From the NCBI GenBank assembly GCA_964016885.1, contig OZ024741.1, forward strand, positions 117,800,001 to 117,864,000: a DNA stretch of 64,000 bases. Reading direction: 5' to 3'. The translations under genes were made by a program, and so were the position numbers. Positions within the stretch are counted from its first letter, which is position 1; every line of letters begins with the position of its first letter. Positions 1 through 64,000 of the stretch are shown one piece after another. This DNA is from Eledone cirrhosa. Lineage: Eukaryota. Below the pieces are notes generated by a model. The model was not told the DNA's origin, made no database searches, and saw only the letters and a program-made list of their open reading frames with translations.

Positions 1-771
1 GCAGAGACCCTTTAAAAGAGATGGTTTAGGGTAGTTTGATATTGAAAGGGTTAATCTCATCACCATCATCATCGTTTAACATCCGTTTTCTTTGCTCGCA
101 AGGCTTGGACGGATCGTTACAGACTGGTCAATACTCTTAGATGAGCCAGGCTCCTACATATATTTCTACACGGTATCAATTACTCCAACAAGCCGGGGAA
201 CATCATCTTATCGTGGAAACAAAACTAATGATATTGTCATGTCTTTGGCATGGCTGAAGAGTCCTCCCAACCTTTTGTTTGGCAAGTTTTCTACATTTGG
301 ATGTGTTTCCTTTCACCAAATCACTTTACAGAGTGTACTGCGTGCGGGAAAACAAAAAACATATTTAACTTACCTATTAAACCATAAACGGCTGCTGGTA
401 GGAATGTTATTATTGTTATAAGTTCACGGCTATCTGGGTATTCAGTATTTAAATCAGCAAAGTACAGATGTAAAGAAACAATGACGCTGTGTACCAGAAC
501 ATTACAGATGAAAGCTGAGATAACCACCACGACACCTTCTACTTTTTCATAACATGTGAGAGGAGTTCTTTCACTAAATGATACAATATAGATATAAATA
601 TATAGCCACAATTCTTGAAATGTACGCATTTAAAACTGGTGATTGGGTGATATAGAAAACATAAGCTCCGTTAATGGAAATTGCAACCCTGACCAGAAAA
701 GATCGATGAAACTTTTTGAAGTATTTTTGAAGGTGTTCAAATAATAACTGAGTATTAAGTATAAATATATG

Positions 772-1127
772 CATACACACATACAACCATACACACATAC
801 ATACATATACATACATACATACATGCATACATACACATACACACATACATACATAGACACATACACACACATACGCACACACATACATACAACCATACAT
901 ACATACAACCATACACACATACAGACATACACATACACACACACATACATTCATACATACACACACATACAATCAAACATACATACATACAACCATACAA
1001 ACATACAAACATACACACACACACATACATACATACAGCCATACACACATACATTCATACATACATACACACGCATATATATACATACATACATACACAG
1101 ACACATACACACACACATACACATACA
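772..1127. repeat. Degenerate (CATA)n/(CA)n microsatellite
   Basis: Direct reading; it produces the spurious HT/CV/MYV ORFs. Confidence 0.95.
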
Positions 1128-1129
1128 GA

Positions 1130-2500
1130 GTCCTCAAACACTCCTTCCAGCGGGTCCTGTCATAAGCAACCATTTTCGACTGATCTGGCTGGATTCCCAA
1201 GTGAGACCAGCCAAGCTCATGGATGTTATCCAACCATCTCTTCCTTGGGGTTTACCCTTGGATCTGCTGCCGATTTGTTTTGCCCGTAAAATCTTTCCTG
1301 CCCATAGTATTGTAGCTGTGATCTCTCAATTCAGAGAAGCAGCAGCTATACCTGGAGTGACCTTCTGATCTCTGAACTATGCACTCCATCGAGTAACATT
1401 ACTGCAAAGACCCTTTAGAGGAATCCCATTTTGGACGCTTGTATTCACGATCGTATTCTTTCGGTCTTTACCCAAGATTCATGACCATAGGTAAGGGTTG
1501 GCACAAATACCGAATTGAAGATAACAAGTTTGGCTTGTACACCTGCCTCTCTTCTTCTGATTACCAAATGCTGAAGGTGGCGCATTATTGCACCAGCTCC
1601 TGCAATTCTTGCACTTAATTCAGCCTTCTGCCTGCCATCACTTGTGAACACATAGCCTCGAGATACTTGAACTTCTTCCCCTGATTCAGTGGAACTCCAT
1701 TCACATGTAGAGTGCACTACGCAGGCTTCCTTGAGAGGACGAGTATCAGTTTTCGCAGCACTGATTTTCATTCCAGCCACGCAGTACTCGGCATCGAACT
1801 TATCAAGTGCAAGTCGGAGATCACCTTCTGTCGAGTTAAGTAACACCTTGTCGTCTGCAAATTCCAGCGGGCTAATTTTACACCCACCAGTCGTGATACC
1901 ACTTCCAGCCCGGCTGCACATGTTAATCCAGTTCATTAAAATAATGAACAGGGGAGGTGACAGTATGAGACTTGATGGAGTCCGACTCCCACATTGAATG
2001 GTGTTTTAATTTTCACCATTTACCTGAATACAAATACTCATATAGAGACATCTGGGCATCAAGAAACTGACCATCAATCCCATACTCCTACAGAATCTTC
2101 CACAGCAGGTCTCGAGGAACGCGTTCATATGCCTTTTCGGAGTCTACAAAACAAAAAATACCTCTTTGCAAAACTCCCACGATTTCTCGAACCAGCTGCA
2201 GTGCGAATATATGCTTCGCTCTGCTGCGATTGGAACGAAATCCACACTGTTCATCAGATAACTTGGACTCGACAATCTCTCTGCCGACAATTAACATAGA
2301 CTTTACTGGAGAGGCTTAACAAGGAGATCACTCTGTAATTGGAACTATCTCTCTTCTCTATCTTTTTGAAAATTGGGATTATCACTCCCGATTGCCATTG
2401 CTTAGGCACATTTTCAGAGATCCAGGTCACTCGACACACAAGAGTCAGCCAGAGAATACCATCTCTATTTAAGGCTTGTAACATCTCGGGACTTTCTGAA
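1130..2500 (-). mobile_element. RTE-clade LINE, degenerate RT and 3' part
   Basis: Fragmented ORFs: PEMLQALNRDG, WQSGVIIPIFKK..NYRVISLLS, EQCGFR, FVDSEKAYERVPR, FADD, PTLTYGHESW. Confidence 0.9.
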
Positions 2501-2504
2501 AAGA

Positions 2505-3100
2505 GGAGAATCCCAGGTTGAAAGTTAGGTCGCTGTGAGTGGTGCAAGTTTATGCACCAAACAAGGAGTCCGAATACAGGTCTTTCCTTGATGAAGTCAC
2601 TGCAGCATTAGATGTAGTTAAGACTGAGTCATATATCCTGATGGGAGACTTCAATGCACATGTTGGCACTGACCACCTGACATGGAAAGGAGTGATTGGA
2701 AGGAATGGCGACTTCGATCTAAATAAACCTTATTATGCTTCTGTTCTAGCAATGGTCTCTCTATTATGATCACCTTTTTCCCGCACAGACACATCCATAA
2801 ATATATATGATGTAAGGGGAATCAGGGACAGACATCAATAATAGATTTTGTTATTGTCTCTGATCTCTTCCATTCTGTGCTGGATGTTCGTATTAAGAGA
2901 GGGGCTGGGCTGTCAACTGATCACCATCTAGTTACCTGCAACTTGCGACTACCTAAAGCCAAAGAAGCTCACAAAACTGGCAGGTCCAGGGTGACCACAA
3001 GATAAAGTGGGAAGCATTGGTGGATAAGGAAGTCAGGACCATGTATGCAGATACTATTGTCTCCAAATTCAGAGAACTCCCTGAGCAAACTGAGGATTAT
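2505..3100 (+). mobile_element. RTE-clade LINE AP-endonuclease fragment, inverted relative to the adjacent RT part
   Basis: VQVYAPN, ILMGDFNAHVG, and a downstream STDHHLV motif. Confidence 0.85.
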
Positions 3101-3104
3101 TTCT

Positions 3105-3520
3105 CTTAAATAAATTAAATATTGAATTTCCCAGCATGCAAGCTGGCTTGTATAGAGCTGATGATCTTTTTACTTTTAGAAATCATAGTAATTCTGAACT
3201 TGAGAGAATTAAAAAAACACCAATATAAATTCTTTAAAAACTATAACTTAAATATTACCATACTGAGGTTGTCAACTTCTTAGATGTCCCGTTTGAATTA
3301 GATACCGAGCTATACAGACCCTAACACAAACCAGGGGAGCATTTATTTTATGTGCATAAACTTTCCAGCCACCCTAAATCCATCATTAAATCTATTATTA
3401 ATAACGTATCTGGTAGAGTATCTAGTCATAGCGAATGAAGGAATTTTCAACTAAAATGATCAGTTTTATAACGAAGCATTTTCAAGGTCAAGATAAACTG
3501 AGAAAATACACTTCAACCCC
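3105..3520 (+). mobile_element. Penelope-like element RT/thumb remnant
   Basis: Manual translation gives VVNFLDV..YRP*HKP..YVHKLSSHPKSII, matching the PLE ORF at 17860 (VDFLDI..HKLNE..YIHKDSCHP). Confidence 0.7.
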
Positions 3521-3559
3521 ACTATAATTATCGTTAATAATATCATTACCTATAACATA

Positions 3560-3665
3560 TACTGGGGTCGATATAATCAACTAAATTCCTTCAGGGTGGT
3601 ACCCCAGCATGGCCGCAGTCAGATAGATGACTGAAACCAGTAAAAGAATAAAAATAAAAGAATGA
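3560..3665 (+). mobile_element. SINE 3' portion
   Basis: actggggtcgat...ccccagcatggccgcagtc...gactgaaaccagtaaaagaataaaa; the 5' part is shared with the SINE core found elsewhere in the window. Confidence 0.55.
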
Positions 3666-4238
3666 ATTAATTATTTTAAAATAATGAACGTTCCATACAA
3701 AAGGAGCAGGCCTAAATATTTAGGACCTTAGGTTAGCCCTCCTATGTGTAATTCAGCCAATTATGTGTCACATTCTCCGAAATAACATAATTTCCACTGC
3801 CAGTTTCACAAGTTGACAAACCTAGTTTTTGACAGCTCTTACTCTAACCACACAATGAAAAATAACGTGTCTGGTCATAGTGCCCTCTCCACTGCATTAC
3901 TACGCAGCAAAGATTCTTAGCAATTTATTTTGAGATTGCGGAAATTATTAAATATATAATTTAATTACACAAATTTGTATAAAACTGTGAACATTTAACG
4001 TTTTGTAGTGCAATTCTCTGAGTTCTGTTCCCAAGGTGCGACTGCTTAGTTGGATTTAATGGTAATGCAGACCCTCTAATCATCATCAACACCGTTTACC
4101 GTCCCTTTTCCAGGCATACATGTGTTAGACTGGTCTATTTGGGGCTTGGTTTCTATGGTTGAATGCCCTTCCTACCGCCAACCCCTTTACAACGTGTACC
4201 GGGAACATTTTATCGTGATTCAGACACTAACATCTTGC

Positions 4239-4326
<88 letters not shown>

Positions 4327-4860
4327 ATTTTCCAAGCAATGTTAGTTTTTAACAGGGTTGCACACATCATGATTATGAAGTACTATTTATAATCATGCGA
4401 AATAACAAACGTATCCTCCGATGGGTAGCTGATATTGGAGATATTCCTTGTTTCCTTGTCTATGATTTTTATCCGTTTTACTGTCTCCCTGTAATTCTTC
4501 ACCGTTTCCTGTCTCTTGTTTCTTCATTTCTTTTACAGTTCATATGCTAATTTTCTCATTTCCATTGCTTTCATTTTGCTGTCTTTGTCCGGCGGTAAAA
4601 GAGATGTGATAAAAGCACGAATTACAGACGAAATAATAGGCCACAAGCTGAGATGTAACAATAAATCTGACAACAATTAAGTATAGGAGCTTTACCCGGA
4701 GCTTACAAACTCAACCAATCAGAAGGCGAATACATCTAACATTAGTACTTACTAAGAAAAGAGATTCAGAAATTCATGTCTGCTGGCATCACAAATGGAT
4801 GGTGATACATGACCAGCGACATATCCCTATGATTGCATAACTACAACTACGATTGTATAA

Positions 4861-4892
4861 GCATCTGATAAAGTCAGAAATATATATCATGC
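4861..4892 (+). ncRNA. Ultra-minimal, probably defective type I hammerhead-like motif
   Basis: gcat-CTGATAA-agtca-GAAA-tatata-TC-atgc; G8A change and essentially no stem II. Confidence 0.45.
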
Positions 4893-5139
4893 AATAAAAC
4901 AATTATGGTGAAGTCTTAACTACTCTTAATTTGATATATATACTTGCCCGATGAGAGGTAGGCTGGAAGAGCTTCCTCCATAACTGGACACCGAAACGAA
5001 TGGTTATACATACATGTTAAGTGTATGAAACTTTATTTATATTAAATAATCTCTCAACAGATTGAACAGTGTTTTCATTGGGAGAGAGAGAGAAAGATCG
5101 GGATCGGATAGGATAGATAGATAGATAGATAGATAGATT

Positions 5140-8100
5140 TCTTTATTTGCCACAAGGGCGCACAAGAAAAGGGGACAATACAAAGACATGCCGGGGATTT
5201 TACATACAGTCGTGTAAAAAATGTAAAACAAACAATTACAACAATCGAAATCCCCAATAGGGGGGAAGCGCCACAAATGGGTTGTTTAATACCCCGTCGA
5301 TAGAACAACCCTCAACTCGAGGAGCGTGTTGTGCAAGTGCTCCTTTCTTCCTTTTGCTCTCTTCCTCAACCTACAGGCTTATAAACAGAGAAGGCCCAAT
5401 CACTCGGGCTATTTTTTCCACATTCACCCACCTTTCAGTAAATTTACTGGGGTGCAATGCCTCTCTCTCCACTCTGATTCTCCTTCTAAAATTGTATCTA
5501 AAGGAGGGAATGAGTTGTTCGGAGAGAAAGGCATCTGTCCTCAGTCCTCTCAATCTCGTCTACCATATAACCTCTTTCACCATAGCCACTATACAGAGGA
5601 AAACCGCCTCTCTTTCGTTTTTGAAAGAAGTTGGCGGTTTGATCCTTACTATGGACTCGGCAGTCAACTGGATTTGTCCCATACGCGACAGCAGTTCTTC
5701 CGCGTAGTCCCACAGGTCGGTTACGCCCGGGCAGTGTACAATTGCGTGCAGGATGGTTTCAATGTCCTGCGCGCATCTTGGACACGTCCTCTTGGAAGGA
5801 TCCCTGCCGGGGTGTCCGTACCTGTAGATCTTGTCACGAACTGGTAGAGCTCCTCAGTAACACTGCCAGGCCAGGGAACTCTGGAAGTTGTCTATGGGTC
5901 CCGGGCGGAAAGTCCTACCAAACAGACTGGTGAGTTTGTCGTCTTCGACGCCTAGAGTCTCTCCGAGCACGTCGTCGTCCTTGTGACGTACTAACCCGCT
6001 ATAGAACGTCGAAGTGGAGTCTCCACTGATTGCCGTGCCCGCTTGACAGAGGACTGTCGTTCCATCTTGGTGAGGTGTTCACGGGGACAAGGCACGACGG
6101 TCAAGCGGTAGTAGATGACGGACGCTATGAAAGTGTTCGCCACCTCCGCTCGACCTTTCAAGGATAGTTTGCACTCTGCCCATTTCTGGGTGAGCGCAAA
6201 TACCTTGGCCGTGACCTCGTTTCAGTTTTTCTCCACCTGGAGCTCTGGACCGAACCAGACCCCGAGCAATTTCACCGGTCCGTCCGTCCAGCGTCCGACG
6301 ACGCTGTCGGACGGCATCGGTTTGTCTCTCCACGTTCCGAGTTGCAAACCGACAGACTAGTCCGGATTCAGTTTTGCTCCTGTGAGCCTTTCGTATTCTT
6401 GCAGTAAGTTGCCGATCGCCCCGATTTCGGAGGCTTCCGACCCATTACCGTTAGGTCATCGGCATAAGCCGACGCCGCTTTCCGCAGTCCCGGTTCCAAC
6501 GGAATGCCCAGCAGCAGCTCCAGCTTCCGCAATAGTCGCTCTAGAGTCAGTACGTACAGAATGGAAGAGAGAGGGCATCCCTGTCGGATGGAACGCGTGA
6601 TTGCGAACGGCTACGATAGGTAGCCGTTCACCTTGACCATCGAGCAGATGTCGGTGTGCATTGCGGCGATCCAGCCTCTGAAAGACGGGTCCGAAACCGG
6701 CCGCCTTGAGAACCGCTTCCAAGTATCAATGGTCGACCCTATCGAACGCCTTAGACTGATCTAAATTGATCAGAGCCCCACCAAAGCCGGGTTTACACCC
6801 CACCCTCTCTATGATGTATCGCATGGTGGAGGTTGTCGTGTATGGACCTGGTCGGGATTGCACACGTTTGCGCTTTCCCTACCAGGTTCTCGACGACAAG
6901 CGCCAACCTCGTTGCCAACACCTTGTCCAAAATCTTTAACTGTGTGTTGAGCAGAGTTATTGGCCTAAAGTTGCTTAGTTCGTCCCCCTTGTTCTCGTCT
7001 TTCCTGATCAGCGTTACTACGCCCCTGCCTGCAGAACTCGGAATTCTCCCGTTCTGCTGTCAGTTGCAGTAGACGGCCTCGAGGACGCCAGAGAACAAGT
7101 CCGGCATGCCTATGTAAAACTCATAGGGTAGACCATCTAGACCAGGTGATTTGCCCCGTTCGACGCACCGCCACTCTGCCCGAACAGTGCCGCTGAAAGG
7201 CCGCGCACATCGCTTGGGGTTAAGTAGCACGCGTCCGTTTTGGTCTTTCAAAGACTGAATCGAGGACTTGTTGCCACTTTTCGCCTCTGCCACTCGGGCC
7301 CAGCTAACAGCTTTCGCTCCATCGTTTCCTAGAGCACGTGATTTACTTCTGACCACGCAGCCTTCGTGTTTCGCGTCTAAGAACTGGTCCAGTGCCGTTC
7401 TCGTTGCTAGCACTCTAGCTACGTTGCCACTCCTAAGCGCCTCCTCTACCTTGGCTACTAGTTCCGTTTCTGTTTTGTTTCTCTCTAAGGCTATCTCTCT
7501 GCTAAAGTCTATTGACTCTACTCTAATCGCTTTCTTGAGGGAGCACCACCATCTGTTGTTGACGATGGCTCCCGTCAATTGTTGCTTAACTAATCTACTT
7601 ATCCGTTCATTGTAGGCTTTACGTGTCGGTAGCGACACGTTCAGCTTCCAGTATCCGGGTCCTTGTCTATGTATTCTATCACGGTTGACTATGCAGATGA
7701 CTTAGTTTGTGGTCTGAATAGGCAACCATGTGCATTTGTGAACAGCTTAACATCTTCTTGTCCTTCTCTCTAATGAAAAATCTATCTAAATACGATCTAG
7801 ATGTCCCACTGCGGTTTGCCCACGTCCACTGTGGTGCAGTCGGGAAATCTAGGCGATATCTATCGGCCAGTTGGAATTGGCCGATTAGATTTTTGAGGCT
7901 GTTGCACCCCTCTCTACTGGGACATGCTCCCACAATGTCCCATCGTGCATCTAGGATACCATTCCAGTCCCCCACTAAAAGTAAGGAGCGAGACGTTCCC
8001 AGAAAAGACTCTAGACGCTTAAAGAAGTCTGGCCGCGATTGCGATTGCCCGGTCGGGGCATAAACGACCACCAGTCTGAAGGCTCCACCTCCAATACTGT

Positions 8101-9140
8101 TCACGTCTAGGACTACCAGTCTACCCTCCGAGTCCAAGTGTACTTGCTGTACTTCGACGTCCAGGTTTTTCCGAAACATGACAGCCACTCCTCCTCCACC
8201 TCCTGGCTGACAGAGAGATGCGTAGACCTCAAAGTCATTGAAGATGGGGGTTAGTTACTGCCTGTTGTGGATCCTGGACTCGGTGATGGCTATCACATCC
8301 ATACCGTGTGACCTAAGGTCGTTTAAAAGTTGGCCCTGTTTCCAGGGCATCCCTAGGCCATGCACATTCACGCTTCCAACTCGTAAACTAGCCATGTTGG
8401 TGGAGAAGAATTGGCGAAAAAGGGCGAAAACGTGCACTAACCTTTTCGTTTCCTGGAGATCGGGTTGTTCAATCTCTATTTGGGTGCTGGAGGGGGTGTT
8501 GGGTGGTGTGGGGAAACATTTTATCAGGACGCGGTTAATGGCTTTTGACAGGGGTTGCCAACGTCCTGTGAAAATTGTTCTTTTAATTTCTGATAGGTTT
8601 CTATCGAAACCCCTATCAGTTTTAGTTTTAGGTCTGCCTTGACAAAATTTTTCCCCTCAGTTTTTTCTACTTTGGGGTCTTGGGAGATGACCCCCATTAG
8701 GTTTTTGTTGTTTGTGTTAATGTATGTGTATTGTTGTTTGTTTTTTTTTGTTGTGTTGTTTTGGTTTGTTGTTCATTTTGTAGTTTTCTTTTTATGGTGG
8801 GTATTTGTGTTTGGAGTGGTGTTGCTGTTTGTTTTGCTGGTAGGGGGGCAGGGGTTGTGGCTTTCCGGTGTCTCTTTTTTTGTTTTTTTAATTTCCGAGG
8901 CTCTCCTTCATCTGCACTTGGGGATGGAGAAGTAGCCTCGTCTGACGATGAATCGTCATCAGGGGCGTGTGGGAGGGGTATGTTGTGTGGTGATGGTGTG
9001 TTTGTGGTAGTGTTGGATGGAGTGGGATGGGGTGGGACTGTGTTTTTCAGGGGAATTGTTTGTGTTTTTTCTGTTGTTTGTGGTTGAGCAGTTGTTTGTT
9101 TTTGTGTGTTTGTTTGTTTTGTGTGTTGTTGTTGTTGATG
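5140..9140 (-). mobile_element. Tx1/L1-clade LINE, 5'-truncated, with disrupted ORF2 (about 8395-5371) and a remnant of ORF1
   Basis: MASLRVGSVNVHG..IAITES; VYAP; VGDWNG; YLDRFF; SDHK; KSPGLDGLPYEFY; 3' end has AATAAA followed by (TATC)n. Confidence 0.9.
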
Positions 9141-9254
9141 AATGGATGGACAGGTTGAGCTATATGCTGATTAATTCTATACAGCAATAACCCATTTCTT
9201 TGCTAGCTCCAGCTTAACAAACCTATATAGAGTGACACTCCCTATCACTTAGTG

Positions 9255-9257
<3 letters not shown>

Positions 9258-9302
<45 letters not shown>

Positions 9303-9318
9303 CTCACACACGCACACA

Positions 9319-9354
<36 letters not shown>

Positions 9355-9356
9355 AA

Positions 9357-9451
<95 letters not shown>

Positions 9452-9465
9452 ACACACACACACAC
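9258..9465. repeat. (CA)n microsatellite
   Basis: Direct reading. Confidence 0.97.
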
Positions 9466-9845
9466 ATGTTATTTGCATACAGAACAGATAATTCAAGATA
9501 GATAAGACCCACAAAAACCTTGAAAATGACCTCCAGTGGAAAAAAAAAGGGGGGGGGGGGGTATTTTACGCACAGGCCAGAAATTGTAGCCGAGGGGGAA
9601 AGTTGATTATTTCAACCAAGTACATTATTAACCCTGGAAGGATGAAAAGAAAAGTTGACCTTGAACTCAGAATATAACGAACTAGAACAAATATCTTATG
9701 GCATTTTTATCGACGCTCTACCAATTTTGCTAATACATCGGTAACTATATATAGTGGAAAATAGCAAAAACAATATTTAAAATAAGCGGCATTGTAAGAG
9801 TCTCTTTGTGATCATTCGACTAGCTACGGAACTTTACCTCCCCCC

Positions 9846-9849
<4 letters not shown>

Positions 9850-9926
<77 letters not shown>
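9850..9926. repeat. (CT)n microsatellite
   Basis: Direct reading. Confidence 0.97.
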
Positions 9927-9931
<5 letters not shown>

Positions 9932-9944
9932 TTTTCCCTACCGT

Positions 9945-11690
9945 CACATCGAACACCGGGATACAATTTCAGTTGCCGTAAAAAATACTAGCAAGACAAT
10001 CCAAGAAGTGTGTGGGAAAGCAAATATCCCTACTAAAACGAGAAAAACAAGCCAACCGCACTTCAATTTAGAAATAGTATAAGGAGTATCAAGAACTGAA
10101 AAAAGAAAAAAATCAAAGATAACTGACAAAGCGATTTGCAAAGCGTAAGATTTAGAAAGGTGATCTCGAGGAAATATTTGACATTGCAAGCCAGGACATT
10201 CTCGAACGAAAGGATGTCCCATCTAAAGATGAAGCTTTCTTGAAACACAGCTAGAAGGGCGGATATATTCAGTCATGGCTGGTTCTTATGCAGAACATGT
10301 GAGGACCATTCAGAAGAAGGAAATGAAGATTCATGATATAAAACTATAAAAGAGAAAGCCCGATAAAGAAGTTAAAAAAAGGTCTGAGAAAGTAGCTCTT
10401 GAAAGTTCGTCATCCAACTCAGCTATTAGTGATGATGACGATGAAATCTTCAAGTCAGCACCACCCCGAAAATCATCGCGATTAAAGCCGACTCTCAACG
10501 CCATTTTTGTTGTCACATGGGAATAGGAGAAACTATCGGTATGATAAGCAAGTACTTCTTACATCGCACCTGCGAAGAATCTTGGCCATGATCTGTCTGA
10601 ACTCGATTTCCCTCTCAACTGTTTATCGAGCAAGAACCAGCACTGCGAGAAGATTACTCAGGAAATCGAGTTATCCGCTTTCCCATCCGAGGAGAGATCC
10701 TGGCTAGTCTTCCACTGGGATGGAAAATTATTACTATCAGCTTCCCGATCCAGCACACTCGAAGATCTGATTGCAGTTTTAGTTACAGGAAAAGAAAAGT
10801 GAGATCTTTTACCTATCATCTGGTGCTGGTCTCCCACTGTTCAAAAAGTTCCAAGTTCCAAGAACGTTGGGACTCCATAGATAAGTGTCATTATCAAACT
10901 ATCTTAGATGATGATGTGCTCGTGGATGATTTTTACCAGCAAAAGAGAGAGGAGATGCTTGAATATCTATTGACTGTACTTCTTTCTGAAGATCATCCCG
11001 AGATCATAATAAAGCTCTCCCTTCTATATCTTGGTGGTTGATCATCTTCCCAGTTCTGCTTCTCAAGCCCAGAATTTTACCACCAAGCTCGTTGGATGAC
11101 TAAGGCCATATATGTGATCAAGATAGTTCTGTTCAAAGAACAACTTAAGCTTATACCATGTGAGTCGAGAGATCTACAAAAAGTCGCTTAATTTGTGACT
11201 TTGCTGCGTGTAAAATTCTAGAACGAAGTAATGGTTCCAAGATGGGTTCCAAAGAATGATCTCGATTTAATGAAGCTGCTACCAATGTATCTTGATCAAC
11301 AGATCAGAATTGTAGCAAAGATGGTCCTTCAGCATCACCTGTGGTACCTGTCAGAAGAGTTAGTAGCATTGGCTTTCAAAAAAGAAGGGGGGCGAAGAAA
11401 GTCGATGGGACAGGAATGGCTTTTGGCGACAAAGAAATGAACGTTCGAAGAAAACAAATAACTTTTTTCCATCTGCTCGACATTGTCCTAAAAAATTTGG
11501 ACATTTGCACTGACGGCGATATCAAAGCATCTGTTGATGCTCTGAAGGTTGTGAATGACACTGCTGAGTGAAGGATTTTTCTCATAAAGAAGTTTAATGA
11601 TTTTATGAATGATGCAAATCAGAAACAGTCCCTCCTAAAAATTGTTGTGGAGCAAAGGAAACAAGTGTCTCGGAAATTTCATTCATAAAA
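9945..11690 (+). mobile_element. Decayed DNA-transposon transposase (hAT/hATm-like)
   Basis: Motifs across frames: HWDGKLL (~10712), YHQARWMTKAIYVIK (~11080), HLWYLSEELVALAF, LKVVNDTAE; the subfamily name is from recall. Confidence 0.7.
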
Positions 11691-12059
11691 AGTGTTTCTC
11701 TCATTAACCCCAACATTATTGTGTATTTAGAACGTATTCCTCCTACTTATTTTCATTTCATCTCATTCTGTCATGTGATTTCTTCACTGGATTCAGTAAA
11801 GTGCACAGAAAAGACAATGTACTCTAGGTCATACATAAAAAAATTGATATAGATTAATGTGAAAGTCTACAACCTCTAAATATTATTCGGTTGACCTATA
11901 ATTCGGCATACTTCGTTATTTCATCAACTCGAGCACGGGGTAGTCAACATGAGATGATTGGTGAATAGTTTGCAGAATGGAACACCCTAATTCACATGCA
12001 TACGCACACTTATATATATATATATACATATAACATAGGGGCACCATAAATCCAACTAA

Positions 12060-12490
12060 GAAGTTGTTGTTGAGTAACTTTCAAACATATGTTGTTTTTA
12101 AGAAATGTAATATCAAATCCGTTGTGTATGGGGTAGAGATTACACACAACACAGAAGATTCTGAAGTTAACGAAAGATATGTCGGTATGGTGCAAGATTG
12201 TTTTAAACAACGTCTTTATGAATCTCCACTATCTTCAGGAATCCTGATGTGAGAACCAGTACTGCCCTGGCGAAAATAGTCTGGCAATTAAAGGAGAAAG
12301 GCGTCTCACATAAGATCACTTGGAAGATACTTGAAAGATCCAATCTTTACACCAATGGTACCAAGAAATGTCTCAGTCAGAGTGAGAAATTTAGGATATT
12401 ACAAGGTTTGTCATCTTCAAACAATATTTATTTGAACTGAAAGTGCGAAATATTTAGAGGATGCCTCCATCTCAACGGCCGAGATTAAGT
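12060..12490 (+). mobile_element. Penelope-like element GIY-YIG endonuclease remnant
   Basis: CNIKSVVY..YVGMVQDCFKQR, TALAKIVWQLK..ITWKIL, CEIFRGCLH; collinear with the PLE C-terminus at 18620-19034. Confidence 0.8.
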
Positions 12491-13007
12491 AAGCATTGAG
12501 TAAGATTATGTGTGGCACGGTGTTACAATGCCATGCGGGCATAAAGCATCTCGTGGTAATTGGATTTCGCAAATGTATGAATATAGATAGATAGATGTGT
12601 CTGTGTGTGTATTTTCGTCTTAATACTCTAAGGACAGTGTTTGACTGTCGGGGTCGAAACTGTGTGTGCCCATTTTGTTGCTAATGTTAAAATATTACCC
12701 ATGATGCATGTGATTCCCCTCGTCTTCTTTTGCTAAGTTGCTTACTTCATTGCGGCACTCTCTCTCTCTCTCTCTCCACTTCTTACTGGCCTTTTTTGTC
12801 ACGTATTGTACAACGTAATTTTCGTACATTTAATTCTACATACGTAAGTTTGCTTTTCTTTCCGTCTTAAGATCAGTGTTTGACTAGTTTGTGAGATACA
12901 GTAACTTCAGTTGTACCAGCAGCACCATATATAGCGTGGGGGGAAACTGTGTCCAATTTCTGATAACTGTGGAGTTTACTTGTTGCCGAACTCCCTCAAT
13001 CCGTAAT

Positions 13008-13094
<87 letters not shown>

Positions 13095-13285
13095 GGTTTG
13101 AGGTTCACCACTGGATAGAGCTGGTCAATTCCGTATGGTCAATCTCAATGTAATAATATAGAGAGTACTCAACGTACAGCAGTTCAACCGTCTTTGTTTT
13201 TGTAGTTGGTGGTGCTATTACGGAGTTAAATATTATAATAAAATGACAGGAGGCTGGATTTGTGTAAATCCTTGAAAGGTTTATT

Positions 13286-13343
13286 ATACTATGATCATTT
13301 CAATGACCGGGTTCCGTATGAATCCGGTGATATCATCAGGTAT
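13286..13343 (-). ncRNA. Type I hammerhead ribozyme motif (inverted copy)
   Basis: Reverse complement of 13400-13457. Confidence 0.75.
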
Positions 13344-13399
13344 TCGAAATATAATAAGTGAATGTAATAGATAAAATCCATGGGGCTGAAAATCAAAGA

Positions 13400-13457
13400 A
13401 TACCTGATGATATCACCGGATTCATACGGAACCCGGTCATTGAAATGATCATAGTAT
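13400..13457 (+). ncRNA. Type I hammerhead ribozyme motif
   Basis: atac-CTGATGA-tatc accgg..ccggt catt-GAAA-tgatca-TA-gtat; stem I ATAC/GTAT; palindromic stem III. Confidence 0.75.
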
Positions 13458-13505
13458 AATAAACCTTTCAAGGATTCACACAAATCCAGCCTCCTGCCAT
13501 TTCAT

Positions 13506-13579
<74 letters not shown>

Positions 13580-13765
13580 GAGTCCCAAGTTCAATCGGTG
13601 GGAACCTCAGTAAGTAAGGTACTCAATTCATCAGCAGAGTGTATGCAACTAAATTTATTATAGAAATGGCTTTTACCTTTTACGGGACTAGAACCGTTTC
13701 ATTCGAAGAAAATCAGTTCTAGTCCTGTAGAAGCCATTTCTATATTAAATTTTGTTACACACGCG

Positions 13766-13907
<142 letters not shown>

Positions 13908-14044
13908 GGTAAGTATGTTTTGAAACGGCGAGCGATATTGAAATTAGAAGTAGAAGCTTTCGGCGTATTTTTTACATTTCTTTGAGGATTCTAAATCCCA
14001 CTATTAGGCTAAAATTTCTTTAGTCAAAAATACGGCGAAAGCTC

Positions 14045-14350
14045 CTACTGTCGTGTGTTTGTGTGTATGTGTGTGTGTTTCTGTGTATGTGTGTGTGCGT
14101 GTTGCCTTTTTATGTGTCTACGATTTAGCAAGCAGCTAAAATTCTGCTTGCTTCAACCGACGCTGTCGTGTGTTTGTGTGTATGTGTGTGTATGTGTGTG
14201 TGTTATCTTTTTATGTGTCTACGGTTTAGCAAGCAGCCAAAATTCTGCTTGCTTCAACCGACGCTGTCGAGTGTTTGTGTGTATGTGTGTGTGTGTGTGT
14301 GTTATCTTTTTATGTATCTACGATTTAGTAAGCAGCCAAAATTCTGCATC
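14045..14350. repeat. About 3 tandem copies of a ~100-bp unit containing (GT)n
   Basis: tacg.tttag.aagcagc.aaaattctgc recurs at ~14119, 14220 and 14318. Confidence 0.85.
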
Positions 14351-14478
14351 GACTTCAACTAGAAATTGATTGACATATATATATATATCTAAATAAACAT
14401 ATGAAACAATCACAGGGAATAATTTGTACAGTGGATATGGCGCATGTCTCTCGGACATGACACCCTTAATTTAATTTT

Positions 14479-14562
<84 letters not shown>

Positions 14563-14637
14563 TTACACACATTTCTAATTGAAAGCCATCACTACCGTAT
14601 AATATTTCTTCGCGGTGTGTGTGTGAGAGAGAGTACA

Positions 14638-14694
<57 letters not shown>

Positions 14695-14696
<2 letters not shown>

Positions 14697-14885
14697 TGGC
14701 TGCCAACTCGTTTTCGAGTACGGCCACTACTTTATATCCATGTAGGAGAACCCCTACCGATGCGCTGAACGAGTGTTACTTTTTAGTCCAGCCAGCGACT
14801 TGAAAACCCTGGTACAAACACTACACTTGTGACAATTATTGACACATAGTGCTGGGCCCATGGTACCATGTATGACAAGTGCAAA
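14695..14885 (-). mobile_element. RTE LINE 3' end with C2H2-like zinc finger
   Basis: CSVCTRVFKSLAGLKSNTRSAH, then a gcagccaccat(at)n tail like those at 28210 and 28628. Confidence 0.6.
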
Positions 14886-15098
14886 GAGATATCCATATAT
14901 ATATATATATATACATACACACACGTGTGTATGTGTGCAATTGTATTGATCTGTCTGTGTGTGTATGTGCTTAGTCAATATATATATATTGACTAAGCAC
15001 ATACACATACAGACAGATCGATACATTTGCACACATATACTCTCTCTTTCTCTCTCTCTCACTCTCCCTCTCACACACAGACACGCACACGCACACGC

Positions 15099-15173
<75 letters not shown>

Positions 15174-15559
15174 ACGCACCACGAAAAAAATTTATTCATA
15201 CACATATTTTCCAAAAATAACCCCCCTTTCCAAATTCCTGGTTGAAAGCCATCACTAATACTATACTCTTTTTTTTTTATTACCCACCACAAAAAGACCT
15301 GTGACAAACAAACAAACTAAAACATACATACACACACACAACTACAAAAACAAAAAAATACATAAGAGTGTATTGAAGTTTGCTTGAAGCATTGTGGAAT
15401 GATAAAAAATATTTTTTTGTCGTTTTGGAAGCCTCAACAATGCAGATGGATAAATCTCAGGGTAACAGAATCCGGTGGTGAAGAGAGAGATGTAAGGGAA
15501 TGTAGAATGAGATGTATAGTGTGTAGAGGAACGTAGGAAAGAGCGTAAAAAATAAAAAT

Positions 15560-15745
15560 AATTGTTTCTACGTTTGGCACAAGGCCAGCAATTACTCAGT
15601 ACATTACTGCTACTTTATTTTATTGACCCCGTAAGTATGAAAGGCAAAGTTGACCTCGGCGGGATTTGAACTCAGAATGGAAAGGGCCGTAACTCTATGC
15701 GTTAAAGCATGGTGTCCGACTCTCTACCGATACTACCACTCCACC
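15560..15745 (-). mobile_element. tRNA-derived SINE
   Basis: Reverse complement of the SINE at 16275; a second partial copy follows at 15755-15868. Confidence 0.85.
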
Positions 15746-16274
15746 ATAAAATAATTGTTTCTACTTTTGAAACAAAGTCAGCAATTACCCAGTGCATTAC
15801 TTGTACTTTATTTTATCGACCCCGTAAGGATGAAAGGCAAAGTTAACCTCAGCGGGATTTGAACTCACCATAAAAATAACACGAGATAGAGTTACCTTAA
15901 AACCAGTACATATAGTACAATAAATTGACAGCTAATGCCATCCCACTCCCACTATAAAAAGGAGCTGCTTTGACCTTTGCTTGGCCGCACCTATTCCGCG
16001 CGCATGTGCGCTCTACAGAATACCTCAGTTACACACAGACAGCGGACAACAGAGGCCACGTACCTTTCCTCTCCGACAGATAACTTTCCTCCCCGGAAAA
16101 CCCCCCAGTTGATGGATGCGAAATCCGAAATATAGGGACAATTAAATCTCTCCCAAGGTAACTATATCTCGCGACCGAGTGTCCGAGGCGGCCGGTACGT
16201 TCACTGTGAAAAAATTAGAGTGCTCAGAGCGAGCCGCACTAGCTTGCATACGAAAAGCATGGAATGATGGAAAA

Positions 16275-16460
16275 GGTGGATTGGCAGTATAGGTAGAGGG
16301 TCGGACGCCATGCTTTCCAGCATAGTTACGTCCCTTTACGATCTGAGTTCAAATCCCGCCGAGGTTAACTTTGCCTTTCATCCTTACGGGGTCGATAAAA
16401 TAAAGTACCAGTAATGCACTGGGTAATTGCTGGCCTTGTGCCTAAAGTAGAAACAATTAT
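16275..16460 (+). mobile_element. tRNA-derived SINE
   Basis: Pol III A box tggcagtatagg and B box gagttcaaatcc; core gcctttcatccttacggggtcgataaaataaagtaccag; AT-rich tail. Confidence 0.9.
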
Positions 16461-16776
16461 TTTTATTTTTCTACGCTCTTTCCTACGTTCTTCTACACAC
16501 TATACATGTCATTCTACATTCCCTTACATCTCTATCTTACCCACCGGATTCTGTTACCCGGAGATTTACCCATCTGCATTGTTGAGGCTTCCAAAACGAC
16601 GCAGTACATGCGTTATAGAATATTGAGTTGATCAATTGCGTCGGTTGAAGCAAGCAGAATTTTGGCTGCTTACTAAAACGTAGACACATAAACAGATAAC
16701 ACACACACACACAGGACTGTAGACAATATTAACATACGTCTAGATCGTTCATCAGATAGAAAGGTTATCATAACCT

Positions 16777-16844
16777 CTCTGTCTGAGGAGCGATCTAGAT
16801 GTATGTTAATATTGTCTAGAGTCCTGAAACCTTTGGTAATGGAG
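16777..16844 (+). ncRNA. Type I hammerhead ribozyme motif
   Basis: ctctgt-CTGAGGA-g..tctaga..tctaga..t-GAAA-cctttgg-TA-atggag; stem I is 6 bp including wobble pairs. Confidence 0.65.
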
Positions 16845-17015
16845 TAGTTATATATTGTGTTGTTCACTTTCTAATATATATATATATGAATGTATATATA
16901 ATGTATTTTGCAATACACTGTATGCTTAATTAAAAGCATTTCGAAGACCTTACGCTATTGTTTTAGATTAGTGACTATGTCACTTACTTTAATTTTCAGC
17001 AAACAGGGGAGATAA

Positions 17016-17060
17016 AGCTGACAGAGCTCTGTTTCGCACTTTTTGGTGCTTATCAAAGCT
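17016..17060 (-). ncRNA. Type I hammerhead ribozyme, U3-A8 core variant
   Basis: agct-TTGATAA-gcac caaaaa gtgc-GAAA-cagagctctg-TC-agct. Confidence 0.75.
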
Positions 17061-17334
17061 AAGTACTCCGTCTGTTTGCTGAAAATCATGAATGTTTGAT
17101 TCTTATAGAATTCTAGTAATAATCAGGAACTGATTATACAGAGCGGTTGCCGGTCAAGCTGAAATTGAAAATTAGAATTGGTGCTCTGAAATAGCGATAT
17201 ATATATGAATGTATACATAGTGTATTTTGCAATACACTGTATGCTTAATTAAAAGCATTTCGAAGACCTTACGCTATTGTTTTAGAGTAGTGACAGTCTC
17301 ACTTACTTTAATTTTCAGCAAACAGGGGAGATAA

Positions 17335-17379
17335 AGCTGACAGAGCTCTGTTTCGCACTTTTTGGTGCTTATCAAAGCT
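17335..17379 (-). ncRNA. Type I hammerhead ribozyme, U3-A8 core variant (tandem copy)
   Basis: Identical to 17016-17060, 319 bp away. Confidence 0.75.
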
Positions 17380-17644
17380 AAGTACTCCGTCTGTTTGCTG
17401 AAAATCATGAATGTTTGATTCTTATAGAATTCTAGTAATAATAAGCACCAAAAAGTGCGAAACAGAGCTCTGTCAGCTTTATCTCCCCTGTTTGCTGAAA
17501 ATTAAAGTAAGTGACAGTGTATTGCAAAATACACTATATATACATTCATATATATATCGCTATTTCAGAGCACCAATTCTAATTTTCAATTTCTGCTTGA
17601 CCGGCAACCGCTCTGTATAATCAGTTCCTGATTATTACTAGAAT

Positions 17645-19320
17645 CCAAAAAAGCGAAGTTCACACAGTTTGACATTGTCGATTTTTACCCGTCGATCTCA
17701 GAGACCCTGTTAAACAAAGCGTTGGACTTCGCTACCACTTATACCACCGTCGATGGTTTAGACAAGGAAATCATCGCTCACTGCCGGAAAACCCTCCTCT
17801 TCAACGACGGAGTAGCCTGAGCAAAGAAGTCTACATCTTCAGACCTGTTCGACGTCTCTATGGGATCGTTTGACAGTGCTGACGTATGTGACTTGGTTGG
17901 CCTTTTTATCTTAGACATATTACGTGTTAGATTCCCGGACTTCCACGCGGGAATATACCGTGACGATGGACTGACTTTATCGAGCCATAAAAGTGGTCAC
18001 GACCTCGACCGGTTTAAAAAAGACTTAGCTTCTACCTTCAATGAGTTAGGTCTTAGGATAACAGTAGCCACCAACCTCTCTAGCGTAGATTTTTTAGACA
18101 TTAATTTAGACCTTCGCACACACACCCACATACCCTTCCATAAGCTAAACGAGAAACTTAATTACATTCACAAGGACTCATGCCACCCTCTCACTGTTTT
18201 TAGAAACTTCGTGAAGAATATCAGTACTAGAATCTCAAACCTCTCCTCTAATAAGGCTATCTTTGACAGGGCGGCACCCTACTATAACACGGCGTTGGCT
18301 AACAGCGGCTTCTCACAACCTATCACCTACTCTTCCACTAGCAACAACACTATTAAGAAAAGTAAGCGCATCAATAGACAAACTATCTGGTTTTCTCCTC
18401 CCTTCTCACTCAACGTTAAAACCAATGTAGGAAAAAAAATTCTAGCCCTCTTAGATAGACACTTCCCCATAGGTCATAAATACCGCTCCATCTTTAACCG
18501 ACACAAAGTTAAACTAGGATACTCCTGCGCTAAGAACATGAAGGCCCACATCACCAGCAGCCCTAGGAGCAACACCCCACCAGGGTGCTCTTGCCGTAAG
18601 CCCGAAGCTTGCCCCCTTCAACAACAATGCAACACACCAGTTGTAATCTATGAAGCTGTGGTCACTTCCAACCGACGAAACGAACCACAGGAGGTCAAAT
18701 CTATGTGGGCATGGCGGAGGGCCGATTCAAGGAGCGTTTCCTGAACCACCAGTCTACCTTCAGATACCCGGACAGACGTTCATCCACGAAACTCGCGAGC
18801 CGTGTATGGTCCCTCAAGGACTCAAGTATAGGGTACTCCATTCAATGGAAAGCCATCACTAAGTCCAAGCCATACGCAAGGGGAAATCCGATGTGTAGCT
18901 TATGTATTGACGAACGAATAACTATCCTAAAGAGATTACGCAATAGTGATTGCCTAAACACGAGAAGTGAATTTTCCACACGTTGTCCACACGTCGCCAA
19001 ACATATATTGCATAACTACAATGCTCCGGACTGATTCTTTGTAATTTTATTTTTTATTTTTTTATTTTATTTTCAACCAAAAAAACTTTCCGGACTTTCG
19101 CAGTTATCTCCCTTACACCCCCCCCCCCCCCGCACGCAGTCTAGTATTGCCTGTGTGAAGTGACCGAGTTTCTGCGCATGCGCGTTCGTACGGTTGTCCT
19201 TCCTGTTCCTATAACCATACACATCCCGAGCTGAAGATTCGTGAAGGTGAAACAATTGTTCTTGGTATGGTGAACTAATTGTTGTGTAACCACTTCTACC
19301 TAACTCGTCCCTTGGACTGA
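17645..19320 (+). mobile_element. Penelope-like retroelement (Naiad-like), 5'-truncated; RT and GIY-YIG ORF ending at 19034, with one stop and one frameshift, followed by a pLTR
   Basis: FDIVDFYPSI, MGSFDSADVCDLVG, YRDDGL, IWFSPPFS, CSCRKPEAC (CxCx5C), VIYEA..GMAEGRFKERF, CSLCIDE, RSEFSTRCPH. Confidence 0.92.
19226..19265 (+). ncRNA. Minimal type I hammerhead in the Penelope pLTR
   Basis: ccgag-CTGAAGA-ttcgtgaaggt-GAAA-caattg-TT-cttgg, about 190 bp after the PLE stop codon. Confidence 0.8.
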
Positions 19321-19915
19321 GTGCTCTATCACTACGGATATTACCTTCCAGTGTTCCACCACTATATATATATATATATATATATAAATGGCTTCTACAG
19401 GGATACACACATATATATATGTGTGTGTGTATGTGGCTATCTGTTCTCTTTTGTGCCTTCTCTTCTTTTGATCTTAATCAGTTACTCCATCTTGTCATTT
19501 TTTTTTTGTTTTTTCGAGAATCGTGTCTGCTCATGCTCCTTCCCCTGTGTATGTGTACCCACGCTCGTCATGTCCCATGTGCGCCCTACGTGTGCGCGTA
19601 GTCATGCTTCCTTCACTGCTTGTGACTTTTTCTTTTTTTTACCTCTTCAATCTTCAGTCGTTAGGTTGCGAGCTGTCACTATTCCACTTGTGCTTTCTGC
19701 CTAGGCCAAGTCTATCTTCCACTGTGTTTGGCCTCCGCACTCTGTCCGAGTGCTGTGTCAGTTCTCTGCGTAACAGTATTTTTTTTCTTCTATGTTATCC
19801 ATTAAGCCTCCGCGTACCAGTCTGGCGTACCGGTATAGCACTGATGAGCTAAACCGCCACTTTGGATATTTTATATCAGGCTACTTTCTATTAAGCAAAG
19901 ATGTTTAGTAATATA

Positions 19916-19994
19916 CAAAGTGTCCCCCAAAATATATACACACATCAACAGCATTCAAAATAAATATGTGTATACATTTTGGAGGGACACCCTG
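19916..19994. mobile_element. Tiny Tc1/mariner-type MITE
   Basis: TA|caaagtgtcccccaaaatatatacaca ... tgtgtatacattttggagggacaccctg|TA: imperfect TIRs and a TA target duplication. Confidence 0.7.
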
Positions 19995-20559
19995 TATTTA
20001 TTGATCGCAGAAAATTATTATATATTTAATTTAATTACATAAATTTGTATAAAACTCTGAGCTCTGGATCCTAAGCGACTGCCTATTGGCAGAGCCAACC
20101 TTTGCAAACCTTATTTAAGTCATATACTATTGTCTTCTAAAAAGTCTGGGTTACCTACACATAGGAAAAAGACGAGATGATTGTAATTAGAATGCCTTTG
20201 ATCGTAGGTTTTCTCAATTTTAGTAAATTTCTCTAAATTCTTCATTAATTAATTAAAATACAGCATATTTCATTAGAAATATAGTCGCAAAAATTAAAAA
20301 TAAGAAAGGATTTGAACTTTGAGTGTAGACTATAAGAGAAAAAATATATGTGTATAAATATAAATGTTTCAGTACCTTGATTTAGAGGCGAATTCCCCAT
20401 TACTGTTATCCATGGTAGATATAGAAATATAATGAAATTCATATCAGTCAAATCTGATGCAACCGAGACGTCTTCTGACTATATATAGTACGACATCATT
20501 TAGCGAAAACTTATCTCTAATTCAGGTTAATATATTGAAATTTTGTTTTAAAATGTAAC

Positions 20560-21440
20560 ACGATCTTTGTGTCCTCCAACCATCATTTCTCCACCCACAC
20601 ACCTTGATTTTTCTCTTCATGTGAAACTTGAAAAAGTTAATCACAGCTTTAGTGATAATGAAAGTGCCTGGCTCCAACCCTTTTAATCTCGCCCACTACA
20701 CAACCACTTTTGCTATGGCCACCTAGCAGATGAAAACTGCCTTTTCTTCACGACTAAAGGAAGGGTGGCAAGGCTGTCTTGATGGTAGACTCAGCTGATA
20801 TCTTATCTGGATCTGTCCTACACGCGTCAGCAAGAATTCGATATAGATCCACAAGCCAGCAATGTTCAGGCTCTGGACAATAGAGTGCTGACGATTTCGT
20901 TGCCCTGCACCCATCACAGACAGGTTCGGCTAACGGTACTTCCTTACCTGTAGAACTTCGAGCCGACAATGCCCGCACCCTCGGTAGCATTTCCAAGCCA
21001 GTGGTTTCTGGAAGTTGTCCATCGATCCCGAGCTGAAAGTTCTCCACAAGAGAGCGGCTAGTTGATCGTCTTCGACTCCCACATTCTCCTCAAGAACGTC
21101 ATCGCTATTCCCCGCCACAAGTCTTCAATAGGATACCAAAAGCGATTCCACTGATCGCAGTGCCCAACTGGTAGTGGTATGTAAGAGCTTAAAGACATTT
21201 CAATTTCTAGGCACTCCCACTCGGTTTTTGCTTGACTCAGAACTGCAGGTCTGTCAAGGAGACGAGCGAAGGAAACACATATTTGGCGAACAGTGACCAC
21301 ACCTATTCACCGTCAAGGAAACGCTGGAGATGTCGATGTTGACAGCAGATGGGCCGTCTAACTACTGGAACGCGTCCCTATCACAAAATGTGAAAGAGTT
21401 GGTGCTTTATTGCAATCGAACATGGACGGCGCAAGTTACG
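20560..21440 (-). mobile_element. Tx1-clade LINE ORF2 C-terminal fragment
   Basis: NFQKPLAWKCYRG, LWIYIEFLLTRVG, SAESTIK, FSREEKAVFIC; similar to the 3' part of the element at 5140-9140. Confidence 0.7.
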
Positions 21441-21464
21441 ATGGTCAGGCGGCAATAATAATAA

Positions 21465-21645
21465 TAATTGTTTCTACATTTGGCACAAGGCCAGCAATCA
21501 CCCAGTACATTACTGGTACTTTATTTTATCGACCCCATAAGGATGAAAGGCAAAATTAACCTCGGCGGGATTTGAACTCAGATCGTAAAGGGACATAACT
21601 ATGCTAGAAAGCATGGCGTCCAACGCTCTACCGATACTGCCAAAA
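21465..21645 (-). mobile_element. tRNA-derived SINE
   Basis: Same family as 16275; another copy at ~21810-22025 (-). Confidence 0.85.
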
Positions 21646-24554
21646 TGTTTTCTTGATATAAGAACAATTGAACTAAGTGAATCTATAAAATAATGTAGAT
21701 TATGAAATAACTTGTTGGGTCTTGTATTTGAACACCAAAAATGTTCTTGTCATGTAACAAAGAATACTAAATTTCAGCATTTTTCTACATTTCCGTCTAA
21801 GGTAAAATAGTTTCTGATTTAAGCACAAAGCCAACAATTTGGTGGAAGAGAAAAGTCAATTAAATCGACCCCAGTACATCACTGGTACTTCATTTTATCG
21901 ACCCTGTAAGGTGAAAGGCAAAGCTAACCTCGACAGGATTTGAACTCAGAACGTAATGGTACGTAACTATAAACCACAAAGCATGTTGTCAGCCACTCTA
22001 CCAATACTGCCAATCCACTGCCCTTGACTAAGCTAAAATGGTAATGTAGTTCAGCACAATGCTCAAAACGTCTTGTAACAGCAACTTCGATTGAGAGTCA
22101 TTTTGTTGTAGAAATCAACACAAACTTTAATGCTAACTTACAGCCATTTATTGAGGCAAATAATTCTTTCTTTTTTGCTTAGTGTGCAGAAGAATTCGTA
22201 ATCGTAATGCCAGGTGTGGCGATAGACAAATAATATCAGCAATGGAAAAAATCAATGGAAACAATGTTTCTTTGGTTCAATCTATCGATCAGCTCCTTTC
22301 CCTTAGTTCAATTATTTCTAAACCAGAAAAAAACAAAGCAAGATGAGTGTCTTCCGGATTTTGTAGACCCAAACCCTGCCTTGCAGAAAATGAAATACGT
22401 GAAAGACAGTACATTTTTCATCGAAGTTTTTGCTGCAATTAGAGTAGTGATTATTAGATAATTTCAAAGTTTTAGAATCCATAAAGTATTTTGTTTGGTT
22501 TGTCTGAGTGTCTTAAATCTATCAAACCTGCAGTTTTAAACATTACAAAATATTTTTTTTTTTTAGAAAATGGAGAGAACATAACTAAAATAAACTTGCA
22601 GTGGAAGCAGTTACGGAGTGTTTAGTATACGATTTCATTTTAGAATGAAGTTTCTTTGTATAGAAAGTTTGCTGGGCAAAACTTGCTCAAAAAGCAATTT
22701 AGCATTAAAACGTCTTATGCCTTATGCGTCTTATCCAAATGCTTATTTGAACGTGTTATACAAATGCTTATCCGAAAAGACTTTTAACGCCGTTAATACT
22801 ATTCATTCAAAATCGCACAATAAGCCTCTTTCGTCTTATCTCTATTGAGTTATATGTTTAAGATGTAATCATTAACTTATCATGCCACTAGCACTAAAGA
22901 GGTTGTGATGTCCATGGCAACACAAAAGAGATTTCTCTACTCTACATTATCAACCACATTGCAGAGTGTATTTTACCTTTGAAAGAAGTTTTATCCGTAA
23001 AATATGATTTAAAGCGTAATGGTGAATGCTGCTTTCGATAATTTTTTTTATCGAACCGGTATGTTACAGGACACAAAGACAAACAAACGTAAACACAGAC
23101 ACACTAGCGTTGTGGTTGATGTTTCAAGAAGGCTGAATCGATCACTATGTGGTCTATGTGAAGGTGTTCGTTGTGACGTTTTCTATGGGTGCATCTGTGT
23201 GTGTGTGGATGTGATGATGCCCGTAATGTCAGCTTAAAAGTACAATCATCAACAAACAGAAGCCACAAATAAACAATACATGTATGGAGCAGAGTGGCTT
23301 CTATGGCTGTTCCACGCATGCGCAATCCAGACACGTGGACCAGTTAACGAAGAACATACCGTTCGTTTTTGTTTTGCATCGTTTTATTTTTATTTTGATG
23401 GGGGGGGGGGGGGGGAATCCCTAAAACATTATGTTGAAATATATTGAGTAAGAAAAATATTACTTTGTTTTGTTCTATCTGTAAATCTGTCATCATTTGC
23501 CCTTTATGTCTACCGCATTGTACCAGCTTTCTGAAATACTTATCAATCATTTTCCGAATATACGTGTTTCTCTGAGTAAAATTGACCCAGTCAGATTCCC
23601 AGTTCGGACATCTTAGAAGGGTTGTATTGTTTAATTCTTTCTTCATAAAAAGTTCCAAAGAAAGCAGTAATAATTATTAGGGGTTCGTGTAGAAGGAGTG
23701 AAAATCATGTAATCTATGCACAGACGAAAGATGGAACATCGTAAACAATTACATTCCACGAATAATTGTCTACATATGAGAACAGATTTTTTAAACCGCT
23801 GCCCACACATGTCCAAATATATGCTTAAAACTGGAAACATCCGGACTAAGAACCGCTCACAAACAGACCACAGTTAACTCTCCTCACTAAGAACACTTAG
23901 CTTCTATAAACCCTTCAATATGAAAATTCTCGCTAATTAACATCCAGTAAGCCACCTAAGTTAGCCTCCTCAGACACATGCGCCTCACCCACCCACACCC
24001 TCCTATAAATTTCTACCTTATTAGATCGAAACCTTATAGCTTCAATAACTCTCTCTCCTCATGACATATAAGTATGAAATAAGTTAGTTCCCATAATCTG
24101 CCATTCTAACAAAATGGGTTACCTACCCATTTCATGCTTTAAAGAAGATTTTATTGAAATAGATAGATTGCACGCGCTTGTGGGCATGTGTGTGTATGTG
24201 TGTGCATGCGTGTGTATGTGTGTGTGAATGTGTGTATGTCTGTGTGCATGTGTGTATGTGCATGTGTGCGTGTATGAGGGTGTGTGCGTGTATGAGGATG
24301 TGTGTGTGTGTGTGTGTGAGGATGTGTGGGTGCAAGGGGTGAGAGCGAGAAAGAATCAGAGAAAGAAAGAAAGAAAAAGAAAGAAAAAAAGAAGGAAAGT
24401 GATAATGCGGATGAGTAATTGATTGGTAAATAGGTAGACGACCGTAAGAAAGAAAACATGATACCTGGAGTGTTGAAAGAAGATCAACTAATAGACAAGT
24501 TCTCTGTCGTGAGCCTACTACAGTTAATGTATGTTTCTCTGCCTGCCTGATTAT

Positions 24555-24970
24555 CTAGGTAGGTAGGCTGATAGGCTGGTAGGTTGGTAGACAGGTAGGT
24601 AGGTAGGTAGGTAGGTAGGTAGGTAGGTAGGTAGGTAGGCTGATAGGCTGGTAGGTTGGTAGACAGGTAGGTAGGTAGGTAGGTAGGTAGGTAGGTAGGC
24701 TGATAGGCTGGTAGGTTGGTAGACAGGTAGGTAGGTTGGTAGGTAGGCAGGTAGGTATGTTGGTAGGTAGGTCGGTAGGTAGGTTGGTTGGTAGACAGGT
24801 AGGTAGGCAGGTCGATAGGTAAGTAGGTTGGCTGGTAGCAGGTTGGTATGTAGATAATTAGGTAGGTCCCGGTTCGTTGGCAGGTAGATAGGTTGGTAGG
24901 GTGGTAGGTAGGTAAGTAGCTTGGTAGGTAGGCAGACATGCAGGCAACTATGTAAGTGGGTAGGTAGGAA
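24555..24970. repeat. Degenerate (TAGG)n microsatellite with higher-order ~60-bp repeats
   Basis: Direct reading; source of the PTYL ORF. Confidence 0.93.
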
Positions 24971-25421
24971 GGGTGGTAGACTAGTAGTTACATACGTATG
25001 TGTGTATTAATATGTATTTATTATGTATGTATGTTCTTCTGGTTTTATAATTTTATAAACTTTTTACCAATAGAGAAAGTCAGTTTCTAACAAGACTCTC
25101 TCATTGGAATTTAAACAACATCAGCTAGGTGGGTATGTATGCATGTGTGTGTGTGTACAGGTATGGATGTTATTGTATGTGTGGATGTGGATGTTTTGAG
25201 TTATATGTGTGCATGTGCATATGCTTTGTATCTGTATATGTGTACATGTAAAATTTTTGGAACGTTTTACATATTTTTACTGTTCCATTAATGAATTGTA
25301 CTTGTAATTGTCTAACTAGTTGTGTTCTTTTTCTTTCTGTGAAGCACAGCTGCTCAAGATTTGTACTGGGGGAGTTACTAACATATCCTAGTGCCCTAAT
25401 AAGAATGTATGTATGTTATTA

Positions 25422-25610
25422 TGTCGGTGGATTGGCAGTATCGGTAGAGGGTCGGACGCCATGCTTTCCAGCATAGTTACGTCCCTTTACGATCTGGGTT
25501 CAAATCCCGCCGAGGTTGACTTTGCCTTTCATTCTTACGGGGTCGATAAAATAAAGTACCAGTAATGCACTGGGTAATTGCTGGCCTTGTGCCTAACGTA
25601 GAAACAATTA
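25422..25610 (+). mobile_element. tRNA-derived SINE
   Basis: Near-identical to 16275-16460. Confidence 0.9.
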
Positions 25611-26599
25611 TGTCAGGTCGCTCTTGAGTGCTACTGGTAACATGTAACCCAGTACAATCTGTCGCATGGTCGGGTCGTCGGCGACTAAACAGGAAAGCCC
25701 ACCAAGCTTCCTTGGTGAGGAGGGTGATTTTGTCACACTGCTGGACAAAAAACAAAACCTGACAAAGGGTGGAGGAACTTTAGAGAGTCGAGGGCCATCC
25801 AAAAGTGTATAAATATGTATATATTGTGAGGTTGGATGTGGGTTTGTTTGCACGCTTGCCTGTCAGTGCATGTATATATATTTGATAAAAATGTTGTTTT
25901 TTTAACTTTAAAAAAGATGTTTTTTAAAAAAATCTTTCAAATCCCTTTAAAACCTATTAAAAAACTTTAAAAACTTTTAAATAATTATTTTTTTTATTTA
26001 CATTTTAACTTTCAAATGGGTCTAGAGTCCTTGGTCGACGTTTATGAAAAAAATCAGAATATTGCAAATCATTTACAGGTGTGGTGGCCCGCAGAAGGGT
26101 AAAAAGAAAATCCACTGGGAGTGAAGGACCCCGAGCTGTTGTTACAGTATCTTTCTAAAAGAGGGAAACTTTGAAATAAAACATGTGGTTGATGTGATTA
26201 CTGGTCATCTGGCTTAGGCTTGTCACCAGACAATAATCACTGAAACTTAGAGAGTGGTGCTCGTGTAGTACAAGCGCTTGCCACTATAATCCAATGATGT
26301 ACAGATGTCTTTTTTGTGATCTCATCTGTCATTTTATCTGCTGAAAGTCCTATAGCGATGGAGGAGTGGTGATATGTGCAAACTTGACAACTTGGAAACA
26401 CAGTTGCAAATCTTCACATAGGCAACAGGGGTCTTATTATAACATCGTTGTTATGTCTTCCAGTGACAGGGGCTAACTCCAGTGAAGACTCCTGTGTCTG
26501 AGCAGCCTTATTAGGGAGAGCGCTGCTCACCCAAATTCTTGGGAAGGTGCTAGAAAAGGTGCATTGATAATTTCCTGTCACATCAACGTTGGGTAGTTT

Positions 26600-28225
26600 A
26601 CTGCGGCTATCGGCGGTTCAACTCAAGCAGGAAAAGAAAAGAAAAGGCATTTGATACGGCCAACTGGGAAGCGTTCTGGGTTGTTTTGGGAAAGCTGGGC
26701 TGTCCCCAACACTTCATCAACTTGATCAAGTCCTTCCATGATGACATGAAGGCTTCTGTTAATGTTGGAGGCATTATGTCTGAACCAGTAAAAGTAAAGA
26801 ACGGCGTTAAACACGGAGACCTGGTTACACTAACTTTGTTTTCCATCTTTTTCTCTATTGTTCTTAATGATGACTTCAAGAACCTTAACCAAGGTGTGTA
26901 TGTGCGATATCGCAGTATAGGCAAGCTTTTTAACCTACGCCGCTTTGCAGCTAAATCAAGTCTTTCTAATTCTTCTCCGCTATCTCTTCTACGCTGATTG
27001 ATGACTGCGACATGGTCTCGTGCACTTACACTGATAATCAGAGTTTCATAGAAAGGTTGACCCAGTCGTGTAAGGCCTTCGGTCTAATAATCAGTCTGGA
27101 TAAAACAGTTGTCATGTTTCAACCAGCACCAGGCCAGTCAATGTGGAACCTTCCATTTACGTCGATGGGAAACAGCCGAAGGTTGTTGACAAATTTACTT
27201 ACCTGGGTAGTTCGCTAAACCGTCACTGCTCCCCCGATGATGAAATATCTCCCCGACTAAAGAAAGCCACTAACGCCTTTTCTGCTCTTCAAAACCGTGT
27301 GTGGTCTCAGAAACGCTAGATATTTATAATGCCTGTGTTCTTACAAGCCTTCTTTACTCTTGTGAGACCTGGGTGGTTTAGAGGAAACATTTAAAATTAA
27401 TGGAGCACTTCCACATAAGCTGCCTAAGATCAAACTTGGGCAGCCACTGGTCCTCGCATACTCGATACACAGAGGTACTGAAACAAGCTGATACACTCAG
27501 TATAGAAGATTTTATACAAAGGCACCGCCTTCGCTGGGCAGGATATCTGATACGGCTGGATGATAGCCGTATCTTCAAACAGATGCTTTACGGAGAGCTG
27601 ACTGAAGGAAAAAGGCCTCAGCAAAAACCCAAGAAGCGTTTCAAGGGCTGTGCAAAAGACTCATTGTTGCAACTTGATATCGGCCGTCACAACAGGGGAG
27701 TGGAGGCTGGTGACAGAAACAAGTGGAGAAGAAAAATATATGAAGGATATCGATCACTCCATGTAAAGAAAACGGCTGGGCAAAGACCAAAAGAGCTTCC
27801 CCCAAGAGAAAGAAAGTAGACCCAACGGTTCCTCAGTTTGTTTGCCATGAGTATGGCTGAATATGCCTATCAAACGCAGGACTCCAAAACTACCTCAGGA
27901 GTCACATAGACAATCCGCTAACAGAGTATGGCAAGTTCATTGTTGCAGACACACTTACTTGTGATGTATGCGGCAAAATCTGCAAGAGCTGCTCTGGACT
28001 CACAAGACACTTAAACCCCACAAGGGTCTTCCAATTGAGAGACCTAACCATTAGGTTGTAAATATAGATTCGGGTTTAGTGTGTAGACTTTGTGGCAAAC
28101 TTTGTAAGTCTCACGCCGGCTTCAAAAGTCATTGCCGATCTTATGTTTGTAAGAGCAACCAACTGTGAGTCAATCTGTCAGCGATGGTCGTGTTCGTCTG
28201 ACGAGCGGACAGCCATCATATATGT
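26600..28225 (+). mobile_element. RTE/BovB-like LINE RT and 3' part, with several C-terminal C2H2-like fingers; probable 5' UTR at ~26080-26600
   Basis: EKAFDT, GCPQHFINLIKSFH, NGVKHGD, GKLFNLRR, RLRWAGY, KQMLYGEL; CDVCGKICKSCSGLTRH; gcggacagccatcat(at) tail. Confidence 0.88.
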
Positions 28226-28429
28226 ATATAAAAAGTGCAAGGGCGCAGTAACCCAGGAAAATCAACGGCCATCCAATAAAGATTTTGTTTCTTTTTTTTT
28301 TTTTAGCGAGAGACTCATAGACTTCATTAAGAGATCTCTTTAGAAGAAGGTCACTCTGATATAAAACCTGCGACTTCGTTCGCAACCAATGATGCAGATC
28401 AGTTCTACTTTTTGGGTAAATGCATTCGA

Positions 28430-28640
28430 TGTTCAGAGAGTGGGATTGGCCCCGGCGAAGCTTTTCCTCACTTAAAAAAGCTTCTAGCACAGGTATCGCT
28501 TGATATGTGACATTTTTTGCGATGCATGGTATTGCTGGCTATAGGCAAGTCCTTGGCAGGACTAAAAAGCCACGTCCGTAATGCTCCTGCTTAAATATCA
28601 AGCGATGGCATTATTCGAAATCGAGTTACTGCCATCATGT
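28430..28640 (+). mobile_element. Second RTE 3' end fragment
   Basis: KSLAGLKSHVR, followed by a gttactgccatcat tail. Confidence 0.5.
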
Positions 28641-29064
28641 ATATGAGTAGGTAGGTAGGTAGGTAGGTAGGTAGGTAGGTAGGTAGATAATTTTTAATTA
28701 ACTCCAATCGATCGTCTGACCGACTGCGATGTACCGGCTGTGACTATCCCCCTTTTTTGAGAATAACATTCAACAATGTGTCATTATTCTCCATTAGAAG
28801 TGAAAGATGTGAGTTTATGGAGATTTGGTTGCTATTTTTAGCAGTACATGTGTCCACATAGACGTCGTGGTTTGACAAAAGAGGAAACAAAACAGCAGAG
28901 ATAGAGACAAAAAGATCAATTTGGTTATCTTGTCCTTATAACACAAGATGTTATAGGGACATAAGGAGACAGTGTGAAAGAACTGGAGCGAGAGAATAAG
29001 AAAATTGCCAACAGACGGACGAAGTAAAAGGAGCGAAGTATATAATATATATTATTATTATTTC

Positions 29065-29315
29065 GGTGAATCTGAGTTCAAATCCCGCTGAGGTTAACTT
29101 TGCCTTTCATCCTTACGGGGTCGATAAAATAAAGTACCAGTAATGCACTGGGATAATTTCTGGCCTTGTGCCAAAAGTAGAAACAATTATTATTATTATT
29201 CAAATCCCGCCGAGGTTAACTTTGCCTTTTATCCTTGCGGGGTCGATAAAATAAAGCAGCGGTAATGTACTGGATAATTGCTGGCCTTGTTCCAAAAGTA
29301 GAAACAATTATTATT
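29065..29315 (+). mobile_element. Two tandem 5'-truncated SINE copies
   Basis: The B box-core-tail block is repeated twice. Confidence 0.85.
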
Positions 29316-29439
29316 ATTAACACTACATTTTAAGGATATCGACTATGGTAAAGTACCTAATGTAGAATCCCACATCGGTAGCTGGACCCAAATATTAGCA
29401 TTGAGAGCTGAAGCTAGTGAACAATCATTAACTAATCTA

Positions 29440-30045
29440 AGTAAGTATACGTACATACATATATGTATACAGATGTACAGTAGTATGTATATACATACAT
29501 ACATGCACATATATATATATATACGTATGGGTTTACCGAACATTTATTATAATGTTCGGTTTGTTTGTAAACAAACAGCCCGTATTAAGCCGTACAGTGT
29601 TTGACAACCATCGTTGCCCTTTTGTTCAACACTGACAAATGAACGATGAATTAGTTTTTAGCTTATTAGCTGTCATCAGCACCGTATACCTTCCTGTCAG
29701 TCGATTAAACGTTTGAAAGTATATACTTTCCTTATGCATACTAACGGCTGAGCAGCCTAATTTGCATATCGAGTGAGTTAGTCGGCCGGACGTACCGAAA
29801 AGGATAAATGGAAAAAATGAAATTTCATTTCTTACTCTTAGTACGGCTGATACTTAAATACAAGTATGTATACGTACATACATATATGTATACAGACGTA
29901 CAGTAGTATGTATATATATATATACATACATGCACACATATATATATATGTACGTATGGGTTTACCGAACATTTATTGTAATGTTCGGTTTGTTTGTAAA
30001 CAAAATATATACTTTCAAACGTTCAATCGACTGACAGGAAGGTAA
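29440..30045. mobile_element. Non-coding element: ~425-bp unit in ~1.3 tandem copies plus an inverted end; carries a decayed hammerhead at 29643-29685 (-)
   Basis: 29440-29575 is repeated at 29865-30005; 30006-30043 inverts 29686-29724; homologous to 55312-56025. Confidence 0.8.
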
Positions 30046-30266
30046 CTAATCATTACACACAAATACAATATATTATACTCATATGGAAAAGGAGAGAGAG
30101 AGAGATATACGTGTGTGAGAAGGCATATGTGTGTGTTAAAGAAACACCGGACAGACACACAAACACAGAGAAAGAGAAAATGTGAGATGTGTATGTTAGA
30201 GAGAGAGAAAAAAAGTCCTTATGTGAAGCGAAGCAGTTGTAAAATCCATCAGTTATATTTTCCAAC

Positions 30267-30556
30267 ATGTCAGTAGTTATAGCAAATATGGAAGATGAAG
30301 TACCGGAATGTGATGCAGACGAAGAAGAAGTTGGTAATAGTAAAAGTAGAGCTGAAGAACAAATAGAAGATGGCGAAGACAGAGCTAGTGGAGGAAGAAA
30401 TGAAAATAAAGAACTAAAGCTGTGTTCGAATCATAATTGTGCCGGCGATGACGCTGATAACGATGCTAGCAATGATGCAATGAATGTCGACCCAAAATGT
30501 TTTGGTCGACGATGTGGCTTTGCCGATCTTTCATACTTAACGACCTGCCGACAAAG
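30267..30556 (+). CDS. Candidate first coding exon (acidic, low-complexity), possibly of the SLC16-like gene
   Basis: caacATG start; 96 open codons in non-repeat DNA; ends at AAG|GTAAAT (phase 2), in frame with acceptor cag|GATG at 43330. Confidence 0.35.
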
Positions 30557-31764
30557 GTAAATATATAAGTATGCACCTATATAATATAATATAATATAAA
30601 AAAAATATAATTGTTTCTACTTTTGGCACAAGGCCAACAATTACCCAGTGCATTACAGGTAATATAATTGTTTCTACTTTTGAATATAATATAATATAAT
30701 ATGATATAATATGATATGATATGATATAATATAATATAATATAGTATATCAAATAAATGGGTATTTATTACCCAGCAATTTACCAGTGCATTACTGGTAA
30801 TATAATATAATATGATATAATATAATATAATATAATATAATATATTATAATATAATATAATATAATATATCAAATAAATGGGTAGTTTTGACACCTTATA
30901 GTACAGTACGTGTTGATTACTGACACTTGGAAGTGATTAAAGATAGAAATGATATTTAAAAAATTTATTTCTAGGATATAATTAAATGAATTTCGTTTGA
31001 GCGTAGAGTTTTAATCCACCCCTACACGCAAATTTATTTTATATCCATAATCTGATTTTACAACTCCCCATAATTTTATCTATTTAAATATGTTTGCATT
31101 TCTAATGAAAGCGAAAATGACCTATTAAAAACAATTATTACGAGAAAATAAATCAGATAATTAACCTAGAACGTCGAATATAGAATACTTTATGATAGGT
31201 ATTCGTCCCGGCGCTCTGCACTCAGCAGAGATTAACATTTGTTTTTCATACTTTCGAGGTCGATAAATAAAATACCAGTCGAATACTGCGTCTATTCTCT
31301 CTCTCGTTATTATTTTCGTTTCCTTTCTTTCTCTCATTTTCCTCTTTTCCCTTTAAATTTCTTCTTTCTTTCATACCTATCTAGATACTTACCGCTCTAT
31401 ATTTTCCTTGTCTTCTCTCTCTCTCTCTCTCTCGTAAAGGGATAAACTCCACGCCGTAAGGTCACGATGGCGTCCCTACGACTTCATCAAAAGTTCAGTG
31501 CACATAGATAGAATTATACACGCTAAAAGTAACCTTTTTCGTTTCGGTAATTCTAGAAAACCAAGCTATTTGTTTACATTCATACATTATAGTTAGTTTT
31601 ATAATTAACTAAAGTGCAAGGCACAATTCTCCACGTCTAGTTATATATATATAAAATGACTGATACACTTAAAACACTTAGAGCTAATTAGCTCTATCTT
31701 TTACATAGAGCGCTTTTTTCTTGTCTCTTGCTTCATACTTTATATATATAAATATATATAAATA

Positions 31765-31810
<46 letters not shown>

Positions 31811-32213
31811 TATTATTATTCGAAGTTAGCTTTGCCTTTCATCCTTACGGGGTCGATAACATAAAGTACCAATCACGCACTAAGGTCGATTTAATCGACT
31901 TGCCCCTACCCAAAAAATTGTTGGCTTTGTGCCTAAATCAAAAACAATTATTATTACTATTAATACACTGACACACGTATATGTATATACAACACTGTTT
32001 TTTTCATCTAAGATATTCGTATATTTTTCTTCTTTTCTTTTAATCGCTCAATCAAGAGGGAGCGCACTACGCATAATCCCTTTTTTCAAAGGACTCCGCC
32101 AAAAACTGGTAATGGGGAGACCGGAAACCTGTGTCTAATGTTTGGACTATACTATGACATCCAAGGGCCAGGTGGTTAATTTATTATATCGTGAAATACA
32201 TAATGTAGTAGTG

Positions 32214-32255
<42 letters not shown>

Positions 32256-32279
32256 ATAGTAGTAGTAGTAGTCCGACGT

Positions 32280-33080
32280 CATCCCTAATTCGGCAGACAC
32301 GCGATCAAAATCGTTCCTGCCATGACCATACCATATTCGTTGTGTTACTACATTTGTCTCTGTGCAGGAAGGTGTTCATAATAGGGAGTCCATTGCTTGA
32401 ACAGAAATCTATCTAGTAAGGCCTCTCCATTCGTATTTAGATTGGGGTTGCCATTCCTTCCAATCACTCCTTTCCATGACAGGTGGTCAGTGCCAACATA
32501 TGCATTAATCATATCCATCAGGATATATGTCTCAGTCTTAACTACATCTAATACTGCAGTGACTTCATCAAGGTAGAATCTGTATTCGGACTCCTTGTTT
32601 GGTGCATAAACTTGCACCACCCACAAAGACCTATCTTTCAACCTAATCTTCCGGAGGCAAATCCTCCTTCCTAATGGGATCCAGTCCATAACACATCCTG
32701 ACAGCCGGGGTCTTGTGAGTACCCACCCCCACTCACACCTGTGCAATCATTTCTGGCACCACACCTGAATAGTGGAGTTTCCATCCTCCATCCAAATCTA
32801 CAGTGACAGAGCCACGGATCTTTGTTGAGTAAACCACAACTATATCTAGCCTCTTCCACAAGTTCCTGCTCCTTACCTGTAAGTGTTGTGATGTTCTAGG
32901 TTCCAACTGTTAGGGTTTTCTCCCTTCCAGATCCTCTTTGGGGTCTCAGGATACGCAATCTTTGTGCATACAAACCATGCCTCCCCAGTAGCCAGCCAAT
33001 CGCTAGTTTTGTTACATGGAATGGAGACTGCAATATATTTTTTGAACAGGCCCCTCTACCTAAGGCCTGAATGCGTCCCT
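32280..33080 (-). mobile_element. RTE LINE 5'/endonuclease fragment (same family as 2505-3100)
   Basis: VVQVYAPNKESEYRF..ILMDMINAYVGTDHL. Confidence 0.85.
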
Positions 33081-33084
33081 TGTT

Positions 33085-34110
33085 TACCTGCGTGAAGGAC
33101 TTTCACTCGATAGGTTTGATACTGAGTGCTGCATCGCTGAAATGAAAATCAGTGCTGCAAAAACTGAAACGCCCAACCTCTCAAGGAAGCCTGCACAGTT
33201 CACTCTACATGTAAATGGAGTTCCACTGAAGCAGTTGGAGAAGTTCAAGTATCTCAGGGCCCTGTTCACGGGTGATGGAAGGCAGGAAGCTGAATTAAGT
33301 GCAAGAATTACAGGAGCTGGTGCAGTAATGCACCAGCTTCAGTAATCAGAAGAGAGGTAGGCATCAAAGCCAAACTTGTTATCTTCAATTCGGTGTTTGT
33401 GCCAACCCTTACCTATGGTCATGAATCTTGGGTAAAGACCGAAAGAATACGATTGCGAATACAAGCGGCCAAAATGGGATTCCTCCAAAGGGTCTTTGCA
33501 GTAATGTTACTCAATGGAGTGCATAGTTCAGAGATCAGAAAGTCACTCCAGGTATAGCTGCTGCTTCTCTGAATTGAGAGATCACAGCTACAATACTATG
33601 GGCAGGAAAGAATCTCTGGACAGATATTACGGGCAAAACCAACCGACAGCAGATCCAGTGGTAAACCCCAAGCAAGATGCTTGGGTAACATCCATTAGCT
33701 TGGCTAGTCTCGCTTGGGGATCCAGCCAGATCAGTCGAAAATGGCCAAAATGGGTTTTCTCCGAAGGATCTTTGGAGTAATGTTATTTGATAGAGTGCAT
33801 AGCTCGAAGTTCAGAAAGTCACTCGAGGTAAAGTCACTATTTCTCTGAATTGAGAGATCACAGCACCGATACTATGGGCATGTGGTTAGAATGTCTCAGG
33901 AAAGAAACGCTGGACAGATTTTACGGGCAAAACCAATCAGCAGGAGACCGAGGGGTAGGCCCCAAGCAAGATGGTTGGATAACATCCATGATCTTGGCTT
34001 GTATCACTTGGGGATCCAGCCAGATCAGTTGGAGACGGTTGCTTCTGACAGGACCCACTGGAGGGAGTGTTTGAGGAGTCTTCCTCCACGACCCTCTTAG
34101 GAATAAGTGG
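33085..34110 (+). mobile_element. RTE LINE 3' fragment with internal tandem duplication (same family as 1130-2500)
   Basis: MKISAAKTE..EKFKYL; PTLTYGHESW; RPRGRPQARWLD; 33474-33745 is duplicated at 33745-34030. Confidence 0.88.
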
Positions 34111-34861
34111 GAGAAGAAGAATGCTACTACATTTTCCAAAGGGCATAGTTACAATTTTATCCCACCATTATCATCTTAAATTTAGTTCCTCGTAACTGCT
34201 TATTTTTTACATACTTTTATAACCATAGATTACTCATGAAAAAATTGAATTTTTAAAACTATTTTTTGGTTGTTCCAATGCCTTAACCTTGCTATTACTT
34301 GTGGCAATGCTGTCAATATTATGGCTTGTCCCAAAAAGTATTAGAGAGAAGTTTCGGCTCCCCTTGTGGTGTGTGACTGATTGACACACATTACTTAATG
34401 TTGAATGAATAAGTGAGTGAAGAAGATGTGAAATATGTAATTAAGTATTGTATATATTATTTATGTATATTTTCATTCTGTAAGAATTAGAAATAATTTG
34501 TTGATGAGATAAATGTTGATGAAGCGAAAATTTCTTTTATTTTTAGATAATTTTTTTAGATCAAATTTAAGTGGTCAGTTGTGACATGGATACTAATTTA
34601 CACTACAATCCAAAGTATCGTATCAATAAATAGAAGCCTAAATAGACACTAAATGAATAATATATATATATGAAATAGCTTGTTTGTTTGTCAGTTTGTC
34701 TCCAATGCACTTAACAACCAGTGGGCCAATCATGTTCAAAGTTGGCTTGTGAGTTTCTTAAACTTGGGAATAGGTCATCCTCATAATCAGCCTATGAACT
34801 ATTCAGCCTACCCACATGTGTATGTGTATATATATATGTATATATATATATATATATATAG

Positions 34862-35090
34862 GGTAGAGACCCCCTTCAGTCACATGTAACCATTGGATTT
34901 GCACCTAGATAATTCCCCTCCGAGTCAAAAGTCAGGGATGTTTGTTTGTGGAAGACCAGCAGTTGCCCATGTATACCGGTCTTCCCTCTCCATGCCATCG
35001 AGGTTGTCCAAGGGAAAGGCAATGGCTGATACAGCTCTCTCTCCTGCATGAAAGGAGGTACAACTAAAACAAGTGAGTGACATGCGTTCA
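34862..35090 (-). mobile_element. Fragment of a second SINE-like family
   Basis: tggaagaccagcagttgcccat is shared with 41750-41860; family and orientation assigned from recall. Confidence 0.5.
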
Positions 35091-35949
35091 ATCAACATAA
35101 AGCAACAACACACACCTGCTTTAATATCAAAATCTGCTCCCCTCTATTGTCCGTAGCACATTTTGTCATGCATTCTTTATATCTCTGTTGTGTGTGAATA
35201 TATGTCATATCTACTTAGTATTTAGACCGTGAGCAAAAAGACCTCCATACAGTTTGAGGGCATTGTATTTGTATTTTAACGCACACTAAGGGAAGAAACT
35301 CTGAGTAAGTCATGTTTGTTGTTGGCGGTGGCTGTGACATTGTTGATGTCTCATCATTACCATGACTACCAATGTTATTTTTCCAAACTCAAGAAAGTTT
35401 CTAAATATAAGTTTGAAAGCAGAGGCTACGGAGCGGAGTTCCTTTAAGATCCTGTCAACAAAATCTCCATGCAGCTTAATTGACCTGGATGTAGCCCGGC
35501 TCTTATAGAGTGTAAGAAGTTAAGGGCCGAAACACTTGTGTGAGGGAGGATTTCTTTTCTGAAGACCTTCTGTTGTCCAGCTCTCCTGAGAGTTTCATAC
35601 CACTATTTTCTTCATTACTTTCCCATGTGTGTGTATATATGCCATAATTTTTTATATAACTCCATGTGTATACGTGTGTGCATCTACCTCTCATTAAATC
35701 TTGGGTTCTTTATTTGATTTATGGAAACACTACTAAAAATAACGTGAAATCTGTAATATTTTTTGCATATTCTTTTCTGTTAGTTTCTGTTAGTTTGAAG
35801 GTTAATGCAGTGAATCCTCATTCAACAAAATTTAACTTGACTTAAATTATCATTAACAGAAAAAATGTTAAGTTTTTGATAAATAATAGTGGCATTTGAA
35901 GCTACAAGCACGAAAAAATGCCATTGAAGAATAGACATCTACAAAGGGA

Positions 35950-36910
35950 GAATGAGTGAAAAGCAGCGACAAAACAATGAAAAACAGTGAAATATAGGCA
36001 AAAGGAATCAGAAGATCAAAGGTAAAAAAAGCTTGCTGATGATAGGACAAGGAAAGCAACTATTCATCAAGAGGAATTAGGTGTATGAAACTACAGCACA
36101 AAACAGAGGGGATGGATCAGATGCACACAGATCATCAAGACTTCAACAACAAAGAATAAGAAGTGCACAGAATAGAAGGATGATGAATCAGAGAAACAAA
36201 GATTAAAAAAGTCTCACTGAAGATAGGGCAATGAAAGCTACTATTTGTCAAGAAGAATCAGATGTGCGAAAATCATTAAGACAGCAAATGGAGAGAAATA
36301 GAACAGTTCACAGGCGGTATGAAGAAACTGAAGCTCAAACAACTCAAAGGCAATGTGAACAGAGAGCAAGAACAGAAGATTTGCAATTTTAAAATATTAC
36401 TCAGTGGAACTTTGCTGCCTTTAGTTACAATCCACATCAAGACTATGCCTCAGAACCTTTAATTCAAATTTCCTCAATGAACAAAATTTATCTAAATTGT
36501 GATGCTAAAAAATGGAATGGTGATTCAACTGGACTGTGCTGTTTAAATGGAAAGATTAAGTTTAGACTATTACCTGAACCACCAAAACCCTTAAGGGAAC
36601 TGCTGATTGGTACAACTACTGAATCAAGACACTTTCTTCAAAATATCCAGAGGTACAATAATGCATTCCTTATGACATCATTTGGTGCAAATATCATCCA
36701 TGAAGGTGCCTTTATACCCACCTTCAAGATCCAAGGGCAAGTGTACCACAGAATTGGACCACTTCAGCCACTCTCAGAAGAAGAACCATAATATTTACAA
36801 CTGTATTTTATCAGTGATATTAAAACCCAGCACATACAAGATATGAAAGGAATAAAGAAACTAAGTATGAAATTGTATTGCAACTAAAAAATATGTTACA
36901 CAGAAGTTTT
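35950..36910 (+). mobile_element. Helitron Rep/helicase N-terminal fragment
   Basis: CDAKKW..CCLNGKI..P..L..F..NIQRYNNAFLMTSFG..FKIQGQVYHRIG..YLQLYF, preceded by an R/E/Q-rich repeat region. Confidence 0.88.
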
Positions 36911-38009
36911 AAATATACCCTAGAAAACGTTTCTGCAAGTAATAAAATTTAAAAAAACAAATTTTTCCAGTGCCTTAAGCCTTGCTATCACCTGCAGTAA
37001 TGCTACAAGTGTGTTGGTTTTCCTCGAAAAGTATTAGAATGAGGCTCTGATACCACTTAAGGAGTATAACCGTTTGACACACTTAGTGTTGACTTAATAT
37101 TATCTTTTGTTTTGATTCTATATTTTCATATGAAATGTTTATGTAATTAAGTAATAGCTATGGCATTTTTGTTTGTAATTGGCATATTTATTTGGTAAAA
37201 AATGTGAACTTTGCTATTATGTAATTTCATGTATTCTCTGGTCTGAGATAATCATGCCATGATAAAATGCACCCAGTACATTCTGCAAATGGATAATGTT
37301 GGTGCCATGATAAAATTCACCCAGTACACTACGTAAAGTGGTAGTGCTGGTGCCATTTCAAAATGCACCCAGTACAGTCCATAAAGGGATAATGCTGGTG
37401 TCATAATAAAATACACTCAGTACACTTTGTAAAGTGATAATGTTGGTGCCGTGACAAAATGCATCTAAGACACACTTTAAAGGAGTAATGCTGGTACCAT
37501 GATAAAATGCGTACAAAATACTGGTGTCGTGAAGAAGAAGAAGAAGGAGAAAGAGGAGGAGACTTTAATTACCATATATTTAATTAAAGTCATTGCCAGT
37601 GTTTTCAAGTAGATTTGAAAATAAATATAAGCATAAACACTTTAAGATAAACAAATTGATATCAAAAAAGCATAAGAGATTACATATTTAATGAAATGGT
37701 CTTCCATTGGTTTTGACGATGAGTGTTCCAGTTGTTTGAGCAATGTTACAGTCTGATCATGAAATTAACATGTAAATAGTTGAGCATTCCACAGACACGT
37801 CAACCTTTAATGTAATTCTCAGGGAGATTCAGCATGACAGTGTGAAATATGGCTGGCTCTTTCAATTTCACTCAAAAAGAGCCTAGGCTATATGGTATAT
37901 GGCACTTACCTTAGATGTCCCATGGTGGGATCAAACCTGAAAGTTAATGATTGCAAAGCAAACTTTTTTATACCATTCAAATTGGATTCTGAGGAAAATT
38001 AGAGAAATA

Positions 38010-38440
38010 TCCACCCCGTCCTATCCCACAACAACTAAGATATACATGTCATGCAGAAATAAATAATGCCCCCTCCCCAACAATTAAGATACATGTCACA
38101 CACAAATAAATACCCCCTCCCCCACAATTAAGGTACCTATGTCACACACAAATAAATACCCCCTGACCCCACAATTAAGGTATCTATGTCACACAAATAA
38201 ATAACCCCTGACCCCAGCTATTAAGATTCATGTCCTACACAAATAAATACCCACTGACCCCACAATTAAGGTACCTATGTCACACAAATAAATACCCCCT
38301 CCCTCACAATTAAGGTACCTATGTCATACACAAATAAATACCCACTGACCCCCCAAAACAATTAAGATACCTATGTCACATAAATAAATACTGCCCTCAC
38401 CGCCACCCCAAGCCCCAACAATTAAGATACATGTCACAAA
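38010..38440. repeat. Minisatellite, ~45-bp unit, about 9-10 copies
   Basis: cccacaattaaggtacctatgtcacacacaaataaatacccc repeats. Confidence 0.92.
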
Positions 38441-39731
38441 CATTAGTTAGCTAGCTATTGAATATTCCATGCATTATCTGTAACCTGTATTTATCCCAGA
38501 GTTTTAACCCTTTAATGTTCAAACCGGCCAAAACCGGCCAGAATTCTCTACCTTTTTCTGTTGAAACTGGCTGTAACTGGTCACTCAAACTGATGTTAAG
38601 GTATTGTTCTCAAAATAAATACTTTCAAAATCTCATAGATTCGATATTATGTGAGACATGTGAGGTAAAGCCTTTACTATGAAAATATAGAGTAATGCGA
38701 ATGTGGCTGATGAAAGTCAAAAAAGGTGGCAAATTGGCAGAATCGTTACATCATCAGATAGAATGCTTTGTGATATTTGTTTCAACTTTCTGCTCTCTGA
38801 GTCCAAATCCCGCCATGGTCAACTTTGTCTTTCATCCATCCAACTAAAAAGTACCAATCTAGTACTGGAGGTCAATTCTTCTTCTATATCTCTTTCTCTC
38901 TTCCTCTCTCTCTCTCTCTCTCTATCCTTCTCTGGAAGAAATCTGCTGTATTCAGATCTGGAAAGGAGATGGGCTCTGGCTGATTTTAAAATGCTCTAGA
39001 AACACTGTATGTCAATCCAGTGCTCCTACAACTCCCCCGGGAGATACAGGACCATGCATGCATAAAGGTCACTTAGTAGAAATAGGTATATATCATGGTA
39101 AAAATACGTATATACCATAGTTGAAATAGGTATATATTATAGTTGAAATAGGTATATATTATAGTTGAAATAGGTATTTCATACCATATAATAAACATAA
39201 GTTATAAAGGCCATACAAACTGGGACAGCGGTTAAGAAGCTATTAACCACCTAAGCCAAAAAAACTAGCAAGCTAAGCAGGTAAAACAAAATATGATATG
39301 AACATATATGTGTGTGTGTGTGTTTTTATCCTTATCACCATTTAACGTCAATTTTCCATGTTTACACTGGTTGTCATGTTCTAAGGCTATACCAGTCAGG
39401 TGACCATGTCCTGTCTATATGCTCCATTTTGACATAGTTTTTACAGCTGGATGCCTTTCCTAACACCAACCACTTTACAGCATTTTATCATGACTCTAGT
39501 ACTACCATTTTACTGGGTGGACTTGGTGCTTTTTATTGTAACACCAGCACTACCACCTAACAATGCTTTTCATCATGGCATCAGGATAGACTGAGTGCTT
39601 TTTATCATAGCACCAGGTTTTTTATATCATGGTACCCAGTTGACTGGGTGTGTTTTATCAAGGCATCAATAATACCTCATTATATATTACACAAATATCA
39701 AGAAGTGTATCTCCTAATTGTGCAATCAATA

Positions 39732-39779
<48 letters not shown>

Positions 39780-39919
39780 TTAAAGTCCACTTTCTATGTT
39801 AGCATGGGTTAGATAGGTTGTCCCATTTGAGGCAAGTTGGGTCAAGTGACTGTGTCTTGCTCATATAGAACTGTTTCTAGCTAGATTTCTACAGCTGGAT
39901 GCTCTTCCTAACGCCAACC

Positions 39920-41695
39920 ACATTTACAGTGTGTGCTGGGTGCTTTTTGTCGTGACTCCTACACGACCACTTTACAGTGTGTGCTGGGTGCCTTTTGTCA
40001 TGACTCCTACACGATCACATTTACAGTGTGTGCTGGGTGCTTTTTGTCATGACTCCTACACGACCACTTTACAGTGTGTGCTGGGTGCCTTTTGTCATGA
40101 CTCCTACACGACCACATTTACAGTGTGTGCTGGGTGCTTTTTGTCGTGACTCCTACACGACCACATTTACAGTGTGTGCTGGGTGCTTTTTGTCGTGACT
40201 CCTACACGACCACTTTACAGTGTGTGCTGGGTGCCTTTTGTCATGACTCCTACACGATCACATTTACAGTGTGTGCTGGGTGCTTTTTGTCATGACTCCT
40301 ACACGACCACTTTACAGTGTGTGCTGGGTGCTTTTTGTCATGACTCCTACACGACCACTTTACAGTGTGTGCTGGGTGCCTTTTGTCATGACTCCTACAC
40401 GACCACATTTACAGTGTGTGCTGGGTGCTTTTTGTCGTGACTCCTACACGACCACTTTACAGTGTGTGCTGGGTGCTTTTTGTCGTGACTCCTACACGAC
40501 CACTTTACAGTGTGTGCTGGGTGTTTTTTGTCGTAACACCTACACGACCACTTTACAGTGTGTGCTGGGTGCTTTTTGTCGTGACTCCTACACGACCACT
40601 TTACAGTGTGTGCTGGGTGCTTTTTGTCGTGACTCCTACACGACCACTTTACAGTGTGTGCTGGGTGCTTTTTGTCGTGACACCTACACGACCACTTTAC
40701 AGTGTGTGCTGGGTGCTTTTTGTCGTGACTCCTACATGACCACTTTACAGTGTGTGCTGGGTGCTTTTTGTCGTGACTTCTACACGACCACTTTACAGTG
40801 TGGGCTGGGTGCTTTTTGTTGTGATACCTACACGACCACTTTACAGTGTGGGCTGAGTGCTTTTTGTCGTGACTCCTACACGACCACTTTACAGTGTGGG
40901 CTGGGTGCTTTTTGTCGTGACTCCTACACGACCACTTTACAGTGTGGGCTGGGTGCTTTTTGTCATGACACCTACACGACCACTTTACAGTGTGGGCTGG
41001 GTGCTTTTTGTTGTGATACCTACACGACCACTTTACAGTGTGGGCTGGGTGCTTTTTGTCGTGATACCTACACGACCACTTTACAGTGTGGACTGAGTGC
41101 TTTTTGTTGTGATACCTACACGACCACTTTACAGTGTGGGCTGGGTGCTTTTTGTTGTGACTCCTACACGACCACTTTACAGTGTGGACTGAGTGCTTTT
41201 TGTTGTGATACCTACACGACCACTTTACAGTGTGGACTGAGTGCTTTTTGTTGTGATACCTACACGACCACTTTACAGTGCGGGCTGGGTGCTTTTTGTC
41301 GTGATACCTACACGACCACTTTACAGTGTGGGCTGGGTGCTTTTTGTCGTGATACCTACACGACCACTTTACAGTGTGGGCTGGGTGCTTTTTGTTGTGA
41401 TACCTACACGACCACTTTACAGTGTGGACTGAGTGCTTTTTGTCGTGATACCTACACGACCACTTTACAGTGTGGGCTGGGTGCTTTTTGTCGTGATACC
41501 TACACGACCACTTTACAGTGTGGGCTGGGTGCTTTTTGTTGTGATACCTACACGACCACTTTACAGTGTGGACTGAGTGCTTTTTGTCGTGATACCTACA
41601 CGACCACTTTACAGTGTGGGCTGGGTGCTTTTTGTCGTGATACCTACACGACCACTTTACAGTGTGGGCTGAGTGCTTTTTGTTGTAACACCTAA
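39920..41695. repeat. Minisatellite, 48(49)-bp unit, about 37 copies, derived from an RTE/SINE 3' tail
   Basis: ttacagtgtgtgctgggtgctttttgtcgtgactcctacacgaccact; preceded by the (CAT)n and tail sequence at 39732-39920. Confidence 0.97.
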
Positions 41696-43330
41696 ACTAT
41701 ACAGCTTTTTACAATTATTTGAATGTGTATGTGTGTATCCTTAAGGCCTTCTGTAGGTCTGTGAAACTATGGATTTATGCCTAGAATGTTCCTCTCCAAA
41801 GTACATGCAGTGACAAGGTTTTTTATGGAAGACCAGCAGTTGCCCATCTATACAAGTTTCCCATGGGTGGCAAATTGGCAGGGTCATTAGAATGTCAGAT
41901 AAAATACTTTGCAGCATTTGTTCTGGTTCTTAACACTCTGAGTTCAAATCCTGCCTGAGGTCAGCTTTGCCTTTCATCCTTTCGAGGTCGATAAAAAGTA
42001 CCAGTTAAGTACTGGGGTCAATTCTTCTTCTATATCTCTTTCTCACTTCCATACTCTCACTCTCTATCCTTCTCTGGAAGAAAGCTGTTGTACTCAGTCC
42101 TGGAGAGGGGATGGACTCTGCCAGGTTTCTTTTAAATTCCTAGAAACACTGTATGTCAGTACGGCACCCCTACGACCCCCTTAAGAGTTATGGGACCATA
42201 TATATACATACATACAAAGTCCCCCCCCCTCTCCACATCACTATTGTTGTTGAAGGGAAAAACAATAGCATCTGTGATATTGCGGATGAATACAAAAAGC
42301 TGAAAGAGATATCGCTCAGGACAGGTATCTTATTTATCAACCAAAAGGTGGTCGTATTGGTGACACAACAAAAATCACCCAGCCCACTCTGTAAAGTGGT
42401 CATGTTGGTGACACAATAAAAAGCACCCACCCCACACTGTAAGGTGGTCTTGTTGATGACATGACAAAAACCACCCAGTCCACCCTGTAAAGTGGTTGTG
42501 TTGGTGACATGACAAAAAGCATCCACTCCACCCTGTAAAGTGATTGTGTTGGTGACACAACAAAAAGTATCCAGTCCACCCAGTAAAGTGGTCATGTTGG
42601 TGACATGACAAAAAGCAGCCAGTTCAACCTGTCAGTTGGTCATTTTGGTGCCACAATAAAAAGCAGACAGTCAATGCTGTAAATGTAGTTGGTGTTAGGA
42701 AGGGCATCCAGCCATAGAAATCAAGCCAGAAACAGTTCTGAATGAGCCAGACTCAGTCATCTGATCTGACTTGTCTCACAACGGGACAACCCGTCTAACC
42801 TATGCTAGCGTGGAAAATGGATGTTAAATTGTGAGGATGATGATCATAAGATGAAAGGCAAAGTGTTGACCTGGGTGGGATTTGAACTCAAAACACTGAG
42901 ACATGGATCAAATACTACAAATCATTCGTATGAATTTTTATAACACACCAGTGTCTAATACACTATGCTACGACTGTATTTCTTTATCTGATTCTGACAA
43001 TGTCATATACCTAATTATTCATCATCGTCATCATCATCGTTTTCATTATTATGATTATCATCATTATCATCATCATCATTATTATTATTATCATTATCAG
43101 TACTATGACTACAACACATAGAACATTAAAGTATTTAGTCTAACACATCAAATTTTCACAATGATCTGTCTACTATTAAAGATACTGTAAACATTTGAAT
43201 TAACAAACCTGTTTTTAGACACCTTCTGTTAAATCATTACAAGTTAATAAGAGTTAAATTAATTTATTGGAGTGGTATATTTTGAATCTAATCTACACTT
43301 GTTTTTCACAACCAACTATATTTTTTCAGG

Positions 43331-43526
43331 ATGACTCAATACTCCAAAAGTCAGTTATTGAAGCTCATTCTTGTATCATTCTGCTGCTTTGGAGCCAATG
43401 TTATGATTATAGGCTTCATCATCTCATTATCCATCTACTATGTCGAGCTGAAACTGGCATTTCCTCATGATCTCAAGTATGTCACATTGGCTGTTTTCTT
43501 GCCAACAGGAATTTTTGGTTGTGCAG
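43331..43526 (+). CDS. SLC16/MCT-like MFS transporter, coding exon A (TM1-2)
   Basis: Acceptor ttttttcag|G ATG; hydrophobic ORF; donor GCAG|gtaag, phase 1. Confidence 0.85.
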
Positions 43527-45559
43527 GTAAGAACAGGATTGGTTTTTATCTATTATATCTATCTATTATTTGTTTGACATATCATCACTATTTCTCACTG
43601 TGTGTATCTATGTGACTGTTTGTATGTATGATATATTAACACACAATTACCATTATATATATATATCATCATCATCATCATTTAATGTCCATCTTCCACG
43701 CTAGCATGGGTTAGATGGTTTTGTTCCATTTGATGCGGGAATGATCGGGAGACCATATCTCGCTCGTACGGAAGTGTCTCTGGTAGATTTTACAGCTGGA
43801 TGTCCTTCTTAACACCAACCACATTTACAGTGTGGACTGGGAGCCTTTTTACCGTGTCTCCTACACGGCCACATTACAGTGTGGACTGTTGTGTCATCAA
43901 CACAGTGGATGGAAAGGGGGGATGGGGTAGTGTGTGTAGGGTGGGGTGTACATTGGGTTAAGAGGTGCCTACTGACTGTAGGTTTGTATGCAATGGCAGT
44001 CCGGTCTTCTGTACAACTGCATATATAAGGGTAATTGCGTGTTAAATCTATTATTAGTTTTCAGGTATAGATTAACAAATCTTTGTGTAAGCTGGATTGA
44101 GCACTCAACATAGTATAGCCCTATTGTTATGATAATATCACATAGCTGCATGTACGACATAGTATTAGTATAGTAATGAATTAGAAGGCAGTATAGTTGA
44201 ATTTCATCACATTCTATTTGTTACATAATCACTTTATACGTATTTTGATGGTATCTGTTATGTAATCCTCAGCTAAGATCTCATCAGACCGTTTTTTACT
44301 TGAATAAACATTAGTGATGTAAGTTCTTATCTGATATACCAACTGGCTGGCTTAGGTGTTGTTTCTGTTTAATATATATATTGTGTATTGTGTTGAATCT
44401 GTTAAGAGCTAGAAAAGAAGTTTCTACTGTAGAAACAGAACTTGGAATACACCTAGCACAGAAAAAGGTTTTAGTAAGTCGGTAAGAAGACAATACCATC
44501 AAGGATGTTGGCATGCTCAATATAAAGAAAATGAGTACGTGGGAATGCCATATGATGTACATAATGTAAAACATGGCTACACAAGAGGTATAGTGGGATT
44601 GTTGGCAGTCTAACATAAAAGGTAGACTTTGTATATAGAAGATGTACAGGAGTGGTTAACACTAAGAGCCCCAGTGTAATAAACTTTCTCCAATTCTGGG
44701 AAAACTCCAAAGAAGTAGTTGATAGTCTCTGATGACTAAGTGACCAAATTAGTGGCGGAGGAGATTGTTTTGAAAGTATAGTAACAAGCTAGAAAAAGTT
44801 CAAAGTACTGCCTTAGTTGACAACAAGAGATTTATTTCTATAAACTAAAGGTCATGATGTTTGTTATATTTATATCATCATCATCATCATCATCCTTTAA
44901 CTTCTGTTCTCCTGTTATCAAAGGGTAAATGTGTCATTACATACCAAGTTATCATAATTTTAGGTCTGTTTTTCCATACTTGCGTGGCCCTTTTTCAATA
45001 CAGCCTTACCCACACACATTGTGTTCCTTCATCATCTCTCCTGTGAGGATCAGCTTTTTTTAGATCTCCTCTCACCAATTCTGCCCAGGCCTTGTTGTGT
45101 TTTCTTCCATTGGCATCTCCTGACACTTCTTCACCTAATGATCATCATCCATATATATCACATGTCCATACCACCATATTCTTCTCCCTTCACACTACAT
45201 CTGATTCATCTTGTGTCCAGTTTTTCTCTCAGCTCATCAATGGTAGAAATCCATACCGAAATATAAACTATGAGTACACATGATGTATAGCAGAATCTCA
45301 GGAAAGCTAAAAAGAATATAGGTTATATATATATGGCAGATGTGCAGGAGCAATAAGCAGCAAGAGTACATTTTCACTTACTGCTTCAATGTTAGGTTTC
45401 TCTTGAGTCTGTTGGCATATTTTCTACATTCTTTTGCAATCGAGTGCAGTTTTTTTGTTGGCTTCATGTTCCAGAACATGCTGCAATGTCCAATCTTCTG
45501 GGAACCCTTATCTTTCAGATCTTTGTATTTATCCATTTATTTTCACTTTATTATTATTA

Positions 45560-45704
45560 GGTCTGAGTTCAAAACCCACCAAAGTTAGCTTTGCCTTTCA
45601 TCCTTACGGGGTTGATAAAATAAAAGCATTGGGGTCGATTTAATCACACCCCCCCCCCAAAAAAAAAATTGCTGGCCTTGTGCCCATAGTAAAAATTATT
45701 ATTA

Positions 45705-45739
<35 letters not shown>

Positions 45740-46280
45740 GAGGATAGTGATGGCAATGGATTGGTTGATCATTAGAGTGTCAGACAACATGCTTTGTGGC
45801 ATATAGTCACTGTCTTTTATGTTCTGAGTTCAAATCTTACCTTTCAACCTTACTAGGTCGATAAAATAAAGAACCAGTTACATACTAGGGTCAATTCAAT
45901 CGACTTTCCTCTCCCCTTTCAATTGCTGGCCTTGTACCTAAAGTAGAAACAATTATTATTAGCTTTGCCTTTCATCCTTATGGGGTCAATAAAATAAAAT
46001 ACCAGTCATGCACTGGGTCAATTTAATCAACTTTCCCCTCCCACAAAGTTGTTGGCTTTGTGCCTAAGGATTGGCAGTATCGGCAGGGTGTCAGACACCA
46101 TTCTCTGCAATATAGAGTTATGGCCCTTTATGTTCTCAGTTCAAATCCCGCCGAGGTTAGCTTCGCCTTTCTCCTTACGGGGTCGATAAAATAAAGCACC
46201 AGTAATGTACTGGGGTTGATTTCATTGGCTTTCTCCTTTCCCAAAATTGTTGGCCTTGTGCCTATAGTAGAAATCATTAT
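45560..46280 (+). mobile_element. Cluster of about 4 head-to-tail SINE copies in the intron
   Basis: The SINE core recurs at ~45590, 45840, 45962 and 46160. Confidence 0.85.
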
Positions 46281-47167
46281 TATCATCATCATCATCATCA
46301 GCATTATTGTTTACAGTATTTACATTTATTATTTTTTATTGATTCTCACATCATAATGAACTATAATGACTAAGTTAATTGCTGGGTAGTATACCATTCC
46401 CACCAAACTAAGCCAAGTGCTTTTGTGACAAAATAACTTTTTAATGGGGATCATCGCCACCATTGTCATTATCATCATCATCATTATCATCACCATCACC
46501 ATCATCATCACCATCATCATCATCATCATTAGCAGCAGCATAGTTTTCTACCATGTCCCCTTCACAGGGGAGGAGTTGAGCTAAAGAAATGAGGACTCTG
46601 AAAGCAGATGTGACTACCCCACCACATACACAGACTGAGACATACACATTCACACCTACACACACACACAAACATGCAAACAGACACACACACATACACT
46701 CACACACACACACATAGACACACACATACACAAACATGTGTGCTTCTGATGAGGAGTTTACCAATTGATTGAACAAATGGAACAGCCTACTTGTGAAATT
46801 AACTTAGAAAAAACTTACCATTCCACAGGCAAATGTGATATGGCTAGCCTTTTGAATTACAGGTACAAACCAATGTTTGCCAGCTGAGTGGAGTGGAATA
46901 ACATGAAATAATGCATATTGCTCAAGACGCCAATGTGCCTCCAGGAATTGAACTTAGAACCCTACGAATGTGAGCTAAACACCCTAACTACTAAAGCATA
47001 TACCTTCACACACATATCCATACAAAATCATACACACACACAATCATACACACACACAATCATACACACACCCAATCATTCACACACCCAATCATATATA
47101 CGTGCACACATAATCATACACACTCTATTGATGGATCTAATGAACGTATTGTTTTTTACTTGTACAG

Positions 47168-47311
47168 GTGTGATCTCTGGTTATGCCGTTAATAAATTTG
47201 GTACCCGGGTAGCAATGGTCTGTGGAAGTCTGTTACTCAGTTCTGGTATCATACTATGTTGTTTTGCACCTACTGTACCATATATTCTTGCATTCCTGGG
47301 AATCATGTCGG
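47168..47311 (+). CDS. SLC16/MCT-like transporter, coding exon B
   Basis: tacag|GT..TCGG|gtaag; 144 nt, phase 1/1; MFS motif-A-like GYAVNKFGTRV. Confidence 0.9.
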
Positions 47312-47520
47312 GTAAGCTTCAGCTACTCTATTACTACTTCGGTAGCTCTTTTTTTTTTACCAATCTGCCTCTGCTTCTCTCATAAAATTGTCCATTTTAA
47401 AGCATTCATATCTATATCAAAACAATGTGTTTTATCAGAAGGCTTCAGTAATACAAATGGAATATTAAATGTTAAAAACAATGACAGCAAGATGTTGGGA
47501 TATTACTTAGGAGTTGTTAA

Positions 47521-47742
47521 ACCCTTTAGCATTTAAACCACTCATATCTGGCCAGAATTCTTTCACCTCTTTCTGTTCAAACCGACTGTAACTGGACCCT
47601 CATACTGATGCTAAGGTATTGTTCTCAAAATAAATAATATCAAAATCTCATAGATTCGATATTATGTGAGATAATTATGTGAAATAGAGTGTTTACAGTG
47701 AAAATATAATAGTAAATATAGAGTAATGTAAATGCTAAAGGG
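47521..47742. mobile_element. piggyBac-type MITE
   Basis: TTAA|ccctttagcattta ... taaatgctaaaggg|TTAA; relatives at ~38505-38700 and 49320-49490. Confidence 0.85.
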
Positions 47743-49569
47743 TTAATAGTCCTTATATTTCCTCAATTCTTCTTTTGATGAAAGGATTTTACACCGAAAT
47801 ATTAAGGACTATTATACAACACTAAGATAGCATTATAACATCTTTGTTATCATTATTTTTAACATTTAATGTTCTATCTGCATTGCTGTAGTTTTTTAAT
47901 AAAATATACTATAGTGCTTGAAGCAAACTACACCACTCCCTTATCCATATTAAAACCCCACATCAAAATTCAACAACAGATACAGCTGCTTTATAGCTGT
48001 CCTTTTTTTTCTGATGGACATCCTTTTTCTTTATCTTTCTTTTCTTTTTTCTCTTCTTGTCTTTATCTAGCTCTTGTTTCTTTATTATAAGGGGTATTTG
48101 ATAATATCTCCCCTACTCTGCCATGGCTTACAAGCTCTATGTGGACATTTAAATTGATTAAATAAATAGATAAATAAATATTTATATAACAACTTTTTAT
48201 ATTATGTTTTAAACATTAATTTTTATTAAAACCCTCCAAATTATTGATTATTTTCAACATTAACTGAAACACATTTGATGTATTTCATGAGATTTATGGT
48301 TAAGAAACCTTTTTTATATCAAACCACCTGACCCCGGTCCTATGATTCAAAATATGTAAACATTTACCACAGTATATTAAAATAAGCAGTTTCATAAAGA
48401 TATATATCTTTTTCAAACTAACAACAGATCTCTTGTGATAGATTTATCTCAATATGTATCAAAGTATCAATAATAAAAGAAATAAAAATGATATAGCAGA
48501 TATAGTATTGAACTATCAGTTTGAGGTTTGTAAGTTCAAATCCACAAGCATTTTGTTGTGCTGTTGTGCAGAATATTTTAACCCATTTAATACCAAACTT
48601 CCTGAAACTGCCTCTGGTTCTATGGTATATAATTGACTGTTCTAACTATTAACATCCTGTACTGCACAACACCTCATTAGTAAGATATTCATGGAAAGTA
48701 CAATACAGTATTATAACTATAAAGTCTAATACTGCAAATGTTCACAACAATCTGGCCACTAATAAAGATACTGCTTTTCTACATTTTCTGTTAAAGTGTT
48801 CATATTTAACTAAAAATCTTCTGTCATAATTTTTACATAAGAACCTCTGTTATGTTACATTCCAGATAAGTTTTATAATATATATATATATTTAGAGGGA
48901 TTGTTCACTTTCCTAGTTTGGTTGAATGAAGATCTCTTCTATAGGTTTTTTGTAAGTGTATGTGCAACAAACAGTTCATGTTGCTCCTTGACTTTGTGTC
49001 AGATATTGTCATAAAGGGGATGCATTGAAATGTATCGTTGACCGCATGGTGCATTATAGATGCGACAGGCCAACAAACACGTCTTGTTGGCTTGAAAGTC
49101 GAAGTCGGAAGAGACAGCCTTCAGCTAATGACGTCAGAACTAAGGGCAGTTAATAGTCTGTTTTTAAAGCCAGACACCAGGTGGCGTCATCATGCTACCT
49201 ATATATCATCATCATTTAACATCCATTTTTGAAACAGAAATTTCCCAAATTACAGTTACTAGTTTCAGCTTTAGCCCTTTCATTATTCTATATTTACTAT
49301 TATGTTTTCACAGTAAAGGCTTTACCTCACATAATTATCTCACATAATATCGAATCTATGAGATTTTGATATTATATATTTTGAGAACAATACCTTAACA
49401 TCAGTATGTGTGGCCAATTGCAGCCAGTTTGAACAGAAAGAGGTGATGGAATCCTGGCTGGATATGGTCGGTTTAAATGCTAAAAGGTTAAAATAAACAT
49501 TACAGCCTCTTTATTGAGTACTCTTTCCTCTAGTTTGTAAACACCAACAATTTTCTAATTGTATTTCAG

Positions 49570-50724
49570 GTACTGGTTGTTCCTTGATATATATTTCCAT
49601 GAACACATCCATGGCTTACCACTTTCCAGATGTTGGTCGTATTTTAATTTCCCTCATAACCATTGGTGAAAGTTTCGGCTTAATAATCTTCCCTACACTT
49701 GTGTCCTATTTAGTGGATGTGTACTCCTGGCGAGGAAGTTTCCTTGTTCTTGGTGCCACAGTCTTACACTGTCTTCCTTTTGGTTTAGTATATTCCATGA
49801 AGACAGAATATTTTTACAACAGGAAGTGTTTAGTTATAGAGCCAGAACCCCAAAAAAAGGATGTTAGTGAAACGACACCTGCTTTCAAAGAACCCAGTGA
49901 AAGTGTACTATTACCAAATAGTATCAGCAAACATAGTTGTGTGTCAGATATGTCAAGTACAGCTAAAGAAGACAACTGCTTGCAAACAGAAGAAATTCTT
50001 CACAGCCTTAGTCATGATGAGAAAAAATCATTATTAAGTGAAACTAAAGAAACACTCAATTCCACAGTTGAAATGAATGGTAAAACCTACCAAGGAGATT
50101 TAACTGAAATTCCATACATCGAAAAAACAGCACCATTTTACACACAAGACAATAACAAATGTTCAGAAAACTCCCTGAAGATGAATTCCAATAGTAATAT
50201 CAATGCAAAGTCAACATCTCAGCCAGATATTTCCAAAAACTCAAAGCAAACCACTATGAAAAATATTTCATTTATTCTATCAAACAAAAATTTTATTCTT
50301 TTTCTAGGTACTTTATTTATAGCTGTTGGCAATATAAACACCATGGTAACTGTCCTACCTGATTACTGCTATTCTGTTGGCTTTACAGTAAATGAAGGAG
50401 CATGGATCTTCTCAGTAGGTGCCATTGGTGATATCATCTCCCGAATTTTGGGTGCTTTATTTCTTTATATGAAGATTCCAAGTATAGTGATTTATGCCAT
50501 TTCAGTCTTCAGCAGCAGCATATTTAGTTTAATTTTTCCATTTATATCTTCAATGACAGCCATCACAGTGGTAACATTCTTTTATATATTAACATCTGGA
50601 ATAGCATTTGCTGTCTATACTATTGTGGTGTTGGACTTCTTCAACTTGGAACTGTATTCCTTATCTACAGGATTGTCAGAGTCAGTTTCAGGAGTTGGCA
50701 TTATTTTAAGTGGATTTTTTATTG
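49570..50724 (+). CDS. SLC16/MCT-like transporter, coding exon C (TM4-11 with a long central loop)
   Basis: tttcag|GT..ATTG|gtaagt; YSWRGSFLVLG (MCT-type WRG motif); TM8 DIISR. Confidence 0.92.
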
Positions 50725-51042
50725 GTAAGTAATTTTCTGGTGTTATTTCTAACTGCTTGCAGAAATAGTTTTCTTTTCTGCCACCATACCATTTTTGTAC
50801 AAATAGACATATATGAGTAAATATTTAAATCTACCACAATAAATGCACTCAGTACATCCTGTAAGATGGTTGGCAATAGGAAGAGTACCCCACTTTAAAA
50901 ACCATGTTATATATATATATATCCTCATCATCAACATCGTTTAATATCTATCTTCCACGCTAGCATGGGTTAGATGGGTTTGTCCCATTTGAGGCAAGTT
51001 GGGTCGGGTGATCGTGTCTCGCTTGTATAGGACTGTTTCTGG

Positions 51043-51085
<43 letters not shown>

Positions 51086-51212
51086 TGTAATAGAATGAAA
51101 ACGAAATTTCATTTCTCACTCTTAGTACGGCACTTACTTAAATGTAAGTATGTATGTATACGTACATACATATATGTATACAGACGTACAGTAGCATGCA
51201 TATATATATATA

Positions 51213-54200
51213 TCATCATCATCATCATCATCATCGTTTAACGTCCGTGTTCCACGCTTGCATGGGTTTGGACGGGGATTTTCCCACTTGAGGCAAGAGT
51301 GATTGTCTTGCTCGCATAGGACTGTCTGGCGGGTTTTCTACAGCTGGATGCCCTTCCTAACACCAACCACATTTACAGTGTGGGGCTGGGAGGTTTTTAC
51401 ACGGCCACATTACAGCATGGAGTGTGTGTTTTTTTTTGTCGTGACACCTACACGATCTCATTTGTTTCGGCCTGGATGTTGTGGCACCAACATAACTTTA
51501 CATTGAAAGGGGCAGTGTGGATGGGGTGGGGGTGGTGGGACGGGGTGTATTTTGTTAGAGATGCCTACTGACTGTAGTAGGTTTTACTTTGTATTTAGGT
51601 AAGGCGGGTCTTCTCTATTACTGAGTACCGCCAAAGGTCTCGGTCCAGTGACATTGTCTTGGAGAGGTGTAAGTGTGTGAGGTCGGAATTTATCAGCTCG
51701 TCCCAGGTTTTTCTGGGTCTGCCTACTCCGTAGCTACCGTCTATCTTTATTGCCCTGCACTTTGTTATACAGCTGTCGTCTTTCATGCGCATCACGTGAC
51801 CATACCAACGTAGCCTTCTCTCGAGTAAACAACATCTGATCCCTCTTATTTCTAATTTTTTCCTTAGTTCGCTTATGCTTTGCCGTTCATGTATGTTACT
51901 ATTACACAACCAGCGGAGCATGCAAGCTTCGTTCCTCTCTAGTCTGCGTATATCCTCTGCACACAATGCCCAGGTCTCACTGCCATGCAACATTGCTGTT
52001 CGTATGCAGGCATCATACAACCTGCCTTTCATTTTTAGGGAGAACCCTTTAGTGGCTAATAGTGGTATAAGCTCTCTGAACTTTTTCCATCCAGTTCTGA
52101 CTCTAGCTACTGTACTTTCAGAGCACCCTTCCCCACTGCTGATTTTGTCACCCAGGTAACGAAAGCTATCCACTATTTCTATAGAACCCTCTGCGCAATT
52201 GAAAGAGCTAGTATTTTGTGGGCACTTGCTGTTACTTATTGCACCAGAGCACCGGCCACATGTAAAATCTATGTTCTTAGTTAGCTTACCTGTGATCCCA
52301 CTACATCTTTTATGCACCTATACTTTGCATTTGGGACATAAAATGGAGTTTCTACCTACGCCTTTCCTACATACTGAGCATGGCCATTTCCCGGAAGGGA
52401 CCGTCGCCTTATTTTCTTTCCTACAAACTAGAACTTTAGTCTTAGCCAGGTTAATTTTAAGCCCTTTTGATTCTAGGCCATGCTTCCATGTTTGGAATTT
52501 CTTCTCTAGCTCGGCCATTGATTCAGCTATGAGCGTTAGATCATCTGCGTATAGGAGTTCCCATGGGCAGCCGGTCTTGAACTCCACTGTTATAGCCTGA
52601 AGGGCAATAATAAATAGTAGGGAGCTAAGAACAGAGCCCTGATGTACACCAACTTTTACACTAAACTCTTCACTATATTTGTTGTTAATTCTAACCTTGC
52701 TGACTGTTTCTTTATACATGGCTTGTATAGCTCTCACAAGCCATTCGTCAACACCTAGTTTTCTAAGAGCCCACCAGATAATGGAACGGGGGACTCTGTC
52801 GAAGGCTTTCTCCAAGTCAACAAAAGCTAAGTATAGGGGTTTACTTTTAGCTAGGTACTTCTCCTGTAGTTGTCGTACAATGAAAAGAGCGTCTGTGGTA
52901 CTTTTGCCTGACACAAAACCGAACTGCATTTCATCTAGATCAATTCTCTCTCTGATTAGTTGCGCTATAACTTTTTCCGTGACCTTCATGACCTGGGCGA
53001 TTAATTTAATGCCTCTATAGTTACTCCTATCTAGGGCATCTCCTTTACCCTTGTAACAGTTAATGATGATGCTGCTACGCCAATCCTTCGGAACAACCCC
53101 ATTCTGTATGACTTGGTTTACTATCCGGGTGACCATGGTGTGTCCCACTGTTCCAGAGGCTTTCAGCATCTCAGCAACTATTTCCGAAGGCCCAGCCGCC
53201 TTACCCATCTTCATATCTTTGATTGCTTTACTTATTATACTACCTTCGACTAACACTGCTGGTCCCTCTATTGGGTCGATGTGGGGGAGACTGTCTTTCT
53301 CCCATTTATTCTCCTCATTTAGAAGCCTTTCGTAGTGACACTTCCAAGCTACCTTCTTATCAGCGTCAGTGATGGCAAGTACACCATCATCATTAAGTAC
53401 ACACTTCTCCCCGACAATATCACGGTTTTCCTTGACACATTGCCTAGCAATCCTGAACACCTCACGTTTTTGGTCCTCACGTTGTAGAACATGCTTGAAC
53501 TTTCTTTCCTCTGCTTCTCTTCTTGCGAAGTACACTTGTCTCCTAGCTTCCCTCCTGGCCACTTGATCGTCTTCTCTACTTCCCCCATCCCGCCATACTT
53601 TCCAAGCCTGCTTTTTGGCCTTAATTGACTCCTCCACCTTACTGTTCCACCACCATGTTACTCTCCTCCTACCTACAGGCCTGCTCCAGCCACAGACTTC
53701 GTCTGCCGCCGTCAGCAGGTTTGCTTTCAGGAATTCCCACTGTTCCTCTATATTATCTGACTCTAATTGCTCTTCCTTACTGTCGAAAGCATCAAGTAAC
53801 ATGCTTTGGAATTTATTTCTGGCTGTGGGGTCCTTTAACTTCCATATTTTTCTCCTGAGGATAGTCCTCTTCTGTTGTCTAGTACGTCTCGTCCTGACTA
53901 TGAGGTCGCTAATTATCAGTCTATGTTGGGATGTGCATTCTTCATGGAGGAGGGATTTAGTGTTTACAACAGACACTCTGTCACGTCCTCTGGTAAGGAT
54001 ATAATCTACCTGGCTGGTATGTTCCCCCGATCTGTAGGTGATCAAGTGATTGTCTCGTTTTTTGAAGTTAGTGTTACAGATAGTTAGGTTATTTGCATCA
54101 CAGAATTCCAGGATTCTGGAGCCTTCCTCATTTCTAGTACCAAACCCATAGCCTCCGTGGATTCCGTCATAGCCGTCACAATGTTGACCAACGTGGCCAC

Positions 54201-55310
54201 TTAGGTCGCCTGCAATAATTATATAGTCACTGTCGGTTATTTGGGAGGTAGTGAGCATCAGTGTCTCATAGAATCTGTCTTTTATAACGCCAGGGAGTCC
54301 GGATTGGGGCGCGTATGCCGATATTACTGTCACAGTAGTTCTATTTAGAACAAGTCTTATTTTAATTATTCTGTCATTTACTCTATTTACATCTATTATC
54401 TTATCCACCCATTTTTCTGCTAACATGATTCCTACCCCACCTATCCCTTTGTCATTTCCCACCCAGAAGAGCTTATAGCAATGTTTTTTACCCACAATGA
54501 ATCTAGCAGACCCGCCCCTCCACCTGGTCTCTTGGATACAGCAAACATCAACCTCCTTATGTTCAAGCATTTCTACAACCTCATTAGAGCGGCCTTTTAA
54601 GGTGCCTACATTTATGGTACCAACTCTGAAGTTTTGGATTGTGTTTGGAGGATGGGGCGTAGGGAGGGGTGAGGGGGATGGGGTTGGGGTTATGTTGGCC
54701 ATACGCGGCCGAAACAAAGAGGAGGGGGACTTGCCCTTTCGTCCGGCAGCATGAGGTGAATTTGTCGTTATCTTTGACATTGTCATCGAGTGTCCAGATT
54801 CTTCAGACTCTCCAGAAATTCCTTAGTCCATCCATCATATCGAAAAGCAGCCAGAAGTGATAGCATAGGCTGTTGATTTGTGATTGGTCCAAATAATAAG
54901 GTGGAGAGTGGGGGCGGGAGGGAGGGGTATGGGGTAGTTAGCAAAGTGGGGTAGTTAAAAATATAGTTAAAAATACAAGAAGATTATTTAGAAACAACCA
55001 AACAGAATTATAGAATAGAATAAATATGAATGAATGAACCGATAGGCTGGAGAGAGATCAGAAAAATGGCATTTACATTATACTTTCGCAGGAACGAGGT
55101 CTCACCATTTTTTAGCGTTGACAAATTCTGGGATTCTTACCTCGCTACAGGTTTATTTATATTTGGAGAGAGAGAAGGGGGAAGGGAGCGATTGAAGGGG
55201 TGAACTAGCCAGCGCGTAACACGCTATAGTGGGGACGGGGGGTAAAGGATAAGAGGCCATTTTATCAACCCTAGCATTTTTTTTTTTCGGCCAAAAGTGG
55301 GGTAGTTAAA
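51213..55310 (-). mobile_element. Essentially full-length RTE-clade LINE, antisense in the last intron
   Basis: 5' UTR, EN-RT ORF, 3' UTR ending ggacgttaaac(gat)n. Confidence 0.93.
51595..54786 (-). pseudogene. RTE ORF (AP endonuclease, RT, Cys-rich finger), single frame with one in-frame TAG at 52318-52320
   Basis: CIQETRW, SAYAPQ, VDYIL, FVDLEKAFDRVP, HQGS, YADD, CSVC..CPKCKV*VHKRC..CGRC, RLRWYGHV, GRPRKTW. Confidence 0.93.
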
Positions 55311-55311
55311 A

Positions 55312-55751
55312 AAATATACATACAGGTACACATACATATATGTACGTATCAGTTTAGCGGACGTTTATTATAACGCCCGCTTTGTCCATTTGTAAACAAA
55401 CGGACAGCCTGAATTTATGCCGTACGGTGTTAAGGCAACCACGTCACCTTTTTGTTCAACACTGACACAGGAACGATGTACTAGTTTCAAGCTTCTTAGC
55501 TATCATCAGCAAAGTATACCCTTCTGCCAGATGGTTGAACGTTCGAAAGTATATACTTTCCTTATGAAAATTAACGGCTGAGCAGCCTAATTTGCATATC
55601 GAGTGAGTTCAGTCGGCCAGGCGCACCGAAAACGATAAGTTGTAATAGAATGAAAACGAAATTTCATTTCTCACTCTTAGTACGGTACTTACTTAAATGT
55701 AAGTATGTATGTATACGTACATACATATATGTATACAGACTTACAGTAGCA

Positions 55752-55789
<38 letters not shown>

Positions 55790-56025
55790 CAGGTACACAT
55801 ACATATATGTACGTATCAGTTTAGCGGACGTTTATTATAGCGCCCGCTTTGTTCGTTTGTAAACAAACGGACGTTATAATAAGCGGGCGTTATAATAAAC
55901 GTCCGCTAAACTGATACGTACATATATGTATGTGTACCTGTATGTATATATATATATATATATATGCATGCTACTGTATGTCTGTATACATATATGTATG
56001 TACGTATACATACATACTTACATAT
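55312..56025. mobile_element. Non-coding ~470-bp-unit element: partial tandem plus ~150-bp terminal inversion
   Basis: 55312-55400 is repeated at ~55783-55870; 55880-56025 inverts 55697-55849; the matching left flank is at 51082-51212. Confidence 0.85.
55473..55515 (-). ncRNA. Minimal type I hammerhead motif
   Basis: actttg-CTGATGA-t agct aaga agct t-GAAA-ctag-TA-catcgt. Confidence 0.7.
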
Positions 56026-56072
56026 ATATATATAAATATATCATCATAAAATGATGATGATGATATATATAG

Positions 56073-56102
<30 letters not shown>

Positions 56103-56103
<1 letters not shown>

Positions 56104-56755
56104 GCAAAGCATAAACGAACTAAGGAAAAAATTAGAGATAAGAGGGATCAGATGTTGTTTACTCGAGAGAAGGCTACGTTGGTATGGACACGTGATGCGC
56201 ATGAAAGTCGATAGCTGTATAACAAAGTGCAGGGCAATAAAGATAGACGGTAGCCACGGAATAGGCAGACCTAGAAAAACCTGGGACGAGCTGATAAACT
56301 CCGACCTCACACACTTACACCTCTCCAAGACAATGTCACTGGACCGAGACCTTTGGCGGTACTCAGTAACAGAGAAGACCCGCCTTGCCAGTAGGCATCT
56401 CTAACAAAATACACCCCGTCCCGCCACCACCCCCACCCCATCTACACCACCCCGTTCTATGTAAAGTTATGTTGGTGCCGCGCCATCCAGGCCGAAACAA
56501 ATGAGATCGTGTAGGTGTCACGACAAAAAAACACACAGTCCACGCTGTAATGTGGCCGTGTAGGCAACACGGTAAAAACCTCCCAGACCCACACTGTAAA
56601 TGTGGTTGGTGTTAGGAAGGGCATCCAACTGTAGAAAACCTGCCAGACAGTCCTATGCGAGCAAGACAATCACTCTTGCCTCAAGTGGGACTACCCCCGT
56701 CCAAACCCATGCAAGCGTGGAACACGGACGTTAAACGTTGATGATGATGATGATA
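56103..56755 (+). mobile_element. RTE 3' fragment, same subfamily as 51213-55310, opposite orientation
   Basis: Highly similar reverse complement of ~51220-51880. Confidence 0.92.
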
Positions 56756-56795
56756 GCACTATATATATATATATATATATATATAGCACTATATA

Positions 56796-56829
<34 letters not shown>

Positions 56830-57589
56830 GCACTAAGTTCATCCTGTATAGTGCCACAACACCAAAAGTATCCAGTCCACCCTGTAAGGTGATTATGCTG
56901 GTGACACAAAATGCTTCCAGTCCACCCTGTGTAGTGGTCATGTTGGTGACATGAGTAAAAAGCACCCAGTCCACTCTGTAAGGTGGTCATACTGGTGACA
57001 CAACGAAATGCACCCAGTCCACATTGTAACATGGTTGGCATTAGGTAGAGCATCCAGCTGTAGAAACCAAGCCAAAGTACAGATCTATATCAGCAAGACA
57101 TGATCGCCTGACCTGACTTGTTTCATAACGTGACAACCTGTTTAACCCATGTGGAAAAATGGATATTAAACATTGATGATGATGGGTTAAAAATATATAT
57201 ATGTACACACACACATATATGTATAATTATCATCATTCTTATGTTCACTTTTCCATGCTAGCATGGGTTGGACAGGATGTTTTGAGACAATATTTAACTG
57301 CTGGATGTACTTTCTTATGCCAATCCTTTTAGTCACTTTTATGACATGCAGGTATATCGTCATTATCATCATCATCATCATCTTCGTTTAACATCTATCT
57401 TCCATGCTAGCATGGGTTAGACTGTTAATCTATTCTAAAAACAGTATACACAAAAATTCCTAGGCATTAGAAATATGGTAATGAAACGGTGAAGGGGAAA
57501 ACATAGTTTGAGGATGGGAGAGCTATATAATTGGTTGATTAAAAACTATTCATCATCATCACCATCATCATCATTTTATGTCTGTTGTT

Positions 57590-57945
57590 CCATGCTTGCA
57601 TGGGTTGGATAGGTCCTTCTCAGTACAGCATCTCTCCACTTGTCATGTTCCTTTGTCATTTCCTCCGTGAGATCCAGTAATCTGAGGTCAGCTTTCACCA
57701 CTTCCATCCAGGTCTTTCTTGGTCTTCCTCTGCTGCAGTTTCCTTCCATTGGGAATACTTAGCCACTTATTCACCCAGTAATTATCATCCATGCACATCA
57801 TATATCCATACCAACACAGTCTCCTCTCCTCTCCTGCACTACTACTTCTAATTCCTCTTATACCCAGTTTCTCCTTCAGTTCATCCATGCTTTGTCATTC
57901 TCGCACCTTTTCCATTATTATTTTCTCTTCTTCAGCATGTTTCCT
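57590..57945 (-). mobile_element. Older RTE 3' fragment
   Basis: ELKEKLGIRGIR..ERRLCWYG. Confidence 0.75.
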
Positions 57946-57972
57946 CTCTATAATATTTTATTGTAATTGCAG

Positions 57973-58106
57973 GTCTTATCACTGAATACCAGAACAACGA
58001 CTACACCATAAGTTTCTATATTGTCTCAATCATGAATGTAATTGCAATGCTGCCATCATTGATTTTTTACCTCTACAATCAACCAAAGAAAGAATCACAA
58101 AAATAG
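57973..58106 (+). CDS. SLC16/MCT-like transporter, terminal exon (TM12)
   Basis: ttgcag|GT CTT; GLITEYQNNDYTISFYIVSIM...ESQK*; the frame closes to 1629 nt / 542 aa. Confidence 0.85.
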
Positions 58107-59859
58107 GCAACCTCAAATTTAACAAACCTTTTCATTCTTTTTACATATTTGTTTCTTTCTTTGTTTTAACAATGATACACTATTTTCATCACCATTCACT
58201 GAAAATACACACCTATATAAGCAAAGAAATATTCAAAGCACCAAACCCTACTAAAAAAAAGTCAAAAGCAAAATCAATATTTTTTCAAGTATTCAAAACT
58301 TTGTTACTTATACAAAAGTCTTTCATCTCATTAATTGCTTGATTATGTACTGACTCCTCTTTGTGCACATTCTCTAAAGATCACATATATGCACACAGTC
58401 AAGCAAATTTCATATTGTCAGAGTGAAGAACACTCAAACTTCACAGAATATAAGAAAGGTGAGGCGGGGTTGTCTTCTGTACGACGTTCACAAGTTGTCT
58501 ATGTTTTCTGTTCACAGACCTTTCAAAAACGAATTTCTGCCAGGAGTTGTGACTGGTAGATAGGACCAACAATTAAAAGACCAATGGAAACATGGTTTAC
58601 CTCATCCGATCTGATGATTAGATCCTTTCTTCTGCCAACGTTTGTGACCGGCAGATAATATCAGCAATGGAAAGGCCAAAGGAAACATTGTTTTTTGGTC
58701 TGATCTGACGATTGGCTACTTTCCTAAAATCGAATAATTAGTCGACACTCTGAGATAATGGATTCATTTAGGGTATCACTGAGTGTTGTTCAGGCAATAC
58801 TCAAATAAATCGACTTGTGTTGCTAGCATGCAAATATAATATCGATGAATTCCAAATATATATATAAATAAATCATCAGAGCATCGAGTGAATTGAAATT
58901 CTTAGAAAGTATAGAAAATTTTGAACGCAGAAAATAACTGTGAACATAGTTGATTGCTATAAATAATAGTTTACAAAATTGGTAAAGAACCCCAAGTACA
59001 GGAAAAAAGTGGCCCCTCTCCTTTATGACCATGTACACTGAGCTCACTAGTGCTGCAATGATGTAGTGCTGGTGCCACGACAAAAAGCACCCAGTTCACT
59101 CTGTAAGGTGGTAGTATCAAAGTCATGATAAAATGCTCCCAGGACACACTGTAAATGTGGTTGATGTTAGGCAGTGCATCCAGCCATAGAAACCAAACCA
59201 GAATCAGTTCTGTATGAGCAAAACACAGTCATCTGATCTGGTTTGTCTTGCAATGGGACAACTTGTCTAACGTATGCTAGCATGGAAAAACGGTCATTAA
59301 ACGGTGATGATGATAATGATGATGATGATGATAATGATGATCTCTTTCAACACTACTCCCTATGATGTGCAGTTAGCTCATATCTAGCTATATTTTCCTC
59401 TATTTCTCCAACCACCCCACCATTCTGATGTGATGGGCCATCACCTTTCATTCAATCTCAGAAATTTCCATTTGTTTACTATTTTTGACACATAATAATC
59501 ATATCAGTTATATGCTATTTCTGACGCACAATGATATCAGATATATGCTATTTTTTATAACACGCACTTCCACACACATTCACACACTACAATATCAGGG
59601 TCAACAACTTATCAATATAAAACAGATTAGCTGTTGCTCCTGGTTTGTCTCTTTTTGTCTCTTTTTTCCATTTCTTTTCACAGATTATATACAATTCTCA
59701 ATTCTCTTCTTTTCTCCTTTTTCATCACAATTTACTATTTATGAACATTAAGGCCTGAAGTTTACCTGAATACAGGAAACACCTTGTTCCTTGGGTTGCA
59801 CAGTTGGACTACCATTTTGAATTACATTGTCTTTTCATGTTATATATATAGATCAAGGG

Positions 59860-60165
59860 GATTAGGTGTGTGTTTGGGATTGCAAGGCAATGTGTCAGGA
59901 AAAATAGTGATGTTGTGGGGGAGAAGTGTGTCTGGGAGGACTATGGTGCACTTGTCCTCACTGAAACCGAAAAGAAGGCAGCATGGAAGTGTCATTGACT
60001 TATGAATGAGGAGAATGTGTGGGAGGAAGATAGCCTGCCCCAGGTGAACCCTACAGAGTAACCAGCAGTGCAAGTCAGCAACAGTGTAGTATGTAAGGCA
60101 ATTAAGGACATGAAAACAGGCAAATCAACAGGGCCATCAGGAATAGTTGCTGAGATGCTAAAATT
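59860..60165 (+). mobile_element. RTE internal fragment
   Basis: KAIKDMKTGKSTGPSGIVAEMLK matches the 52-54 kb ORF. Confidence 0.8.
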
Positions 60166-60874
60166 TAGTAAATTATATAAGAACCTTACATTAAGTTACT
60201 ATCTTAGTAATGAAATAATTGATAATTTTAGAAAATCCCTTAAAATTGTTCATTAATTAATTAAAATAATGTGTATTTTATTAGATATGCAATCATGAAA
60301 GGGTTAAGAGTCAGAATCTTCCCCACTAGAGACTTAGTGGGACTTCATTAGTTATAGGCTGGTGTGTGGGATGAGAGTCTGTATAGGTGTTGGTGTTTTT
60401 TGTTGTTTTGTTTTGTTGTTTTTTTTGTTGTTTTATTTTTGTTGAGAAAGCACTAAAGCTATAACAGTAAAACATCAAGTCTTTAGATGACATTCAAGAC
60501 TCGTACCTATTGCATTCTGGTCAATTGTTTTACCAATTCCTCTACAGACCACCAGCCACATCTCATTGTTAAATTAGGCTGTTATTTTCTTTATTTTTCA
60601 CATTTTTATAAACTAACATTCTACCTCACCAAATATTATATTTGTTTTACATATAATTTGTTGTATACTCAACAAACCAGCTAGCAATTATATTAATATT
60701 GTATTATATTATATATTATATTAATATTGTATTATATTATATTAATATTGTATTATATTATATTATATTATATTATACTTGCAAGCAGGGAAAAGCGGAC
60801 GTAAAATGATGATGATGATGATGATGATACTATATTACATTATATCATATATTATATTAGACTATTATATTAGA

Positions 60875-61065
60875 AGGGCGGTGGATTGGCAGTATCGGTA
60901 GAGGATCGGACGCCATGCTTTCCAGCATAGTTACGTCCCTTTACGATCTGAGTTCAAATCCCGCCGAGGTTGACTTTGCCTTTCATCCTTACGGGGGTCG
61001 ATAAAATAAAGTACCAGTAATGCACTGGGTAATTGCTGGCCTTGTGCCTAAAGTAGAAACAATTA
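60875..61065 (+). mobile_element. tRNA-derived SINE, full length
   Basis: A and B boxes plus core as at 16275. Confidence 0.9.
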
Positions 61066-61999
61066 TATTAGACTTTTAAAAACTCTAAAAACCCAAATGG
61101 GGAGAACCACGAAAACAAGTGTCCCAAAACAGGGAGAAATGAGACAAAATGGAGAGATTTTACATAATGAAAGCTATACCCATTTTCACAAGAGAAGACA
61201 TCTCTTACCCACCTGAAAGTGGGTAGATCTCTCCGTCAGATGGGGAGAGTTGACAGGTCTGTAATATTATCATCATCATCATCATCATTTCATTTTACGT
61301 CCGCTTTTTCCCTGCTTGCAAGGGTGGGACGGGAACTGATTCTGGCTTGATTTCTACAGCTGGATGCACTTCCTAACACCAATCTCATTTACAGTGAGTG
61401 CTGGGTGCTTTTTTTGCTATGGCACCTACACGTCCACTTTACAGTGGAATGATAGGGACTCCAATCCATATCATCTCATTTCTACAGCTGAGTAAACTGG
61501 AGCAATGTGAAATAAAGTGTCTTGTTCAAGGAAACAACACATCGCCCGGTCTGAGAATTGAACTCACAACCTTTCGATTGCAAGGCCAATGCTCTAACCA
61601 ATTAATATTGTATTATATTATATTATATTATATTATATTATATTATTACATTATATAATGTTAGATTATATTATTTTCTATTATTATATAATATTATGTT
61701 ATATTATATCTGTTTTACACATAATTTGTTGTATACTCAGCATCCAAGAGGCTATGCAAATATCAAGGCTGAAAATACACAGAAAATGTTAACCGGTTAT
61801 ATATTATTTATTGTTTATATTTTTTTCATCTTTAGAATGTTATTGTTCTTTTGACTTATATAGTATTAAAGAGGATAAATTTAATGTAATTTAGTAAAAG
61901 GTGAAGGTTCAGAACAGAGGATATGTTTGCTTAAGTTTAAAATAAACAAACATACAAATTGTTGTGGATGACATTTAGGAAATGGTATCTGACATAAGA

Positions 62000-62062
<63 letters not shown>

Positions 62063-62120
62063 AAGGCTCTGATACCATCAACACTATAAACACAGAGCTG
62101 GCATATCTAAGAACTGACTA

Positions 62121-62176
62121 ACTGCCTGATGAGGTCATAGCCATTCAATGGTTATCATCGAAATATATATAGCAGT
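62121..62176 (+). ncRNA. Type I hammerhead ribozyme motif, intact
   Basis: actgc-CTGATGA-ggtc atagcca ttcaa tggttat catc-GAAA-tatata-TA-gcagt, followed by AATAAA. Confidence 0.85.
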
Positions 62177-62217
62177 AAATAAAGGATTATGAGTTCATGC
62201 AATTGACTTATGTTTCG

Positions 62218-62258
<41 letters not shown>

Positions 62259-62260
<2 letters not shown>

Positions 62261-63058
62261 TCATCATCATCATCATCACCGTTTTACGTCCGTTCTTCCA
62301 CGCTAGCATGGGTTAGACGGGTTGTCCTGTTGTGGGCAGTGTCTGGTCGGCTGACCATGCCTTGCTCATACAGGAACTGATCTGGCTTGATTTCTACAGC
62401 TGGATGCCCTTCCTAACACCAACCTCATTTACAGTGAGTGCTGGGTGCTTTTTCGTGGCGCCTACACGTCCACTTTACAGTGTGGGCTGGGTGCTTTTTT
62501 GCCGTGGCACCTCCACGACCACCTTGCGGTGGGGGGGGGGGGGCATATTGTTTATATACTTCAGCATGTACCCATGGGAGGTCGGGTACCCTGTATTACT
62601 GCGTGACGCCAGAAGTCACGGTCGTGTGTCATAGACTTTGAGAGGTGTAGTTGGGTAAGGTCGGCTTTTATCACCTCATCCCAAGTCATCTTGGGTCTCC
62701 CCACTCCGCGGTTTCCATCAACTTCTAGTGCTCTGCACCTTTTTATGCAGCTGTCATCCTTCATACGCATCACATGTCCATACCAGCGTAACCGCCTCTC
62801 CTGCACGCAGCATTTGATTCCTCTTATGCTCAGTCTCTCTCTCAATTCATTTATGCTTTGTCGTTCACGTATATTACTGTTACACATCCATCGGAGCATG
62901 CAGGCTTCGTTTCTCTCTAATCTACGTAAGTCTTCCACCTTCAGCGCCCAGGTCTCACTACCATGCAACATCGCTGTTCGGATACACGCATCATACAGTC
63001 TGCCTTTCATTCTGAGGGAGAAGCCTTTTGCAGCTAGCAGTGGTAGTAGTTCCCTAAA
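62259..63058 (-). mobile_element. RTE 3' fragment (related subfamily)
   Basis: ORF 62561-63010 is homologous to 51595-52030; (GAT)n tail. Confidence 0.9.
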
Positions 63059-63086
63059 CTATATATATATATATATATAATGCATA

Positions 63087-63120
<34 letters not shown>

Positions 63121-63123
<3 letters not shown>

Positions 63124-63610
63124 GGGACGACCTGATAAACTCCGACCTCACACACACCTCTCCAAGACAATGTCACTGGACCGAGATCTTTGGCGGCACT
63201 CAGTAATAGAGAAGACCCGCCTTACCTAAATACAAAGTAAAACCTACTACAGTTAGTAGGCATCTCTAACAAAATACACCACCGTCCCGCCACCCCCACC
63301 CCATCTACACCGCCCCTTTCAATGTAAAGTTATGTTGGTGCCACAACATCCAGGCCGAAACAAATGAGATCGTGTAGGTGTCACGACAAAAAACACACAG
63401 TCCACGCTGTAATATGGCCGTGTAGGCAACACGGTAAAAACCTCCCAGTCCCACACTGTAAATGTGGTTGGTGTTAGGAAGGGCATCCAGCTGTAGAAAA
63501 CCCGCCAGACAGTCCTATGCGAGCAAGACAACCACTCTTGCCTCAAGTGGGAAAACTCCCGTCCAAACCCATGCAAGCGTGGAACATGGACGTTAAACGA
63601 TGATGATGAT
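63121..63610 (+). mobile_element. RTE 3' fragment (51-kb subfamily)
   Basis: Near-identical reverse complement of 51225-51708. Confidence 0.9.
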
Positions 63611-63659
63611 ATATATATATATATATATATAAATATATAATGCATATATATATATATAT

Positions 63660-63910
63660 TTTTGCCTTAACTCTCCTGCTCTGAGCCAGTGTTACAGTAA
63701 AGCCAGAGTCCTGGTGTTTCTCCAGTGCAAGGCGCATACAATAGTCCACTACGATGATAAAAAGGTAGGGAGCCAATGTATCTCCCTGGAACACTCCAGC
63801 CAGTATCTCAAAGAACTCTGTCATCCCATCAGGTGTAATGAGTTGGGCTTTGGTGTTGGTGTAGAGCGGTGATATCAGGTCTACTAGCTTCTTGGGGATT
63901 CCATGGGCTG
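63660..63910 (-). mobile_element. Non-LTR RT fragment of another family
   Basis: AGVFQGDTLAPYLFIIVVDY. Confidence 0.75.
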
Positions 63911-64000
63911 AGAACGAATGAGATTAAGACAAAATATCTGGTAGAGAATATTAAGACGCCAGAGAAGATTACTAATGTAGGCGGGAAGTTGCTAGAATTG

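What the first reader, a model, noticed from the sequence alone, without database searches (positions are those of the whole stretch)
16872..17645. Tandem ~319-bp monomers with a hammerhead carrying a compensatory U3-A8 core
Seen: both monomers carry, on the minus strand, agct-TTGATAA-gcac caaaaa gtgc-GAAA-cagagctctg-TC-agct, enclosed by a longer stem (ttttcagcaaacag/ctgtttgctgaaaa). Established: positions 3 and 8 form a Watson-Crick pair in the active hammerhead, normally C3-G8. Here both are changed, to U3-A8, which preserves the pair. Inference: this double change argues for selection on catalysis. Cleavage at the two GUC sites 319 nt apart would release a unit-length RNA, as expected for a retrozyme.
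Basis: partly seen in the sequence, partly recalled or inferred. Interest (0 to 1): 0.8.

Follow-up and report, generated by a model that had tools for sequence, protein, structure and literature searches.

The report
Penelope-mobilised retrozyme with swapped ribozyme core
This is one copy of a several-hundred-copy 319-base repeat whose predicted self-cutting RNA carries an already known swapped core base pair, and whose insertion ends indicate that it is likely copied around the genome by the enzyme of a Penelope-type jumping gene, a partnership long proposed for such RNAs.

Summary
Observation confirmed: two type I hammerheads with a U3-A8 core lie 319 nt apart on the minus strand. The locus is 1.78 units, an inverted core-less piece, and a 5'-truncated Penelope-like element (PLE) of Hydra type. 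U3-A8 is not new (PMC3088659, PMC4209133) and is one inherited state: 671 of 685 cores genome-wide, none C3-G8. The covariation is real one level up: the closest sister subfamily is C3-G8 (92 of 100 listed), a further family U3-A8 (21 of 22), the most distant C3-G8 (100 of 100 listed); no family is fixed at a mismatch. The tandem's unconstrained minimum-energy fold is the double hammerhead; the monomer folds off. Insertions carry the PLE signature: two fixed 3' ends about 27 nt apart, (TA)n targets, head-to-head arms with one end of each kind (38 of 41), and three direct joins to PLE sequence. Best reading: a non-LTR retrozyme, dimer-gated, mobilised by Hydra-type PLE reverse transcriptase (0.75). 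Cleavage, transcription and circles were not shown; no RNA run was available. New member of a known kind; its value is the insertion record linking retrozymes to PLEs.

The parts
16878..17445 (-). Left arm: 1.78 head-to-tail units of the 319-nt repeat; its 3' end (unit position 142, the short end type) abuts a (TA)n run at 16872-16878
17312..17404 (-). Hammerhead 1 with outer 14-bp stem; U3 at 17375, A8 at 17370, GAAA 17354-17351, palindromic helix III 17351-17340, C17 at 17339
   Evidence: positions counted from the sequence
16993..17085 (-). Hammerhead 2, identical core; U3 at 17056, A8 at 17051, C17 at 17020
17020..17338 (-). Predicted unit-length RNA between the two GUC sites (319 nt)
   Evidence: fold
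17441..17644 (+). Right arm, repeat part: inverted piece, unit 286-319, 1-46, deletion, 99-229; hammerhead incomplete
17645..19034 (+). 5'-truncated PLE reading frame (RT from motif A on, CxCX5C linker, GIY-YIG-type endonuclease), one stop at 17818-17820 and one frameshift near 18654-18744; young family, about 97% identity among the 40 best copies; Hydra type by the linker motif
   Evidence: Pfam gave no hit
19226..19265 (+). The PLE's own minimal hammerhead with C3-G8 core and GUU site; two stem II changes against family copies
19299..19388 (+). PLE optional tail (to 19362) and (TA)n run: the long end type of this PLE family

Best explanation
This is an insertion of a non-coding 319-nt hammerhead repeat family (a non-LTR retrozyme) whose tandem transcript is predicted to self-cleave as a double hammerhead and likely circularise, and whose RNA is likely reverse-transcribed into (TA)n sites by a Hydra-type Penelope-like element protein. 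Shown in sequence: family-wide U3-A8, sister families fixed at C-G or U-A, two fixed 3' ends, (TA)n targets, paired arms, copying across the GUC site, direct joins to PLE sequence. Predicted by folding only: monomer and circle sit in an off fold in which stem I plus U3-U4-G5 pair with the palindrome; two adjacent units fold as a double hammerhead with a 12-bp shared helix III. Inferred: cleavage, ligation to a circle, and that a PLE protein dimer primed both target strands, one copy starting on the repeat RNA at its short site, the other on PLE RNA at its tail site and then switching to the repeat RNA.
For: Core counts 671 of 685 U3-A8, 0 C3-G8; sister subfamily 92 of 100 listed C3-G8 with the same stem I; family C 21 of 22 rows U3-A8 with changed but still pairing stems; family B 100 of 100 listed C3-G8. 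Stem II pair 113 U-A, 74 C-G, 9 other of 196 rows. Tandem minimum-energy fold equals the double hammerhead, ensemble share 0.31; two separate monomer folds 2e-11. 3' ends at unit 139-142 in 43 and 166-178 in 44 of 107 pieces; paired arms have one end of each kind in 24 of 26 and 14 of 15 in fresh loci, as described for PLE tails and the two initiation sites of a purified PLE protein (PMC8557442, PMC11167929). 66 of 69 arms that reach the GUC site cross it. Direct same-strand joins to PLE sequence: window, L103 (same PLE family, E 2e-52, short end left and PLE tail right) and L166.
Against: No RNA evidence of any kind. Crossing the GUC site fits an uncleaved precursor as well as a circle, and arms are short (median 264 nt; 79 of 90 hold at most one whole hammerhead), which a freely rolling circle does not require. 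For the anole PLE the ribozyme was dispensable for insertion and no reads ended at its site; 8 of 9 Xenopus retrozyme dimers did not cleave in vitro. No PLE with a terminal repeat similar to the unit was found among the loci held, so the partner is inferred from joins and end types, not homology. N7, a free position, is as invariant as the core, so invariance inside the family says little. Rfam score is below the gathering threshold.
Confidence: 0.75

Rival explanations
1. A PLE-mobilised non-autonomous repeat copied from uncleaved linear transcripts; the hammerhead fold is kept for another reason (protein-assisted late cleavage, RNA stability, binding) and no free 319-nt circle is made.
For: Reverse transcription crosses the GUC site with no pile-up of 5' ends; short arms; ribozyme dispensable for the anole PLE in vitro; monomer fold predicted off.
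Against: The 3-8 pair matters only in the active fold, yet is kept as a Watson-Crick pair in all four families; arrays of up to 27 units in family B and one of more than 12 in this family suit a circular template; related animal repeats do yield circles (PMC7229834 abstract).
Confidence: 0.17
2. These are merely 5'-truncated terminal repeats of an autonomous PLE not yet found, with the hammerhead as the usual PLE passenger.
For: Same end types and arm layout as PLEs; U3-A8 is known from Schistosoma PLE repeats; the genome could not be scanned whole for such a partner.
Against: Upstream of the 3' end, arms wrap round into the 319-nt period instead of running into a reading frame; no locus held shows a reading frame flanked by the unit; 20 of 20 loci of the neighbouring PLE family lack the unit except the window's own.
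Confidence: 0.05
3. The window's join between repeat and PLE is a later accident (nested insertion plus deletion), not one insertion event; the repeat is still PLE-mobilised but the joins say nothing about the partner. This rival concerns the join only.
For: Both elements target (TA)n and cluster together; only 3 bases of microhomology at the join; only 3 of 41 loose pieces join recognisable PLE sequence.
Against: No (TA)n at the join, no PLE 5' part on the other side, same strand, and short-plus-tail ends across the composite in both the window and L103.
Confidence: 0.2

Closest known systems
Metazoan non-LTR retrozymes (Cervera and de la Pena 2020, PMC7229834; Li et al. 2026, bioRxiv 10.64898/2026.07.22.740005)
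   Same: Type I hammerhead once per unit, 170-400 nt non-coding tandem unit, low G+C, dispersed short arrays, highly self-paired monomer, predicted dimeric activation.
   Different: U3-A8 core; helix III a perfect 12-nt palindrome that also holds the stem I sequence; insertion ends and joins tie it to PLE chemistry, which the passages I read propose from co-occurrence and terminal-repeat homology only. RNA and circles not shown here.
Schistosoma mansoni Cercyon PLE minimal hammerheads with U3-A8 (PMC4209133)
   Same: Same core covariation, about 1,300 hits reported; PLE context; palindromic helix III.
   Different: Those are minimal motifs in PLE repeats, mostly single; here a 4-bp stem II with G-C base, a long helix III and a non-coding tandem unit.
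Natural U3-A8 hammerheads (Perreault et al. 2011, PMC3088659)
   Same: Same pair swap, stated there to be active in vitro.
   Different: Here the swap can be placed between close sister families in one genome.
Hydra-clade PLEs (Craig et al. 2021, PMC8557442) and the anole Poseidon element (Frangieh et al. 2024, PMC11167929)
   Same: CxCX5C linker and (TA)n targets for the neighbouring PLE; optional tail, inverted 5'-truncated arm, two initiation sites.
   Different: The repeat encodes no protein and shares no detectable sequence with the neighbouring PLE; its tail is about 27 nt, the PLE's about 64 nt.

Membership tests
type I hammerhead ribozyme | Core N3-UGAN-N8-A, GAAA, UH with three stems, 3-8 Watson-Crick pair | tested here: met
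   U3-A8
type I hammerhead ribozyme | Rfam model score at the gathering threshold | tested here: not met
   HH9 26 bits against 52, E 0.0037; that model is for another hammerhead subgroup, so weak evidence
type I hammerhead ribozyme | Stem covariation across copies and families | tested here: met
   stem II pair 187 of 196 paired in two forms; stems I, II and outer stem differ but pair in families A', B, C
type I hammerhead ribozyme | Self-cleavage after H17 | not testable with these tools
   folding only
type I hammerhead ribozyme | Loop 1-loop 2 tertiary contact | not tested
   internal loop on stem I and 6-nt loop II are present; contact not modelled
non-LTR retrozyme | Short non-coding tandem unit (about 170-400 nt), one type I hammerhead per unit, two consecutive complete motifs | tested here: met
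non-LTR retrozyme | Dispersed multicopy family without LTR structure | tested here: met
   685 cores and 930 matches to a second marker; arm maps
non-LTR retrozyme | Expressed as unit-length linear and circular RNA | not testable with these tools
   no RNA holder listed; runs laid were contigs of unknown kind
PLE-mobilised insertion | Optional tail at one end, variable 5' truncation, inverted arm, microsatellite target | tested here: met
autonomous PLE terminal repeat (pLTR) | Repeat flanks an RT-endonuclease reading frame | tested here: not met
   no such locus among those held; whole genome not scanned
Hydra-clade PLE (neighbour, 17645-19362) | C-terminal GIY-YIG-type domain, CxCX5C linker, hammerhead, (TA)n target | tested here: met
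Hydra-clade PLE (neighbour, 17645-19362) | Placement in the Hydra clade by RT phylogeny | not tested
   no reference proteins at hand; Pfam silent

The most novel reading that the evidence does not exclude
These insertions are a direct genomic record that a Hydra-type PLE protein dimer mobilises animal retrozymes with which it shares no sequence, at times copying a retrozyme RNA and a PLE RNA into one site; and the ribozyme is a dimer-gated switch whose core pair flipped from C-G to U-A in this lineage because its helix III had become able to trap C3 in a dead fold.
Probability: 0.35. Interest if true: 0.72.

Novelty: new member of a known kind. Interest (0 to 1): 0.48.

Why it matters
The swapped pair alone is ordinary. 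Two things add value. First, which enzyme spreads animal retrozymes has been proposed (PLEs) but argued from co-occurrence and repeat homology in the papers I read; fixed initiation-type ends, paired arms and joins to PLE sequence give exact RNA positions to test with a purified PLE protein. Second, four related families in one genome, fixed at C-G or U-A with different helix III designs and very different array lengths, form a natural series for asking whether cleavage is under selection in these elements and how it sets array length.

Tried and rejected
Expression: no RNA holder listed; three coded runs laid were contigs of unknown kind, showing only that the family is present. A pile-up of 5' ends at the cleavage site was sought and not seen. 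An arm-length peak at 460-481 nt (12 of 157 arms) did not replicate (1 of 52 in 460-485): rejected. 'U3 exists to avoid the off fold' holds by energy for this family (median 3.7 against 6.7 kcal/mol if C3-G8, 57 copies) but not for family C (1.5 against 1.8), and the C3-G8 subfamily with the 8-nt palindrome thrived at 5.7: kept only as a family-specific idea. Two independent switches: the best tree implies two, but a single origin is not rejected (p-AU 0.187). The median printed was mis-indexed and is discarded; one search replaces it. Naiad was considered for the neighbour and dropped (endonuclease is C-terminal). No homologous autonomous partner among loci held. The microRNA matches are microsatellite hairpins below threshold. 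Earlier scan notes: nothing found. The kinetic paper on 3-8 exchanges was not held, so rates for U3-A8 are not cited. Literature searches for the end signature in retrozymes listed no paper whose title or abstract start reports it; that is not proof of absence, and supplements were not read.

Full report
Observation. The minus strand holds two identical type I hammerhead motifs with core UUGAUAA, C17 at 17339 and 17020, 319 nt apart, each inside a 14-bp outer stem; the region folds at z -7.48 against 200 shuffles. Rfam HH9 matches at 26 bits, E 0.0037, under its threshold of 52. The direct repeat is 1.78 units (16878-17445); 17441-17644 is an inverted, deleted piece without the 5' core. At 17645 it joins a 5'-truncated reading frame with RT motifs, a CxCX5C linker and a GIY-YIG-type domain, broken by one stop and one frameshift. 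Pfam gave no hit; the linker, the (TA)n target and its own C3-G8 minimal hammerhead match the description of Hydra-clade PLEs (PMC8557442, passages). The family is young, about 97% identity among the 40 copies scored of 1718 candidates. The genome is a 3.0-Gb animal assembly; a cephalopod is my guess from memory, not tested.

Is U3-A8 a compensatory change? A pattern open at positions 3 and 8 finds 685 cores, none for the reversed control. Five are not U3 and nine are U3 without A8, leaving 671 U3-A8, 2 C3-A8, 5 U3-G8, 7 others and no C3-G8. So the two window copies are one inherited state, and single changes look like decay after insertion (inference). The comparison that counts is between families, found in flanks of fetched loci. 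Subfamily A' has the same stem I, a weaker stem II base and a different helix III: 127 matches, 92 of the 100 listed C3-G8, counted by eye, 1 U3-A8, 7 others. Family C has different but pairing stems and U3-A8 in 21 of 22 rows, overlapping loci counted twice. Family B, a 310-nt unit about 79% alike over unit 62-215, has a minimal core: 1376 matches, all 100 listed C3-G8. A tree of 28 natural copies gives B, then C, then A' with A nested (86/89 support), implying two switches; one origin is not rejected (p-AU 0.187). Either way the pair changed on both sides at least once and no family sits at a mismatch. Since the 3-8 pair belongs to the active fold (established; single changes abolish and the double change partly restores cleavage in PMC11167929), this supports selection on the catalytic fold. 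Stem II shows the same within the family: 113 U-A, 74 C-G, 9 other of 196 rows, though this is one event, and the free N7 is as invariant as the core.

Folding (predictions only, no tertiary terms). The single hammerhead's best fold is off: stem I plus U3-U4-G5 pairs with the helix III palindrome; the hammerhead fold lies 3.4 kcal/mol above the ensemble, 6.4 if the core were C3-G8 (medians 3.7 and 6.7 over 57 copies). The circular unit folds off too. The natural tandem's unconstrained best fold is the double hammerhead with a 12-bp shared helix III, ensemble share 0.31 (0.058 with C3-G8), against 2e-11 for two separate hammerheads. This fits the known arrangement in which multimers cleave and monomer circles are spared (PMC4209133, parts 1-2 of 4 read). 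Relief of the off fold may explain U3 here, but not in family C (1.5 against 1.8), and A' copies with the 8-nt palindrome spread at 5.7; neutral compensatory drift in an A+T-rich genome is an equal default.

Insertion anatomy. In 60 loci picked by a marker outside the ribozyme (70 fetched, 10 overlapping ones dropped), 43 of 107 pieces end at unit 139-142 and 44 at 166-178, mostly against (TA)n; 5' ends are scattered. Twenty-six loci have head-to-head arms, 24 with one end of each kind; in 40 fresh loci picked by the ribozyme pattern, 14 of 15. This is the PLE tail and inverted-arm layout (PMC8557442), which a purified PLE protein explains by two internal initiation sites and extension of both target strands (PMC11167929, parts 1-2 of 4). 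The neighbouring PLE family shows the same two end types. Of 69 arms that reach the GUC site, 66 cross it, so the template was a circle or uncleaved. Arms are short (median 264 nt; 0, 1, 2, 3 whole hammerheads in 33, 46, 9, 2 of 90; one array of more than 12 units reached its locus edge and was left out), whereas family B reaches 27 units in a row; this contrast is unexplained.

Joins. Of 264 pieces, 55 have a non-standard 3' end and 41 of these have no adjoining repeat piece; two run straight into PLE coding sequence (the window; L166, a 46% relative) and one, L103, into the terminal 110 nt of the window's PLE family, ending in its tail and (TA)n. In the window and L103 the left arm has the repeat's short end and the right arm the PLE's tail end, as one insertion would; the window join has 3 bases of microhomology and no (TA)n. 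I read these as template switches (inference). No PLE with a terminal repeat like the unit was found among loci held; the genome could not be scanned whole.

What is known. Natural U3-A8 cores: PMC3088659 (one passage) and about 1,300 in Schistosoma PLEs. Non-LTR retrozymes of 170-400 nt give linear and circular RNAs, and PLEs are named as candidate mobilisers (PMC7229834, abstract and passages). A 2026 preprint (parts 1-3 of 5) supports PLE origin by co-occurrence and repeat homology, and found 8 of 9 dimers inactive in vitro. In the parts I read none uses tail ends, paired arms or joins; searches listed nothing further on it, and supplements were not seen. PMC7151607 and PMC2920678 (passages) added nothing.

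Against the reading: no RNA holder was listed, so expression, cleavage and circles are open; the anole PLE did not need its ribozyme.

Verdict. A real feature: a new non-LTR retrozyme family with a known core variant, likely mobilised by Hydra-type PLE machinery (0.75).

Noticed in passing
L052:1-1265; G000:C1:36482524-36490617: Sister family B, 310-nt unit with a minimal C3-G8 hammerhead, 1376 cores, forms head-to-head arrays of up to 27 units, far longer than this family's; looks very young.
   Followed up: partly
L207-L236; L237-L261: Subfamily A' (C3-G8, two helix III lengths) and family C (U3-A8, 2036 search candidates) are further related repeat families.
   Followed up: partly
L116:1468-2095: A 165-nt derivative (unit 55-219) lacking the hammerhead is repeated three times and ends at the standard tail site, suggesting the signal for copying lies there and needs no ribozyme; one case only.
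   Followed up: no
L045:1150-1450, L057, L141: Repeat pieces joined directly to other stem-loop or hammerhead-like repeats that end in (TA)n; possible template switches among different small RNAs.
   Followed up: no
window 16712-16870: Fold-back piece (57-nt arms) with hammerhead-like words whose 3' part resembles a motif in L034; probably the end of another PLE-type repeat that supplied the (TA)n target.
   Followed up: no
window 3094-3435, 12228-12473, 23761-23826: Further degraded PLE-like RT and endonuclease fragments.
   Followed up: no
window 15419-15876 and 16275-16600: Copies of another common dispersed repeat in inverted orientation.
   Followed up: no
window 37255-42683, 56859-57029: Several 46-49 nt minisatellite arrays, one of 37 copies at 95% match.
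   Followed up: no
run X4 and X5 on window 16850-17700: One X4 contig over the hammerhead has depth 398 against 4-21 for the other listed pieces, run kind unknown; a second organism (X5) holds relatives, one loose end showing C3.
   Followed up: no
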